From: an uncultured archaeon
GTDB lineage: Archaea > Hadarchaeota > Hadarchaeia > Hadarchaeales > Hadarchaeaceae
Direction: 5' to 3'
NCBI GenBank assembly: GCA_937921735.1
Contig: CAKZTQ010000016.1
Location: forward strand, 1-64,000
Length of the DNA stretch: 64,000 nt
Shown here: in pieces, positions 1-64,000 of the stretch
Layout of the letters: every line of letters begins with the position of its first letter
Numbering within the stretch: the first letter of the stretch is position 1
Notes under the pieces: generated by a model
Told to the model about the DNA's origin: nothing
Databases searched by the model: none
The model's input: only the letters and a program-made list of their open reading frames with translations
Program-made: the position numbers and the translations under genes

Positions 1-135
1 GCTATATAAAGCTATCGATTTACCATAAAAGCGCTCCAGCGAGTGGCAAAATATCCTTATAAAGGTGTCCTGACAAATTGTCTTACGGAAGCGTTAAAAG
101 CTGGAGGAAACACCGTTGGCTGGGAAGTAGGGAGG

Positions 136-579
136 ATGGCGGATTTAGACGAGCTCGACCTTCGGATTTTACGCGCCATGGGCAAGGGAGCTGGCGTGGG
201 CCCCAAGCTCACCGAGCTGGCTAGGGAGCTCGGCGAACCTAGAAGCACCGTCAACCTACGCGTTGAGCTCATGGAGGAGGAGGGCGTGATCACAGGCTAC
301 GCGCCTCGCGTGGACTGGGCGAAGCTCGGCTATCCCATCTTCGGCTACATAGGCATCGTCTGCCACGATGAGGTCCTCGAGCGCCTGCTCAAGCTCCTCA
401 AGAGGGAGGAGTCGGTCGTGGAGGTGCACGAGGTGACGACGGGCTCCTTCGACCTCCTGCTCAAGTGCAGGTTCAGGAGCTACGAGGGGATAAACGAGCT
501 TCGAGAGAAGATCCTGCGCGTCGAGGGCGTCAAGGACATGGACATCTGGCTTTTGGGCCCCTGTCACAAGGAGGAGTAG
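136..579 (+). CDS. Lrp/AsnC family transcriptional regulator
   Basis: LDELDLRIL...LARELG...LMEEEGVITGY HTH plus RAM domain (VTTGSFDLLLK); ATG 136 follows a GGGAGG RBS. Confidence 0.9.
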   Translation: MADLDELDLRILRAMGKGAGVGPKLTELARELGEPRSTVNLRVELMEEEGVITGYAPRVDWAKLGYPIFGYIGIVCHDEVLERLLKLLKREESVVEVHEVTTGSFDLLLKCRFRSYEGINELREKILRVEGVKDMDIWLLGPCHKEE

Positions 580-730
580 CCACTCCCGTCCGCGGCCAAC
601 GAAGGAGGCGGACCGAGAGACCACTCGCGGAGCGGCCCTAGGAGTTTGAGCGGAGGAGCGGGCCGTTCATCGCAGGGCATGAGCCCTCGTGCATGGGGTA
701 AGTTTTCCGATCACAAGATATATTTGAGTC

Positions 731-750
731 ATTTGCTAACATAAGTAAAT
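731..750. promoter_or_regulatory. Imperfect inverted repeat upstream of the MNT-HEPN operon (putative autoregulatory operator)
   Basis: ATTTGCTAA-CA-TAAGTAAAT in an AT-rich promoter stretch. Confidence 0.45.
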
Positions 751-767
751 GGCTTATAGGTGGGATC

Positions 768-1520
768 GTGAGGTGGCTCCCACGCTGGGTCGGCGAGGCC
801 TACTGCAAACTTTACGCCTTTTTTGGCTCCAGCCCCTTTACTTTGGAGGATTGCTCGGCGGCGATAGGTAAGCCCCCAGCCACCTGCAGGGCGATGCTCA
901 GCGAGCTCGTGCGGAAGGGCTACGCGCGCTCGCGGAGGGAGGGCAGGAGGGCGGTCTACGCGCTCGAGGAGCCGTCGACGGTCGTCCTCTCGATAGGGGG
1001 TGGGCTCAAGGGTTTGGAGGCGGTGAGGCAGAGGGAGTACGTCCCGTTGCTCAGGGCGGCGGTTTCATCGCTCCTGCGGCGCCTCGGCGGACGCCTCGTC
1101 TCGGTGGTACTCTACGGCTCCTTGGCGAGGGGGACCGCCCACGCGCACAGCGATGTGGATCTCCTAGTGGTAGCGGAGGGGCTTCCGGACTCCTTCTCCG
1201 AGCGCATAGGGGAGATGCTCCAAGTCGCGGGGGATTGCGAGGGGGAGTGCAGGAGGCTCTGGAGGGAGAAGGGAATATACGCCAACCTGCAGCTCTACCC
1301 CCTGACGCCGGGGGAGGCGCGGGAGGCGAGGCCCTCGTACCTCGACATGCTGGCTGACGGCATCGTGCTCTTCGATCGCGGCGGCTTCATCGAAGGGGTA
1401 TTCTCCAGGGTCAGGAGGAGGCTGGAGGAGCTCGGCGCGAGGAGGGTGCAGTTGCCGGGGGGCGGCTGGTATTGGGTGCTTAAGCCCAAGCTCGAGCGCG
1501 GCGAGGTGGTGGAGGTTTGA
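768..1520 (+). CDS. wHTH-fused minimal nucleotidyltransferase (MNT antitoxin-like)
   Basis: N-terminal wHTH; LYGSLARG...SDVDLLVV GSx10DxD motif; C-terminal WYWVLKP...GEVVEV; coupled to HEPN gene. Confidence 0.88.
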   Translation: MRWLPRWVGEAYCKLYAFFGSSPFTLEDCSAAIGKPPATCRAMLSELVRKGYARSRREGRRAVYALEEPSTVVLSIGGGLKGLEAVRQREYVPLLRAAVSSLLRRLGGRLVSVVLYGSLARGTAHAHSDVDLLVVAEGLPDSFSERIGEMLQVAGDCEGECRRLWREKGIYANLQLYPLTPGEAREARPSYLDMLADGIVLFDRGGFIEGVFSRVRRRLEELGARRVQLPGGGWYWVLKPKLERGEVVEV

Positions 1521-1978
1521 GGACGGACCTCATGGCCCAAGCCTACCTGGAGAGGGCCGTGCGCTGCCTACAGGAGGCGAGGGAGGCGATGAGGGTGGGG
1601 GACTACCCTGGCGCGGTCCGGAGGTCTCAGGAGAGCGTCGAGTTCTCGCTCAAGGCGATGTTGAGGCTGGTGGGCGTCGAATATCCGAGGGAGCACGACG
1701 TCTCGCGGGTCCTCCTCGAGGTGGGATCCAAGTTCCCCACGTGGTTCTCGAGCGACATCCCGAAGATGGCGGAGTTCTCGAGGGACCTCGCGATGAAAAG
1801 GGGTCCGAGCGCCTACGGTGATGAGAAGGCGGGGGTACCGCCCAGCGAGCTCTTCAAACGCGGCGACGGGGAGGCCGCGCTGCGGGCCGCGACCTTTACC
1901 CTCGCGCGGTGCAGGAAGTTCTTCGGCTGGTTCACTGGGGCAGGCCGCCGCAGGGGAGGGGCGGCCGGTCAGCGGTAG
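1517..1978 (+). CDS. HEPN domain protein (toxin-like)
   Basis: SQESVEFSLKAML...YPREHDV motif; overlaps the MNT stop. Confidence 0.88.
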   Translation: MRTDLMAQAYLERAVRCLQEAREAMRVGDYPGAVRRSQESVEFSLKAMLRLVGVEYPREHDVSRVLLEVGSKFPTWFSSDIPKMAEFSRDLAMKRGPSAYGDEKAGVPPSELFKRGDGEAALRAATFTLARCRKFFGWFTGAGRRRGGAAGQR

Positions 1979-2901
1979 TTCGCGATCACCTCCATCAAAG
2001 GCTTCCTGAGCTCCACGGTGCCGTCGGCGAGCTTCCTAAGTAGCCCCTTCCGCTCGAGTTTCCGCAGGCAGGAGTCGCAGAAGCTCGCCCTGCCCCCCTC
2101 TCGCAGCTTGGCGGGGTTGTCCATGGGCTTTCCGCAGAACAGGCACCTCGTGGGCAGGTTGGGGCCCCCCGAGGAGCCCTCGCAGCCTCCCCTGGGCACC
2201 TCGGGGAGCTTCTTTATCACTATCCCCTTGTCCGTTATGTCGAAGAAGTGCAGCTGGTTGCTGTGCGCCGTGCCCCTCATCTTCCTGACTTCGAGCGCCC
2301 TATCCCGCGTCAGTCCCTCGCCCTCGTAGTAGAGCACGATGACCCCGTCGACCACGTCCTCGATGCCCAGCTTGCTCAGCCCCTCCTCGTCCACCTCGCA
2401 GGTCAGCAGCGTGGTGCACCCCAGCCCAGCCAGCCTGTCCTTGAGGTCCCCCAGCTGGAGCTTGAGCGAGACCTCGTCGGGGGCGAAGATCGCCAGCTTC
2501 TCGACGCCGTCCACCGCGGCACGCTTGGCCTCGGCCCCTTCCACCGCCTCCGCGATCTCGTCGAAGATGTCCTCTATCGCCGCCTCCGCCTTCTTCATAG
2601 CCTTGGCCACGCTGGCTATCGGGCCACCTAGGATCTGGAGGCTGCCCTCCTTCTCCAGTCGCTGGAGCTGCCAGCCGAAGGCCGAGGCGTCGTCGTACAG
2701 CGCCTTACGCTCGCGCTCCAGCGAGACGAAGACCCCTGGCTCCCCGTACTCCTGGATGCCGTTGGCTATGTACTGCATGGCGAAGATGGACTTTCCCGTG
2801 CCCACCTTGCCCATCGCCAGCACGCAGCTCCCGCGTGGAAATCCCCCGCCGACAAGTTCGTCCAGCCCGTGGATGCCGGTCTTCACCCTCAATCCCTTCA
2901 C
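1969..2901 (-). CDS. KaiC/RAD55-like RecA-superfamily ATPase with C-terminal zinc finger
   Basis: VKTGIHGLDELVGGGFP, Walker A GKVGTGKS, VRKMRGTAH; tail CLFC...CDSC. Confidence 0.88.
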   Translation of the reverse strand: MKGLRVKTGIHGLDELVGGGFPRGSCVLAMGKVGTGKSIFAMQYIANGIQEYGEPGVFVSLERERKALYDDASAFGWQLQRLEKEGSLQILGGPIASVAKAMKKAEAAIEDIFDEIAEAVEGAEAKRAAVDGVEKLAIFAPDEVSLKLQLGDLKDRLAGLGCTTLLTCEVDEEGLSKLGIEDVVDGVIVLYYEGEGLTRDRALEVRKMRGTAHSNQLHFFDITDKGIVIKKLPEVPRGGCEGSSGGPNLPTRCLFCGKPMDNPAKLREGGRASFCDSCLRKLERKGLLRKLADGTVELRKPLMEVIANYR

Positions 2902-3485
2902 CTCGTTCGCCCGTTAGGGCTCCAGTACGCCCGGCTCAGGGCGAGCTCCGCGCCCACCACCAGCGCCGTGAGGTGCATCAGCGCCTGCATCGCGGCCGTG
3001 CCCGTGGCCAGCTGCGGTCCCTCGAGCAGGGGGCCGACGACGAGCGCCAGCGCGAACATGAGCAGCACCCTCGCCGCGGGGAAGCCATAGCGCCTGAACT
3101 CCACCGCCACCGCGCCGAACAGCCCGCTCACCCCCGCCGAGGCGCCGAGGAAGACGTAGGGCTCCTCCAGCAGCAGCGCGACGGGCACCACCGTCAGCAT
3201 GCTGACGGCGACGAATACCCCGAAGAAGGCCGAGCTGGAGAGCCTCAGCTCCCAGGCGAGCACCGCCACCGCTGCTAGGCCCACGAGGTTCACCAGCAGG
3301 TGCTGTGCACTGCAGTGGGCGAACATGAAGGTCAGGGCGCGGGCCCACTCCCCGTCGCCGAGCGCCATCCCGGAGACCCCGAGGTTGGTCGCCTCCAGCC
3401 TTCCGTCGTCCTCCAACGCGAACACCAGCACGCAGGCGAGGGCTATCAGGAGGGCTGCGATGAGAGGGTTTTCCCTGCCATTCAT
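2898..3485 (-). CDS. Rhomboid family intramembrane serine protease
   Basis: HxxxxHLLVN, GASAG catalytic Ser, downstream MHLTAL His, several TM helices. Confidence 0.8.
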   Translation of the reverse strand: MNGRENPLIAALLIALACVLVFALEDDGRLEATNLGVSGMALGDGEWARALTFMFAHCSAQHLLVNLVGLAAVAVLAWELRLSSSAFFGVFVAVSMLTVVPVALLLEEPYVFLGASAGVSGLFGAVAVEFRRYGFPAARVLLMFALALVVGPLLEGPQLATGTAAMQALMHLTALVVGAELALSRAYWSPNGRTR

Positions 3486-3622
3486 CGTTCCTCCTCGAGG
3501 TCCCTCACCTCCCAGTAGCGCAGCACCCGCCCCCGCATCGCTGCCTTCCTAGCCCTAAGCTTCCAGAGGGCGCAACCCGCGGCGCAGGCCGCGAGCAGCC
3601 CGACGCTGAGCTCGACTATCAT
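3482..3622 (-). CDS. 46-aa small membrane protein (not in ORF track)
   Basis: Manual translation MIVELSVGLLAACAAGCALWKLRARKAAMRGRVLRYWEVRDLEEER*; ATGA overlap with rhomboid start. Confidence 0.65.
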   Translation of the reverse strand: MIVELSVGLLAACAAGCALWKLRARKAAMRGRVLRYWEVRDLEEER

Positions 3623-3785
3623 CCTTCATTCCTCGGGATCTCCGAGCGAGAGGCTGGCAGCGAGCGATAAAAGTCTTCTGAAGCTATCCTCCACTCGCCG
3701 CGACGTTTTACTGTTGAACGAAAGGCGTGGACGAAAGGGGCGAGGATCGGCGGGGAAAAGCGTTCGAGCTCGCTCCCGCGGGCCA

Positions 3786-4061
3786 TCAGTCGGAACCCTC
3801 GGGGAGGTCCTCGAGCAGCTTCCTATAAGCCCTAAGCCACTCGTGCCCCTTCTCGGTCGTCACGTAGACAAGCGGCGACCTCACCCTGACCTCTATGAGG
3901 CCCGCGCTTAGGGCTTCGGCGAGGTACTTCTTGCGCTGGGCGAAGTTGATGTTAGCGCGATACATGATGTGGGTGCCCCTGGCGCCGTCTACGGCAGCCG
4001 ATAAAATATCCGCGAGTATCTCAACTCTACCCCTTCGGCGAGGGCTCGGTATCGTCACCAT
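3786..4061 (-). CDS. Archaeal winged-helix regulator (HTH_45-like)
   Basis: RRGRVEILADIL...THIMYRANINF...YVTTEKGHEWL; start uncertain. Confidence 0.8.
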   Translation of the reverse strand: MVTIPSPRRRGRVEILADILSAAVDGARGTHIMYRANINFAQRKKYLAEALSAGLIEVRVRSPLVYVTTEKGHEWLRAYRKLLEDLPEGSD

Positions 4062-4521
4062 ACCCCAATTTATAGTAGCTCCGGAGGGGGGTTTAAGCCT
4101 TTTGGAGGCCACTTCCATCCCCCGAAACCCTTAAATATGGCCTTCAGGCCGCTCCGTCCCCCTAAAGGGCCCTCACGATTCACCCTTGCCTGGTCCTCCA
4201 GGTCGAACCCTGCCCTTCCTCCTCGGACGTCCTCCTCGCTTCCTCGAGGGAGCCTTCGTCTTGCAGGGGCTTCCCCTCGCATATAGCGGTCGGGTGCCAC
4301 CGAGGAGCATTCGAAGGAATTTCCCGGCGTGGGAGATCACCCGCCCCCTTATCCGGCCGCGTCGCAGAGGACGTTTTCCACCCGCTTCATCCACCCTCGT
4401 CCCCTCTCCGGGAACAGGTCACCGCCAATTTAACTCGGCGCGAGGTCTCTAGGGGCTTTCGGGCTTGGCCCGTGGGCGGCACGGGTGGCGGTCGGTCGAA
4501 GGGCCCCACGTGAGCCCGCCG

Positions 4522-5457
4522 TCAATGCCAGACAGCAAGCCCCGCCAGGTAGAACCCGTAGAGCGCCAGCAACGCGACGCCTTCCCATCGGGAGAGCCTC
4601 CTGCCCGTGAGCATGAACGCCAGCAGCGAGGCCACGACGACGAGCATCATCAGGTTGCTGAACCACACCTCCGCGGGGCCGATCGCCACGGGCTTGAGGG
4701 CGGAGGCGAAGCCAAGCACCCAGGTCAGGTCCAGCACGTTCGCCCCTATTATATTTCCGAGCGAAAGCTCAGGGACCCTCTTGACCGCCGAGACGGCCGC
4801 GGTGGTCAGCTCGGGGAGGGAGGTGCCAACCGCCACGAGGGTGAAGCCTATCACCGCCTCGGGCACGCCCAGCCACCTCGCTATGCCGACGCCAGCGTAT
4901 ATCAATAACCTGCTCCCCACGATTATGCCTGCCGCCCCCAGCGAGAATCGCAGGGCCAGCTCCCGAGGACGGGGGGTGCCCTCGCGGGGCGCCAGCTCCC
5001 CCTCCACCGCCCCACGGCCCCTCCTCACGAGGAAGCCCAAAAAGAGCCCGAGCATCAATAGCAGCAAAAGGCCCTCAAGGCGGCTGATCCCCCCGTCCAG
5101 CGCCATGACTACGACGGCTGCGGCGAGGGCGAGCATGGCTATGCCCTCCCTCAGCCTATCCCGCTCGATGGGGATGGAGACGGCCACCACCGCGATGGAG
5201 AGGACGAGGGCGATGTTGGCGATGCAGCTGCCCACGACGTTGCCGTACGCCACGCCCCCGCTGCCCATCGCCGCCGCCATGGCCGAGGTGGCGAGCTCGG
5301 GTAGCGTGGTGGCGAAGCTGACGAGCGTGAGGCCGATCACCGCCCTGGAAACGCCCAGCCTCCTCGCTAGCTCGCAGGCGGAGTCCACGAACTCGTCGCC
5401 GCCGCCGACGATCAGGGCGAGGCCGACGAGAAGGGCGAGGAGGAGGAAGAGGGACAT
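4522..5457 (-). CDS. Calcium/sodium antiporter (CaCA family)
   Basis: Two alpha-repeats ATTLPEL / GTSLPEL, GNVVGS, GNIIGAN. Confidence 0.92.
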   Translation of the reverse strand: MSLFLLLALLVGLALIVGGGDEFVDSACELARRLGVSRAVIGLTLVSFATTLPELATSAMAAAMGSGGVAYGNVVGSCIANIALVLSIAVVAVSIPIERDRLREGIAMLALAAAVVVMALDGGISRLEGLLLLLMLGLFLGFLVRRGRGAVEGELAPREGTPRPRELALRFSLGAAGIIVGSRLLIYAGVGIARWLGVPEAVIGFTLVAVGTSLPELTTAAVSAVKRVPELSLGNIIGANVLDLTWVLGFASALKPVAIGPAEVWFSNLMMLVVVASLLAFMLTGRRLSRWEGVALLALYGFYLAGLAVWH

Positions 5458-5461
5458 CGCT

Positions 5462-6622
5462 CTACCCCGCCACCCGCCTGAACAGCACGGGAGTCGCCAC
5501 CGTGGTGACGAGCGTGGTCACGGTCATCATCGCGAAGACGTCCGCCGGCACCACCCCAGCCTCCAGCCCAAGCAGGAGCACCGCCAGCTCCAGCGACCCC
5601 CTGGCGCACATCGCCACGCCTATGGCTAGGCGATCCCTGCGCCGATACCCCGCGGCGGCCGCCCCTCCACCGCAGCCCAGCAGCTTGCCCGCGAACGCCG
5701 CCGCGACCAGCGTCAGGAGCACCGCCGGCCTCACGCTGCCCCAGTCGGGCGAGAGGGAGAGTCCAACGTAGGCGAAAAACATGGGCGTCAGGATCGTTTG
5801 GAAGGACGTCGAGATATCCTCGAGCATGGCGTTTAGCCTTATCCTGCTCACCAGGAGGGCGTCGGGCCTCTCCCTCAGCCTGCTTATGAACAGCCCCGCC
5901 ACGTAGGCGCCTATGATCTCGTGGAGGCCCATCCTGCGCGCGAGGACCGCGAGCGCGAGAGCCAGCGCCAGGGCGAAGGTGATGGGGATGCCTCCCCTCT
6001 CGAACCTCCAAAGCCTTCGCATGACGTCCCGCTTGACGATCAACTCGCGCGAGAGGTACCCCACGACGAGCAGGAAGGCGACTATACCTATCGTCGCCTT
6101 GACGAGCAGGCCCAGCTCCAGCCCCCCTCCCCTCGCCGCCATGGAGAGGATGCCTATGACGTAGACCGCTAGGATGTCGTCGATGAAGGCGACCGTCGTC
6201 ATCAGCTGCGCCAGGGGACGCGCGCCCACGAAGCGGGTCACCACCTCCGTGGCGGTGTTGCTCAGCGCCGCCCCCACGAACAGGCAGGTGATCGTGGGGT
6301 ATCCCCAGGCGTACATCGCGGCGAAGCCCAGGGCGAGGGAGGCCGCCATGCCTGAGGCGGCGATCGCGAGCGCCCTGAACCTCACCCTCACGAAGAGGTC
6401 GAAGCGCGAGTTCATGCCCGCCACGAGCATGAGCACCACCAGCCCGAGCATGGCCACGGCCCTTATGTAGTCATTGGGGCTCACCCAGCCCAGCAGCGCG
6501 GGGCCCAGCACGACGCCGGTGGCGACCTCGCCCAGGAGCGGGGAGAAGTCGAAGCGGCGGAGCAGCTCGCCGGCGACCTTCGCGCAGAGGAGCAGCACCA
6601 GCAGGTCGAGCAGGAACTCCAA
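5462..6622 (-). CDS. Cation:proton antiporter (CPA2/NapA-like)
   Basis: GEVATGVVLGP, FIDDILA, FAGKLLG, MCARGSLEL; multi-TM. Confidence 0.88.
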   Translation of the reverse strand: MEFLLDLLVLLLCAKVAGELLRRFDFSPLLGEVATGVVLGPALLGWVSPNDYIRAVAMLGLVVLMLVAGMNSRFDLFVRVRFRALAIAASGMAASLALGFAAMYAWGYPTITCLFVGAALSNTATEVVTRFVGARPLAQLMTTVAFIDDILAVYVIGILSMAARGGGLELGLLVKATIGIVAFLLVVGYLSRELIVKRDVMRRLWRFERGGIPITFALALALALAVLARRMGLHEIIGAYVAGLFISRLRERPDALLVSRIRLNAMLEDISTSFQTILTPMFFAYVGLSLSPDWGSVRPAVLLTLVAAAFAGKLLGCGGGAAAAGYRRRDRLAIGVAMCARGSLELAVLLLGLEAGVVPADVFAMMTVTTLVTTVATPVLFRRVAG

Positions 6623-6623
6623 G

Positions 6624-6878
6624 CTAGTCCCCCTTCCTCCACAGCGTCCGTCCGCCCACCTCTATCCGCAGGACCCGATGGTAGGGGATCTCCACCTCCC
6701 CTTCTCGCGAGGCCACCCGCATGAAGGCGCGGCCCAGCTCGAGTATTTCGTCTCCCCTTATCACCCGCACGTCGCCAGGGGCTCCCCTGTGCGCTATCGT
6801 CACCCTCGCGTCCCTGAGGCTGAGCCTCGGGTGCCACCTCAGCCTGTTTAGGGTCTCCCTAGCCCCCATGCCGACCAT
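6624..6878 (-). CDS. DUF504/MJ1316 RNA-repair-domain protein
   Basis: RETLNRLRW...HRGAPG...IPYHRVLRI. Confidence 0.85.
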   Translation of the reverse strand: MVGMGARETLNRLRWHPRLSLRDARVTIAHRGAPGDVRVIRGDEILELGRAFMRVASREGEVEIPYHRVLRIEVGGRTLWRKGD

Positions 6879-6939
6879 GGCTCCATCCTCGGGCCTGCGT
6901 TTATCGGTATCGCTCGCCTCGCCCGCGCTCCCGTTGGGG

Positions 6940-7328
6940 GGTCGTGTCCTAAATAGGACATGGGGCTCAAGGAGGGTTGCTCGTGGCTCTCAATTAGGAC
7001 GGCCGGTGTCACAAATAGGACACACGGCGTCGGTTTTCGGCGGGTTTAATCGCTCCATCATGCGGCGATGTCCTAAATAGGACAGTGGGAAAAGCAAGTG
7101 TCGCAAATGGGACGCGAACGACATCGCAACGTGGCCAGCTTTGAACGAAAAGCGGATTGCTGTGGTCAAGATTCGTTCGAAATCTGAGATGCTGTATCAA
7201 ATGAGACGAAGTGTCCTAATTCAGGGCATAGGGGATCGTCGAGAGGACGCTCGCCGGTCGGGTGGGCGTCGAGATGGATCGCGGGGGCTCGCTTGAGTGC
7301 CGCAAATGGTCGTGTCCTAAATAGGACA
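6940..7328. repeat. Cluster of 16-bp imperfect palindromes TGTCCTAAATAGGACA
   Basis: Exact copies 6945-6960, 7069-7084, 7313-7328; variants 7007-7022, 7099-7114, 7193-7208, 7212-7228, half-site ~6988-7000. Confidence 0.9.
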
Positions 7329-7389
7329 CAACGCCAAGGCGCCGGCGGTGGTTTTATCCCCAGCGCGCGAACGAAATTGCGGGCGGCTC

Positions 7390-8025
7390 ATGATCTCCTA
7401 CGTGTTCCTGCTGGGGCGCCCCGGCTCCGGGAAGTCCGCCGTGTACGGGTTGATGGGCGAGCGCATGCTGAGGGAGGGTTTGGCCAGGGAGGTCATGCGC
7501 CTCGACGACTTTCCGATACTCAAGCAGATCGTCGACGAGGACGTCGAGTTCAAGCGCCACGTGAGGAAGGAGGGCGGGTTCGAGGTGACGGACCTCTCGA
7601 TGCTCGACGAGGTGCTCAAGCGCATGGACGGCCAGCTAAAGTCGCTGAGGGGTCCGGGGAGGGTGATCTTCGTCGAGTTCTCTCGCGACAGCTACGCCCA
7701 CGCGCTTCGGAACTTCAGCCGCGAGGTGCTCGAGCGCTCGTTGGTGGTCTACGTCTACTGCCCCTTCGAGGTCTGCCTGCGGCGGAACGAGAGGAGGTTC
7801 AGGGAGGGCGGCAAGGGGCTAGACGACCACATAGTGCCCAGGGATATGATGGAGAGGTATTACAGGCGGGACGACTACGAGGAGCTGCTGCTCAGGTCCG
7901 AGGACGAGCTCAAACGTCGCTCCCCCTCGCCGCTCGTGGTGATAAGGAACGACGTAGACGATATGCGAGCGCTTGAGGCGGAGGTGGAAAGGGCGCTTGC
8001 CTTTCTAAAGGGGTTAATAAATTAG
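7390..8025 (+). CDS. P-loop nucleotide-kinase-like protein
   Basis: VFLLGRPGSGKS Walker A; lid-like CLRRNERR. Confidence 0.7.
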   Translation: MISYVFLLGRPGSGKSAVYGLMGERMLREGLAREVMRLDDFPILKQIVDEDVEFKRHVRKEGGFEVTDLSMLDEVLKRMDGQLKSLRGPGRVIFVEFSRDSYAHALRNFSREVLERSLVVYVYCPFEVCLRRNERRFREGGKGLDDHIVPRDMMERYYRRDDYEELLLRSEDELKRRSPSPLVVIRNDVDDMRALEAEVERALAFLKGLIN

Positions 8026-8062
8026 GCTAACCTAATTTTATAAGAAAGTTAGGCGCACCTAA
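8022..8062. promoter_or_regulatory. Two DtxR/IdeR-type operator palindromes flanking a TATA box
   Basis: TTAGGCTAACCTAA (8022-8035) and TTAGGCGCACCTAA (8049-8062) around TTTTATAAG, directly upstream of dtxR-feoB. Confidence 0.85.
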
Positions 8063-8075
8063 TATTGGTGCGAGC

Positions 8076-8795
8076 ATGGGTAATCCCGCGAGGCCCGCCC
8101 GCCAACGCCTGACGCCGGCCGAAGAGGAGTACCTGGAGTCCATGTTTACGCACGAGAGGAGGTTCGGCCGTGGAATCAGGGTGGCCGAACTGGCGAGGGA
8201 GCTCGGGGTGAGGGACCCGAGCGCCGTACAGATGCTGAGGAAGCTCGCGGGCAAGGGCTTGGTGAGGTACGGCCGCCGCCTCGGGGCGAGGTTGACGAGG
8301 AGCGGCGCGAGGCGGGCGGCGATGATAGTGCGGAGGCACGAGCTGGCTGAGAGGCTCCTCCACGACGTCTTCGGCCGCGACCTCTGCAGGTCCCACGAAG
8401 AAGCGTGCAAGTTCGAGCACATCCTCAACGACGAGCTCGCCGACGAGATCGAGGCCATACTGGGCAAGCCCGAGACCTGCCCCCACGGCAATCCGATCCC
8501 TAGCAAGGACGGCAGGGTGGTGAGGCTCGATGTGCCTAGCTTGGCCGACGCCGAGGAGGGTGCGAGGTGCGAGATCCTTACGATCCCGGAGGAGCGCGAG
8601 GCCCTGCAGCGGCTGATGTCCCTCAACATCATCCCGGGCTCGAAGGTCGAGGTCGTCGAGAAGTCCCCCTTGGGTGCGCTCATGGTCAGGTGCGGCGACG
8701 CCCAAGTGGCGCTCAGCCGGGAGTTGGCGTCGAGGATACTGGTGAGGTTGCATGACAGGAAGAGGCGCCGACATCGTCATGGCGCTCGCGGGTAA
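8076..8795 (+). CDS. DtxR/MntR metal-dependent regulator with C-terminal FeoA domain
   Basis: EEEYLE, RRHELAERLL, EACKFEH, CPHGNPIP; SH3/FeoA tail. Confidence 0.93.
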   Translation: MGNPARPARQRLTPAEEEYLESMFTHERRFGRGIRVAELARELGVRDPSAVQMLRKLAGKGLVRYGRRLGARLTRSGARRAAMIVRRHELAERLLHDVFGRDLCRSHEEACKFEHILNDELADEIEAILGKPETCPHGNPIPSKDGRVVRLDVPSLADAEEGARCEILTIPEEREALQRLMSLNIIPGSKVEVVEKSPLGALMVRCGDAQVALSRELASRILVRLHDRKRRRHRHGARG

Positions 8796-10719
8796 CCCGA
8801 ACGTCGGCAAGAGCGCGATCTTCCACCAGATGACGGGCGCCGACGTCATCATCTCGAATTTTCCGGGCACCACCGTCGAGATCCTCGAGGGAAAGGTTAG
8901 GCTGGGCGAGCGGGAGGTCAGGGTGATGGACCTCCCCGGTATCTACTCCCTGGGCGCGGTGTCGCAGGACGAGCTCGTGGCGAGGAGGGTGATCCTGGAG
9001 CAGGAGCCGGATGTCATCGTCAACATAGTCGATGCCTCCAACCTCGAGCGCAACCTCTACCTCACGCTTCAGCTGCTGGAGCTGGGCTACCCCATGCTCG
9101 TCGTGCTCAACATGTACGACGACGCGCTGAAGAAGGGGATGCGCCCCGACCCCGAACTCCTCTCGAGGAAGCTTGGGGTGCCGGTGGTCCCGACGGTCGC
9201 CACGAGGGGGGAGAACGTCTCCGTCGCCTTCGACGCCGCCCTCGAGCTGGCCTCGGCGGGGAGGCGCCCGAGGAAGGTGTTGAGGATGGGCAGGGACATG
9301 GAGAAGGCGATAGGGGAGCTCAGCGAGACCATTCGCAGGCATCTCGCTCGAACGCCGTTCCATCTTCCGGCCAGAGCCCTGGCGATCAGGCTCCTAGAGG
9401 GAGACGCGCAGCTCGTCGAAGTGGTCGCCTCCCTGCCCAAGGGCGAGAGGGTGCTAGCGAAGGCGGATGAGCTGGCGAGGGAGATAAGGGAGCGCCACGG
9501 GGAGCCGGCGGCGCTGAGGATAGCTAGGGAGCGCCACGGCATCGCCAGCTTGATCTCGAAGGAGGTCACCGAGTACGTCAGCGTAAGACCGACCCTCTCG
9601 CAGAGGTTGGGCGAGCTGACGACCGGCGCGGGCACGGGCACCCTCGTGATGTCCGCGGTCTTCGCCTCCCTGCTGGCGCTGCTCATCTACGGAGGAGGCC
9701 AGCTGGAGGTGGTGGTGGTAGGCGCCTACGAGAGGTACCTCTCCCCCGCCCTGAGCTGGGCCATCTCCCGCGTTCCCTCGCCGGCCCTGCAAGAGGTGCT
9801 GGAGGTAGGGGTCAACGGGAGCATCGCGGGGATACTTTCCGTCGTGATCCCCTACATCCTGGTTTTCTTCCTGGCTCTAGCCATCCTCGAGGACACAGGC
9901 TACCTCCCGCGAATGGCCTTCGTGATGGACTCCGCCATGCATAGGATCGGCCTGCACGGGAGGGCGATAGTGCCCATGCTCGGAGGCTTCGGCTGCAACG
10001 TGCCGGCGATAATGGCGACGAGGGTGCTCGCCACGAGGCGAGAGAGGTTCATCTCCTCCTTCCTGATAGCGATGATCCCCTGCTCGGCCAGGACGGCGGT
10101 GATCTTGGGGGCGGTGGGCTCCTTGCTGGGCGCGAGGTACGCGCTGGCGATCTACGCCATCGTCCTCTCCCTCATCTTTCTGGTCGGCCTCCTGCTCAAC
10201 AGGGCACTCCCCGGAAGGGTGTCGGGCATGATCATGGAGATGCCGCCGCTCCGCATGCCCACGCCAAAGCCCGTCCTATTTAAGACGTGGATGAGGATGC
10301 GGGGCTTTCTCCTCTTCGCCGCCCCCCTGCTGATCGCGGGCAGCTTGGTCGTGGGCGCGCTCCAGGCGTCGGGCGCCCTCCACGCGATGGTCGAGCCGCT
10401 CTCCCCCCTGACGACGGGCCTCCTCGGCCTGCCCGCGGTGGCGATAATCCCGCTGCTCTACGGCTTCATAAGGAAGGAGGGGGCGCTGGTGCTCTTGGTG
10501 GCGCTCGCGGGGACCACGGACTTGGCGACATTCATGTCGCCGCTCCAGCTGTTCGTCTTCGCCCTCGTGGTGGCGATCTACATCCCCTGCGTGGCCACGA
10601 TCGCGGTGCTCGGGAGAGAGCTTGGCTGGAGGGATGCGGCGCTGATCACCGTAGCCACCTTCTCGCTAGCTTTAGTCGTCGGCGGCTTGGTCAACCACCT
10701 GAACCCCCTCGGGCTATGA
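8752..10719 (+). CDS. feoB: Ferrous iron transporter B
   Basis: GNPNVGKS, NFPGTTVE, DLPGIYSL, LEDTGYLPR, GFGCNVPA, PCSAR. Confidence 0.96.
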   Translation: MTGRGADIVMALAGNPNVGKSAIFHQMTGADVIISNFPGTTVEILEGKVRLGEREVRVMDLPGIYSLGAVSQDELVARRVILEQEPDVIVNIVDASNLERNLYLTLQLLELGYPMLVVLNMYDDALKKGMRPDPELLSRKLGVPVVPTVATRGENVSVAFDAALELASAGRRPRKVLRMGRDMEKAIGELSETIRRHLARTPFHLPARALAIRLLEGDAQLVEVVASLPKGERVLAKADELAREIRERHGEPAALRIARERHGIASLISKEVTEYVSVRPTLSQRLGELTTGAGTGTLVMSAVFASLLALLIYGGGQLEVVVVGAYERYLSPALSWAISRVPSPALQEVLEVGVNGSIAGILSVVIPYILVFFLALAILEDTGYLPRMAFVMDSAMHRIGLHGRAIVPMLGGFGCNVPAIMATRVLATRRERFISSFLIAMIPCSARTAVILGAVGSLLGARYALAIYAIVLSLIFLVGLLLNRALPGRVSGMIMEMPPLRMPTPKPVLFKTWMRMRGFLLFAAPLLIAGSLVVGALQASGALHAMVEPLSPLTTGLLGLPAVAIIPLLYGFIRKEGALVLLVALAGTTDLATFMSPLQLFVFALVVAIYIPCVATIAVLGRELGWRDAALITVATFSLALVVGGLVNHLNPLGL

Positions 10720-10732
10720 GTTTGCGCCGAGG

Positions 10733-12295
10733 ATGCCGTGTGCGCCGGGTGTTAAGATAAAAAGGGTCGAGTTGACAAATATCCTGGAGGAACCGGGATT
10801 GACGGCTGAGGTAAAGGAAGCGCCCGCCGCCGGAAGGGAAAGGGTGGTGGTGGGGGCGGTAGAGCGCTGGTTGAGCAATCCCCTCTCAAGGGCAATGCTG
10901 AGGTTCGTCTGCGGGCGCAGCAGCCGCGGCGTGAGCAGGTTGGACCTAGCCCTTCGGAGGTACGCGGGCGAAGAGCTGCCCTGCGACCTCAGGGATAGGT
11001 TCGCGGCTTTCGTGGTAAAGCTAATCCTCGAAAAGGGCAGCGACGTCTTCGGGTACTCGAGGGAGAACCTGAGGAAGAGCCTGGGCGACCCCGTGATCAG
11101 GCGAGGCATGGTGAACGTGCTCGAGGGCATCGCGCGCTACGGCGCCCGCAGGCCGTTCACCTCCGTCGCCCCCTTCCTAGTGGTCTGGAACTACACCAGG
11201 CTCTGCAACCTGCGATGCGAGCACTGCTACGAGGACGCTGGGCCGAGAGCGGCGGAGGACGAGCTCACGACCGAGGAGGCGAAGCGGGTCATCGACGAGT
11301 TCGAGGAGGCGGGCGTGGTGGCCATAGCCTTCTCGGGTGGGGAGCCCCTGCTCAGGGAGGACATCTTCGAGGTCGCGGGGTACGCCAAGGGCAAGGGCTT
11401 CTTCATCTCGGTCGCGACGAACGGCACCATGATCACTCGGGAATTCGCGAGGAGGATGAAGGGGGTCTTCGACTACGTGGAGATCTCGCTCGATGGGTTC
11501 GAGGAGGCCCACGACAGGTTCAGGGGGGTCCCGGGCTCCTGGAGGCGCGCCTGCGAGGGCATAAGGAACTGCGTCGCGGAGGGGCTCGACACCTGCGTCG
11601 CGATGACCGCCACCCATTACAACCTTGGGGAGATCCCCAAGCTGGTGGACTTCGTGGAGCACGAACTTGGGGCGAAGCGCGTCATCGTTTTTAACTACGT
11701 GCCCGTCGGGAGGGGAAAGGGCATCGTCGACCAGGATCTGTCCCCCCAGGAGAGGCAGGAGCTGCTCAGGTACCTTTACTTGAGGATGATGGGCAGCACA
11801 AGGAAGTTGATCTGCTACTCGACCGCGCCCCAGTACTCGGCGATTTCCCTGGGGTTCGCGCGCGGTGGGCAAGCCGACCTCGGCGTGGTCGCGACCCACT
11901 TCACCAACGAGGCGGCGATGCGGGCCCTCCGTGGCAGGACGGAGAGCCTCGCGGATTTCCTCGGCGGGTGCGGCGCCGGGCGACTCTATTGCGGCCTAGA
12001 ACCCAACGGGGACATCATCCCCTGCGTTTTCATGCCCATCAAGTTAGGCAACATAAGGAAGGATCGCCTTCGCGACATCTGGCACTCCTCGGGGCTGCTT
12101 TGGAAGCTGCGGGACAGGGACGCGCTTAAGGGATGCGGCGCGTGCGAGTACCGCTACGTATGCGGCGGATGTAGGGCGAGGGCTTACGGGTATTACGGCG
12201 ACGTGCAGGCCCCGGATCCTGGGTGTCTTCACAACCTCCGATATTGGCAGGAGCTGAAAGCTAACGATTTTAATGGTGCGGGGACCCCCACATAG
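10733..12295 (+). CDS. Radical SAM/SPASM protein with N-terminal extension (GMGT-synthase-like candidate)
   Basis: CNLRCEHC, FSGGEPL, SPASM GCGAGRLYC...PC...CGACEYRYVCGGCRARA; start uncertain. Confidence 0.85.
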   Translation: MPCAPGVKIKRVELTNILEEPGLTAEVKEAPAAGRERVVVGAVERWLSNPLSRAMLRFVCGRSSRGVSRLDLALRRYAGEELPCDLRDRFAAFVVKLILEKGSDVFGYSRENLRKSLGDPVIRRGMVNVLEGIARYGARRPFTSVAPFLVVWNYTRLCNLRCEHCYEDAGPRAAEDELTTEEAKRVIDEFEEAGVVAIAFSGGEPLLREDIFEVAGYAKGKGFFISVATNGTMITREFARRMKGVFDYVEISLDGFEEAHDRFRGVPGSWRRACEGIRNCVAEGLDTCVAMTATHYNLGEIPKLVDFVEHELGAKRVIVFNYVPVGRGKGIVDQDLSPQERQELLRYLYLRMMGSTRKLICYSTAPQYSAISLGFARGGQADLGVVATHFTNEAAMRALRGRTESLADFLGGCGAGRLYCGLEPNGDIIPCVFMPIKLGNIRKDRLRDIWHSSGLLWKLRDRDALKGCGACEYRYVCGGCRARAYGYYGDVQAPDPGCLHNLRYWQELKANDFNGAGTPT

Positions 12296-12467
12296 ACGAG
12301 GAAGAGGTATCCGACGATCGACGACGCCGTGGAGGCTGCAAGATCCTCGATCGCTATCCCAAGGATCGCGATGCCAGCGAAGAGGACAAAAAGGATCGCA
12401 GGCCTTCCGGGCTTAACCCTCCATTTTTAAATACAAAATGTCATTGAAAAGCATGTGTGAAACAAAA

Positions 12468-12884
12468 ATGATTGACATCCGAAGGACCCATCTCACCGAG
12501 AGGCAGTTCGAGGTGTTGAAGCTGAGGATGGCCGGAAAGAGCCTCGCCGAGATCGCCGAGGTGCTGGGGACGACCAGGGCCAACGTCAGCCGCATCTCCC
12601 GGATGGCCGAAGAGAACATCGAAAAGGCGAGGAACACGCTGAAGCTCGTCCAGGCGATCGAGTGGCCCATCAGCGTGCGCGCGAGGGCCGGGGCCAATGT
12701 TTACCAAGTCTCCGAGAGGGTTTTCAAGCGGGCGGACGAGAGGGGGATCAAAATCGCCCACAACTACGCGGAGCTCGTGAGGTTGATAACCTCGGCGCTC
12801 GGCAGGAAGGGCATCAGGCGCAGGAGGGCGCTCAGGGACTTCATCGTCCTCGTCAGTGGCGAAGGAAGGGTAGAGGTCATATGA
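12468..12884 (+). CDS. tfx: Tfx family DNA-binding protein
   Basis: LTERQFEVLKLR...EIAEVLGTTRANVS...NIEKARNTL. Confidence 0.88.
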   Translation: MIDIRRTHLTERQFEVLKLRMAGKSLAEIAEVLGTTRANVSRISRMAEENIEKARNTLKLVQAIEWPISVRARAGANVYQVSERVFKRADERGIKIAHNYAELVRLITSALGRKGIRRRRALRDFIVLVSGEGRVEVI

Positions 12885-13672
12885 GACGTCGGCTAGACCT
12901 ATACGAGGAAATCGATCGAAGGTTCAAGAGGATCGCCGATGCTCATCGACTTTGGGACGAGGAGGTCATCTGCGGGGTTTGGGTGAAGGGTTTTGCCCGC
13001 GGGTTACCCCGCCGCGCGAAGGAGGCCGAACGATACGTGAAGATGCCCTCCGAGGAGTATGCCTTGGCCAAGGGGAAGGAGGTCCTGCTGAGGGCGAGGT
13101 TCAGGGGCTCCTACGGCGATGCGTTCACGGATGAGCCCAAGACCTTCCGAGGCAAGCTGTTCGACGTGCGCGACGCCATCTTCGGGGGCGCGCCGGAGAG
13201 GGCGGTTTATCTCGCGACCATGAACGCGGTGTTCAGCTCGCTCGGGCTGATCGAGGGAGGCGTCCACTGCAGGGGAAGGGACCCCGAGAGGTGTGGCGCG
13301 AGGCTCGTCGACTATATACTCAAAAACTTTGGCAGGGATGTCGTCGTCGCTCACATAGGCTACCAGCCCGGTCATGTGGAGGCCTGTTCGAGGTGGTTCG
13401 AAGGCTACGTGACGGACCTCAACCCGGAGAACGTTGGGAAAGTTAGGTTTGGGCGGGCGATCAAAAGCGGCTCCGAGAACGAGGAAGTGATCAAAAGCTC
13501 GGATGTCGCCTGCATAACCGGAAGCGCGATGGTCAACGGGAGCCTGCCCCAGCTTTTGGAGTGGTGCGAGAGATACGGGACAGAGCCCATCGTTTACGGC
13601 GTGACCGCGAGCTCGGCGGCGAGGGTCCTCAAGCTCAGGCATTACTGCCCTTACGCTCGCAAGGAGCCCTAA
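12881..13672 (+). CDS. DUF364 / putative heavy-metal-chelation Rossmann-like protein
   Basis: GDAFTD, ERAVYLATMNAV, ITGSAMVNGSL; ATGA overlap with tfx. Confidence 0.8.
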   Translation: MRRRLDLYEEIDRRFKRIADAHRLWDEEVICGVWVKGFARGLPRRAKEAERYVKMPSEEYALAKGKEVLLRARFRGSYGDAFTDEPKTFRGKLFDVRDAIFGGAPERAVYLATMNAVFSSLGLIEGGVHCRGRDPERCGARLVDYILKNFGRDVVVAHIGYQPGHVEACSRWFEGYVTDLNPENVGKVRFGRAIKSGSENEEVIKSSDVACITGSAMVNGSLPQLLEWCERYGTEPIVYGVTASSAARVLKLRHYCPYARKEP

Positions 13673-13768
13673 GCTCCGCCCCAAACGTAGCTGTCCTCGG
13701 GCGGGCGCTTAGTCTGCGAGGGCTCGGGGAATTTATACCGGGAGCAAGGAAGGGGTGCTGGGGTCGGG

Positions 13769-14383
13769 TTGGGCAGGCTCGGGCACATAGCCTCGGAGCT
13801 CAGGGAGCATGCGCCGTTCACCGCCCTTGGGGCCGGCGTCGGCGTGGCGGTGATGGCCATCTTTTGCGTGGCGGGGCTTGCCCGCGAGGTCTCCTACTAC
13901 GCCTTCCACTACCTTCATCCCATGCACATGTTCTTGAGCTCCCTCGTCACGGCCGCGATGTTCAGGTTACACAGGGGGGACCTCGGCTCCTCCATCGTGG
14001 TAGGCTTGGTCGGGGCGCTGGGGATATGCGCGATAAGCGACATAGCATTCCCCTACTTCGGCGGCACCATGCTTGGGGTCCACATGATGCTGCACATCTG
14101 CGTCTTAGACCATCCATGGCTGGCGATCCTGCCCAGCCTCGGGGGCGCCGCGATGGGGTCGTCGAGGTGGCGAGGGACGAAATGTCCGCACGCCCTGCAC
14201 GTGATGATAAGTACCCTCGCCTCGCTCTTCTACCTCATGGCGTTCGGATCGGTGGATTGGCTTCCTAGGCTCCCGTTGGTTTTCGTGCTGCTGTTCGTGG
14301 CGGTATGGGTTCCGTGCTGTGCGAGCGACATAGTGTTTCCCCTCCTCTTCGCTGGTGGCGCCGAGCGCCGCCGAGGTCGATAG
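13769..14383 (+). CDS. His/Cys-rich integral membrane protein (putative metal permease)
   Basis: EHAPFTALG, FHYLHPMH, PHALHVMISTLAS, VPCCASDIVFP. Confidence 0.7.
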   Translation: MGRLGHIASELREHAPFTALGAGVGVAVMAIFCVAGLAREVSYYAFHYLHPMHMFLSSLVTAAMFRLHRGDLGSSIVVGLVGALGICAISDIAFPYFGGTMLGVHMMLHICVLDHPWLAILPSLGGAAMGSSRWRGTKCPHALHVMISTLASLFYLMAFGSVDWLPRLPLVFVLLFVAVWVPCCASDIVFPLLFAGGAERRRGR

Positions 14384-14410
14384 CCGGACTGGCCAAGCTT
14401 TTTCCGCTTT

Positions 14411-14583
14411 TGATACACGCGTGTCATGACATACGTATGTCATCGATTCGCGACGTTTTTCTTGACATACGTGTGTCATTGACCCTCCAACGCTTGCAGC
14501 TGACACACGTGTGTCATGGGGGACGAGAACACCCGGACAAGTTTTCGCCAAGAGCGGCCGTCGAGAGTGACACACGTATGTCA
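14411..14583. repeat. Cluster of five 16-bp palindromes TGACAYACGTRTGTCA (parS-like)
   Basis: Copies at 14411-14426 (variant), 14427-14442, 14463-14478, 14501-14516, 14568-14583, between convergent genes. Confidence 0.92.
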
Positions 14584-14593
14584 AAAAGCCCGG

Positions 14594-15253
14594 CTAAAGT
14601 AGCTCATCCTTCGCGAGCCGGTATGCGGCCCTTATGTATTTGTCCGCAAAGCTCTCCGCAACCGGGCCGTGCCCGGGCATGAGTCGATGCACCTCGAGCT
14701 CGATCAACTTCCTCAAGGACCTCAGCATCGCCGCCGCGTCGCCCGTGGGCAGATCCACCCTCCCCACGCCCCCGCAGAATACGGTGTCGCCGGAGAAGAG
14801 GAGCCCTCGCCCACGCTCGTGCAGGCAGATGCTCCCGGCGGTGTGGCCCGGGGTGTGGAGCACCTCCAGCGCGAGTTCGCCCAGCTCTATGCAGTCGCCC
14901 TCCCGAAGCTCCCGCGAGACCTCGATCGGCCCGAGCTGCCCGTTGAAGCCCTCGGCCAGCGTGACCCTGCGATCGCCCCTCCTCAGCGGCTCGGCCTCCA
15001 GCTCGTGAATCGCCACCTCGCATCCGGCCTCGACGAAATCCCTGTCGCCGCCGGCGTGGTCGAAATGGCAGTGGGTGTTGATGACCAGCTCGACGTCGCT
15101 CGGCTTCAGGCCGAACTTCGCGAGGTTTCGCCTCACCGACCCGAAGTTCATCCCGGTGCCGGCATCGACGAGGGCGATGACGTCGTCGAGGATGAGGTAG
15201 ATATTCGAATCGAAGCCCGCGCCGCCTATGTTGTATACCTTCGCCAATTCCAC
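14594..15253 (-). CDS. MBL-fold metallo-hydrolase (glyoxalase II-like)
   Basis: THCHFDHAGG, HTPGHT, FSGD, PGHG. Confidence 0.92.
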   Translation of the reverse strand: MELAKVYNIGGAGFDSNIYLILDDVIALVDAGTGMNFGSVRRNLAKFGLKPSDVELVINTHCHFDHAGGDRDFVEAGCEVAIHELEAEPLRRGDRRVTLAEGFNGQLGPIEVSRELREGDCIELGELALEVLHTPGHTAGSICLHERGRGLLFSGDTVFCGGVGRVDLPTGDAAAMLRSLRKLIELEVHRLMPGHGPVAESFADKYIRAAYRLAKDELL

Positions 15254-15275
15254 CGCCCGAGTTCCTTCGTCCGGC

Positions 15276-16367
15276 TTAAGTTATGACGTTTTCCAGGCCG
15301 GCGTCTCGAGCCATCTCGATCGCCCTGTTGAACTCATCGCTCGTCAGCCGCCTGTTGAGCTCCGGGAACTCATGCGCCCGATACTCCGGCCTGTATTGGT
15401 CCATCAGGTTCACCCTAACCATCGGCCCCAAGTTCTCGGCTATCCACTCCAGCACCGCGCGGGTGCAGCACTCGAGGTGGTTAGGCATCACCAGGTGACG
15501 GATGATGAGCTCCGAGTCGGCGAAGGCCAGGCGATGGTTGCGCGCCACGACCTCAAAGTAGTTCTGCACCTTCGAGTACTTTAGCGCGCACCTATCGTCG
15601 CCGTACTTGAAATCGGTGAGGTAGATGTCCTGCGTGCCCGAGAGCAGCTTCATGGCCTCCAGCGACATGTAGAAGTTGGAGTTCCAGACGGAGGGGATGT
15701 TGGCCTCGCAGAGGTTGAGGGCCTCGAGGATGGTGTGGAGGTTGGGCGTGGGGCTGCCGCCGACCCAATTCACGTTTCTCGCCCCATCCCGGCGCTGCCC
15801 CTCCACCAGCCTCGCGAGGGTCTGAGGCGAGACCTCCACCCCCTCGGCGGGGTACTGGGAGATGTCCCAGTTCTGACAGAAGCAGCACTTGAAGGTGCAG
15901 CCGTTGAAGAAGATGGTGTAGCTAGGCACGAGCTCCGGCTCCTCCCCCATGTGGATGAACTCCGATGCTATCCTCGAGCGCTCGCCCACCCCGCACACCC
16001 CCCGCTCGCCCGCCGTGCGGTCGACTCCGCACCTGCGCTCGCAGAAGTGGCATGACCTCAAGATCCTCCGCGCGAGCTCCACCTTGAGATCGAGCAGCGA
16101 GGTCCGGGGGCGCTCCCGTTCCGGGAGGCTTACCTTCCCCTCGTCGACCCTCCCTAGCAGCCTGCGTAACTCCCTCAGCCCCCGCTCGTGGGCCCGCCAC
16201 AGCTCGTCGTCGCCCGCGGAGAGGTCGACGTCCACCTCCACCTGCTTGCAAACCTGAAACCTGGCGGGAAGCTTGTCCTCCATGACCGCGAAGTAGCGGC
16301 CCAGGGACCTCCTAGCCCGCTCGTCCCTGAGCACGGCCACGGCATCCGGCCTCAAGACGCGCCACAT
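15276..16367 (-). CDS. Radical SAM protein, PflX family
   Basis: CHFCERRCGVDR, HMGEEPEL, CTFKCCFCQNWDIS, IRHLVMPNH. Confidence 0.88.
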   Translation of the reverse strand: MWRVLRPDAVAVLRDERARRSLGRYFAVMEDKLPARFQVCKQVEVDVDLSAGDDELWRAHERGLRELRRLLGRVDEGKVSLPERERPRTSLLDLKVELARRILRSCHFCERRCGVDRTAGERGVCGVGERSRIASEFIHMGEEPELVPSYTIFFNGCTFKCCFCQNWDISQYPAEGVEVSPQTLARLVEGQRRDGARNVNWVGGSPTPNLHTILEALNLCEANIPSVWNSNFYMSLEAMKLLSGTQDIYLTDFKYGDDRCALKYSKVQNYFEVVARNHRLAFADSELIIRHLVMPNHLECCTRAVLEWIAENLGPMVRVNLMDQYRPEYRAHEFPELNRRLTSDEFNRAIEMARDAGLENVIT

Positions 16368-16427
16368 GGTATGCCCATAGATATTTTAAATCCGCTCGCA
16401 AAAAGGGTTGTCGCATCTGGTGATGCC

Positions 16428-17306
16428 ATGTTAGTCATCTCCGGTTCCGCCTCTAGGAAGCTGGCATCCAGGGTCGCCCAAGCCTTAAGGTGCCCGCTCG
16501 TGGAGCCGGAACGCTCCACCTTTCCCGACGGTGAAAGCTACCTTCGCATCGACCGCGAGGTGAAGGGCGAGCACGTCGTCGTAGTGCAGTCCACCTGCAG
16601 GCCGGCGAACGACAACTACATCGAGCTCTTCCTGCTCCTCGACGCCGCCAAAGACTTGGGGGCCAAGCAGGTGACCGCGGTCGTGCCGTACCTCGGCTAC
16701 GCCAGGCAGGACAAGCGCTTCAAGCCGGGAGAAGCGGTCAGCGTCCGGACCATGTGCAAGCTCATCGAGCGCGCGGGGGCGGATGAGCTCCTGACGGTGG
16801 ACATCCACGAGGAGGAGATAATGGCCAACTTCGCGATCCCCGCGTACAACCTGACCGCGATGTCCCTGCTGGGTCGCCACCTCTCCACGCTGGAGCTCCG
16901 AGACCCCGTCGTCCTCGCTCCCGACCAAGGCGCGCTCCGCCACGCCCGTAGGGCAGCGGCGGAGTTCATGGCCGACCACGACTACCTCGAGAAGACCAGG
17001 CTCACCTCCACCAAGGTCAAGGTCGGCCCCAAGCGCCTGAACGTCGCCGGGCGGGATGTGGTGATCGTCGACGATATCATCAGCACGGGGGGCACGGTGA
17101 TCGAGGCCATCAGGATCTTGAAGAGGCAGGGCGCCCGCAGGATATATGCCGCCTGCACCCATCCCGTGCTAGTGGGCGATGCCATGAGGAGGATATTGGC
17201 CGCCGGCGCGAGGGCCATCATCGCGACCGACACCATCGAGCACAAGACCAGCGTGGTCTCCGTGGCGCCGGTGATAGCGGAGGCCGTCCGCCAGGGTTCT
17301 CCATGA
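16428..17306 (+). CDS. prs: Ribose-phosphate pyrophosphokinase
   Basis: FPDGE, PYLGYARQDK, VDDIISTGGT, CTHPVL. Confidence 0.95.
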   Translation: MLVISGSASRKLASRVAQALRCPLVEPERSTFPDGESYLRIDREVKGEHVVVVQSTCRPANDNYIELFLLLDAAKDLGAKQVTAVVPYLGYARQDKRFKPGEAVSVRTMCKLIERAGADELLTVDIHEEEIMANFAIPAYNLTAMSLLGRHLSTLELRDPVVLAPDQGALRHARRAAAEFMADHDYLEKTRLTSTKVKVGPKRLNVAGRDVVIVDDIISTGGTVIEAIRILKRQGARRIYAACTHPVLVGDAMRRILAAGARAIIATDTIEHKTSVVSVAPVIAEAVRQGSP

Positions 17307-18334
17307 GGCGGCTCATGTTCCTTCTCTCGGGGGAGCACCCGACCCTACCGGTAGCGGAAGCCATAGCGGCGATCAAGGCCGAACATCGTGCCTATAAGGT
17401 GGTGGAGCAGCTAGACCAAGTGCTGATCGTCGAGACGAAGGCCGACCCAGAGGTGCTGGCCTCCAGGCTGGCCTTTTGTCGGGAGATATGTTGGCACCTA
17501 TGCACGGCAGACGTCGCCGAGCTCTTGGAGGCGATCGGAAGCTCCGACGTCGTCGACCTCATACCCCACGGCAGGACCTTCGCCGTACACATCAGGAGGG
17601 TGAAGCGCCACTCGCCCGAAGTGGACGTGCCCAGGCTTGCTAAGGAGGTGGCGGACCTGATAGCTAGCGAGGTGGAGTTCAAGGTCGACCTAGAGCAGCC
17701 AGAGGTGGAGGTGCTCGGCGCGCTCACCGACGGCAAGTGCGTCATAGGCTTGACCATCGCGCGGGTGGACCGCGCCCAGTTCGCCAAGCGCAAACCCATG
17801 GTGAGGCCAGCCTTTCACCCAGGCACCCTGATGCCGAAGCTCGCCCGCTGCATGGTCAACTTGGCCCGGGCGCCTACAGGGGGCACCCTGCTGGATCCCT
17901 TCGCGGGGGTGGGGGGGATATTGATAGAGGCCGGGCTGATGGGCGCCAAGCCCGTGGGCATAGACATAGACCCGGAGATGTTGGACGGCGCTAGGCTCAA
18001 CTTGGAGGGCTTTGGCATCGAGGATTATCAACTGATCTTGGGCGATGCCCGCTCCATCCCGTTGGCCGAGGCTACGGTCGACGCCATCGCGACCGACCCG
18101 CCTTACGGGCGCCAGGCCACGACCGCGGGCCTGAAGCTCGAGGACCTCTACGGCCAAGCCCTGCCCGAGATAGCAAGGGTGCTCAAGCGCAAGGGCTACG
18201 CTTGCATCACCTCACCCGCCACCCTAGAGCTCGAAGACCTCGCCAAGGGGGCCGGCCTTAGGCCGATCGAGAGGCACGAGCAAAGGGTACATAAGACCCT
18301 CACGCGTCGCATCCACGTGTTCAGGAAAAGGTAG
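17303..18334 (+). CDS. trm11: tRNA (guanine-10-N2)-methyltransferase, THUMP-MTase
   Basis: LSGEHPTLP, LARCMVNLA, LDPFAGVGG, TDPPYG. Confidence 0.9.
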   Translation: MRRLMFLLSGEHPTLPVAEAIAAIKAEHRAYKVVEQLDQVLIVETKADPEVLASRLAFCREICWHLCTADVAELLEAIGSSDVVDLIPHGRTFAVHIRRVKRHSPEVDVPRLAKEVADLIASEVEFKVDLEQPEVEVLGALTDGKCVIGLTIARVDRAQFAKRKPMVRPAFHPGTLMPKLARCMVNLARAPTGGTLLDPFAGVGGILIEAGLMGAKPVGIDIDPEMLDGARLNLEGFGIEDYQLILGDARSIPLAEATVDAIATDPPYGRQATTAGLKLEDLYGQALPEIARVLKRKGYACITSPATLELEDLAKGAGLRPIERHEQRVHKTLTRRIHVFRKR

Positions 18335-18411
18335 GCGCGCAAACGGCTTAAGTAATCGCGCCGAGATAATCGAGGGATTTGCTAGGGCGGCGAGTCCTGG
18401 TCGGTGTAAGG

Positions 18412-19329
18412 ATGGAATTGAAAATAGTTTTTCTCGGCACGGGCGGGAGCATCCCAACACCCTCCCGAGCCCTGCCTGCGGTGGCCATAAAGAGGGGAGG
18501 GGAGCTCCTGTTGTTCGATTGCGGCGAGGGCGTGCAATCCCAGATGGCCCGCGCGCAGCTTAGCCCGATGAAGCTCAACGCGGTCTTCATCACCCACCTC
18601 CACGGGGACCACTTCTTGGGGCTGGCGGGGCTCGTCCAGACCCTTTCCCTGATGGATCGAACGAGGGAGTTGGAGGTCTACTGCCCGCCCGGGGCGAAGG
18701 AGAGGATCGAGACCTATCTCAGGATTCCATACTACACCCTGACGTTCGACGTTGCGGTGAACGAGTTGGAGCCCGGGGCTGAGGTTAGGCGGGGCGATTA
18801 CGTCATCAGGACCTGCGGGGTGGAGCATGGGGTGCCCGCGCTGGCCTATGCTTTGATAGAGGACCCCCGCCCGGGCGAGTTCTACCCCGAGAAGGCCGTG
18901 GGGTTGGGGGTCAAACCGGGGCCCGACTTCTCCCGCCTGCGGGCGGGGCAAACCATAAGGCTGCCCGGCGGTAGGCTGGTGAGGCCGGAGGAGGTGATGG
19001 GGCCGCCGAGGCCGGGGCGGAAGGTGGTCTACGCCGGCGACACCCGGCCCTGCGAGAGCTTGGTGGAGCTCGCCCGCGGCGCCGATGTGTTGATCCACGA
19101 TTGCACGCTGGCCAACGAGCTCGCCGACAAGGCGGTGGAGAGCGGCCACTCCACGCCGGCCGAGGCGGCGGAGGTGGCGAGGAGGGCAGGCGTAGGGCAG
19201 TTGGTGCTCATCCACATCAGTCCTAGGTATGCCGACGAGGAGGTGCTGCTCAGACAAGCGCGCGAGGTCTTCCCGAACGCGGTGGTGGCGAGGGACCTGA
19301 TGGAGCTGGACGTGAGGTTCAAACAATAA
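18412..19329 (+). CDS. rnz: Ribonuclease Z
   Basis: FLGTGGSIP, DCGEG, THLHGDH, GPxxPGR exosite, HISPRY. Confidence 0.95.
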   Translation: MELKIVFLGTGGSIPTPSRALPAVAIKRGGELLLFDCGEGVQSQMARAQLSPMKLNAVFITHLHGDHFLGLAGLVQTLSLMDRTRELEVYCPPGAKERIETYLRIPYYTLTFDVAVNELEPGAEVRRGDYVIRTCGVEHGVPALAYALIEDPRPGEFYPEKAVGLGVKPGPDFSRLRAGQTIRLPGGRLVRPEEVMGPPRPGRKVVYAGDTRPCESLVELARGADVLIHDCTLANELADKAVESGHSTPAEAAEVARRAGVGQLVLIHISPRYADEEVLLRQAREVFPNAVVARDLMELDVRFKQ

Positions 19330-19330
19330 G

Positions 19331-19390
19331 GGCTCAGGGAATAGGGTTCAGCTCATCTCGCGATCGCCTAACCCTCTTCTCATCATAGCC
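19331..19390 (-). ncRNA. C/D-box methylation guide sRNA
   Basis: ggct-ATGATGA-GAAGAGGGTTAG-GCGA...GATGA...AACCCTATTCC-CTGA-gcc; terminal stem; first guide complementary to archaeal 23S H69 UAACCCUCUU. Confidence 0.8.
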
Positions 19391-19422
19391 GAAAATCCAT
19401 TCCAGCGCGAAAACTTAAAAGA

Positions 19423-20076
19423 TTACCTCAGCCCCTGAAACCGAACGCCCACCGCCTCCACTTTATACCGCCTCGTCAGCTCGGCCAACAGGGCCACGAG
19501 GGGCTCGACGAACCTCCCGTTGCGCAATGGTCCGCCGTCCACCGCCCTAACGCCGGGCATCTTCTCGACCAGTTTCATGACCCTCTCCTTCGCCGCCGGG
19601 TCGTCGCTGCACACCACCACATCGCAGTCTAGGGGCCTCGAGAGCTCCTGCAGGAGCCTTGCCCCCACGGTCTGAAGCGCGGACACCACCCTCACTCCCT
19701 TCGGCACTAGCTTGGCCAACTCCTCCCCCGTTGAGCCCGCCCTCGGGCGCTTGAGCACGACTTCGCCGGGTCGGACTTGGATGGGAACGACGACGTTGAC
19801 CAAGATCTTGCCCGGGCTCAGGCCTCGACGTATTTCTCTCATTATTTTCCTCATCGCCTCGAAGGGGACGCTGAGCACCACCACCTCCGCCTCGCGGGCC
19901 GCTTCGAGGTTCGTCGTTCCCCTCACCGGCTTGCCGACGAGCTTGCCCACCTCGGCCGCCGCCCGCTTCGCCTTCTCCTCGAAGCGGGAGCCTATGATCA
20001 CGTCCTCGCCCGCCATAGCCCACCTCGCCACCAGCCCCTTCCCCTGCGCGCCCGTGCCCCCTATGACGGCTATCAT
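19423..20076 (-). CDS. npdG: NADPH-dependent F420 reductase
   Basis: IAVIGGTGAQGKGL, IGSR, VVLSVP, DVVVCSDD, DGGPL. Confidence 0.9.
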   Translation of the reverse strand: MIAVIGGTGAQGKGLVARWAMAGEDVIIGSRFEEKAKRAAAEVGKLVGKPVRGTTNLEAAREAEVVVLSVPFEAMRKIMREIRRGLSPGKILVNVVVPIQVRPGEVVLKRPRAGSTGEELAKLVPKGVRVVSALQTVGARLLQELSRPLDCDVVVCSDDPAAKERVMKLVEKMPGVRAVDGGPLRNGRFVEPLVALLAELTRRYKVEAVGVRFQGLR

Positions 20077-20077
20077 C

Positions 20078-20488
20078 CTAATCCCGATATTCGATCTCCC
20101 TGATGGGCTTTCCGTCCGCGGTGCGAGGGGCTAAATAGTCTATCAACCTCTCCGCGTCCCTCGCCTCTACGACGACGGTTATCGGGCCCAGCGGGGATTC
20201 ACCATCGGTGAAGCTGACCTTCCCGACCGCGGCCGCCTGTTTGTTCAGCATGAACTGCACCACGCCTCCCCGCATGCCCCTGCGCATGACGCTCCTGGCG
20301 GAGTCTAGGATGGCCTGTGACCTCAGCAGTTGATGTAACCTATCTAAGGCCTCGACCCTCGTCGACTCGCCGGAGATCACGTTCCCGACCAAGCTCAGCT
20401 CAAGCGTAGGAAATATGTTTTTTATCGCCCTCTCGACCTTGGCGGGGTCCTCCGTGGGCCTGACCTCTGCCTCCACCCTAAGCTTCAA
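20078..20488 (-). CDS. UPF0201 archaeal RNA-binding protein
   Basis: VRPTEDPAKVERAIKNIFP, ILDSAR, LNKQAA, SPLGPI. Confidence 0.88.
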   Translation of the reverse strand: MKLRVEAEVRPTEDPAKVERAIKNIFPTLELSLVGNVISGESTRVEALDRLHQLLRSQAILDSARSVMRRGMRGGVVQFMLNKQAAAVGKVSFTDGESPLGPITVVVEARDAERLIDYLAPRTADGKPIREIEYRD

Positions 20489-21054
20489 AGCCTACCCCCC
20501 AGCATAGATTCGATGAGCTCGGCTGCCCTCTCGCGGAGTTCATCCAGCGTGCCTTCGTTCACGACGATGGCATCCGCCAACGCTAGGGCCTCGCCGAGCC
20601 CCCACCCCAGCTCGCGCCTATCCTTCTCGCGAAAGGCCTTTAGGCTCTCTATGTCGTCGGCCCTTCCCCTCCCCGAGACCCTCGAGTAACGCGTCCGCTC
20701 GCTCGCCCAAACTGCGAGGAGGCGAAAGCGGTCACCGAAGGCCCCGCGGAATTCCTCCACCTCTGCGATGCCCCTGATGCCATCGACGACCACCGCCCGC
20801 TTGCCCACGCCAACTCGCTCGATGATCGGGACGCAGCGCTTGGCGATCGCCCCGGGTCCGTCCCTCCGCCTGAGCTCGTCGGCCACAGCGCCGACGTTGG
20901 CCTCGTTTATCTCCAGCCCTCGGCGCTTGACCTCCTCCCAGACCACATCCCCCATCCGCACGCAGGGCATATCTAGGCCCATCGCGACCTTCGCGACCTC
21001 GGTCTTGCCGGAGCCCTGCAAGCCGACGATGCCTATGACGGCGAAGTTGCTCAT
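20485..21054 (-). CDS. UPF0200 P-loop kinase (dephospho-CoA-kinase-like)
   Basis: GLQGSGKT, MGDVV, VDGIR, RDRREL-like motif; start at MSNF. Confidence 0.85.
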   Translation of the reverse strand: MSNFAVIGIVGLQGSGKTEVAKVAMGLDMPCVRMGDVVWEEVKRRGLEINEANVGAVADELRRRDGPGAIAKRCVPIIERVGVGKRAVVVDGIRGIAEVEEFRGAFGDRFRLLAVWASERTRYSRVSGRGRADDIESLKAFREKDRRELGWGLGEALALADAIVVNEGTLDELRERAAELIESMLGGRL

Positions 21055-21284
21055 AGCTCGACCACTATCAAGGTAGTGGTATTCGTGACGCCGGGTATGC
21101 TGCGGATGTCGCCGAAGACGGCTTTGGTGAGCTTCTCGAGGGAGTCCACTTCTATGCGCGCGATGATGTCGTAAGGTCCCGCGACGCACTCCGCCTTCTT
21201 GACGCCCTCCACCGCCTTAACCCTCCGAAAGACCTCAGCGGTCTTGCCGGGCTCGGCGGATATCAAGCTATAGGCATTTACCAT
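21051..21284 (-). CDS. Stand-alone Lrp/AsnC ligand-binding domain
   Basis: VAGPYDIIA, IRSIPGVTNTTTLI; 77 aa. Confidence 0.88.
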   Translation of the reverse strand: MVNAYSLISAEPGKTAEVFRRVKAVEGVKKAECVAGPYDIIARIEVDSLEKLTKAVFGDIRSIPGVTNTTTLIVVEL

Positions 21285-21379
21285 TCTGGCACCCCCTTAC
21301 ATATTCAAATCGGCGGCTTTAATACTTCGATTTTTCGCCGGTTTTTTTAAGGTCCGTGGAATCCTAAATTGGTGGTCGC

Positions 21380-21988
21380 TTGGACAGGATCTACTACAAA
21401 GGGAAAGCCTTCGAGGTGAGCCCTCAAGTTTACCCCCCAGCCGAGGACACCTTCCTCCTCGCGGACAATCTGGACGCGCGGGCGGGCGAACGGGTACTTG
21501 AACTAGGGACGGGCTGCGGCATCCTCGCGATCCTGGCGGCGGAGGCTGGCGCCGAGGTGGTGGCGACGGATGTGAACCCAGCCGCGTTGAGGTGCGCCCG
21601 TGCGAACGCCGTAGCCCACGGCGTCGAGGATAGGATAGACTTCAGGCTCGGCGATCTCTTTGAGCCCGTGCGGGGGGAGAGGTTCGACCTAGTGGTCTTC
21701 AATCCTCCGTACCTACCTGTTCCCTCCGAGGAATCGATCGGCGACATGCTGGACCGCGCGTGGGAGGGCGGTCCGGATGGGAGGGCGGTGATCGATAGGT
21801 TTCTCGAGGGGTTGCCCGAGCACCTGAATGAGGGAGGGCGAGCTCTCTTCGTGCAATCCTCGCTGTCGGATATCACGAGAACTCTTCACATGCTTCGTGC
21901 CTTTCGGGTGGGCATCCTGCGACGAAAGTTGCCTTTCGAGGAATTATTTCTGCTGCGCGTCACAACCCTTTTACCCCTACAGCTTTAG
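21380..21988 (+). CDS. HemK-related (release factor glutamine) methyltransferase
   Basis: VYPPAEDTFLL, LELGTGCG, FNPPYLP, GGPDGR. Confidence 0.9.
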   Translation: MDRIYYKGKAFEVSPQVYPPAEDTFLLADNLDARAGERVLELGTGCGILAILAAEAGAEVVATDVNPAALRCARANAVAHGVEDRIDFRLGDLFEPVRGERFDLVVFNPPYLPVPSEESIGDMLDRAWEGGPDGRAVIDRFLEGLPEHLNEGGRALFVQSSLSDITRTLHMLRAFRVGILRRKLPFEELFLLRVTTLLPLQL

Positions 21989-22006
21989 AATCATGGCGGT
22001 GTGAAC

Positions 22007-22117
22007 GTGGGGAAGAGACCCCGCAAGTGGAAGAAGAAGGGAAGGATGCGCTGGAAGTGGCTGAAGAAGCGCATGCGCAGGAAGCAGCGCCGATTGAAGC
22101 AGAGGGTAGGGGCATAA
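22007..22117 (+). CDS. rpl41e: Ribosomal protein eL41/eS32 (not in ORF track)
   Basis: [36 protein letters not shown], matching Thermococcales-type L41e. Confidence 0.9.
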
Positions 22118-22168
22118 TCCTCTTTTGTTGGTCGAAAAAATTTATTTACCGTAACGTTTTTATATTGG

Positions 22169-22819
22169 ATGGATAATCCATCCATAGATAAAATGTTTAG
22201 CTCAACTACTCCCGAGAAAGCGCTCTCCGACAGGGTGAAGGTACTGTCGGCGGTGTGTCTTGCGTTAATAGTTTTCAACAAACTGGTTTTGAGCAAGTTC
22301 GGGATCCCCAACCTCGAGTTGATAATCCCAGCCTTGGCCGTCGCAGGTGGTTTTTCCCTCGCCATAACCGGTCATAGGGGCCCGTCGGTCCTCTGCTACG
22401 GGGCGGCGGCGATCTCGGCGATAGGTTTGCTGGACATCCTAGGGTGGGGGTTGCAACCCATCTATGCCTTCACATGGCCTGGGTTCCTCATGGCATGGTT
22501 CTTGGCCACGCGAAAAGGATTTCCCATTTTTGAAAGATTCGGACATCTCGTGCGCCGCGCGACCATCACCGCGGCCCTCGCCATCTTGGCATTCGATGCT
22601 TGGACGGCCCTTGGGGCATGGGTCCTGTGGTATCCCAAGACCCTCTCTTGGCTGGCCATGACTTACCTCTTGCAAATACCCTTCACCCTCTACCATCTCG
22701 CCTCGCTATTCTTTGTTCCACCGCTCGTGGGATTGGGCAAGGCTTTGGTGAGGATCAAGGTCCCGATCGCCGTTGCGGTACGGGCGGCGATGAGGACCCA
22801 GACCTCGCAGGGGATGTAA
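22169..22819 (+). CDS. ECF transporter S-component-like membrane protein (cobalamin-type candidate)
   Basis: IPNLE, FTWPGF, QIPFTLYHLAS; multi-TM; adjacent to DUF4430. Confidence 0.55.
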   Translation: MDNPSIDKMFSSTTPEKALSDRVKVLSAVCLALIVFNKLVLSKFGIPNLELIIPALAVAGGFSLAITGHRGPSVLCYGAAAISAIGLLDILGWGLQPIYAFTWPGFLMAWFLATRKGFPIFERFGHLVRRATITAALAILAFDAWTALGAWVLWYPKTLSWLAMTYLLQIPFTLYHLASLFFVPPLVGLGKALVRIKVPIAVAVRAAMRTQTSQGM

Positions 22820-22822
22820 GGG

Positions 22823-23241
22823 GTGGTCAAACGAGGGGCGGGGCTATCATCCTTGGGGTCTTAGTGGTGGTCGCAATCGTTGCGGCGTTTCAGTTAGGTA
22901 GCATGCGGGCAGCACGCGAGCGAGAAGTCGTGGGCAGCGTGTCCATCCGCATCGTCATGGTACAACCGGGCGAAAACCTGTTGCTCAAGGACGAAAACGT
23001 GGAGATCCTCGCCGGGACCACGGTCTTCGAGGTATTGGACCGCATTGCCCAAGTGGGCTACAGGGAATACCCAGGGTTAGGCAAGTTCGTGATCTCGATA
23101 GACAACATCGAACAAACCGAAGACAAGTGGTGGCTGTACCAGGTAAACGGAGTTCACCCGAACATCGCAGCGGACAGATACGTGGTCGCCGACGGGGACA
23201 ACATCCTCTGGGAGTTCACCTCAGAGTGGCCTACCTTTTGA
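22823..23241 (+). CDS. DUF4430 transcobalamin-like protein with N-terminal TM anchor (possible 5' frameshift)
   Basis: TVFEVL, GKFVISIDNI, WWLYQVNG, AADRYVVADGDNILW. Confidence 0.75.
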
Positions 23242-23808
23242 CCGGGCGAGGGTCCTAGCGGCGGCCCTTGCCCCGGCCTCTGCTTTGAGCTCATCCTTGG
23301 CCGTGCCAATTACTATCACATCCCCTTCCCTTGGTTTGAAGATCTCGATCAGCATCTCGCCGACTTCGGGCGGCACCTCAAGGAAGCCGTTGGGGAACTG
23401 AAGCTTGCTCTCCTTGAAGACCAGCACCGTTGCCCCATCCGCACCGGCCTTTATGGCCTCATCACGTTGTTCTATGCCACGTCTGACCCTCGCCGCGGCT
23501 CCCCTGACGATCGTGGCCACGTCCACCTCCCCCACGGTGAGATCCCCAGCGTCCAACCTCACGTATCCGGAGGTCCTCCCGAGCTCCCTTCTACCCTTAG
23601 CCGTTACCGAGTGGCCTCCCCGCGAAGAGGTGATCAACCCCCGCATCTCCAGGCGCCTGAGGATGGTGCGGACGCTGCCCTCCCCGATCCCAAGCTCCCT
23701 CGCGAGCTGTTTTCGCCCGATCCTCCCGCGCTCGGCGATGATCTCCAACGCCTTTCTCACCTGAGACTCCGCAAATCGTGGCAGGGGCCCAACGCTTGAC
23801 AAGCTCAA
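23221..23808 (-). CDS. wHTH + DUF4443-like protein, putative regulator
   Basis: IGRKQLARELGIGEGSVRTILRRL; GIEQRDEAIKAGADGAT; TTG start overlaps argF stop. Confidence 0.75.
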   Translation of the reverse strand: MSLSSVGPLPRFAESQVRKALEIIAERGRIGRKQLARELGIGEGSVRTILRRLEMRGLITSSRGGHSVTAKGRRELGRTSGYVRLDAGDLTVGEVDVATIVRGAAARVRRGIEQRDEAIKAGADGATVLVFKESKLQFPNGFLEVPPEVGEMLIEIFKPREGDVIVIGTAKDELKAEAGARAAARTLARSKGRPL

Positions 23809-24728
23809 ATCACCATCGTCAATATTGCCTTCTGCACGTGTAGCCTGTTCTCTGCCTGGTCGAACACCACGGAGTGCGGGCCATCGATGACCTCGTCGGT
23901 GACCTCCTCCCCGCGGTGAGCTGGCAGGCAGTGCATGAAGATGACGTCCTCCTTCGCGCGCCTCAACAGCTCGGCGTTGACTTGGTAACCCTTGAAGTCC
24001 TGCAGCCTGCGCATCTTCTCCCCTTCCTGCCCCATCGAAACCCAAACGTCCGTGTAGACCACATCGGCCCCGAACACTGCCTCGTTTGGGTCGTTGATCA
24101 CCTCGAGCTTCGACCCACTCTCGGCCGCGCGCCTCCTGCCGAGTTCCAGCACCTCCGCGTTTGGCTCGTAGCCGGGCGGGCATGCGATGGAGACGTCGAT
24201 GCCTACCAGGCTGCAGGCAAGCAACAGGGAGTTGCACACGTTGTTGCCGTCTCCGACCCAAGCCAGTTTCAGCCCCCGCAGCCTGCCCTTCTTCTCCTGG
24301 ATCGTCATCAGGTCGGCTAAGGCTTGACATGGGTGCTCCAGGGGGCTGAGCGCGTTTATCACCGGGACGGTGCTGTGCTTGGCAAGTTCGAGAAGGTTGT
24401 CGTGCGAGGTAACCCTAGCGACTATGGCATGGACATACCTGCTCAAGGTCCTTGCGGTGTCCGCTATGGTCTCGCCTCTGCTGAGCTGTAGCTCTTGGGC
24501 GCTCAGGAATAGCGGATTCCCGCCGAGCTCATGGATCCCAGTTTCGAACGAGACCCTCGTGCGAGTCGAAGGCTTTTCGAAGATGAGGGCGACGGTTTTT
24601 CCCCTAAGCTCGTCCGAGAGGATGCCCTTTTCCCTCTGCTCCTTAAAGATGGTTGCCCTCGCCAGGATGTGTCCGACGTCCTCCCCGCTGAGGTCCCCCA
24701 TGGATAGAAGATGTCTTCCCCTCAACAT
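23805..24728 (-). CDS. argF: Ornithine carbamoyltransferase
   Basis: PSTRTR, HPCQALAD, TDVWVSMG, HCLPAHRG. Confidence 0.97.
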   Translation of the reverse strand: MLRGRHLLSMGDLSGEDVGHILARATIFKEQREKGILSDELRGKTVALIFEKPSTRTRVSFETGIHELGGNPLFLSAQELQLSRGETIADTARTLSRYVHAIVARVTSHDNLLELAKHSTVPVINALSPLEHPCQALADLMTIQEKKGRLRGLKLAWVGDGNNVCNSLLLACSLVGIDVSIACPPGYEPNAEVLELGRRRAAESGSKLEVINDPNEAVFGADVVYTDVWVSMGQEGEKMRRLQDFKGYQVNAELLRRAKEDVIFMHCLPAHRGEEVTDEVIDGPHSVVFDQAENRLHVQKAILTMVI

Positions 24729-25912
24729 CCCCTCACCTCCGACAGGATTTCATCTAGGGCATCGACCAAGCGATCGATGTGCTCGCGCTCAACCACGAGC
24801 GGTGGCACGAACCTCAAGACCCTATCCGCCGTACAATTTATAAGGAATCCCCTCTCCATCGCTTTTTTCACCGTCATGTCCGCGGCCTCCTTCGTCGTGA
24901 GCTCCATTCCCAGCATCAACCCAAGCCCCCTGACCTCCCGCACGCAATCGTGCTTCTCGGCCAACTCTTCTAAGCGATCCTTGAAATATCTTCCCACCCT
25001 AGCCGCCCGCCGGGGTAGCTTCAGGCGCATCATGGTGCGCACCACGGTAGTGGCTGCGGCACATGCGAGGGGGTTGCCTCCGAAGGTAGATGCGTGATCG
25101 CCTGCCGAGAAGGAGCCCATGACCTCCGCTTTAGCGCCAAAGCACCCGATGGGAAAGCCGCCACCGAGGGCCTTTGCTATCGTCATGACGTCCGGCGTCA
25201 CACCCCAGTGCTGGCAGGCGAACCACTTACCAGTGCGTCCCATCCCGGTCTGAACCTCATCGAAGATCAAAAGGGCGCCGCGGGCGTCGCAGAGTTCCCG
25301 CAGCCCCTTGAGGTAACCTTCGGATGGAACGTTTATCCCTCCCTCCCCTTGTATGGGTTCCACGATCACGGCGGCAGTTCGATCGGTGATCGCGCGCTCG
25401 GCGGCGGCGAGGTCGTCGAAGGGCACGAAGTCGAATATCTTGGGGATCAAGGGGGCGAAGGGCTCCCGATAGCTCGCCTTCCAAGTAGCGCCGACGGTGG
25501 CCGATGTTCGCCCGTGAAAGGACCCCTGCATGGCCACGATGCGCTGGCGCTTGGTGTGCTTGATCGAGAGCTTGAAGGCCCCTTCCACCGCCTCCGCGCC
25601 GGAGTTGCAGAAGAAGAATTTATCTATGCCCTTAGGGGTGATCTTCGCGAGCAGCTGGGCGAGCTCTACCTGCGGTGTAGTGTAGTACAAGTTGGACACG
25701 TGCATGAGCTTTTTCGCCTGTTCCGAGATGGCCTCGACGAGCGCTGGGTGACAATGGCCCAACGCGCAGACGGCTATGCCGCCGACGAAGTCCAGGTATT
25801 CCTTCCCCCCGATATCCCTGACCACCATGCCTCGCCCTTCCACCAAGACCAGGGGCTGGCGGTGGTAGGTTTGAGCGAGGTAGCGCTTCTCCAGCTCCAA
25901 GATGCGGCGCAT
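24722..25912 (-). CDS. argD: Acetylornithine aminotransferase
   Basis: NSGAEAVE, FHGRT, DEVQTGMGRTG, AKALGGG, HASTFGGNP. Confidence 0.93.
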   Translation of the reverse strand: MRRILELEKRYLAQTYHRQPLVLVEGRGMVVRDIGGKEYLDFVGGIAVCALGHCHPALVEAISEQAKKLMHVSNLYYTTPQVELAQLLAKITPKGIDKFFFCNSGAEAVEGAFKLSIKHTKRQRIVAMQGSFHGRTSATVGATWKASYREPFAPLIPKIFDFVPFDDLAAAERAITDRTAAVIVEPIQGEGGINVPSEGYLKGLRELCDARGALLIFDEVQTGMGRTGKWFACQHWGVTPDVMTIAKALGGGFPIGCFGAKAEVMGSFSAGDHASTFGGNPLACAAATTVVRTMMRLKLPRRAARVGRYFKDRLEELAEKHDCVREVRGLGLMLGMELTTKEAADMTVKKAMERGFLINCTADRVLRFVPPLVVEREHIDRLVDALDEILSEVRGC

Positions 25913-26806
25913 TCACTGCCCCCGCTCGATCATCGTGCCTATGCCGCTCTCGGTCAGGATCTCAAGCAATAGCGCATGGGGCACGTTGCCGTTGATGATG
26001 TGCGCCCGCTCGACGCCGCTGTTCACCGCCCTTATGCAGGCCTCAACTTTGGGGATCATGCCCTTCTTGATCACCCCTTCCTGGATGAGCTTTTCTGCCT
26101 CTTGGACGGTTAGCCTTGGGATGAGGGTGCTCTCATTGTTCGGATCCCTCAAGACCCCGGGGACGTTGGTGAGCAATATCAACTTTTTCGCGCGCATGGC
26201 GGCCGCGATTTCAGCAGCCACTACGTCAGCATTTATGTTCAGGCTATGCCCCTCGTCGTCTATCCCTACCGGCGAGATGACCGGAATATAACCCGTGCCG
26301 ACTAAGTAGTTTATGACGGTCGGGTTTATCGACTCCACCTCTCCCACGAAACCGAGGTCCACCTCGATCTCGCGCCCGGTGCGGGTTGTGGTCTTGTAGA
26401 GGATCTTGCGCGCCTTGATGAAGTTTCCGTCGATGCCGGAGATGCCGACGGCTCGCCCACCGTGCTTGTTTATACCGAGCACTATCTCCTTGTTGATCTT
26501 CCCGACGAGCACCCTGTGCAGGATATCGATGGTCTCCTCGTCGGTGATGCGTAGTCCGTGGATGAACTTGGGCTCCTTGCCCATCTTCCTCATTTCCTCG
26601 GTTATCTCAGGGCCACCACCGTGGACGAGCACGGTCTTCATGCCCACGAAGTTGAGCAGCACGATGTCCTTTAGCATGAGGTCCCTTTGCTTCTCCTTCT
26701 CCATCACGGCGCCGCCCAACTTGATCACTATTACCTTGCCGTGGAAGCGCTGGATATACGGTAGGGCCTCCAACAAAACCGTCGCGCGGTCTTCCATTTT
26801 TATCAT
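25913..26806 (-). CDS. argB: Acetylglutamate kinase
   Basis: EALPYI, KLGG, HGGGP, NINAD, GMIPK. Confidence 0.95.
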   Translation of the reverse strand: MIKMEDRATVLLEALPYIQRFHGKVIVIKLGGAVMEKEKQRDLMLKDIVLLNFVGMKTVLVHGGGPEITEEMRKMGKEPKFIHGLRITDEETIDILHRVLVGKINKEIVLGINKHGGRAVGISGIDGNFIKARKILYKTTTRTGREIEVDLGFVGEVESINPTVINYLVGTGYIPVISPVGIDDEGHSLNINADVVAAEIAAAMRAKKLILLTNVPGVLRDPNNESTLIPRLTVQEAEKLIQEGVIKKGMIPKVEACIRAVNSGVERAHIINGNVPHALLLEILTESGIGTMIERGQ

Positions 26807-26909
26807 CACTAAATTGACTTCATTACTCAAGGCACTCTTAAAAACATTTGCAAAACAAAACCGAAAACTCGGGCCCATGAGTTTGGCTCAAATTACTTTG
26901 GCGCGAAAA

Positions 26910-27749
26910 TTATTTGCTCAAATATTTCCACGAGAGGAAAATACCGATGGTCGAGAAGATAGCGGCGAATATCCCCAAAAAGGTGAAATCAACCGCCAGC
27001 TGCGACGCGTTCGTCTGATACAAGAGCAGCTGCCTTCCGGCGTCGGTTCCGTAAGTTATGGGATTTATCTTGGATATCATTCTCAGCCATTCTGGCATTA
27101 TTGAGGTTGGAAATAGGGCATTGCTGGTGAAGAGGAGAGGCAGGTTCAAGAGGTTCACCACCGCCATTTGGGTTTCCCATCTGGTGGAGCGTATGGCTAT
27201 CAACAGGAAAATCGAGGAGAGCCCCATGCACATCAGGAAGAGGACGGCGAAGACGCCGAGCAAATTTAATGGGGTGAAACTGGGGCCCAAGCGCAGGCCG
27301 AGCAAAAAGGCCACCAATAGGACTATGCCGGATTGAACGAGGGACCTTATCACCGCAGAGAAAATTTTGGAAAACAGGATAGCCCCTCTCGCGACGGGGG
27401 TGCTCAGCACCTTGCCCAAAAAGCCCAGACGTCTATCCCATACGATCGACATGCCGCTGAACATACTCGTGAACACGGTGACGAACGAAAGCATGCCCAC
27501 CGCCATGAACGAGAAGTAATCTGGAGTACCGAAGGTGCTCTTCATGAGCTCTTCCGCCACCGCCCTGGGCACCGCGGGATTTTGGAAGATGCCACCTATG
27601 TTCATCGCCTTGCCGAACAGGGCCATCCAAATCACGGGCTGGACGACGGAGATGAAGAGTACTATCGGCTCCTTGTACCATTTCTTCAATTCCCTGTGGG
27701 TCAAGGCCCCAAGGCCGTGAAGCGGGTTCGTCGAGACCTGGTTTTGCAT
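26910..27749 (-). CDS. ABC-2 type transporter permease (DrrB-like)
   Basis: WDRRLGFL, FTSNALFP, INPITY; 6 TM. Confidence 0.9.
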   Translation of the reverse strand: MQNQVSTNPLHGLGALTHRELKKWYKEPIVLFISVVQPVIWMALFGKAMNIGGIFQNPAVPRAVAEELMKSTFGTPDYFSFMAVGMLSFVTVFTSMFSGMSIVWDRRLGFLGKVLSTPVARGAILFSKIFSAVIRSLVQSGIVLLVAFLLGLRLGPSFTPLNLLGVFAVLFLMCMGLSSIFLLIAIRSTRWETQMAVVNLLNLPLLFTSNALFPTSIMPEWLRMISKINPITYGTDAGRQLLLYQTNASQLAVDFTFLGIFAAIFSTIGIFLSWKYLSK

Positions 27750-28753
27750 CACGCCCTCGCCTTCCTGATGGTCCTCCTTTGGCTCCATACGCTCATCCTT
27801 CCCCCCTGTTCATCCCTCATCGACTTGCCCGTATACTCCAAGTATACCTCGTCGAGCGTGGGCTTCGTCAGCGAAAGCCTCGTCACCGCGTATCCCTTGT
27901 TCCTTATGGCCTCGATTATCATGGGGGCGGTCTTTTCTCCGTCCTCCACCTTTATCCTATAAGTGTTATCCTGCTTTTTCACCTCCTTTACGCTCGGGAT
28001 CTCTTCGATCAAGTTCGCAACCTCCACATCCCCGGCTTGGATCTCTAGGGTGATGATATCCCCTCCGAGGTCCCTTTTCAGCTCATCGGGTGGACCCATC
28101 TTCACTATTTTGCCGTTGTCGATGATCGCCACCCTATCGCAGAGTGCATCGGCTTCCTCTAGGTAGTGAGTCGTCATGAAGAGGGTCATATTGAATTCCT
28201 CCTTCAGCAGCCTTATGTAGTCCCAGATCGCCGCCCTCGTCTGGACGTCCAATCCCAACGTCGGCTCGTCCAAGAAAAGCACGCGGGGCCTGTTTATGAG
28301 GCCGCATGCCAGCTCTAGCCTTCTCCTCATGCCTCCAGAATAGGTTTCTACCTTTTTGTCCTTGAACTTAGTCAGTTCGACGAGCTCCAGGAGCTCGGCT
28401 GCACGCTTTTTCGACACCTCCCGGGGTATGCCATAGAGGTCACCGCAGAGGATTATGTTTTCGTATCCAGTTAGGTCCTCGTCGGCGGTATACTCCTGGG
28501 GGACAACCCCTATACGGTTTCTGACCTCACCCGCTTGTTTCACGATATCATATCCGCATACCGTGGCGTGACCCTCGGTGGGTTTTATCACAGTTATCAA
28601 CATGTTGATGGTAGTCGTCTTCCCAGCGCCATTCGGGCCAAGAAAGCCGAAGATCTCTCCCTCCCTCACGCTGAAACTGATGTGGTCCACCGCCACGACG
28701 TCGCCGTTGAAAACCTTGGTCAGCCCCACCGCGTTTATTATGTCATCCCTCAT
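27749..28753 (-). CDS. ABC transporter ATP-binding protein (DrrA-like)
   Basis: GPNGAGKT, YSGGMRRRL, LDEPT, THYLEEAD. Confidence 0.93.
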   Translation of the reverse strand: MRDDIINAVGLTKVFNGDVVAVDHISFSVREGEIFGFLGPNGAGKTTTINMLITVIKPTEGHATVCGYDIVKQAGEVRNRIGVVPQEYTADEDLTGYENIILCGDLYGIPREVSKKRAAELLELVELTKFKDKKVETYSGGMRRRLELACGLINRPRVLFLDEPTLGLDVQTRAAIWDYIRLLKEEFNMTLFMTTHYLEEADALCDRVAIIDNGKIVKMGPPDELKRDLGGDIITLEIQAGDVEVANLIEEIPSVKEVKKQDNTYRIKVEDGEKTAPMIIEAIRNKGYAVTRLSLTKPTLDEVYLEYTGKSMRDEQGGRMSVWSQRRTIRKARA

Positions 28754-29304
28754 TTCTCCACCCCAAATCTTTTCGCTACCGCCTCTATCTCTTGGGCGGC
28801 CCTGTTGAGCACGTCCGCGACTTCGCCCAAGGCTTGCTCCAACTGTCCTTCCTCCAGCTTGTCCTTCAACCCCCAAAGCGCGACCGCCAGCCTTCTCATG
28901 GCTTCCCGCAGCTCGACGATCTTTCCAGCGCGGAGGTCAAGCCACGGAGGACCGAAAAAAGGAGGCGCGAAGAATTTTAGCTTCTTATCGAATTCTTCCT
29001 TTATCCTTCGATGTTCCTCGAAGAAGACCCTTCCCTTGTCCGTGAGCGAATAGCACCTCCTACCGCCCTCTTTTGTAGGCACCTCTTGTATGTAACCCTC
29101 GTCTTGCAGCCACGCGAGAAGGGGATAAATCGAACCTGGACTCGGCCTCCAACACCCCCCGCTCCGTCTCTCTATTTCCTCCATTATCTCTGAGCCGGAC
29201 ATGGGTTTTTTGCTGAGGAGCTCCAAGACATAATATCGAAGCAGGCCCTTTGGAGCGAAGGCCGTGTGCCTCATCCAGTGTTTGAACGGATGTAGATCCC
29301 CCAT
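28750..29304 (-). CDS. PadR family transcriptional regulator
   Basis: PMSGSEIM, WRPSPGSIYPLL, YSLTDKG. Confidence 0.92.
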   Translation of the reverse strand: MGDLHPFKHWMRHTAFAPKGLLRYYVLELLSKKPMSGSEIMEEIERRSGGCWRPSPGSIYPLLAWLQDEGYIQEVPTKEGGRRCYSLTDKGRVFFEEHRRIKEEFDKKLKFFAPPFFGPPWLDLRAGKIVELREAMRRLAVALWGLKDKLEEGQLEQALGEVADVLNRAAQEIEAVAKRFGVEK

Positions 29305-29306
29305 TG

Positions 29307-29348
29307 TATCGTCGTTGATATCAAATTCGATATATTTAAAGATATCGA
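29307..29348. promoter_or_regulatory. Putative PadR operator (overlapping TATC-N6-GATA repeats)
   Basis: TATCGTCGTTGATA and TATCAAATTCGATA next to a TATA-like stretch upstream of padR. Confidence 0.5.
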
Positions 29349-29371
29349 CCCCGAAAAAGTGCGGGGTGGTT

Positions 29372-30604
29372 TTACGTGGTATATCTGGAATTTATCCTTA
29401 CATAGTCGTAGGTGAGGTCACATCCCCAAGCGATGGCCGATGCCTTCCCAGCTGCAAGGTCTACCTGGATTTCGATTTCCTTGCCCCGCATCACATCCCT
29501 CGCTCGCTCGAGAGCCCTCTTGGATTTCGGCTTGCCCTTCTCCACCAAGGTGACGCGGCCGCGCTCGCTGGCGAACTCCAGGCTGATCCTCGAGGGATCG
29601 AACGAGGCACCGGAGTAGCCAAGCGCGGCAACCACCCTCCCCCAGTTTGGGTCCCGCCCGAAGACCGCGGCCTTCACCAGGTTCGAGCCGGCCACGGCAA
29701 GTGCCGCTCGCTTGGCATCGGCTTCGTTGCGCGCCCCGTTTACCCTCACCTCTATCAGATGGGTTGCCCCCTCTCCATCTTTGGCTATCATGCGCGCCAG
29801 CTCGAGGAGCAGGTAGTCCAACCCTGCCTGGAACATCTTATCCATGCGCCTTAGGGTTATGGGGCGATTCCCGGCCCGCCCATTGGCCATCACCAACACC
29901 ATGTCGTTAGTGCTGGTATCCCCGTCCACGCTGATCATGTTGAAACTTCGGTCGACGGAGCGTTGGAGCGCCACCCTCAGCGCGGCAGGCGTGATCACGG
30001 CGTCGGTCACCACCAGCGCCAGCATGGTCGCGACCTTCATCCTAGGCCGGATCATGCCAGCGCCCTTGGCTATGCCCGCCATGGTGACTGTCCCGCCGTC
30101 CTCCAGGTCTACCCTGATGGCGATCTCCTTTGGAAAGGTATCGGTGGTCATCACCGCCCTCGCCGCGTTCAAGCTGGCCTCACGCGAGTTGGAGAGCTCC
30201 TGAACGGCCGCCCTTATGCCTGCCTCGATCCGTCGCATGGGCAGGTAGACCCCTATCACGCCCGTCGACGCCACCGCCACGTCCCTCGTCCGAAGACCCA
30301 GTAGCTTGGCGGTCAGCTGAGCCATGCGGCGAGCATCCCGGATACCCCTCTTGCCGGTGAAGGCGTTGGCGTTGCCGCTGTTGGCCACCACGGCCGCCAG
30401 CTTGCCATCCTTGAGGTGCTCGGCGGTGACGAGCAAGGGGGCACCCTTTACTAGGTTCGCGGTGAAGGAACCCGCGGCGGGCACGGGGCCGTCCTCGCTG
30501 ACGAGCAGCATCAGGTCCAGGCCTCGCCTTTTGATGCCAGCCCTCACGCCCGCGACCAAAAATCCCGGGACCACCGTCAGCCCGCCCTCGAGCACGGTGA
30601 TCAT
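29372..30604 (-). CDS. argJ: Ornithine acetyltransferase / N-acetylglutamate synthase
   Basis: NSGNANA, STGVIG, AKGAGMI, ATML autocleavage site, DGDTSTND, DPNWGR. Confidence 0.96.
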   Translation of the reverse strand: MITVLEGGLTVVPGFLVAGVRAGIKRRGLDLMLLVSEDGPVPAAGSFTANLVKGAPLLVTAEHLKDGKLAAVVANSGNANAFTGKRGIRDARRMAQLTAKLLGLRTRDVAVASTGVIGVYLPMRRIEAGIRAAVQELSNSREASLNAARAVMTTDTFPKEIAIRVDLEDGGTVTMAGIAKGAGMIRPRMKVATMLALVVTDAVITPAALRVALQRSVDRSFNMISVDGDTSTNDMVLVMANGRAGNRPITLRRMDKMFQAGLDYLLLELARMIAKDGEGATHLIEVRVNGARNEADAKRAALAVAGSNLVKAAVFGRDPNWGRVVAALGYSGASFDPSRISLEFASERGRVTLVEKGKPKSKRALERARDVMRGKEIEIQVDLAAGKASAIAWGCDLTYDYVRINSRYTT

Positions 30605-30612
30605 AGCTTCAC

Positions 30613-31641
30613 CTACGGGCGCAACGGAGGCCCTTTCAATCCCTTCGCCTCGTCGATGCCGAACATCAGGTTCATGTTTTGGATGGCCTGCCCCGACGCG
30701 CCCTTGACGAGGTTATCTATGGCCGAAACCACCACGAGCCTTTTGCCCTCCGCGTCGCACTCCACCCCTATGTCGCAGTAATTCGAACCCACGATGAAGT
30801 TGACCTGCGGCAAATCGTCCAGCACCCGAACGAACGGCTCACCCCTATAGAACTCGCGATAGAGCTGAAGCACCTCCTCCTTGGACATCGGCTCGCGTGC
30901 GAAGACGTGCGCGGTCGACAAGATGCCCCGCACGATGGGTATGAGGTGGGGCGTGAAGTGTGCCCTTACCTTTCGTCCGGCGAGCTTGCTCAGCTCTTGG
31001 TCTATCTCGGGCCCATGGCGATGGGTAGTCACCGCGTAGGCGCGGATGTTCGCGCCGCAAAGGGGATGATGGGTGACCTCGCCAGGTGCCGCTCCGGCCC
31101 CCGAGGTGCCGCTCTTCGCGTCGATTATTATGTACTCCATGTCCACGAGGTCCTCCCTGACCAGAGGTGCCAAGCTCAACACGGCCGCCGTCGGGTAGCA
31201 GCCGGGGTTGGCGACCAGCCTCGCACCTCTTATCCTCTCGCGGTAGAGCTCGGGCAGACCGTAGATGGCCTTGAGGTGTGGGCTCTCGTGCTTGACGTAA
31301 TATCGCTCATAGGTGGCCGGATCGTCGAACCTGTAGTCGGCGCTGAGGTCGATCACCTTCGCGCCTCCGTCGAGGATCTTGGGCACGAACTTCATGGCGA
31401 CACCGTGTGGCGTGGCCGTGAAGACGAGGTCGGTCTTTTCACCGATCTCCTCGTATCTCGGCTCGGTTATCGTCAGGTCGATCAGCCCGCGGAGGTTCGG
31501 GTGCACCTTGGGGAGGGGCAACCCCACGTTTTTGATGTCGTACGCGCCGACGATCTCGACCTCTGGATGACCCAGCAACAGCCTGAAGAGCTCGCCCCCC
31601 GCGTAGCCGGATGCTCCCACGACCGCCACCTCGATGGTCAA
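30613..31641 (-). CDS. argC: N-acetyl-gamma-glutamyl-phosphate reductase
   Basis: GASGYAG, ANPGCYPT, DNLVKGASGQA. Confidence 0.96.
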   Translation of the reverse strand: MTIEVAVVGASGYAGGELFRLLLGHPEVEIVGAYDIKNVGLPLPKVHPNLRGLIDLTITEPRYEEIGEKTDLVFTATPHGVAMKFVPKILDGGAKVIDLSADYRFDDPATYERYYVKHESPHLKAIYGLPELYRERIRGARLVANPGCYPTAAVLSLAPLVREDLVDMEYIIIDAKSGTSGAGAAPGEVTHHPLCGANIRAYAVTTHRHGPEIDQELSKLAGRKVRAHFTPHLIPIVRGILSTAHVFAREPMSKEEVLQLYREFYRGEPFVRVLDDLPQVNFIVGSNYCDIGVECDAEGKRLVVVSAIDNLVKGASGQAIQNMNLMFGIDEAKGLKGPPLRP

Positions 31642-33119
31642 TGCAATCTCCTCCTCACTTCCTTCAACAACTTTTTCTCGGCTTTTTCGATCGCCCTAGC
31701 CCTCGCCTTTCTCAACTTTTCTCGATTTTTCGCTGCCCTTCTCAATTGTTTAATTTGTTCTCTAACTGATCTCGGCGATGGTCCACCGATAGTACCTCTT
31801 GCTTCGATGCATTTATCCAAGTCAAGGGCGGACCTGAACTCGTCCTCCGTGAGCTGGACTTCCTTGCCTAGGATCTCACGGCATGCGGCTTGTAGGTCGT
31901 CCAGCACCAGAGCGTCAGGTGATTTACCCTCTTCGATCGCCTTTGCCACCATCCGCCCTACGGCGGCGTGTGCCTCCCTGAACGCGATCCCAGCCTTGCG
32001 GACAAGAAGGTCGGCTAGCTCCGTCGCCGTGGTGAAGCCCCTTTGGGCGCGCTTACGCATCATATCTGGTTTTGGTTTGATCGCGCCCACGAGCCTAGAC
32101 ATGACCTTCACGCTGTCGAGCGTTTGATCGACGGCATCCCACAGCAGGGGGGTCAGCTCCTGTAGGTCCAAGCTGTACGATTGCGGGAGGGCTTTCATCA
32201 CCGATAGAGCACCGACTAGGTCACCGCTCAAGCGCGCAGCCTTCGCACGAGCGATCTCCGCTACCACGGGGTTCTTCTTCTGGGGCATGATGCTGCTCGT
32301 CGCGGTGAATTCGTCTGGCATCTCAACCATATCGAACTCCGCCGAGCTCCAGATGACAAGCTCTTCGGCCAACCTGCTCAAGTTGATCATCAAGATCGCG
32401 AGCGCGGATATCGCTTGAAGCGCAAAGTCTCGCGCGCCGACGGCATCCATGGTATTCTCCATCACGCGTTTGAATCCGAGCAGACGCGCGACGCGGACCC
32501 GATCGATCGAAAAACCCGTGCCCGCTAAAGCGCAAGCGCCCATAGGGCAATAATTCGTCTGGTCAAAGGCCTGTGAAATACGTTCTGCGTCTCTGAGGAA
32601 GGCCGATGCGTAGGCAACGAGGTAATGCGCAAACGTGGTCGGCTGAGCGATCTGCATGTGAGTATAGCCGGGCATGATGGTATCGACGTGTTCTTCCGCG
32701 ACCGTCAGCAGGTTGTTCACGAGCTCCAACAGCGCGGCCTCAAGTTCGAGCAGGTCCTTCCTAAGGGTCATGCGGATTGCCGTCGCCACTTGGTCGTTTC
32801 GGCTCTTCGCGGTGTGGAGCTTCCCACCGATTTCCTCACCCACGATCCCGACGATGAACTTCTCGATAGCCATGTGGATGTCCTCGAGCTCGGGCTTTAA
32901 CTCCAGCGCTTCCACGCCCCGCTCGTGAAGCTCATACAACGCTCGCAGGATGGCAGCCCCATCTTCTGGTGAGATGATCCGGCGCTCGGCGAGCATTATA
33001 CTATGGGCCATGTTGATGTGAACAACGGGCTTAAAGATCCTGACGTCGGTTTGCATCGAAGAAGTATATTTGCTGGCCATTTCGTCCATCGTTTTTCCGA
33101 GGCGTCCGCCACGCAACAT
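31638..33119 (-). CDS. argH: Argininosuccinate lyase
   Basis: SRNDQ, MPGYTH, SSIMPQKKNP. Confidence 0.96.
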   Translation of the reverse strand: MLRGGRLGKTMDEMASKYTSSMQTDVRIFKPVVHINMAHSIMLAERRIISPEDGAAILRALYELHERGVEALELKPELEDIHMAIEKFIVGIVGEEIGGKLHTAKSRNDQVATAIRMTLRKDLLELEAALLELVNNLLTVAEEHVDTIMPGYTHMQIAQPTTFAHYLVAYASAFLRDAERISQAFDQTNYCPMGACALAGTGFSIDRVRVARLLGFKRVMENTMDAVGARDFALQAISALAILMINLSRLAEELVIWSSAEFDMVEMPDEFTATSSIMPQKKNPVVAEIARAKAARLSGDLVGALSVMKALPQSYSLDLQELTPLLWDAVDQTLDSVKVMSRLVGAIKPKPDMMRKRAQRGFTTATELADLLVRKAGIAFREAHAAVGRMVAKAIEEGKSPDALVLDDLQAACREILGKEVQLTEDEFRSALDLDKCIEARGTIGGPSPRSVREQIKQLRRAAKNREKLRKARARAIEKAEKKLLKEVRRRLH

Positions 33120-33199
33120 CTTGGTTCTCCTTCATCTTGTTATGAGTTGTTGTTATTCAGTTCATTAAAAAAAGGTTTGGGATTTTCGGTCGGTCTTCG

Positions 33200-34384
33200 C
33201 TAGCTCTTGCCCGTCTTTCTGATGCTCGCGATCTTCTGTTGTAATCCATACAATTTTATGAACGCCTCCGCCTCCTCCCCGCTCCAGCCAGCGGCTTGTG
33301 CGTAACGTGCAATGTCCTCGCGTACTAGGGAATAAGGAGAGGAGACGCTTACTTGAATCGCGCTCATGTGTTCCAATTTCATCATCACCTCGCCCGTCAC
33401 GAACTCCTGGGTTGAGTCCACGAATGCTTCGATGTCGCGCATGACGGGCTCGTAAAATAGGCCTCGGTACGACAGGTCCGCATATGTATTTTCCAGAGTG
33501 GCCTTGACCGCGAGTTGGCGGCGCGTGAGCACGAGCCTCTCGAGTGCCCTATGGGCCTCGATGAGCAGGAGCAAACCCGGAGCTTCGAACGCTTGGAAGC
33601 CCTTTATCCCAACTGTCTCGTCCTCGACGTAGAGGCCCCTTCCATAGCCATGGGCACCGGCTATCGCGTTCAGTTGTTGAAGGATCTCTATCCCATGCAT
33701 CCTTTTCCCATTTAGCTCGACGGGTATACCTTTTTCGAACGAGATCCTGACGTACTCCGGTTCTCTTTTCGTTACCCTAGTGAGCACCCAGGCTTCCTCG
33801 CTGGGCTCCTTGTTCTCATCTATCTCCGAGCCGGAGATCGTACGGCCGAAGACGTTTTCGTTGATCGTATACCTCTTCGTCAGCTCCCTTACCTCGAACC
33901 CTTTTTTCTCCAGATATTCTACCTCCTGTGCTCTAGTCATTCCAAGCTCGCGGATAGGTGCGATTACTTTGAGATCGGGGGCCAAGCACATCACGGTCAC
34001 GTCGATCCGCACCTGATCGTTGCCCGCGCCAGTGCATCCATGGGCGACCGCGGCGGCGCCCTCCTTCCTCGCGACTTCGATTAAGTGTTTTGCGATGGTG
34101 TAGCGGTCGGAGCACATCAGGGGATACTTGCCCTCGTAGAGCGCGTTCGCTTTGATGATGTAGGAGATTATCTCATCGAAAATTTCCTGCCTCGCATCGA
34201 TGAAATAGTGCCTCATGGCGCCCAGTTCCTTCGAGCGATTTTCGATGTATTTTAATTCCTCCTCGCTCAGCCCGCCTGTATCGACGGTCAGGGTAATCAC
34301 ATCGTAACCCCTCTCCCTCAAGTTGAGCACGCAAAAACTCGTATCCAACCCACCGGAGAAAGCCAGCACGACCTTTTGGGCCAC
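33200..34384 (-). CDS. argG: Argininosuccinate synthase
   Basis: LAFSGGLDTS, HGCTGAGNDQVR, FEAPG. Confidence 0.93.
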   Translation of the reverse strand: MAQKVVLAFSGGLDTSFCVLNLRERGYDVITLTVDTGGLSEEELKYIENRSKELGAMRHYFIDARQEIFDEIISYIIKANALYEGKYPLMCSDRYTIAKHLIEVARKEGAAAVAHGCTGAGNDQVRIDVTVMCLAPDLKVIAPIRELGMTRAQEVEYLEKKGFEVRELTKRYTINENVFGRTISGSEIDENKEPSEEAWVLTRVTKREPEYVRISFEKGIPVELNGKRMHGIEILQQLNAIAGAHGYGRGLYVEDETVGIKGFQAFEAPGLLLLIEAHRALERLVLTRRQLAVKATLENTYADLSYRGLFYEPVMRDIEAFVDSTQEFVTGEVMMKLEHMSAIQVSVSSPYSLVREDIARYAQAAGWSGEEAEAFIKLYGLQQKIASIRKTGKS

Positions 34385-34490
34385 CCTAACCCTCCGCTTA
34401 ATTTTGTCCACGCATATTTATGCCGTTATCCCCCGAAAAACCTTTTAGGTTTGCGGCTCTTTACGCTACGGATGAAAAGCCGGTGTGCAA

Positions 34491-34922
34491 ATGGCGAGGA
34501 TAGTCTACGCGGGCGATGGTTGCACGGGTTGCAAGAGATGCATCGTGGCGTGCGCGCATGCCCACGATGGGACCTTTAGCCTTGAAGCAGGGCGCATATG
34601 GGTGGTGAAGGAGGAGCCCCTCACCGACCATCCCGTGGTGTGCGTTCAGTGCGTCAAGCCGAGATGTCAAGAGGCTTGCCCGGTGGGGGCCATCCGTAGG
34701 GTCGACGATCTCGTGCTCGTCGACGAAGGCGCCTGTATCGGCTGCGGCGCCTGCGCGGAGGCTTGTCCTTTCGGCGCCATAGCCCTACATCCCTCCAAAG
34801 GGGTAGCGATCAAGTGCGACCTCTGCGGTGGCGACCCGGCCTGCGTGAAGTTTTGCCCGGCTGGCGTGTTGAAGCTGAAGGAGCCAGCAGCGGTCGTCCA
34901 GCAGAAGGGGGCCAGGGGGTGA
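34491..34922 (+). CDS. 4Fe-4S electron-transfer subunit (AOR partner)
   Basis: Multiple CxxCxxxC...CP motifs, KCDLCGGDPACVKFCP. Confidence 0.92.
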   Translation: MARIVYAGDGCTGCKRCIVACAHAHDGTFSLEAGRIWVVKEEPLTDHPVVCVQCVKPRCQEACPVGAIRRVDDLVLVDEGACIGCGACAEACPFGAIALHPSKGVAIKCDLCGGDPACVKFCPAGVLKLKEPAAVVQQKGARG

Positions 34923-34926
34923 TGTC

Positions 34927-36837
34927 CTGTCATACCCACTCGGAGGATACATGGGGCAGGTTTTGAGGGTCGATCTGACCAAGCGTAAGGTGCTCGTCGA
35001 GCGACTCCCGAAGGAGTTGGCGCTCAACTACCTCGGGGGGACTGGCTTCGCCGCCAGGATCTTGTTCGACGAACTCGAGCCGGGCATGAACGCCCTGGGC
35101 CCCGAGAACAGGTTGATCTTTGGCACAGGCCCTTTGACGGGCACGCTTTGGCCCACTGCGGGGAGGTGGGCGGTCTACGCAAAATCCCCTTTGACGGACA
35201 TCTGGGGGGAATCGCACTGCGGCGGGTTCTTCGGCACCGAGCTGAAGTTCGCAGGTTACGATATGGTGATAGTGCAGGGGAGGGCCGACGACCCCGTCTA
35301 CCTATGGATAGACGATGACGAGGTCCAGCTCTTACCGGCGAAGGACCTCTGGGGCCGCAACACGGCTGAGACCACGGATATGATCCGAGAGGCGCTCGGA
35401 GATCGCGAAATAGAGGTGGCATGTATTGGACAAGCGGGCGAGAGGCTGGTTCGATTCGCCTGCATCATGCACAATTATCAAGATGCCGCCGGCAGGACGG
35501 GAATGGGCGCGGTCATGGGCAGCAAGCGCCTGAAGGCGGTCGCCGTGAGGGGCTCCCGCGCGGTGAGCGTGGCCGATGACGAGCGTTTCATGGAGCTGGC
35601 GGAGGAGGCCCACCGGCGCGTATTGGAACAGCCGCAGGCCAGGGAGATGACCAAGTACGGCACGCCCCTATTGGTCGCGTACAAATCGGAGATAGGGGAG
35701 CTACCGACGCGAAACCATCAAACCGGCATCTTCGGGGGAGCTCAGAAATTACAGGCGGACACCATCCGCGCCAAGTACTTCGCCAAGGTCCGCTCCTGCT
35801 TCGGTTGCTGCATCATGTGTAAGAAGGTGAACAGGATACAGGAGGGCCCATACGCGGGCCTCATCTCGGGTGGCCCTGAGTACGAGGGGATATACTCGCT
35901 CGGCACCAACTGTGGCATCGACGATTTCGGTGCGATACTCAAGGCAAACCAATTGTGCAATCTTTACGGTCTGGACGCGATCTCAGCGGGCTGCGTGGTA
36001 GCTTGGCTGATGGAGTGCTACGAGCGCGGTCTCCTCAGCCGCCAGGACTGCGATGGACTGGAGCCGACTTGGGGCAACCACGAAGTCATGGTGACGCTCA
36101 TCGAGAAGATCGCTAAGCGGGAGGGGATCGGAGATGTCCTCGCTGAGGGAAGCTACCGGGCAGCACAGCGTTTGGGCAAGGGGGAGGAGTACGTGATGCA
36201 CGTCAAGAAGCTGGAGATCTCGGGCCAGGATGGCCGTACCCATCGAAGCGTCGCGCTGACGCACGCGATATCCGTTCGCGGGGCAGATCACCTACGCTCG
36301 CTCGTTACCGTGGATCAGCTAGGCTACGAGGACACGGCGGCGAAGCGCTATGGCAGGGACAAGCTGCCAGAGGTATGCGATCCCTACAGCGAGCGATACA
36401 AGGCGCTCGTCGTGAAGGATGCGGAGGATACCTTCGCGATACGCGATAGCTTGATCGTGTGCTGGTACTCCTGCGGTTGGCCTCCCATATTCTGGATGCC
36501 GGACTTTGCCGCCGTTGCGTCCGCGGCCACCGGCGTGGAGAAGTTCGGCAAGCTGGAGGAGCTCTACCGAATAGCCCAGCGCATATGTAACCTTAGGAGG
36601 GCCTTCAACGTACGCGAGGGGCTGGACAGGAGGCACGACATGCTGCCCAAGCGCTTCACCCATGAGCCCATGCCCGAAGGACCGGGGAAGGGGCAAGTAG
36701 CAAATCTTGAAATAATGTTGAATGAATATTACAAATTGAGGGGTTGGAGCGAGAATGGCGTGCCGACCAAGCAAACATTGGATGAACTTGGGTTGAGCGA
36801 CGTGGCGGAAGAGCTTAAACGCCTAGGTAGGTTGTGA
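34927..36837 (+). CDS. aor: Tungsten aldehyde:ferredoxin oxidoreductase family protein
   Basis: AKSPLT, GMGAVMGSKRLKAV, CFGC...C, GPEYE, LDAIS; probable CTG start. Confidence 0.93.
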   Translation: MSYPLGGYMGQVLRVDLTKRKVLVERLPKELALNYLGGTGFAARILFDELEPGMNALGPENRLIFGTGPLTGTLWPTAGRWAVYAKSPLTDIWGESHCGGFFGTELKFAGYDMVIVQGRADDPVYLWIDDDEVQLLPAKDLWGRNTAETTDMIREALGDREIEVACIGQAGERLVRFACIMHNYQDAAGRTGMGAVMGSKRLKAVAVRGSRAVSVADDERFMELAEEAHRRVLEQPQAREMTKYGTPLLVAYKSEIGELPTRNHQTGIFGGAQKLQADTIRAKYFAKVRSCFGCCIMCKKVNRIQEGPYAGLISGGPEYEGIYSLGTNCGIDDFGAILKANQLCNLYGLDAISAGCVVAWLMECYERGLLSRQDCDGLEPTWGNHEVMVTLIEKIAKREGIGDVLAEGSYRAAQRLGKGEEYVMHVKKLEISGQDGRTHRSVALTHAISVRGADHLRSLVTVDQLGYEDTAAKRYGRDKLPEVCDPYSERYKALVVKDAEDTFAIRDSLIVCWYSCGWPPIFWMPDFAAVASAATGVEKFGKLEELYRIAQRICNLRRAFNVREGLDRRHDMLPKRFTHEPMPEGPGKGQVANLEIMLNEYYKLRGWSENGVPTKQTLDELGLSDVAEELKRLGRL

Positions 36838-36842
36838 ATTGC

Positions 36843-37127
36843 ATGGAGGTCGTGATCAGACTTCATGGCGACTTATGCGCGAAGGCTGGCACGAGCACGA
36901 TAAAACTGCCGATCGACGAGAACGAGACGATAGATACCCTGCTGATGAAGCTCGGCAGACGTCACTCGGATTTGCTCGAGGCCATCCTCGATCCCCAGAC
37001 GGGAGAGCTGAGGTCTCACTGCAACATCTTGCTCAACGGCAGGCGCGTTCAGCAGCTTCGCGGCATCCACACCAAACTGAAGCACAAGGATGAGATAGCG
37101 ATCTTTCCACCGGAGTCGGGCGGTTAG
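36843..37127 (+). CDS. MoaD/SAMP ubiquitin-like sulfur carrier
   Basis: ILLNGR...DEIAIFPPESGG* C-terminal GG. Confidence 0.9.
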   Translation: MEVVIRLHGDLCAKAGTSTIKLPIDENETIDTLLMKLGRRHSDLLEAILDPQTGELRSHCNILLNGRRVQQLRGIHTKLKHKDEIAIFPPESGG

Positions 37128-37146
37128 TTGTGGCATGGTGTCTGAG

Positions 37147-37446
37147 TTATTTACGTTGTTTTTCATGAAGCTTATGGGATGTTTTCTCAATTTTTGTTAG
37201 CAATTCGGCGATGCTTGGGTCAGCTAATCTATACCTAACCCATTTCCCCTGGCGTACTCCTTCCACAGATCCGCACCTGCGGGCGATCCGTAGGTGGTAG
37301 GAGATCAACGATTGCTCCTTTCCCAGCTCCTTGGAGATCTCGCACACGCAGCGCTCGCCGTCCTTCAACGCCCAGAGGATTTTAAACCTAGTTTCGTCTG
37401 CTATGCACTTGAGCAAGGCGAGTTGGTTACCGATGGGCTTTGACAT
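37147..37446 (-). CDS. ArsR/SmtB family regulator
   Basis: ADETRFKIL, ERCVCEI, QSLISYHL. Confidence 0.92.
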   Translation of the reverse strand: MSKPIGNQLALLKCIADETRFKILWALKDGERCVCEISKELGKEQSLISYHLRIARRCGSVEGVRQGKWVRYRLADPSIAELLTKIEKTSHKLHEKQRK

Positions 37447-37495
37447 GAACTCACCTTGAAAATATCGCGCCTCGCTAACGAGATAGGAAAACCCA

Positions 37496-38722
37496 TTAGA
37501 GAGCCCTCTTCGTAGTAATATCGATCATTTTTCTGATCTCGCTTTCGAGCGCGGGGGGAAGCCCCAGGATGCTTACATCCATGAATCCCCTCACTATCAG
37601 CGATTGGGCCTCCTCCTCCGAAAACCCCCTCGCCATCAGGTACCGTATCTGATCCTCGGCGATCTTGCCGACCGCGGCCTCGTGGGAGAGCTCGGCCCCC
37701 TTAGCCTTGGCGATGAGCTCCGGGATTGCATGGATGAAGGCATCGTCTGACAGCAAGAGGCCCCTGCACTCGAGATGTGCTCTCGCGTCCTCTCGCTCCC
37801 CCACCAAAAGACCTCGGGCGTAGATTTGTGCGCTGTCCGACGCCAAGGCTCTGGTGATGACCTCCCCCCTAGCGCCGGGGGCTTCAAGCACCACCTTGGA
37901 TCCGATATCCAAACGGGAATTCCCAACTCCGTACAGGATCGCGTTGAACCTAACCTTTGAGTTGTTCCCCCTGCAGTATGCAGCGGGATACATTTGAAGG
38001 CTCTTGACAGGCTTCAGGCAGACGTAGTTGCTCACGAAAGTGGCGTCCTCCTCCAGCAGCGCCGCGCTCCTTGGACGGGCGTCAAAATCCTGAGCCCAAT
38101 TGTGGAGCATGGTGAACGTGACCTTCGCACCTTTTTTAACAAAGAACTCAGTGACTCCAACGTGCAAACCACGCCTAACGTCCGGATGAATGGTGCAGCC
38201 GGTTATTATCTGGACCTCCGACTCGGGCTCCGCTATTATCAAATTATGGACGTTTTGGTTGAGGTTATCTCTGGAGATGAAGAGACATGCTTGTAGGGGA
38301 AGATCGACTTTCTGGCCCTCAAACACTCTGATAAAATAACCTTGGTCCCACTTCAGCTCAGCTAAGGCAGTATACTTGTCCTGATCAACGTCGATTATCT
38401 TCCACCAATAGTCCTTTACCCAACCGTACTTTTGGAGGGCTTCCCTTGTGCTGATCATCTCCGCCTTTCCCTCTAGGGCCTTTTGGACCCCTCGAAAGAC
38501 CACCGAGTGATCCACTTGAAAATACGTTCCCGCCCTTTCTTCCCCTTCTACCTTGATCCCTACGTCTTGGGCCCGCCCTATAACCTCCGCTGGCAGACGA
38601 GAGAGCGGGCATGGTGACCAAGCCGGAGCGTTCCTTGAAAAGCCCTCGACATCCAAATCCAACTCAGGCGGTCTTTCATCCGTTAGCTTGGCTTTCTTGC
38701 CTTCGGGCATCTTTCGCACCAC
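37496..38722 (-). CDS. sufB: Fe-S assembly scaffold SufB/SmsB
   Basis: QNVHNLII, GCT, HLECRGLL, LSHEAAVGKI, YLMARG. Confidence 0.92.
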   Translation of the reverse strand: MVRKMPEGKKAKLTDERPPELDLDVEGFSRNAPAWSPCPLSRLPAEVIGRAQDVGIKVEGEERAGTYFQVDHSVVFRGVQKALEGKAEMISTREALQKYGWVKDYWWKIIDVDQDKYTALAELKWDQGYFIRVFEGQKVDLPLQACLFISRDNLNQNVHNLIIAEPESEVQIITGCTIHPDVRRGLHVGVTEFFVKKGAKVTFTMLHNWAQDFDARPRSAALLEEDATFVSNYVCLKPVKSLQMYPAAYCRGNNSKVRFNAILYGVGNSRLDIGSKVVLEAPGARGEVITRALASDSAQIYARGLLVGEREDARAHLECRGLLLSDDAFIHAIPELIAKAKGAELSHEAAVGKIAEDQIRYLMARGFSEEEAQSLIVRGFMDVSILGLPPALESEIRKMIDITTKRAL

Positions 38723-39402
38723 CTATATCCTTCCCTCATGATTTGGCCGAGAATTTGGGTGGGCCTCCCGGAACATACGATGGTACCATTCAGTAACACG
38801 TGCGCTTCGTCCACGTCCACGTAGCGGAGGATATGGCCCATATGGGTTACCAAAAGTCCCGTCCTCCCATCGAGGAAATCCTCTATGGTCCTGCCCACCA
38901 CCTCGAGGTTCTCAACGTCCACCCCAGAATCGGGCTCGTCGAAGATGGCGAAATCCGGCCGCTGGGCCAGCACCTGTAGGATCTCCGACCTCTTGAGCTC
39001 CCCGCCGGAAAATCCCAAGTTCAAGTCCCTTTCGAGGAACTCGGGCGGAAGGTTTACCGATTCAGCAAGCCTTCTCTTATCCACTTCGTCGCTAGCGAGT
39101 TGGCTCAGGATAACGCCAAGCTTCACGCCTCTCACAGCGGGTGGGTTTTGGAAGGCCACCCCAATCCCCAACTTGACGCGCTTGTCGGTGGGCATATCAG
39201 TGATGTTTGTCCCCTTAAACCAGATTTCACCGGAGACGACGCGATAGTTGGGAAAACCCAAGATGGACATTATCAATGATGTCTTGCCGGAGCCGTTGGG
39301 GCCGAACAAGACGTGGACCTCCCCCTCCGGTATCTCCAAATCGATGTCGTTTAGCACCTTTTTCCCGGCCGTTTCGACGGTCAAACTTTTTATCTTTAAC
39401 AA
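38683..39402 (-). CDS. sufC: Fe-S assembly ATPase SufC/SmsC
   Basis: GPNGSGKT, FSGGELKRSE, DEPDSGVD, C-terminal CERC. Confidence 0.92.
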   Translation of the reverse strand: MLKIKSLTVETAGKKVLNDIDLEIPEGEVHVLFGPNGSGKTSLIMSILGFPNYRVVSGEIWFKGTNITDMPTDKRVKLGIGVAFQNPPAVRGVKLGVILSQLASDEVDKRRLAESVNLPPEFLERDLNLGFSGGELKRSEILQVLAQRPDFAIFDEPDSGVDVENLEVVGRTIEDFLDGRTGLLVTHMGHILRYVDVDEAHVLLNGTIVCSGRPTQILGQIMREGYRWCERCPKARKPS

Positions 39403-39534
39403 GCGAACGACCTCGCAAATCAAGCTCATCGTATTATTTTAGCTCCGAAACTTAAGGCTACCGCTGCGTGGGGGCATCTCCCAAGCTAGCTCAGCAGCCG
39501 AAGCAAACGAAAAGGGGCGTTTCTCGCTCATTTT

Positions 39535-39777
39535 TCATTTCCCGTTCAAGAATTTCATGATATCTCCAACGCTAGGGACCGTGCCCTCCGAGACCTTTTT
39601 GCCATCGATGAGGAGCGCTGGCGTTAGGAACACGCCTTTCGCAGCCATCTCCCTGGGATCCTTGACTTCTAGAATTTGTACCTTTTTCTCCAGACCCAAC
39701 TCCTTCAGCGCTCTCTCCACGTTCCTTTTGACCGCTTGGCACTTCAGGCAGCCTAGCCCATGGATCTCTATTTTCAT
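39535..39777 (-). CDS. Small thioredoxin-like redox-active disulfide protein
   Basis: GLGCLKC...TPALLIDG. Confidence 0.9.
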   Translation of the reverse strand: MKIEIHGLGCLKCQAVKRNVERALKELGLEKKVQILEVKDPREMAAKGVFLTPALLIDGKKVSEGTVPSVGDIMKFLNGK

Positions 39778-39795
39778 CTCACCACCTCCGCTTGT

Positions 39796-40836
39796 TTACA
39801 ATATCATCCCCGCCACCGCTCCAACGATGGTGCCGAGGATCACTATTGTTGGCACGTAGACGAGCGCCTTCCTCTTCCCGAAGACCCTCGCGATGGCTAG
39901 CCAGTTGGGCAGGCTCAAGCCCGGGCCAGTGAGCAGGAGCGCGAGGGCTGGACCGACCCCCATGCCGAGCTTCATCAAGGTGCTGACGAAGGGAGCTTCC
40001 GTCATGGTGGCGAAGTAGGCTATCGCTCCTATCAAGGTCGCTAGGAAGGATTGACGTAGGCCGGATCCACCGAGCCAAGTTTCGATCCATGTCCTCGGTA
40101 GCGCCGCGCCGATTATCCCAACGACAAATACCCCGACTAGGAGAAGGGGAAAGATGATGCGCACGAATAACCAAGTTTCCGTGAGCCAGTGCCGTATCTC
40201 TTCACCGCCCTTCATGAGCCAAGTACAAAGGGTGACGATGACCAGCCCCACCGCCCAGAGGTAGACCTTGTACAGATAGGGCCCTTCCCTAACCAAATAG
40301 TTGGGGGCGAGCAACCAGGCGACGAGCAGGAGGAGTAGAGCAACGTCCTCTTTGGCCATGAGTTTCCCACCTTTTCCTTGTAGGGTGATTGCTCGCTTTA
40401 GCTCTTCCCTCCTGAAGGCGGTGTTCATCGTTATGCCCACGATGAACGACATCGAGAGGGCCGCGAGCACTCTGGCCAACGCTATATCCGCGCCCAAGAT
40501 CGACCCGGTATAGACAAGCGCCAAGATGTTCGCGGCGGGGGCGACCCATAGGAGAATGAACGCGGGGCCGATCCCTGCGCCGGCGTAGTAGATGCCGCTC
40601 GCTACCGGGATTATCGTACACGAGCAGGCGGCAATGAAAAAGCTAGCTCCGGCTGCGATGGCAAAGGATGTTAGCCTCCCGGCATTAACGCCAAGGTAAT
40701 TTATTATGGTCTCTCTGGAGACGAAGGTGACCATCGCTCCGGCCAACAAAAAAGCGGGGATGAGACAAGTGAGCACGTGAAGCGCGATGTACTCCTTGAG
40801 GGCCCTCAGCCCAGCCATCAAGAGGTCTAAGATCAT
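39796..40836 (-). CDS. ArsP/DUF318 family permease
   Basis: HVLTCLIPAF, ACSCT, YFATMTE, GPGLSLP. Confidence 0.85.
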   Translation of the reverse strand: MILDLLMAGLRALKEYIALHVLTCLIPAFLLAGAMVTFVSRETIINYLGVNAGRLTSFAIAAGASFFIAACSCTIIPVASGIYYAGAGIGPAFILLWVAPAANILALVYTGSILGADIALARVLAALSMSFIVGITMNTAFRREELKRAITLQGKGGKLMAKEDVALLLLLVAWLLAPNYLVREGPYLYKVYLWAVGLVIVTLCTWLMKGGEEIRHWLTETWLFVRIIFPLLLVGVFVVGIIGAALPRTWIETWLGGSGLRQSFLATLIGAIAYFATMTEAPFVSTLMKLGMGVGPALALLLTGPGLSLPNWLAIARVFGKRKALVYVPTIVILGTIVGAVAGMIL

Positions 40837-40848
40837 CGTATCCCTCAC

Positions 40849-40868
40849 ATATGAATTAAAATTCATAT
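40849..40868. promoter_or_regulatory. Perfect 9-2-9 inverted repeat, ArsR-type operator candidate
   Basis: ATATGAATT-AA-AATTCATAT in the divergent promoter region. Confidence 0.7.
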
Positions 40869-40943
40869 TTTGGTTCAGAGATGTGATGAAAATTCGTATA
40901 TTTAAGCTTATCGCATTAATCGAGAATGAACGGTGGGTAGTCC

Positions 40944-41642
40944 GTGGAACTTCCCTGTCCCATTTGCGGTAAGCCGATGCACGAGTTGCCTGGGCCAAAG
41001 GAGCTCAAATGCTATTTCTGCGGTGAAGTCGGCATGAGCAACGTAGCGTGCGAGGGGAAGCATTTCATCTGCGAGAGCTGTAGGCTAGCCAGCGCCGAGG
41101 AGGCGATCGAGAGAATCGGCCTCGCCGCGATCGAGACTGACCCGGTGAAGATCGCCGATAAGATGATGAAGCATCCTGCCGTCCCGACGTACGGCGTTGA
41201 GCATCATCTCATAGCTGCGGTGTCGATGTTTGTAGCGGTGAAAAACATGATGGGCGAAAGGGCTCAGGCAAAGGACATCAAGAGGCTCACCGTATTCACG
41301 AAGAAAATCCCCTATGGCTCGTGTGGTTTTTTGGGCGTATGCGGAGCCGCCGCAGGCCTTGGAGCAGCGTTTTCGGCCCTCCTCGGCGCAAACTACATGA
41401 AGGATAAAGAGCGAACGCTCGCGATGGAGGTGGCTTCGCGGGCGAATTCGGCGATCGCAAGTGAGGGTGGTCCCAGGTGCTGCGTGGCAAGCGTCTACAT
41501 CGCGTTATCGGAGGGCTCGAAAATGGCGAGAGAAGTCCTTGGCCTCGATCTAAAGTCGGAGCTCCCGCTCGGCCGCTGCGAGTTTGCCGATAGGGCAGAG
41601 GATTGCAGGCGCGAGCGCTGTCGTTTCTTCAAGGGGGCCTGA
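40944..41642 (+). CDS. Cys-rich zinc-ribbon + DUF5714 (C-GCAxxG-C-C-like) protein
   Basis: CPICG, CYFCG, HFICESC, EHH, GSCGFLGVCGAAAG, GGPRCC. Confidence 0.75.
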   Translation: MELPCPICGKPMHELPGPKELKCYFCGEVGMSNVACEGKHFICESCRLASAEEAIERIGLAAIETDPVKIADKMMKHPAVPTYGVEHHLIAAVSMFVAVKNMMGERAQAKDIKRLTVFTKKIPYGSCGFLGVCGAAAGLGAAFSALLGANYMKDKERTLAMEVASRANSAIASEGGPRCCVASVYIALSEGSKMAREVLGLDLKSELPLGRCEFADRAEDCRRERCRFFKGA

Positions 41643-41644
41643 GC

Positions 41645-42373
41645 TTGAGGCTGTTGTGGCTTCATCCCAGTAGGACCGTTGAGGCGCTCGCTGTGGAGGA
41701 GGCCATTCTGCGTTCTATGCTCGAAAACGGTTCGCCAAACACCCTTTGCTTTTGGCGGGGCAAGAGGTGCGTGGTGTTTGGTTTCAACCCCAATCACGAT
41801 AAGGTGAACCTGACGCTATGTGGAGAGCTCGGCATCCCAGTTTGCAGGCGTAATTCAGGCGGGGGCGCCATCTATCAGGACGAGGGCAACCTCAATTACT
41901 CGCTGATCGCGGCGCAGGGCGGACTGGGCCTCCCCCAAGAGATGCAGCGTGCCCGTTGGATCATCGATTCCGTCATCGCGGGGGCGCTGGCGGACCTTGG
42001 GCTTAGAGCTCGCCCGATGAGCAGCGGCGGGGTAAGCGTCAACGGAAAAAAGGTATCCGGAAGTGCCCAATTCGCCCTTTGGGGTTATCTCCTTCATCAC
42101 GGCGTCATCGCGGTGAATACCGATGTTGGCCTGATTCGCGAACTCTTCCCCTCCAGCAGGGTGGAAGTAACCACCCTAGAGCGAGAGTTGGGGAGGAGCG
42201 TCGGCATCGAGGAGTTGGCGAGGAGGATCGCGGCTAGGATCGCCCAGACCTTTGGCGAAGAATTGTTTAAGGGCGAATTGACCGAGGCAGAGGCCGAGGC
42301 GGCAAGGTTGCTGTTGGAGGAAAAATATCTTTCGGACGAATGGAATCGTCCTTGGGGGAATTTGTATGTCTAA
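41645..42373 (+). CDS. Lipoate-protein ligase A family protein (catalytic domain only)
   Basis: RRNSGGGAIYQD, GKKVSGSAQ, LHHG. Confidence 0.88.
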   Translation: MRLLWLHPSRTVEALAVEEAILRSMLENGSPNTLCFWRGKRCVVFGFNPNHDKVNLTLCGELGIPVCRRNSGGGAIYQDEGNLNYSLIAAQGGLGLPQEMQRARWIIDSVIAGALADLGLRARPMSSGGVSVNGKKVSGSAQFALWGYLLHHGVIAVNTDVGLIRELFPSSRVEVTTLERELGRSVGIEELARRIAARIAQTFGEELFKGELTEAEAEAARLLLEEKYLSDEWNRPWGNLYV

Positions 42374-42653
42374 GGTCAGGGTGGAACTTTTCATCGCTTG
42401 GCCGCCCACCTCGCTCTGCAGCAAGCTGGTGGAGCTGACAAAGCGCGTCATCTCGGAGCTCGGCGAGCAGGTCGAGCTCGTGATATACCAGCGAGGTCAG
42501 CCCTATCCCATCCAGCCTACCATCGGGTTCATGAGGGCGAGGAAGACGGTGAAGTTACCTGCGGTATTCGTGGATGGCGAGCTTTTGTCCGAGAGGGAAC
42601 TTCCCAGCGAGGAAAAGCTGCGCTCAGAAATAAAAAGGCGGTTAGAAAAGTAG
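42366..42653 (+). CDS. Small thioredoxin-fold protein with a single Cys
   Basis: FIAWPPTSLC...LPAVFVDG; overlaps the ligase stop. Confidence 0.6.
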   Translation: MSKVRVELFIAWPPTSLCSKLVELTKRVISELGEQVELVIYQRGQPYPIQPTIGFMRARKTVKLPAVFVDGELLSERELPSEEKLRSEIKRRLEK

Positions 42654-42734
42654 CACTACCTTAATCCAGTTTCCCGGAGATCGGGGTGGGCTACAAGTCT
42701 ATATCATCATGAGAACTGAGGATTGGCATTGCCG

Positions 42735-43343
42735 TCACTTCTCGCGAACGGCGTTCAACCCCAGCTCAAAGGCGCGCAGGTTGACTTCCTCGGTGCCCTT
42801 CGGTACGTTTTCCCGGATGGCGCACCTCAAGGATTCCAACGATATCGGGAGCTTGCCGATCCCTGCAAGCGCACCCAGCATGACGACGTTAACGGTTCTA
42901 ACGTTTCCCGCCTGCTGGGCGAGCGAGGTCGCATCTATCGCGATGATTTTTCCTCCCAGCTTCTTCACAGCTTCCTCGATGGTTTGCATGCTTGGGTACT
43001 CGGCCCGCCCGATGTTGACGTCCACCGGCGCCAGAGGCCTGGTGTTAGTGAGCAAGAGACCTCCCTTGGCGAGATACTTGACAGCATTCCTTAGCCCTTC
43101 GAGGGGCTCGAGCGCGATCACGATTTCGGCGCCACCTTCGGGTACCAAAGGAGCGGACACGTTTTTTCCTATGCGTACGTGACTCGCAACCGATCCTCCA
43201 CGCATTGCAGCACCAAACGTCTCGCCCACCCGCGCGCGCAGCCCTTCCTCGATCGCCGCCATCGCGACGAGGTGTGACGCCAGCACGCTGCCTTGGCCTC
43301 CAACGCCCGCTATTATTAGATTGACTTCGTCCACCCTACTCAC
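42735..43343 (-). CDS. iorB: Indolepyruvate:ferredoxin oxidoreductase beta subunit
   Basis: AGVGGQG, GAAMRGGSV, LEPLE, NVVMLG. Confidence 0.9.
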   Translation of the reverse strand: MSRVDEVNLIIAGVGGQGSVLASHLVAMAAIEEGLRARVGETFGAAMRGGSVASHVRIGKNVSAPLVPEGGAEIVIALEPLEGLRNAVKYLAKGGLLLTNTRPLAPVDVNIGRAEYPSMQTIEEAVKKLGGKIIAIDATSLAQQAGNVRTVNVVMLGALAGIGKLPISLESLRCAIRENVPKGTEEVNLRAFELGLNAVREK

Positions 43344-45294
43344 CCACGCTGATCGCGCCCGTGGGACATACTTGGGCGCACATGCCGCAGCCGTTACATA
43401 TCAACGGATCGATCCCTCCCTTGCCGTCCTTGAACAATACGCCCGGGCAGCCGAAGCTCACGCACAGCCTGCAACCGGTGCACTTATTCGGGTCGACCAC
43501 CATCCGCTTCCCGATGAACTTCTTCTGGCGCAGGGCTTGAAGCGTACAGACGCGGCGGGCTATCACCATCGCGAACCCCCCGAACTTCAAGGCCTCTTCT
43601 ATCGCTGCCGTGGTCGCCGCTAGGTCGAACGGGTCGACCACTTTCAAGAATTCGACGCCACAGGCTCTGGCGATGTCCTCTATGAGCAGCTGTTTCGCGG
43701 GCTCCCCAGTCGCCGTCAGCCCGGTGCCTGGATGGGGCTGGTGACCGGTCATCGCGGTCCAGGAGTTATCTAGAACTAAGAATACTCCCTTGGCCTTGTT
43801 GTAGACAGCGTTGATCACCGCCGGGATGCACGCGTGGAAGAAGGTCGAGTCCCCCGCGACCGCGACTATGGCGCCATCCGTGTAACCAGCGTGGAACTCA
43901 CCCTGCAACAGGCCGATGCCTCCGCCCATGATGTAGTTGGTGTCAAGCGTTTCGTACGGTGACTCTATCGCGTAGCGCACGGACTCGGCGGTGTCCTTAG
44001 GCTTTACCTCCTTCGCGAAGATCCCGTAGCCCCCCTGCTCGTAGCAACCTATATCGCCGTTGATGATCGGCACCTTCCCCCCGACCTTGCGCAGGGCCTG
44101 CTTCAGGGCCCAGTAGGAGCCTAGGTGGGGACAGCCCGCGCAGAGGGTGGAGGAGCGAGGGGCGACAAGCTTGCTCACCTCCGCCCTCGCGCGCTCCCTC
44201 GCCCTGTCCTCGCGCGGCCTGATGCCAGCCACCTTGGCAAGGGCCCGCAAAACGATGTCGGTGTTTATCTCACCGACTTGAGGAAGATGGCCGCTCATCT
44301 TCCCGATCACCCTCAGCTTGGGCGAGGCATCCCTTGCCAGCCCCCTGACCTGAAGCTCGACGAGCGGATCGCCCTCCTCCACCACGATCACGGTCTTGAC
44401 CGCCCTCAGCAAACGCGAGACCATGCGCTCGGGCAGCGGCGTTGGTGTACCGATCTTGAGGAACGCCACCTTTTTGTTCAGCCCAAGCCTCCTTACCGCC
44501 TCGCGCGCGTAGCTGGCCCCGATGCCGGAGGCGATGATGCCCAGCTTTGGCTTCCCCCTGAGTTCCAGCCGGTTCCAAGGTAACTTCTCCACGACCTTCT
44601 TGGCCATCGGCTGACGGGAATGGAGCCACCGATGTTTTTCGACGGGCCCAGGCGGGCCGTAGACGTTCCAGCGATACGGGAGCTTCCAGTGTTTGTCGAA
44701 CACCGGACGACGCTTGATCTTGGCGATGGGTCCAAGCTCCACATCTCCTGAGGCGTGGCTCACGCGGGTCACCGAGCGGACCATCACGGGGAGCTCCAGC
44801 TGCTCGGATAGCTCGAAGGCGTAGCGGGTCATGTCCTTTGCCTCCTGTTGATCGGCCGGCTCGAGGCAGGGTATCTCCCCGTAGAAGGCAGCGAAGCGGG
44901 TGTCCTGCTCATTGGAGGAGTAGTGGGCGCTTGGGTCGTCGGCGACGGCGATGACGAAACCCCCTCTAACACCCCCGTAGACAAGCGTCATGAACATGTC
45001 CATGACCCAATTCAAACCAGCGTTCTTCATCGACGTCAGCGCCCTGACGCCAGTTAGGGCGGCTCCTGCCGCGACCTCGAAGGCGACCTTTTCGTTGGTC
45101 GACCACTCGGCGTGAAAGCCAAGCTTGGGCGCGGCCAAGGCGAGCGTCTCGAGGATCTCAGATGCAGGCGTGCCAGGATAAGAAGCTGCAACCCCTACGC
45201 CCGCTTCTATCGCCCCTCTCGCGATCGCCTCGTTGCCCATCAGAAGCACGCGTTTGCCGGGCGAGTCCTCCACGATGATGTCTTCGATCCTCAC
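43336..45294 (-). CDS. iorA: Indolepyruvate:ferredoxin oxidoreductase alpha subunit
   Basis: GNEAIARG, YPGTP, NEKVA, CAGCPH, GDIGCY, GDSTFFH, C-terminal 2x4Fe-4S. Confidence 0.92.
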   Translation of the reverse strand: MRIEDIIVEDSPGKRVLLMGNEAIARGAIEAGVGVAASYPGTPASEILETLALAAPKLGFHAEWSTNEKVAFEVAAGAALTGVRALTSMKNAGLNWVMDMFMTLVYGGVRGGFVIAVADDPSAHYSSNEQDTRFAAFYGEIPCLEPADQQEAKDMTRYAFELSEQLELPVMVRSVTRVSHASGDVELGPIAKIKRRPVFDKHWKLPYRWNVYGPPGPVEKHRWLHSRQPMAKKVVEKLPWNRLELRGKPKLGIIASGIGASYAREAVRRLGLNKKVAFLKIGTPTPLPERMVSRLLRAVKTVIVVEEGDPLVELQVRGLARDASPKLRVIGKMSGHLPQVGEINTDIVLRALAKVAGIRPREDRARERARAEVSKLVAPRSSTLCAGCPHLGSYWALKQALRKVGGKVPIINGDIGCYEQGGYGIFAKEVKPKDTAESVRYAIESPYETLDTNYIMGGGIGLLQGEFHAGYTDGAIVAVAGDSTFFHACIPAVINAVYNKAKGVFLVLDNSWTAMTGHQPHPGTGLTATGEPAKQLLIEDIARACGVEFLKVVDPFDLAATTAAIEEALKFGGFAMVIARRVCTLQALRQKKFIGKRMVVDPNKCTGCRLCVSFGCPGVLFKDGKGGIDPLICNGCGMCAQVCPTGAISVGE

Positions 45295-46695
45295 TCACTC
45301 ACCTAGCCTTCGATTCGTTGGAGGTTGGGGTTTGAGATTTTGCCCCATTCGTTCAGCCCTCATCTCAGCGTACCGAGTCAGCGCCGCTAGCGCCCGCGCC
45401 GCGCGTATCGGACTTGAATATATGGGTATTCCCATCTTTTGTAGTTTTGCGCGTTCCTCAAGCTCCACATCTCCGCCTCCCAACATCACCACCACAAGCG
45501 TCTTGCCGCCGTGGAAATGTTTGGCCATGACTTCCGCGATCCCCGGCATCGGGTCGCCGATTATTGCGATTATCGAGTGCACCTCTTTGCTCGAGGATAT
45601 AACCGCTATCGCCTCGTCGTACATAGCCGAGGTCGCGCTGCCGGTGAGGTCGAGAGGGTTGCGCAGCACGCACTCTGGGGGCAGCTTTTCCTTCAATGAG
45701 TGGCGAACGTTCGCCGGGAGCTCGATCACGTTCAAGCCCAACTCCTCGCACGCGTCCGTGGCCAAGATCCCAGATCCACCCGAGCTCGTCACTATGACGA
45801 CGTTGGGGCCCGCTGGCGACGTTAGGCTGGCGAAGCCTTTGCAGACATCGTACATTTCCTCGACGTCGAAGACCCGAATGGCGCCCGCCCGTCTAAAGGC
45901 CAGGTCAAAGATCGCATCCGAGCCGGCGATCGAGCGGGTGTGCGAAAGCACGGCTTCCGCACCCTTGGTCGTTCGACCTCCCTTGAGCACCACGAGCGGT
46001 TTCTCCTGAGCCGTAGCGCTCGCAACCTCCAGGAATCTTCTACCATCGCGCACGCCCTCCATGTAAAGCGCGATCACCTTGGTCCGCGGGTCCTTGGCGA
46101 GGTACTCCAGGAGCTCGATCTCGTCGACGTCGCACTTGTTGCCTAGTGCCACAAGTTTGTCGATGCCGATTTGCTCGTGGGCGGCCCAGCACCCGAGCGC
46201 TGCGCCTATCGTCCCGCTTTGCGAGATCACGGAGATGTGGCCACGAACCCTCACAAGCGGCCAGCTCGCACATAGACCAGCCGAGGTGCTGATGACGCCT
46301 TGACAGTTCGGCCCAATGATGCGGATTCCAGCGCGCCTCGCGATCTCTAACATCTGGCGCTCCAGCTCTTCGCCGGCGGGGCCGATCTCGCTGAAACCGC
46401 CCGAGATCACCACGGCGGCCCGCACGCCCTTCTCCGCGCAATCCGACATGACCAAGGGCACGAAGCGCGCTGGCACCACCACGACCGCGAGTTCCACCTC
46501 AAAGGGGACGTCCTTCACCGAGCGATAGCACTTGAGCCCTAAAATCTCATCCGCCTTTGGGTTTACGGGGTATAGGCCGCCCCTGAAGCCCGCCTCGATG
46601 ATATTGCGTAGGATCTCGTACCCAAGCTTTCCCGGTTCCCTCGAAGCTCCTATCACGGCCACGCTCGAGGGCTGGAAGAAGCTCTCCAATCCCAT
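45295..46695 (-). CDS. acdA: Acyl-CoA synthetase (ADP-forming) alpha subunit
   Basis: VAVIGAS, GPNCQG, SQSG, SHT phospho-His, NPLDLTG. Confidence 0.88.
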   Translation of the reverse strand: MGLESFFQPSSVAVIGASREPGKLGYEILRNIIEAGFRGGLYPVNPKADEILGLKCYRSVKDVPFEVELAVVVVPARFVPLVMSDCAEKGVRAAVVISGGFSEIGPAGEELERQMLEIARRAGIRIIGPNCQGVISTSAGLCASWPLVRVRGHISVISQSGTIGAALGCWAAHEQIGIDKLVALGNKCDVDEIELLEYLAKDPRTKVIALYMEGVRDGRRFLEVASATAQEKPLVVLKGGRTTKGAEAVLSHTRSIAGSDAIFDLAFRRAGAIRVFDVEEMYDVCKGFASLTSPAGPNVVIVTSSGGSGILATDACEELGLNVIELPANVRHSLKEKLPPECVLRNPLDLTGSATSAMYDEAIAVISSSKEVHSIIAIIGDPMPGIAEVMAKHFHGGKTLVVVMLGGGDVELEERAKLQKMGIPIYSSPIRAARALAALTRYAEMRAERMGQNLKPQPPTNRRLGE

Positions 46696-48086
46696 CAGAT
46701 CACCGGCCACCTGGGACCTATGTTTAATCCCAACCGACGGTCGACCTCCAAACCAAGCTCCTGCGCCTCCGCGATGACCTCGGCCTCGTCGATCGTATTG
46801 ACCTCTCTTTCTTGCATGACTACCTTGCCGTCTATGATGACCGTCTCAACGTCTTCCCCGCTCGCCGCGTAGACGAGGTTTGAGATGGGGTTACGCACGG
46901 GCACGAGATGCGGCCTGCGCTGGTTCACGACTATTACGTCTGCGAGCTTACCCCGCTCGAGGGATCCCAGCCTATCCCCCCAAAGGGTGGCGCGCGCGCC
47001 GTTTATCGTGGCCATCTCGAGCACAGATTCAGCTGGTAGGGCTTGGGGGTCCAAGAGCCAGCCCTTGTGTACGACAGCAGCCAGTTTCATCTCCCTAAGC
47101 ATATCGTAGCAATTGTTGCTCGGGCCTCCATCGCAACCTAAGGCCACGTTGACGCCAGCTTCCAACATCTTCACCACCGGGGCTACGCCAGAGGCCAGCT
47201 TCAGGTTGCTCGCTGGACAATGGCAGACGGTGCCGCCGGTCTCGCGGAGTATCCGGAAATCCCCGTCGGATAACCAGACGCCGTGCGCATAAATCACATG
47301 CCTGCCCACCAAGCCACAATGCCTCATGAACTGCATGGGCGTCATGTTAAACTCCTTGCGCATGTATTCTACATCTTGTTTGACCTCCGCTAGGTGGATC
47401 GTCACGCCCGTGCCATGTTCCCTAGCTCGCTCCGCGATCTCCCGGTAGAACTCGACGGTGCATGCGCCCGGCGTCCTTGGACCGAACCAGACGTGGATCC
47501 TGTCGTTGGCCTTCCCGTGCCACTTCCTTATCATGGCCAGCGTCTCCCTCATCGTGGCCTCGCCGTCCTCAACCATGCTAGGCGGTATGACATCGGGCTG
47601 GTCGGCGTAGCCGCTCACGTTCATGAGCTTTTTCGACAGGGCTGCGCGGATGCCGATGGACTCGATGACCTCAGCGATTCCGTCGAACCCATACCTGCTG
47701 TGCAGGCCGCTTTCTACGAAGGTCGTGGTGCCGGACTTTATCATCTCCAGGCAACAGAGCTGGGCGCTGAGCTTACCTTCGCGAGGGGTATAGGTGCCCT
47801 GCAGTGGCCAAACCCGCTCTCGAAGCCAAGGGATGAGCGACATGTCATCGGCACAGCCCCGCAGGAGGGCCTGCGCGAGGTGGACGTGGCAGTCGACGAA
47901 GCCGGGTAGGACAAGCTTCCCTGCACAATCCAGCTCTAGGTCGACGCGATACTGTGGCACCACCTGCGAGGTTTTACCCACGTCCACGATCTTGTTGCCC
48001 TCGATCACCACCGCACCGTCTAGCAGGATCTCGCGGCGCGGGTTCATCGTCACCACCGTCGCATGGGTGAGTGCGATGTCAGCCAT
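46695..48086 (-). CDS. Amidohydrolase, MtaD/SsnA/AtzA family deaminase
   Basis: PGFVDCHVH, IHLAE, HCPASNLKLASG, LGCDG. Confidence 0.88.
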   Translation of the reverse strand: MADIALTHATVVTMNPRREILLDGAVVIEGNKIVDVGKTSQVVPQYRVDLELDCAGKLVLPGFVDCHVHLAQALLRGCADDMSLIPWLRERVWPLQGTYTPREGKLSAQLCCLEMIKSGTTTFVESGLHSRYGFDGIAEVIESIGIRAALSKKLMNVSGYADQPDVIPPSMVEDGEATMRETLAMIRKWHGKANDRIHVWFGPRTPGACTVEFYREIAERAREHGTGVTIHLAEVKQDVEYMRKEFNMTPMQFMRHCGLVGRHVIYAHGVWLSDGDFRILRETGGTVCHCPASNLKLASGVAPVVKMLEAGVNVALGCDGGPSNNCYDMLREMKLAAVVHKGWLLDPQALPAESVLEMATINGARATLWGDRLGSLERGKLADVIVVNQRRPHLVPVRNPISNLVYAASGEDVETVIIDGKVVMQEREVNTIDEAEVIAEAQELGLEVDRRLGLNIGPRWPVI

Positions 48087-48124
48087 TCAAACCCCATCGA
48101 TGTAGGTTGGAACGATTAATAAAA

Positions 48125-48802
48125 TTAGGCGCCCATCCTTCGTTGCCTTTGCCTGTACTCGGCCAAGCATCGATTGAAGTCCTCGCGGGTGAAGTCCGGC
48201 CAATATTTATCGACGAAAATTATCTCCGCATAAGCTGATTGGTACGGCAAGAAGTTGGACAGCCTATGGTCACCTCCCGTCCTGATGATAAGGTCCACCG
48301 GCCGCGAAACCCAAAGGAACTTTTCCAGCAGTTTTTTGGTGATTCTCCCCACCCTGCTCCTACTGGCCATCTGAACGCACCTTAGCAACTCGTCTTGCCC
48401 ACCGTAGGCGACCAAGATGTTAAGGAAGTGATTTGTGTGTTTTTTCGTAGCCTTAACGGCCCTATGTACCGCGTCCAACACATAGTCTGGTAGCTTGTAC
48501 GTCCGCCCGAGCACCCTTATCCTGACCTCATGCTTGTGGACGAACTCGTCCCTGGACAGTTTGTCCAAGTACTCAGCCAGGATCTGGAAGATCTTCCTCA
48601 GCTCCTCCTCCGGACGCTTGATCAGGTTTTCCGCCGAGAGGGCGTAGACGCTCACCTCTTGTATCCCTTCCTCCAGGCACCATTTGAGGCACTCCTCCAT
48701 GACTTCGGCGCCCCTCACGTGGCCTTGCCATGGCTCTAGCCCATGTGCTCGGGCCCACCTGCGATTTCCATCGGGGATTAAACCTAGGTGAATCGGTTGC
48801 AT
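48125..48802 (-). CDS. uppS: cis-prenyltransferase (undecaprenyl diphosphate synthase family)
   Basis: IPDGNRRWA, SAEN, IRTGG, RLSNFL. Confidence 0.93.
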   Translation of the reverse strand: MQPIHLGLIPDGNRRWARAHGLEPWQGHVRGAEVMEECLKWCLEEGIQEVSVYALSAENLIKRPEEELRKIFQILAEYLDKLSRDEFVHKHEVRIRVLGRTYKLPDYVLDAVHRAVKATKKHTNHFLNILVAYGGQDELLRCVQMASRSRVGRITKKLLEKFLWVSRPVDLIIRTGGDHRLSNFLPYQSAYAEIIFVDKYWPDFTREDFNRCLAEYRQRQRRMGA

Positions 48803-48903
48803 CTCATCCCGCCTTTCGATAGCATCGCTCGATTTAAATCACTATGGCGTTGCCCAGCGCACATCGAGCTTCACCAAAAATCTCTTTTCGGCAATCAATT
48901 CCG

Positions 48904-48959
48904 TGACACACGTATGTCGAAATCATCGAGACTAGCCACCCAGTTCACACACGTGTTCA
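48904..48959. repeat. Further copies of the parS-like palindrome
   Basis: TGACACACGTATGTCG (48904-48919) and degenerate TTCACACACGTGTTCA (48944-48959). Confidence 0.7.
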
Positions 48960-49018
48960 AAAAAAGCAGCAAAAGACGAGATATATGAAACAATGATCAA
49001 GGAGATGGCGGAGCTTTC

Positions 49019-49615
49019 ATGGAGATAGTGCTCGTCGGACGTTCGAACGTGGGCAAATCAAGCGTGATCAGAAGCCTCACGGGCAAGCGCGTTCGCGTGG
49101 GAAGGCGACCGGGCGTAACGCGGAAGATACTTCGTTACCCTTATGGTGAGCTCGAGATCGTCGACATGCCTGGCTTCGGCTTCATGGCGGGCGTGAGCAG
49201 GACCAAGCAGGAGGCGATAAAAACCGAGATCGTCCGCTACCTAGAATCGAACAGGCGAAACATCCTCTTCGCGATTCAAGTGCTGGACGTTCGTGCCTTC
49301 GGTGAAATCGTCGAACGCTGGAGGTGCAGGGGATATGTGCCGATCGACGTCGAGATGTTCCACTTCCTACAAGAGCTCAAGCTTCGCCCCATAGTGGCAG
49401 CGAACAAGATAGACCTGATCTATCCCGAGGAAAGGGATGAGTTGCTCGACGATATCTGCGATAAGCTCGGCCTTTTGCCGCCTTGGCGTCAATGGCTGGA
49501 TGTCATAGTCCCAATTTCGGCCAAAACTGGGGAAGGGATCCCAGAGCTCAAAAAGTTGGTGAGACAGAGGTTAGGAGAACTGGGTTTAGACCGTTTGCGG
49601 AGGTACTTCAAATAG
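49019..49615 (+). CDS. engB: Archaeal GTP-binding protein EngB/YsxC
   Basis: GRSNVGKS, PGVT, DMPGFG, NKID, SAK. Confidence 0.93.
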   Translation: MEIVLVGRSNVGKSSVIRSLTGKRVRVGRRPGVTRKILRYPYGELEIVDMPGFGFMAGVSRTKQEAIKTEIVRYLESNRRNILFAIQVLDVRAFGEIVERWRCRGYVPIDVEMFHFLQELKLRPIVAANKIDLIYPEERDELLDDICDKLGLLPPWRQWLDVIVPISAKTGEGIPELKKLVRQRLGELGLDRLRRYFK

Positions 49616-49661
49616 CAATTAGCGCCTGCGAGAATTGAAAACCAAGGTAAATCGATAGCCC

Positions 49662-49943
49662 TTATCGCCCCATCTTCACCGGTTCCAATTCACTCGGTCC
49701 CCTTTCGCCGAAGGGCCAAGCCCGCTCGTTCGTCGTGAGCCAGAGATAGCGGTAGACGGTATACACGTAGGTTATGTATCTATTTGTAAATCCGGCGATT
49801 CCCTTGTGCCTCCTCCCGAGAACGATCGTGTGGAGCCAGTGGATCACCGTCACCACGCCGACCACGAAACCCCATATGCCGACTATCACGCCGTAAAGGA
49901 AGGCCAGAGGGATCCTGAGGACCGCCTCGACCCTTTCACCCAC
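49662..49943 (-). CDS. DUF4389-like small membrane protein
   Basis: TM helix plus YLWLTTNERAWPF. Confidence 0.7.
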   Translation of the reverse strand: MGERVEAVLRIPLAFLYGVIVGIWGFVVGVVTVIHWLHTIVLGRRHKGIAGFTNRYITYVYTVYRYLWLTTNERAWPFGERGPSELEPVKMGR

Positions 49944-49995
49944 TATATCACCTCCAGGTTTTCGATCACCAACACATCTCCTTTACCCTAAAGCC

Positions 49996-51117
49996 CTAGG
50001 GCGCGATCATCGCCTTGATGCATTCTCCCTTCTCCGACGCCTGGATCGCCTTCAGGGCATTCTCGATCTTGAACCTATGGGTGAAGATATCCTTGAACGG
50101 AAACCTCCCCGAGTTGAGTACCGCTAGCGCCTCCCGGAACTGGGTGAGTGGGTAGACCCAGCTCCCAAGTACGTCCATGTCCTTGTAGCAGATGACGTGC
50201 GGTCGGATCTCCACGCCACCTGGATCGGTGAAGTGCCCGACCTCGACATATTTGCCCCCCCGCCTCACCATCTCCAATCCTTCCGGCACCGCCGCCGGCA
50301 CGCCCGTGCACTCGACCACGACGTCCGCGCCCACGCCATCGGTCAGCTCAAGCACGCGCCTCACTCGTTCCTCCTGTGTCCTCAGCTCTCGCATGTCCAC
50401 GACCTCATCCGCTCCCATGCGTTTGGCCATCCGCAACCTCTGCTTCACGCGCTCCACGGCTATGACCTTGCCAGCTCCTGCTACTTTCGCCGCCGCGATG
50501 GTGAGAAGCCCTATTGCCCCAGTGCCCTGCACCACCACCGTAGCTCCCACCCCAAAGCCCATGCCCGCGAACGGCACGCCTGGAGCGAACGCTCGCTCGA
50601 GTGCTCTAGTGGCAACCGCCATCGGCTCCGCTAGGGCGGCGACCTCGAAGGACATGCCGTCGGGTAACTTGTACACCCAGGAGCCGGGTTCGATGTAGAT
50701 GTATTCCGCGTAGCCTCCGTAGAGATGCGGCGGGCGCTCGCAGGTCCTGGAGACGCCGTAGATCAAACGATTGGTGCAGAGGTTAGGATAATGGGGCAAG
50801 TTGCGGCAGTAATAACACTTACCACAGGGCAAGCCGGGCACCACGGTGACGCGATCGCCCCCATGGAGTTCTCCCCCACGAACGTTGAGGCTCTCGTTCG
50901 CTTTGGGGCCCAGCTCCTCCACTGTACCCGAGAACTCGTGGCCGGGTATTATCGGGAACGGCGTTGATTTCATGTGCCCTCGGAAGAGATGCACATCCGT
51001 CCCGCAAACGCCACAAGCCTTGATCCTCACGAGCATCGCATTTTCCGCCACCTTCGGCAGGTCGAAGCTTTTAACCTCCAACTTCCCCGGTTCGGACATT
51101 ACCGCGGCTTTGACCAA
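49996..51117 (-). CDS. Zinc-dependent alcohol/sugar dehydrogenase (MDR)
   Basis: CGTD, GHE, CGKCYYC...C, GTGAIG. Confidence 0.92.
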   Translation of the reverse strand: MVKAAVMSEPGKLEVKSFDLPKVAENAMLVRIKACGVCGTDVHLFRGHMKSTPFPIIPGHEFSGTVEELGPKANESLNVRGGELHGGDRVTVVPGLPCGKCYYCRNLPHYPNLCTNRLIYGVSRTCERPPHLYGGYAEYIYIEPGSWVYKLPDGMSFEVAALAEPMAVATRALERAFAPGVPFAGMGFGVGATVVVQGTGAIGLLTIAAAKVAGAGKVIAVERVKQRLRMAKRMGADEVVDMRELRTQEERVRRVLELTDGVGADVVVECTGVPAAVPEGLEMVRRGGKYVEVGHFTDPGGVEIRPHVICYKDMDVLGSWVYPLTQFREALAVLNSGRFPFKDIFTHRFKIENALKAIQASEKGECIKAMIAP

Positions 51118-51162
51118 TCAATTCACCTCCACACCTTTTTGCCCGCGAGCCCTTTTAAGTCC

Positions 51163-52812
51163 TTATCGCAGAACGGCACCCACATCCGCTGATTGGACGG
51201 ATTTCGCGTACCTAGCTAGATATCCCTTTAACTTCTTGATCGGCGGGCTCCAACCCTGAAACCTACGCTTGAGTTCCTCCTCGGGGACGAGCAGCTCCAA
51301 TCTCCGCCTCGGGATATCTATCTCTATTTCATCACCGTCCCTTACGACCGCTATCGGGCCACCCTCCGCGGCCTCGGGGGAGACATGACCTATGCACGGC
51401 CCCCTCGTCGAGCCCGAAAAGCGCCCGTCGGTGACGAGGGCCACGGAATCGCCCAATCCCATCCCCATCAACAATGAAGTCACCATGTGCTGCTCCCGCA
51501 TGCCGGGGCCACCTTTTGGCCCCTCATAGCGTATAACTACGACGTCACCGCGTTTGATCCTACGCTGCAGCAGGGCCCTCAACGCGCTTTCTAAGCCGTC
51601 GAATACCCGCGCTGGCCCCCTGTGCTTTAGCATCTTCGGGCTAACCGCCACTTGGCGCACCACGGCCCCGTTCGGAGCCAAGTTGCCCTGCAGGATGGCT
51701 ATCGCGCCTTCTTTCGCGATCGGTCTCGAGAGCGGCCTTATCACCTCGTCGTTTAGAACCCTTGCTCCAGCGATATTATCGGCGAGGGTTCCCCCGGTAA
51801 CCGTCAGCACGCTAAGGTTCAGCAGGCTCTCAAGCCTTTTCATCACCGCGGGTATCCCGCCGGCACGCTGAAGGTCGAGCGCGGTGTAAGGTCCGGCAGG
51901 CTTAAGGGCACATATGTACGGCACCCTGCGGCTGACTTCCTCGAACTTCTCGAGGGGGATCTGGATACCCAACTCGCTGGCGATCGCTGGCAAGTGCAGC
52001 ACCGTGTTCGTCGACCCTCCGAGCGCGACGTCGATGGCGATCGCGTTTTCAAACGCGTCGGGTGTCATAATGTCGCTAGGCCTTATCCTCCGCTTAAGGA
52101 GCGTGACCACCTGTTTGCCGCTTTCCTCCGCTAATCTGAGCTTCGCCGCCTCGGTGGCGTGCATCATCGCGCAGCCAGGAAGGCTCATGCCAAGCGCTTC
52201 CGTGACGGCCGCCATGGTGTTCGCGGTCGCCATCATCGCGCATGATCCAGCCCCTGGGCAGGCCGACAGCTCCATTTCCTCCAGTTCCAGCTCCGTCAGC
52301 TTCCCCACCTTCACCCGCCCTATCGCCTCCCTTACATCGACGAGCGTTAGCTTTTGTCCCCGCCACTCGCCGGGCATCATGGGGCCACCGGTGATGATTA
52401 TTGTCGGAAGATCCAGCCTCGCCGCAGCCATCAACATGCCCGGCACCACTTTATCGCATGAGCACAGCATCACCACCGCGTCAAACCTGTGCGCCTCGAC
52501 CACGAGCTCGATGGAGTCCGCTATGAGATCGCGTGAGGGCAGCGAATAACACATGCCGACATGCCCTTGGGCGAGGCCGTCGCATATCGCTATGGTGTTG
52601 AACTCGAACGGCACGCCCCCGGCGGCGCGGACGCCTGCCTTCACGGCCTCCGCAAGCCTTTGAAGGTGCACGTGTCCAGGGACGATCTCCGAGAAGGAGT
52701 TGGCGATGGCGATGAACGGTTTGCCAAGCTCTTCACGCGTCACCCCGAGCGAGTGGAGCAGGGCTCGATGTCCAGCGCGCTCTAGGCCTTCCTTGATCTC
52801 ATCGCTCCGCAA
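51163..52812 (-). CDS. ilvD: Dihydroxy-acid dehydratase (IlvD/Edd family)
   Basis: ICDG, SCDK, GGSTN, GPKGGPGMRE, TDGRFSG, HVSPEAA. Confidence 0.92.
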   Translation of the reverse strand: MRSDEIKEGLERAGHRALLHSLGVTREELGKPFIAIANSFSEIVPGHVHLQRLAEAVKAGVRAAGGVPFEFNTIAICDGLAQGHVGMCYSLPSRDLIADSIELVVEAHRFDAVVMLCSCDKVVPGMLMAAARLDLPTIIITGGPMMPGEWRGQKLTLVDVREAIGRVKVGKLTELELEEMELSACPGAGSCAMMATANTMAAVTEALGMSLPGCAMMHATEAAKLRLAEESGKQVVTLLKRRIRPSDIMTPDAFENAIAIDVALGGSTNTVLHLPAIASELGIQIPLEKFEEVSRRVPYICALKPAGPYTALDLQRAGGIPAVMKRLESLLNLSVLTVTGGTLADNIAGARVLNDEVIRPLSRPIAKEGAIAILQGNLAPNGAVVRQVAVSPKMLKHRGPARVFDGLESALRALLQRRIKRGDVVVIRYEGPKGGPGMREQHMVTSLLMGMGLGDSVALVTDGRFSGSTRGPCIGHVSPEAAEGGPIAVVRDGDEIEIDIPRRRLELLVPEEELKRRFQGWSPPIKKLKGYLARYAKSVQSADVGAVLR

Positions 52813-52864
52813 TTCATCACCGACCAGCTAACTTTAAGCGCCATCCGGTAAATAAATCGTCCCC

Positions 52865-54145
52865 GTGGTCAAGCTTTCCGTTGCTTTTGGGAAGGGGAGT
52901 GTTAGTTTTGAGCTCCCGCGCAAGAACCTCCTCGGCGTGGTGAGGCCCCTAAACGTTAAAGGGGTGCGGGACCCAACGGCCGAGATCAGGCGGGCCCTTG
53001 ACCATCCCATCGCCTCAAAGCCGCTCGGTAAACTGGTGGGCCGCGGTCAAAGAGTGGCCATAGTGGTGACAGACCACACCCGTTCTTGCCCGGATAATAT
53101 CATCCTTCCCATGCTCCTCGATGACTTGCAGGGGGCCGGGGTGAGTCTTGAAGATGTCTCAGTGGTGGTAGGCTTGGGGATGCACCGCAAGATGAGCGAG
53201 GACGAGATGCGACAGAAGTTTGGCGTCGTCGTCGAGCAGGTCGAGGTGGTAAACCATGACCCACTCGATGAGAGACAACTCGTCTACCTTGGCAGGACCC
53301 GTTCAGGAGGGCCCGTTTACGTAAATCGTCGCGTCGCAGAGGCGGACCTCGTGATCGCCGTCGGCGTGGTGGAGCCCCATCAGTACGCTGGCTTCAGCGG
53401 GGGGAGGAAGCTTGTGGCGGTGGGTGCGGCAGGCGTGCAGACGATTGCCCATACCCATCAACCGCGCTTCATCGATGCAGCCGGTACCAGCCTCGGCGTG
53501 CTTCAGGGAAACCCCTTCCATCGCGAACTCGTGGAGATCGCTCGCAAGACTAACTTAAGGTTCGCGGTGAACGTCGTGTTGAATGCGGAGCAGGAGCTCG
53601 TACGATGTTTTACTGGCGAGCCCGATGCCTCGCTTGAGGCTGCAGCCCTCCTTGCGAGTAGGCTTTACATCAGGCCGATCAAAGGACAAGCCGATGTCCT
53701 CGTGCTGGGGGTCGGCCACCCAAAGGACCGCGACCTCTATCAGGCTTCCCGCGGCGTCACCTATGCGTATTTCGCCTCCAAGCCAGCGGTGAGGGAAGGA
53801 GGCGCCATTGTGCTTGCCGCACCATGTCCGGAGGGCATTGGTGATAAAAGGTTTGAGGCGATGTTCAGGCGAGCTAAGACGCCGAGCGATGTGGTGGCTA
53901 AGGGCAAGCGGTTGGGCTTTGAGCCAGGCGAACAACGCGCCTATATGCTTGCACGGGTACTCGAACACGCTAAGGTCATCGTCGCGGGCTCGGCCTTAAA
54001 TCCGAAAGCGCTGCAAAGGATGTTCCTCCAATCGGCGCCGAGCATCGACGTGGCGCTTGCGGATGTTTTCAAGATCCTCGGCGAAGACGCAAGGGTGTTG
54101 GTGATACCTCACTCGCTCCTGACGATCCCAATCGTCAAAATCTGA
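52865..54145 (+). CDS. LarA-family nickel-pincer 2-hydroxyacid racemase/epimerase
   Basis: DHTR, GMHR, PHQYAGFSGGRK, LYQA, CPEGIG. Confidence 0.88.
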   Translation: MVKLSVAFGKGSVSFELPRKNLLGVVRPLNVKGVRDPTAEIRRALDHPIASKPLGKLVGRGQRVAIVVTDHTRSCPDNIILPMLLDDLQGAGVSLEDVSVVVGLGMHRKMSEDEMRQKFGVVVEQVEVVNHDPLDERQLVYLGRTRSGGPVYVNRRVAEADLVIAVGVVEPHQYAGFSGGRKLVAVGAAGVQTIAHTHQPRFIDAAGTSLGVLQGNPFHRELVEIARKTNLRFAVNVVLNAEQELVRCFTGEPDASLEAAALLASRLYIRPIKGQADVLVLGVGHPKDRDLYQASRGVTYAYFASKPAVREGGAIVLAAPCPEGIGDKRFEAMFRRAKTPSDVVAKGKRLGFEPGEQRAYMLARVLEHAKVIVAGSALNPKALQRMFLQSAPSIDVALADVFKILGEDARVLVIPHSLLTIPIVKI

Positions 54146-54254
54146 TTCCCTTCGGCTGCCTATTTGCGGTTGGCACCTCAAACCATTAGAATATCGTATA
54201 ACCTTCTACAAACAAGAAATATTAAATTCAAAAACTACTTTTAACGCGGGAAAG

Positions 54255-54618
54255 ATGGCCAAAGAGGATGAGATATTAGAGGAGTTAAAGCGCATCAGAG
54301 GACTTCTTGAGCCAAAGCCCGCACCTCCGGCGCCCAAGGGATTCTGGGCGGAGTTCATGGATTTTCTGTCGAAATACAAAGTGATGGGGATGGCTGTGGC
54401 CTTCATCCTTGGCTTATACCTCGGAGCCCTAGTCAAGGCATTAGTGGACGATTTGATAATGCCGGTATTGCAATTCTTCACATCAGAAACCAATTGGGAG
54501 GCTATAGAGTTAGGACCTTCCGCATAGGGCACTTCCTCGGCGCACTGATAACGTTCATAATTATAGCATTGTAATCTTCATTATAGTGAAAGTATCCAAA
54601 AAATGGGGCATTGAATAA
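54255..54618 (+). pseudogene. mscL: MscL mechanosensitive channel, two apparent 1-nt deletions
   Basis: EFMDFL...GMAVAFILG...LVDDLIMP continues in shifted frames as FRIGHFLGALITFIIIA and VIFIIVKVSKKWGIE*. Confidence 0.8.
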
Positions 54619-54659
54619 GTTTTGCTTTTTCTTTTTCATGGACGGCATTAGTGGCCCAG

Positions 54660-54941
54660 CTAAGATTTTCTTGTTTGGGCCTTGGCCACGAAAAGCCCGC
54701 AGTGGCATCTCCCCATGTTTTTGATCTCCTCTTTGTGGTAGGCGCAAGGGCAAATGATTTTCGCGTCCAGTTTTTTATCACCCGTCACTGCCCTGCAAGG
54801 GCAATATCTATACCCAAACCTCTCTTCATTTCTAAGGAGCCCTTGGACGACGAAATTCACGATGTCCTTATCGGGATTTATGTCGAACCCTTGGGACTCG
54901 GCATATCTCTTGAGCGAGTCCAGCAGCTCTTCGGCCTTCAT
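54660..54941 (-). CDS. Ferredoxin-thioredoxin reductase catalytic-subunit-like protein
   Basis: YCPCR, ICPC, RCHCGLF. Confidence 0.92.
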   Translation of the reverse strand: MKAEELLDSLKRYAESQGFDINPDKDIVNFVVQGLLRNEERFGYRYCPCRAVTGDKKLDAKIICPCAYHKEEIKNMGRCHCGLFVAKAQTRKS

Positions 54942-55168
54942 AGCCCTAGCGCCTCGATCAGCTTTTGCCTATCGAAGCCGACTATGATTTTTCCGTCGAT
55001 GTCAATGACGGGGACGCCAGTTTGACCGCTTTTGCGGATCATTTCGAGCGCCCTTTCGGGATCCTCTTGCACGTTGATCTCCTCAAACTCGACGCCGTGC
55101 TGCATTAAGAAATCTCTTGCCATCTTACAGTAAGGGCAAAAGGGCGCGGAGTAAAGCTTAACCCTCAT
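54938..55168 (-). CDS. Glutaredoxin/NrdH-like protein
   Basis: CPYC, GVPVI, VGFD. Confidence 0.92.
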   Translation of the reverse strand: MRVKLYSAPFCPYCKMARDFLMQHGVEFEEINVQEDPERALEMIRKSGQTGVPVIDIDGKIIVGFDRQKLIEALGL

Positions 55169-55261
55169 TTGATCACGGTTTTAATTCCGAAAAATAGTAT
55201 TAAAAACTTCTAGATACCTCGACATTTTAATTAAAGCACGAATAAAAAAGGCTGGGATCCG

Positions 55262-57091
55262 ATGCTGGGTTTCACGGGTAAGCTATTGTACGTTGACCTG
55301 AGCAGGAGAAAACTTGAGGATCGTTCTACGCCCGAGCGACTCGCGCATGCTTTTCTGGGCGGGCGCGGGCTCGGAGCGGCCATATTACACAAAGAGCTCG
55401 AGGGCGGCGTCGACCCTCTATCGCCAAAGAACGTTCTAGTATTCATGACTGGTCCCGCAGTAGGGACGCCGCTGCCGGCATGTGCCCGCTGGGAGGCGGT
55501 CACGAAGTCTCCGTTGACCGGGTTCTACTGCTGCAGCTCCGCGGGGGGGTTCTTCGGTGCGGAGCTGAAATTCGCGGGTTACGATGGAGTGGTAATTCGC
55601 GGCAGGGCAAAGGAACCAACTTGGCTCCTCATTGAAGACGGCGCGGCAGAGTTACGCGATGCCAGCGAGCTATGGGGCAAAACCACGGATGAAGTGGAGG
55701 CGATGATAAGGAAAGAGCTCAAGGACAACCGCGTCCGTGTCGCCCGCATAGGTCCAGCTGGCGAAAACCTCGTGAGGTTCGCCAGCATCCAAGCCGATCT
55801 TCGATCGATAGGGCGAGGCGGGATGGGCGCGGTCATGGGCAGCAAGCGCCTGAAGGCGGTCGCCGTGAGGGGTCACGGTAGAGTGGAAGTGGCCGACGAA
55901 GAAGGGCTGATGGATCTGACGAGAGAACTCATGGCGGAGATGAAGCAAAGTCAAGCGGTCGAGAACTTCTCAAAGTGGGGGACGCCTCAATTCGTCGACC
56001 CCGTCAACGAGGGTGGCCTGTGGCCCACCAAGAACTTTCAAGAGGGAGCGTTCGAGGGAGCAAGTAGGATAAACGCTTCCAGCATGCGCGAGAGCTTGGT
56101 GAAAAGGGATACCGCCTGCTACGCGTGTCCGATAGCATGTGGCAAGCTGAGCGTCGTCGGGGATGGTCCATACGCCGGTGTCGTGGTAGAGGGCCCAGAG
56201 TACGAGACGCTTTGGGCATTCGGTGCACAGTGCGGCGTGGATCGCCTCGACGCCATAGCTGCAGCAAACCTGCTGTGCGATCGCTATGGCATGGACACCA
56301 TCTCCACAGGCAACGTCATCGGCTTTGCGATGGAATGCTTCGAGCGTGGCCTCCTGAGCAGGGAGGAGGTAGATGGGCTGGAGCTAAGGTTCGGCAACCA
56401 CGAGGTCTTTGCGGAGCTCTTGCGCAGGATCGCCTACCGGGAGGGCATAGGTGACTTATTGGCGGAAGGAGTTCGGAGGGCGGCAAAGCGCATAAGGAGG
56501 GGCGCGGAGGAATTCGCGATGCACGTGAAGGGTCTAGAGCTTCCTGCCTATGATCCAAGGGGCGCTTGGGGCATGGGGTTGGCATATGCCACGGCCTGTC
56601 GAGGGGGGTGCCACTTGAAGGCTTGGACGCTAGCGGCGGAGGTCTTCGAGGGCAAGTACGACAGGTTTTCGACGGAGGGGAAGGCTAAACTGGTATTCGA
56701 TCTTCAAAACCTACGTGCGGCAGTGGATTCGATAGGTGTCTGCGTCATGGGCTCGCGGGTGATAGGCGCCAGGCAGATGGCTAAGATAATGATGGTCACG
56801 ACCGGCTGGAACTTCAAAGACGATGACGTGCTAAAGGCGGGGGAGCGGATATATAACTTGGAGCGATTGTTAGCCGTCCGCGATGGTATTTCCGGAAAAG
56901 ATGATACCTTGCCACCCAGGCTGTTGAAGGAGGCTCTTCCGCATGGCCCCTGCAAGGGCATCAAATTGACGGAAAGGGACCTGTCGCTGATGCTCAGCGA
57001 ATACTACAAACTCCGTGGCTGGGACAAAAGGGGCAAGCCGACGAGGGCCAAGTTGCGGGAGTTGGGGATAACCAAATCGTTGTGGCGATAG
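55262..57091 (+). CDS. aor: Tungsten aldehyde:ferredoxin oxidoreductase
   Basis: TKSPLTG, GRGGMGAVMGSK, CYACPIAC, GPEYE, DTIS, YDPRG. Confidence 0.94.
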   Translation: MLGFTGKLLYVDLSRRKLEDRSTPERLAHAFLGGRGLGAAILHKELEGGVDPLSPKNVLVFMTGPAVGTPLPACARWEAVTKSPLTGFYCCSSAGGFFGAELKFAGYDGVVIRGRAKEPTWLLIEDGAAELRDASELWGKTTDEVEAMIRKELKDNRVRVARIGPAGENLVRFASIQADLRSIGRGGMGAVMGSKRLKAVAVRGHGRVEVADEEGLMDLTRELMAEMKQSQAVENFSKWGTPQFVDPVNEGGLWPTKNFQEGAFEGASRINASSMRESLVKRDTACYACPIACGKLSVVGDGPYAGVVVEGPEYETLWAFGAQCGVDRLDAIAAANLLCDRYGMDTISTGNVIGFAMECFERGLLSREEVDGLELRFGNHEVFAELLRRIAYREGIGDLLAEGVRRAAKRIRRGAEEFAMHVKGLELPAYDPRGAWGMGLAYATACRGGCHLKAWTLAAEVFEGKYDRFSTEGKAKLVFDLQNLRAAVDSIGVCVMGSRVIGARQMAKIMMVTTGWNFKDDDVLKAGERIYNLERLLAVRDGISGKDDTLPPRLLKEALPHGPCKGIKLTERDLSLMLSEYYKLRGWDKRGKPTRAKLRELGITKSLWR

Positions 57092-57092
57092 C

Positions 57093-58448
57093 ATGAGAGT
57101 GAAGGAACTTTTCGGCACAAGGGGAATCAGGGGCCCCGTGGCGACCAAGGTGACCCCAGAGCTTATGCTAAGGCTGGGGATGGCGCTGGCATCACACGTT
57201 GACGGGGGCAAGGTGGTGGTCGCGCGAGACGCCCGCACCTCAAGCGAGATGTTGTGCCACGCTTTTATCGCTGGTGTTCTCGCGGGCGGCTGCAACGTCG
57301 TCGACATCGGACTAGCGCCCTCACCATGTTTGGCCTTTACGACGCGGGAGCTCTCGGCGAGTGCGGGGGCGATAATAACCGCCTCCCACAATCCCCCACC
57401 CGACAACGGCATCGCCTTCTACCGCGACGACGGCATGGAGTTCACGGACGAGGACGAGCTGGCGTTGGAAGAGCTGGTGCTAAAGAAGGCGCCCAAACGC
57501 GCGACTTGGGATTCGCTGGGCAGCGTGGAGCGCTACAACGCGATCCCTCCATACATAGAGGCGATCAAGAAGGCGGTGAAGGTCAGACGTGGTTTCAAGG
57601 TAGTCGTGGACTGCGCGAACGGTGTCGCCTCGCTCGTCACCCCCATCCTCCTTCGCGAGCTCGGGTGCAAGGTCGTGACGATGAACTCCCATCTCGACGG
57701 GCACTTCCCGGGCAGGCCCGCGGAGCCCCAGCCTTGGAACCTGGGCGACCTCATGCGCACGGTGCGCGAGGTCGGCGCCGATGTTGGGATGGCCCACGAT
57801 GGAGATGGGGATAGGATAGCGGTGGTCGATGAACAAGGCAACTTCATAAAGCACGACGCGCTTCTGGCCCTCTTCGCCGCTCGAGCGGTCAGGCGCAAGG
57901 GCGATGTGGTGGTGACGAGCATCAACACCTCCGTCGCCATAGAAGAGGTCGTGGCGAAAGCGGGGGGCAAGACCGTCAGGACCGCGCTCGGAGATTTTCA
58001 TGTCGCCATGCTTGAGCACGGTGCGGTCTTTGCGGGCGAACCCGGCAAGCTAGTATTTAAAGAGTTTGGCCCTTGGGCGGATGGTGTGTTTACCGCCGCG
58101 AAATTGCTGGAACTGATGTCCATCGAGCGAAAGCCGCTATCCGAGATCATTTCCTTTTCTGTGCCGGACTATCCTATGTACTCGCAGGACTTCGCTTGTC
58201 CCGACGAGAAAAAGGTCGAGTTCATGCGATCCGTCAGAAGTTACCTGCTCGACCACGTCGGGGATGTTAGGGATGTGCTAGAGATCGATGGGATTCGGGT
58301 AAACCGCAGAAATGGCAGCTGGTTGCTCATCCGAGTTTCCGGTACCGAGCCCAAGGCGCGGATGGTGCTCGAGGGCAGGACGGCGGAAGAGGCGGAGGAG
58401 CTCAAGGAAATCGGCCTTAAAGCCATAAAGAAATTCTTGGGATGCTAA
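57093..58448 (+). CDS. Alpha-D-phosphohexomutase (GlmM/PMM family)
   Basis: FGTRGIRG, TASHNP, DGDGDR, RVSGTEP. Confidence 0.92.
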   Translation: MRVKELFGTRGIRGPVATKVTPELMLRLGMALASHVDGGKVVVARDARTSSEMLCHAFIAGVLAGGCNVVDIGLAPSPCLAFTTRELSASAGAIITASHNPPPDNGIAFYRDDGMEFTDEDELALEELVLKKAPKRATWDSLGSVERYNAIPPYIEAIKKAVKVRRGFKVVVDCANGVASLVTPILLRELGCKVVTMNSHLDGHFPGRPAEPQPWNLGDLMRTVREVGADVGMAHDGDGDRIAVVDEQGNFIKHDALLALFAARAVRRKGDVVVTSINTSVAIEEVVAKAGGKTVRTALGDFHVAMLEHGAVFAGEPGKLVFKEFGPWADGVFTAAKLLELMSIERKPLSEIISFSVPDYPMYSQDFACPDEKKVEFMRSVRSYLLDHVGDVRDVLEIDGIRVNRRNGSWLLIRVSGTEPKARMVLEGRTAEEAEELKEIGLKAIKKFLGC

Positions 58449-58738
58449 AAGCCTCCGCCCACGGGCGGAAACATCGCGATCTCGTCCCCGTCCTTTAGCC
58501 CCGCCGCAAAGCCCCCCAAAAATGCGATGTTGTGCCCGTTGAGGAGGATCCTCACCCGCTCCACCGGCTCTCCCCGCTCATCTAGGACCTGTTTGCGGAA
58601 TTCCGGTCCAAGCCTCTCGCATACCCTCCGCACGACATCGCCCAAGCTGCTTCCCTCGGGTACCTCCTCGATCAACAAACGCTGTCCCGCCGCCTCGCGG
58701 AGGGTAGCGAAAAGCTTTATGGTTATTTGCACCTTCAT
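58445..58738 (-). CDS. MoaD/SAMP ubiquitin-like protein with C-terminal GGF
   Basis: KLFATLREAAG, ILLNG, DGDEIAMFPPVGGGF*. Confidence 0.9.
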   Translation of the reverse strand: MKVQITIKLFATLREAAGQRLLIEEVPEGSSLGDVVRRVCERLGPEFRKQVLDERGEPVERVRILLNGHNIAFLGGFAAGLKDGDEIAMFPPVGGGF

Positions 58739-59295
58739 CCACCGATTTTTCGTCCTTTGACCTTCTGGAGGCACATCGCGATGGAATTCAAAAATATCAT
58801 CGCGGATACCTCAAAGAGGGTCGATGCCGGCGAGAGCGCGTTATCGCTCATTTCTTCTGCCCTGCCTTCCCCCAGAGAGGGTTCCTTCCAACCGGAAAGC
58901 GTGATCACGACGTCCGCCTCTTTGCCGAGCGTGCTTTCTGGACGCGAGGTAAGCGCGACGATGCTGGTACCGAGTCGCTTAGCGATGCTCGCCGCTTTGA
59001 CGGTGAAGGCGGTCTCGCCTGAGTCGGATACCGCGATCAATAAATCCCCCCTCTCCGGGTGGGCCAGAACAGTTTCCCCCACGACGTTGATGTCAAACCC
59101 AAGGCGCGCGAGCTTTATCGCGAATGACTTCACTATCAGCCCTGAACGCCCAGCGCCCACGACGAAGATGTGTCGGCTTTTGAAGATCATCTCCAGGAGT
59201 TTTGAGATTTGTTCCTCCCCTACGCCTTCCAGCGCCAGCTTGGAACCCTCGAGCAATTCATCCAAGGTGGTCCTCAGCTCATCTACTTCTGCCAT
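58735..59295 (-). CDS. SIS-domain protein, 6-phospho-3-hexuloisomerase-like
   Basis: VVGAGRSG, VVGET, SDSGET, ESTLG, TLFE. Confidence 0.82.
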   Translation of the reverse strand: MAEVDELRTTLDELLEGSKLALEGVGEEQISKLLEMIFKSRHIFVVGAGRSGLIVKSFAIKLARLGFDINVVGETVLAHPERGDLLIAVSDSGETAFTVKAASIAKRLGTSIVALTSRPESTLGKEADVVITLSGWKEPSLGEGRAEEMSDNALSPASTLFEVSAMIFLNSIAMCLQKVKGRKIGG

Positions 59296-59846
59296 TGAGT
59301 TCTTGCCCCCTTCCGCTCGAGAATCTCGGCACAGAGCCCCTCGAGTAAAATAAAGCATGCGCTTTCGAAAAGTGCGCCGGTGGGCGAGGGAGGCTCGTGC
59401 TCGCCCTGTACCATGCGTTCGACGTAAGATCCCCTTTCCCAAGGCTTCTCCCTGCCCGCCACGTGGAGGACGAAGTCAGCCTGTCTCCCCAAAGTCGACT
59501 GGGGGAACGAGGTCACGGCTAAGATCTTAGCTCCCACTTTCCGGGCAGTCTCGGCGATCGAGGTGACGCTATCGGTCTCGCCCGAGCCGGAAATGGCCAC
59601 CAACATGTCGCGAGCGGTTATCGTGGGGGCGACATCCCCGACGATGTAAGCCCTCAAGCCCAACCTCTGGAGCCTAAGGGCAAAGTTCCTGGCGAGTATC
59701 TCCGACCTCCCAGCTCCGGCCACAAATATTCGCTCGGCCGACGTTAGCCCCTGAACCGCGGCATCGACCTGTCTTGGGTCGAGCTTCTCGCAGCATTTCC
59801 TGATATGCTTCAGTATCGCATCGACGGCAGCCTGCATGAACCTCAT
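59283..59846 (-). CDS. SIS-domain protein, 6-phospho-3-hexuloisomerase-like (second paralog)
   Basis: AGAGRS, ISGSGET, QSTLG, ALFE. Confidence 0.82.
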   Translation of the reverse strand: MRFMQAAVDAILKHIRKCCEKLDPRQVDAAVQGLTSAERIFVAGAGRSEILARNFALRLQRLGLRAYIVGDVAPTITARDMLVAISGSGETDSVTSIAETARKVGAKILAVTSFPQSTLGRQADFVLHVAGREKPWERGSYVERMVQGEHEPPSPTGALFESACFILLEGLCAEILERKGARTQWQK

Positions 59847-59886
59847 GCGGGTTCCAAAATTTACTTAACTTGGCCCCCTAAAAAGG

Positions 59887-61668
59887 CTAGGACTCGAGTA
59901 GGCCGAGCTCCCTAAGCTTTTCCCGGGTAGGCACGCCTTCGGGGGTCCACCCCCTAAAGGCATAATAGCTGGGGAGCATGCTCGCCACCAACGACCTGCG
60001 GCCCTTCGATGGACCTTCAGGCATCGGTTCTTCCATGAGACGCTTGGGCAGTGTATCGTCCTTCGCGCTGAAGCCCTCCCTCAGGTTAAACAACCGCTCG
60101 AGGTTCCATATGCGCTCGCCCACGATCATTAGGTCCTCATCGGTGAATTCGATGCCTGTCGCGGCGGTCAGCAGCTTCGAGTACTGCACCGCATCGAGGG
60201 CGAACATCGAAAACCTACAGAACACGAGCGAGTCCACGGCAGCGCATAAGTTCTGGGATATGATGACCATCTCCGCCTTTCCACTCGTCGAGAACCGCTC
60301 CATCAGCTTCGGTACCCCCAGTATCTCCGGTCCTATCATATACGCGCGGAGGTGGCAGCCACCCCTGTTGCTCGTGGCATATGCCAAACCTTGACCTTGA
60401 ACACCTCTGGGGTCATATGCCGGTAGTTCCAGGCCCTTCACCGACATCGAGAGCTCGGGGAGCCCATACCCTCTCGCCAGCCTCGCCGACCCCTCCGCCA
60501 GCTTATCGCCCAGGCCTTCACGCATTGCGGTCGCCCTAGTCAGGTCCACTATCGCTCTCGCGTCTCCAAACCTTGGACCATCTAGCTTCCCCTTCTCGCT
60601 CAGCTCCATTGCACAGCCTATAGTGTTGCCCATGGAGATGGTATCTAGGCCGAGGTCGTTGCACAGGTTGTTGGCCTCAGCTATGGCTCCAAGGTCATCG
60701 ACGCCACATTGGGCGCCGAAGGCCCAAAGCGTCTCGTATTCTGGGCCTTCGCCCTCCAGCTCTCCGACCTTTGTCACCCTGCCACAGGCGATAGGGCACG
60801 CGAAGCATCCCTTTTTCCTTACCAATATCGTCTCGGCTATCGTCTCCCCGCTGGTCTTGTCGGCCGTCGGGAAAACGCCAGTTTGGAAGTTGCGCGTCGG
60901 ATATATCCCATGTTCGTTGATGATGTTTACCAATATCGCGGTGCCATAAGTCGGTAGGGCCGTGCCAGTAACCGGATCTTCCTTCAGCAATTTTTGGCAC
61001 TCCTTGACGTAGGTACTAAAAGACCCCTCGTCGGCTATCTTCGGGGGCTTGGTTCCCCGCACAGCTATGGCCTTGAGACGCTTGCTCCCCATCACCGCGC
61101 CGACGCCTCCCCTGCCCGCCGCACGATATTTATCGTTTATGATGGCCGCTATCTTCACCAGCCTCTCGCCCGCGGGCCCTATGCAGGCTACCCTCGCCCT
61201 GCTGTCGCCCACTTGTTTGAGGATGGCATCTGTGGTGGCATGCACCCCCATGCCCCAGAGGTCGGAGGCGTCCCTCAGTTCCGCCTCTCCATCGTGTATC
61301 CACAAGTAGACCGGCCTTTCAGCCCGACCTTTCACCACGATGGCATCCACTCCAGCAAACTTTAGCTCGGCCCCCCAATAGCCTCCAGAGTTCGAGTCGA
61401 ATATGGTCCCGGTCAGCGGCGACTTGGTAATCACGCAATGTCTTCCGGAGGTGGGGGCTAACGTGCCCGTGAGAGGCCCGGTCGCGAACACGAGCAAGTT
61501 GTCGGGGTCAAAGGGGCCCACCTCCGGCCCGACCCTCTCATAGAGTAGCTTGACGCCAAGCCCGCGGCCACCGATCACCGTCCGCGCTAGCTTCTCGTCC
61601 AGCTCCACCTCCTTTATCCTCTCCGCCGACAGGTCCACCTCTAGCAGCTTGCCTGCCCATCCGTACAT
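59887..61668 (-). CDS. aor: Tungsten aldehyde:ferredoxin oxidoreductase
   Basis: MYGWAGK, RAAGRGGVGAVMGSK, CFACPIAC, DTIS, SNRGGCH. Confidence 0.95.
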   Translation of the reverse strand: MYGWAGKLLEVDLSAERIKEVELDEKLARTVIGGRGLGVKLLYERVGPEVGPFDPDNLLVFATGPLTGTLAPTSGRHCVITKSPLTGTIFDSNSGGYWGAELKFAGVDAIVVKGRAERPVYLWIHDGEAELRDASDLWGMGVHATTDAILKQVGDSRARVACIGPAGERLVKIAAIINDKYRAAGRGGVGAVMGSKRLKAIAVRGTKPPKIADEGSFSTYVKECQKLLKEDPVTGTALPTYGTAILVNIINEHGIYPTRNFQTGVFPTADKTSGETIAETILVRKKGCFACPIACGRVTKVGELEGEGPEYETLWAFGAQCGVDDLGAIAEANNLCNDLGLDTISMGNTIGCAMELSEKGKLDGPRFGDARAIVDLTRATAMREGLGDKLAEGSARLARGYGLPELSMSVKGLELPAYDPRGVQGQGLAYATSNRGGCHLRAYMIGPEILGVPKLMERFSTSGKAEMVIISQNLCAAVDSLVFCRFSMFALDAVQYSKLLTAATGIEFTDEDLMIVGERIWNLERLFNLREGFSAKDDTLPKRLMEEPMPEGPSKGRRSLVASMLPSYYAFRGWTPEGVPTREKLRELGLLES

Positions 61669-61678
61669 CTCAGCCGCC

Positions 61679-62560
61679 TCAGATCAGACCCGCTTTTTTC
61701 ATGCCCTTCCTCAGCAGCACGCGCTCCACGCCCGTGATCGGACCCAAGGGCATCCTAGTCTGCCCGCTGGGCCTGCCCATCCATGTCTGAACGAGCTTTT
61801 GCCCATAGAGGTAAGGTACCTTCCTGAACTCGTTCTTCAACCTGACCAAGTTCAGTTGTATCTGCCTGCAACGCTCGTAGTCCTTCTTCAGGAAGGAGTT
61901 GTACAGATCCAGCACCATGTGTGGAAGGCAAGCCGCCATCGCAGCTATGCAGCCCGTCGCACCAACGCAAAGCGCGGGAAAGATGAGTTCGTCAGCGCCG
62001 CAGACGAAGTTGATGCGGTCACCGGCTTTCTCGATCAGTTCTTGGAAGTAGACCAGGTCCCCGCTGGTGTCCTTAAATCCGCAGATGTTTGGGTGGAAGG
62101 CCAGGACATCGACTAGGCTGGGGTCCAGCTTCACCCCGGTGTACTTCGGTAGGTTGTAGATGATGACGGGGATATCGATGGAGTCGGCGAGCATCTCGTA
62201 ATGCATGCGTAGGCCGCGGGGATGTTGGGGGAAGAACCAAGGCGTTATCGCCATCGCAGCGCTGGCCCCGACGTCTTCCGCGAACTTGGCGAGCTCGATG
62301 GTGTCCTTGGTCCTGGCGCAGCCCACCTCCGCGATCACGGGTACACCCTTGGATTCCTCTACCGTGATCTGGATCACGCGCTTTCTCTCCTCCTCGCTCA
62401 TAAGGACCATCTCGCCGGGCGTCGAGCAGGCTACAAGCCCGTGCACGCCGGACTCGACGAGGTATTGGATGTCCCTGCGCAGGGCTTCCTCGTCCAGCGA
62501 CTCATCCTCCTTAAAAGGCGTGGTGAACGCCGCATTGACACCTTTTAGCTCGAATGCCAT
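61679..62560 (-). CDS. DHDPS/N-acetylneuraminate-lyase family aldolase
   Basis: TTPF, IIYNLP, GFKDTSG Schiff-base Lys, CGAD. Confidence 0.88.
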   Translation of the reverse strand: MAFELKGVNAAFTTPFKEDESLDEEALRRDIQYLVESGVHGLVACSTPGEMVLMSEEERKRVIQITVEESKGVPVIAEVGCARTKDTIELAKFAEDVGASAAMAITPWFFPQHPRGLRMHYEMLADSIDIPVIIYNLPKYTGVKLDPSLVDVLAFHPNICGFKDTSGDLVYFQELIEKAGDRINFVCGADELIFPALCVGATGCIAAMAACLPHMVLDLYNSFLKKDYERCRQIQLNLVRLKNEFRKVPYLYGQKLVQTWMGRPSGQTRMPLGPITGVERVLLRKGMKKAGLI

Positions 62561-62707
62561 CCGGGATCCCCCTTTAGTTGACAATTGTAAACCTTAATAA
62601 TTCTTTGGGCCCGCGATTTTTACCGCTTTTGACCGCCATCGTGGCTCGTCGAGGTCAACCTTGGTAGGGTTTTAAAGCTGCGCTCGAGTAGGAAGCTCGG
62701 GGATGCG

Positions 62708-63751
62708 ATGATCTTGACATTCGAGAGAGAGAAGGCGATCATCCGCGCGTTGCTCGAGAAGGCAGGAGCTAGCGGGGAGGAGGCGAGCATAACCGCCGAG
62801 GTACTCGCTGAGGGTGACCTGCGCGGGCTTTCGTCCCATGGCCTGCTCCGCCTGCCATACATCCTGCGCGCGCTTGAGCGCGGGACTATCGTGGCAAAAG
62901 CCAACGTGCGCGTGGTCCGAGAGACGCCCGCGACGGCGCTGATAGACGGTGGCCATGGCCTCGGACACTATGTCGCCGCACGGGCGATGAAGCTCGCGAT
63001 CGAGAAATCGAAGCGTCTCGGCGTAGGGGCGGTTGGGGTCTACAACTCCAATCACTTCGGTATCGCGGGCTATTACGCCGAGCTTGCCATGCGGGAGCAA
63101 CTCATAGGCATAGTAACGACCACAACGGACGCGCTCGTGCACCCGTGGGGCGGGGTCGAACCCTTGTTGGGCACGAATGCGCTAGCGGTAGGCATCCCCT
63201 CCGATCCACCGGTTTTGCTCGATATGGCGATGAGCGTTGCCGCCCGCGGAAAGCTGGTGGAGGCGATGAAGCGGGGCGAACGAATACCCGAGGGTTGGGC
63301 GATAGACCAAGAGGGGAGACCTACCACGGACCCAGCCGAAGGATTGCGCGGGGCGCTGAGCCCGTTCGGCGGCGTCAAGGGCTATGCTCTTGCCTTTGTG
63401 CTCGAGTTGCTCGCGGGGCCGCTGGTGCGGGCGGGCGTGGGGCGCGAGGTGAGGGGCACGTTGGAGCCGACCGAGGGATTCTGCACCAAAGGGGATTTCA
63501 TGCTCGCCATCGATCCCTCCGCTTTCGTTCCCCTCGAGGAGTTCAGGGCAAGGGTCAAGAACTTCGTGAAGGAGGTCAAGAGTTCCAAGAAGGCGCCGGG
63601 GGTAGAGGAGATCATGATTCCAGGCGAGCCCGAGCAAAGGATACGCGAGCTGAGGTTGAAGGAGGGCATTCCGATCCCCGACGAAATTTGGAGCGAGCTT
63701 TCGTCGATGGCGAGGAGGCTTGGCGTGGACATCGAGGAGCTAGCGCGGTGA
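62708..63751 (+). CDS. Ldh_2 family 2-hydroxyacid dehydrogenase (ComC-like)
   Basis: GLSSHG, NSNHFG, GTN, DMAMS, GGVKGY, PGE. Confidence 0.9.
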   Translation: MILTFEREKAIIRALLEKAGASGEEASITAEVLAEGDLRGLSSHGLLRLPYILRALERGTIVAKANVRVVRETPATALIDGGHGLGHYVAARAMKLAIEKSKRLGVGAVGVYNSNHFGIAGYYAELAMREQLIGIVTTTTDALVHPWGGVEPLLGTNALAVGIPSDPPVLLDMAMSVAARGKLVEAMKRGERIPEGWAIDQEGRPTTDPAEGLRGALSPFGGVKGYALAFVLELLAGPLVRAGVGREVRGTLEPTEGFCTKGDFMLAIDPSAFVPLEEFRARVKNFVKEVKSSKKAPGVEEIMIPGEPEQRIRELRLKEGIPIPDEIWSELSSMARRLGVDIEELAR

Positions 63752-63757
63752 GGTCGT

Positions 63758-64000
63758 TCAAAGCCTGCGCAAGATCGCCTCCGCAGCTATCACCAAGGGA
63801 TCGATACAATCGCAGACAGGCGGAGCATAGCAGTGCTCTAGCTTGACCAGTTCTTCGACGGTCATACCCTTCCTTATCGCCAGCGCCAACAGGTTCGCCC
63901 GCTCCGCGGCACCCTTTGCTCCGACGAGCTGACCTCCGATGATCCTGTGCTCGACCGGTTCCACCAAGAGTTTTACCCAAATCGGCGTAGCGCCGGGGTA
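63758..64000 (-). CDS. FAD-dependent NADH oxidase/CoA-disulfide reductase, C-terminal part (truncated by window)
   Basis: IIGGQLVG, LEHCYAPP dimerisation-domain motif. Confidence 0.8.
   Translation of the reverse strand, partial: YPGATPIWVKLLVEPVEHRIIGGQLVGAKGAAERANLLALAIRKGMTVEELVKLEHCYAPPVCDCIDPLVIAAEAILRRL

Follow-up and report, generated by a model that had tools for sequence, protein, structure and literature searches.

The window analysed here is a 64,000-nucleotide stretch at the start of a contig (G000:C16:1-64000) from a 1.06-Mb metagenome-assembled genome (MAG) of an uncultured member of the Hadarchaeota. The MAG has 60 contigs and a G+C content of 57%, and it is 83% complete. An intergenic array of short palindromes separates two divergent genes, which encode an MJ1316-domain protein and a P-loop kinase-like protein (Table 1). 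Each gene has a putative TATA box. The sequence TTTATC at 6900-6905 would serve the MJ1316-domain gene, 39 nt from the first palindrome, and TTTTATC at 7353-7359 would serve the kinase-like gene, 24 nt past the last one.

Table 1. Sites, genes and related features. Positions without a prefix refer to the window; C numbers without a G number are contigs of the same genome.
Feature	Position	Strand	Remarks
Left neighbour, 84-aa MJ1316-domain protein (PF04457)	6624..6878	-
Class-A site, exact TGTCCTAAATAGGACA, left array end	6945..6960	+	30.8 bits (weight matrix)
Class-A site TGTCACAAATAGGACA, left-arm variant, 2 mismatches	7007..7022	+	27.6 bits
Class-A site, exact TGTCCTAAATAGGACA	7069..7084	+	Sequence match and weight matrix
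Probably decayed class-A site TGTCGCAAATGGGACG, 4 mismatches	7099..7114	+	13.2 bits; G001 counterpart is a strong site
Relic copy TGCCGCAAATGGTCGT, abuts last site	7298..7313	+	Same relic retained in G001
Class-A site, exact TGTCCTAAATAGGACA, right array end	7313..7328	+	With 5 preceding bases, repeat of 6940-6960
Block of 4 sites and spacers	6945..7159	+	85% identical to G001:C43:2114-2336
About 135 bp missing from G001 copy	7160..7294		Lower G+C; sub-threshold relics only (7193, 7212)
Right neighbour, 211-aa P-loop kinase-like protein	7390..8025	+	Weak AAA_18/KTI12 matches
Isolated class-A-like site CGTCTTAAATAGGACG within feoB reading frame	10272..10287	-	20.7 bits
Class-B array, 5 copies of TGACAYACGTRTGTCA	14411..14583
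Class-A cluster	C16		Window array
Class-A cluster	C15:17202/17229		Upstream of aIF5B
Class-A cluster	C17:22709-22923
Class-A cluster	C19:11787/11804		17-bp period
Class-A cluster	C11:117144/117236
Gene 3, Cas2-like, 81 aa	C17:22456-22698		Preceded by 109-aa partner gene 2
Class-B arrays elsewhere in the genome	C32:2783-3281; C4:2594-2805; C45:28416-28664
Class-B Cas2-like paralog	C32:2838-3011		Inside C32 array
Single conserved class-B sites	L111:2006-2021; L117:2004-2019		Orthologous loci L107, L110, L113
Class-D-bearing element copies	Loci L130-L154		E.g. L131:1307-1860
Paralog palindrome TGACAAAGGTTTGTCA	G023
Paralog palindrome TGTCACACCTGTGACA	G012; G003 (twice)
Paralog palindrome TGTCCCATATGGGACA	G023
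Paralog palindrome TGACATAGCTATGTCA	G013, G011
Paralog palindrome TGTCTCAWWTGAGACA	G026, G040		Two other families

The array stands out clearly from chance. Searching both strands of the window for TGTCCTAAATAGGACA with up to three mismatches gives 8 matches; the mean in shuffled windows is 0.25, and none of 100 shuffled windows reached 8. The initial annotation counted about seven palindromes. The array itself is real and the three exact copies that were reported are confirmed, but the count was generous: besides the exact copies there are one strong and one weak variant, plus relics. Start-to-start distances between the sites are 62, 62, 30 and 214 bp. The 21-nt direct repeat described at the two ends, GGTCG followed by the site, is exact (6940-6960 and 7308-7328). 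A common orientation was also correctly noted, as the AAAT centre lies on the + strand in every copy whose centre can be read.

Sites can be scored with a class-A weight matrix built from 53 sites of other genomes. Four window sites reach 27.6-30.8 bits, compared with 13.0 bits for the best chance-like match. The site at 7099-7114, at 13.2 bits, is on the edge of the background, and the copies proposed near 6985, 7193, 7212 and 7298 fall below it with less than 8 bits each. Two of the weak copies, at 7099 and 7298, are probably decayed sites, because a homologous block in a congener (G001) has a strong site at the one place and the same relic at the other. A 17-nt relic at 7212 is inverted relative to the other copies.

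Class-A sites of at least 20 bits occur 15 times in the genome, and 14 of these lie within five intergenic clusters. The site inside feoB is the only strong one outside intergenic DNA. The class-A consensus is TGTC-(C/T/A)(T/C)-AAATAGGACA. Of 24 other genomes in the family, 10 contain the 16-mer with at most one mismatch, and none of 16 genomes from other families of the order does; a reversed control pattern gave a single match among the 41 genomes searched. Relatives carry co-oriented class-A arrays with up to 8 copies. The motif is therefore neither absent from related MAGs nor a single site in a metabolic regulon, the two outcomes that the initial annotation named as speaking against its view.

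The interior of the window array, by comparison, was sought beyond genus g1 and found in g1 only. This limitation points to the 16-mers as the functional units and argues against a conserved non-coding RNA. Rfam has no match near the array, the single match being at chance level (E 0.98). The RNA fold z-score of the array is -5.2, as expected from its palindromes. Contigs of a relative that is 90-95% identical (runs X1 and X2) break inside the array. Homologues of the kinase-like gene are present in three of five other genomes searched; none of their 6 loci has class-A or class-B sites, which argues against a conserved regulon. More generally, the genes next to arrays have no common function.

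Repeated sites that cluster in a long intergenic region between divergent genes, around a core of lower G+C, could mark an origin of replication, or an array that serves as a centromere or for loading of a ParB/Noc-type protein, as was first suggested. Both archaeal ORB sites bound by Orc1-Cdc6 and parS sites bound by ParB form clustered intergenic repeats of this kind. A 130-bp stretch of A+T-rich DNA on C17 is bordered by a pair of sites to the left and a pair to the right, which face in opposite directions, and on a 147-kb contig the cumulative GC-skew minimum (C11:116000-118000) coincides with the class-A pair. However, the window copies are co-oriented, and inverted boxes around an A+T-rich element are limited to C17. 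The skew minimum does not recur at other arrays; on 5 of 6 contigs examined there is no consistent GC-skew turn at the arrays. An origin or centromere is hardly tenable when one motif forms five intergenic clusters in a 1-Mb genome instead of a single landmark, when sites occupy 25-nt gaps between genes and stop codons, and when array position is not conserved between genera.

The motif is also unlinked to either Orc1-Cdc6 or ParB, and it stands at many loci. All 45 relatives (45/45) carry orc1/cdc6 genes, which lie apart from the arrays and from the gene cassette described below (in G007, on a different contig from the cassette), and repeats of this kind were absent next to orc1 in 4 relatives. 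Cdc6_C has no match in the 83% complete MAG that contains the window. Both orc1/cdc6 genes, carried by all 45 family relatives, are missing from this MAG. A ParB/KorB/Noc-like binder is not supported: the only ParB_N match above cut-off (C31:5517-5777) has no motif nearby, and no class-A or class-B sites with up to three mismatches occur on C31 or on C6, where there is a weaker ParB_N match below cut-off.

A different candidate emerges from the genes that flank the arrays. When these genes are clustered, two of them recur together: gene 2, with 107-109 aa, and gene 3, with 81 aa. Gene 3 resembles Cas2. It scores 23.7 bits against the Pfam Cas2 family (PF09827; cut-off 23.8), over the N-terminal 40 residues only, reaches E 1.1e-6 against the PADLOC Cas2 profile, and scores 17 against the NCBIfam cas2 family TIGR01573 (cut-off 24.5). 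The YDI...Q.SVW/F motif is shared with Cas2, and the Asp that closes strand 1 does not vary. The structural model of gene 3 has a pLDDT of 85. Its best solved matches in Foldseek are Cas2 chains, followed by VapD, all of them weak (E 1.4e-2 or worse). A VIA search with the model gives generic matches only, the best at Z 7.2; Cas2 structures follow at 6.0 and 5.5. Gene 3 also has Atlas neighbours that carry Cas2.

Gene 2 belongs to no family in Pfam, NCBIfam or PADLOC. Its model has generic ferredoxin-like matches only, in Foldseek and in VIA (Z up to 7.7), and its best Atlas match, 0.82, is below the useful range. Searches for HTH or RHH families found none for gene 2 or gene 3, and both models are ferredoxin-like. 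The proposal of a dimeric HTH protein thus survives in part: the sites look like the targets of a dimeric, sequence-specific protein, but no binder of the HTH, ParB, KorB or Noc type was found.

Gene 3 is found in 23 of 46 family genomes (E up to 1e-3). Among 13 loci that were fetched, 10 have class-A-type sites: one separates genes 2 and 3, and between one and five follow immediately behind gene 3. Two more have a variant motif, TGTCAAACGTTTGACA, at those same positions, and one has no sites beside the gene. The site between the two genes occupies the 25-30 nt gap of an apparent operon. The Cas2-like family as a whole has few members: when 1.84 billion representatives were searched with a profile, 94 matched at E up to 1e-3, and 48 of these, mostly 66-90 aa long, reach E up to 1e-10. 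Seven of ten matches that were looked up are on contigs of at most about 1.3 kb.

Other members of the family are associated with other palindromes. At least eight palindrome classes can be distinguished by sequence, and the second array of the window is one of them. Their general form is TG(T/A)C-N8-G(A/T)CA, 16 bp long and distinct for each Cas2-like clade. Paralogs of classes B, C, D, E, F and H stand amid their own palindromes. Across 15 genes from 8 classes, a site overlaps the start codon in 2 and lies 9-10 nt ahead of it in 8, so that 10 of 15 have an autoregulatory-type site at their own start. At the other end, a site lies on the stop codon in 11 of 15 genes and no more than 7 nt after it in 3 more.

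The association of genes with sites can be measured by requiring at least two related 16-bp palindromes within 400 bp of a gene. This strict test is passed by 23 of 36 distinct Cas2-like matches, compared with 29 of 2025 windows from the genome under study. The 29 passing windows form 18 regions, at least 7 of which are these arrays themselves. Most of the 13 misses have asymmetric class-A sites, which are invisible to the test, or are at contig ends. L052 clearly departs from the rule, and L036 is free of sites up to a contig end 389 nt away. On metagenome contigs the same test is passed by 33 of 37 loci and by 0 of 52 control windows, taken at least 500 bp away on the same loci.

Palindrome class also follows the Cas2-like protein tree. 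The class labels change 12 times on the tree, compared with a mean of 19.5 after shuffling, and none of 200 shuffles was as low as 12; kin share labels in this test, and related genomes are not independent samples. Class A forms one clade (12 of 12 rows, support 92/88). The co-variation of gene and site could partly reflect linkage.

The second window array, at 14.4 kb, belongs to class B. Its likeness to the first array had been pointed out, and it has five copies of its own palindrome. Recognition by a second paralog had been suggested as well, and a Cas2-like paralog does lie inside the class-B array on C32. This paralog reads ACG in place of the ATG of its relatives, shifts frame near codon 58 and lacks the usual stop, and it may be a pseudogene or an error of the MAG. 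Despite its degenerate appearance, 14 strict class-B sites persist in the genome. Their half-sites are 5 TT, 2 CC and 7 mixed (6.7 mixed expected), and orientations are mixed within one array. Single class-B sites are also kept at an orthologous spot between convergent genes in five genomes, which belong to genera g7 and g8. No Cas2-like gene was found within 2 kb of these sites or elsewhere in the five genomes, whose incompleteness as MAGs may hide genes.

The reading that we prefer, and to which we would give about an even chance, is that the window array is a gene-less class-A cluster of duplex-DNA sites bound by a Cas2-like dimer. The likely binder would be the candidate Cas2-derived protein encoded on C17. 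To our knowledge, Cas2 proteins are known as nucleases or scaffolds and not as sequence readers. In this lineage each Cas2-like clade has its own palindrome, which brackets its own gene, and a few intergenic regions carry additional arrays with 2-8 copies. Under the proposed mechanism, a homodimer would sit on double-stranded DNA with one monomer per outer half-site, the centres of the half-sites being about 11 bp apart; in class A it may act together with a partner protein. A site at the protein's own start codon would lead to autoregulation, and arrays would be occupied cooperatively. Recombination or slippage between repeated sites would let arrays grow, shrink and move. Because the outer sites of the window array are 39 and 24 nt from TATA-like boxes, occupancy could modulate both divergent genes. 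The outcome of occupancy could be autoregulation together with modulation of neighbours, or purely selfish maintenance.

Several features favour sites in duplex DNA. The outer TGTC and GACA quartets are about one helical turn apart, and Arg and Lys abound in the predicted first helix of gene 3 (residues 14-26). In class B the two half-sites change independently of each other, with both orientations present in one array, and class A has no compensatory changes. Because the window array lies upstream of both putative promoters, its transcription is not expected. The class-A sites are, however, asymmetric: among the 53 sites of the weight matrix, positions 5 and 6 vary and positions 11 and 12 are fixed. 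A plain homodimer does not explain this asymmetry. Together with the partner gene 2, which is found in class A only, it suggests a heteromeric reader made of the products of genes 3 and 2; the predicted complex of the two has a score of 0.02, which speaks neither for nor against binding. Further observations also count against the preferred reading: class-B sites persist with a degenerate paralog, single class-B sites stand without a nearby Cas2-like gene, and the neighbours of arrays lack a common function.

The Cas2/VapD fold family includes ribonucleases, and the palindromes might instead work in RNA. Hairpins in a transcript would then be bound or cut by a Cas2/VapD-type endoribonuclease that controls its own mRNA at start and stop, with the arrays as RNA decoys or antitoxin-like repeats; type III toxin-antitoxin pairs and Cas6 processing would be comparable. 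Besides the Foldseek matches of gene 3, this would account for sites placed over the stop codon and over either the start codon or the ribosome-binding region, and thus inside the mRNA, and for the site in the operon gap between genes 2 and 3. Single class-B sites just after the stop codons of convergent genes are also consistent with it. So is TGATACACGTGTGTCA, which outside genus g1 is oriented so that its mismatch becomes a U-G wobble on the sense strand of the gene. We nevertheless consider an RNA role unlikely. The 53 class-A sites have no compensatory change, as the left arm varies and the right arm is fixed, and each class-B half-site varies on its own, with both orientations in one array. 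Like the window array, 2 other class-A clusters are located between divergent genes and ahead of the putative promoters, and the class-A sites preceding aIF5B have an antisense orientation relative to the genes on either side. The lack of an Rfam match argues in the same direction.

An RNA role would also recall type III toxin-antitoxin systems (ToxIN), in which a small nuclease-like gene lies beside an array of short repeats. The present system likewise has a small nuclease-like gene beside a short-repeat array, in a module found on mobile DNA. One locus goes further: a very divergent Cas2-like gene in G057 (contig C20) is preceded by four exact 34-nt tandem repeats with a near-palindrome in each (L057:2225-2345), as in ToxIN-like loci. 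Exact tandem periodicity is seen at this one locus only; the window and the class A-F loci have no such repeats. In addition, arrays here also occur far from the gene and upstream of promoters, and the ToxIN toxin has a different fold.

Arrays change rapidly between close relatives. An example can be found in two orthologous regions, C19 in this genome and C38 in congener G001 (92% identical over 5.4 kb), which have 2 and 5 tandem 17-bp units, respectively. The number of sites after gene 3 varies from about 6 in G014 to 1 in G053. The window array has a displaced counterpart in G001. Positions 6945-7159 and 7295-7328, spacers included, are 85% and 94% identical to G001:C43:2114-2366, and that block lies upstream of aIF5B, a place that is not orthologous to the window array. 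The aIF5B locus of the present genome has a single site exactly where G001 has site, block and site. No ortholog of the flanks of the window array was found in G001. Either the block moved, or it was duplicated and then lost. Compared between congeners, the spacers evolve like neutral DNA. The suggestion of recombinase sites is thus borne out to the extent that the sites are break and join points of rearrangements between close relatives.

Larger units move as well. G003 has two 336-bp copies, 99.1% identical, with the layout site-site-promoter-gene-site. Their homology ends at the terminal sites, and their sole gene is Cas2-like. In one metagenome, a class-D cassette is part of an element of 495-555 bp with 14-bp terminal inverted repeats, GTAYGTATTTAGCT, present in 12 complete copies, at least 10 of them 95-99% identical. 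The element contains only a 66-aa Cas2-like gene and 4-5 class-D palindromes. Target duplications are perfect over 8 bp in 8 of the 12 copies and match at 7 of 8 positions in 3 more. Of 15 flanks tested, 14 are unrelated, and the flanks have a lower G+C content. The terminal repeats and target duplications imply a transposase acting from elsewhere. In G053 (contig C8), an 846-bp insertion of low G+C splits gene 3 after about codon 12 (L029:3246-4091). It encodes a putative secreted protein of 173 aa, and the array downstream is down to one site.

Some different factor of the host, perhaps a recombinase or a regulator unrelated to Cas2, could also recognise the sites, or they could be repeats that propagate themselves. 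The Cas2-like gene would then be a passenger that co-diverges with the sites by linkage. Rearrangements that start and stop at sites, including the 336-bp copies that end at terminal sites, are consistent with this, as is an "empty" aIF5B locus that keeps one site where a "filled" one has site, block and site. The same holds for congeners that differ in tandem copies (2 and 5) or array size (about 6 and 1), for single class-B sites that persist without a nearby gene, and for a class-D cassette on an element whose transposase is elsewhere. A shared factor would, however, keep all classes to one consensus, yet at least eight inner sequences track the protein clades. Moreover, the 336-bp unit has no gene but the Cas2-like one, and the exact placement at start and stop codons is kept across classes. 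This alternative is for these reasons distinctly unlikely.

Conventional operators of a small regulon, read by an HTH or RHH protein and with the Cas2-like gene as one target, would fit palindromes of typical operator length. By eye, the sites end 15-35 nt upstream of TATA-like boxes in all five class-A clusters of the genome (5/5). This explanation is very improbable nonetheless. The Cas2-like gene travels with the sites and no candidate factor gene does, the functions of the neighbours are unrelated, array positions are not conserved, and arrays move as whole blocks, spacers included.

A stronger version of the Cas2-like reading goes beyond binding. The protein of roughly 70 aa might read, and perhaps nick, its own palindrome and so drive the excision, copying and re-insertion of site-bounded DNA, including its own 336-bp cassette. 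Arrays like that of the window would then be stacks of gene-less cassettes, a "clustered irregularly spaced short palindromic repeat" system free of Cas1. We regard this version as possible but rather unlikely.

The system can be compared with several known ones. With CRISPR-Cas it has in common that Cas2 is the nearest sequence relative, with a ferredoxin-like fold, and that clustered short palindromic repeats lie beside the gene. CRISPR repeats are about 23-50 bp long with unique spacers of near-constant length, whereas the palindromes here are 16 bp long and start at irregular distances of 17 to over 200 bp, with 17-95 bp outside the window. In CRISPR adaptation cas1 adjoins cas2; there is no cas1 at C17 or C32. 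The only Cas1 match of the genome is at C7:710-1558, and CRISPR repeat arrays with a period of 71-73 bp are on C21 and C45. Arrays of one repeat at several loci without a gene are a further difference from CRISPR, and so is the neutral evolution of the spacers.

The closest system in logic is REP/RAYT, in which a protein has cognate repeated sites. In bacterial REP/RAYT systems (REPINs), short palindromes of one class lie on both sides of their single-copy gene, and several such classes may be present in one genome. Flanking of the gene by its own palindromes, intergenic clusters, fast changes in copy number and coexisting classes are all found here. There are differences as well. RAYT is an HUH/Y1 transposase of the IS200/IS605 type, and the flanked gene here is Cas2-like according to Pfam, PADLOC and fold. 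Furthermore, there are about 15 strong copies per class and genome, arranged head to tail and not as inverted pairs.

For the mode of binding, an analogy is offered by papillomavirus E2 and EBNA1, whose small alpha/beta domains are ferredoxin-like and dimeric; each half-site of a 12-18 bp palindrome is read by one helix, and the sites form arrays. These are viral origin and tethering proteins, and their likeness to the proposed mechanism is one of analogy only; no sequence match or significant fold match to E2 or EBNA1 was obtained.

Judging from literature listings and abstracts, in which neither a pairing of Cas2-like proteins with arrays of palindromes nor repeats in Hadarchaeota came up, the system appears undescribed: small Cas2 relatives in hot-spring archaea, each with its own 16-letter palindrome. 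With it, the Cas2 fold would gain a role beyond CRISPR, the class-specific recognition of short palindromes, and the question of how Cas2 became associated with palindromic repeats would be open to testing. If the Cas2-like protein does drive its own cassette, the system may be a living analogue of a pre-CRISPR step that tied a Cas2-like protein to palindromic repeats. If binding is confirmed, at least eight pairs found in nature, each consisting of a 70-aa protein and its 16-bp site, would provide a compact set of orthogonal DNA-binding parts.

The palindromes are also a dynamic repeat family in an uncultured archaeal phylum. Several sites and genes are at contig ends or on contigs of 0.5-1.3 kb. 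The family breaks assemblies and can thus distort the gene content of MAGs.

Two further stretches of the genome have repeats of their own. At C28:6790-7610, a stretch of low G+C is bordered on either side by three repeats of roughly 61 bp, the two sets being inverted; this may represent another kind of mobile element or a binning contamination. Contig C57, on which no Cas2-like gene was found, has two TGWC...GWCA palindromes, TGTCGGATATTCGACA at 48-63 and TGACGAATATCCGTCA at 191-206, which may represent a further class.
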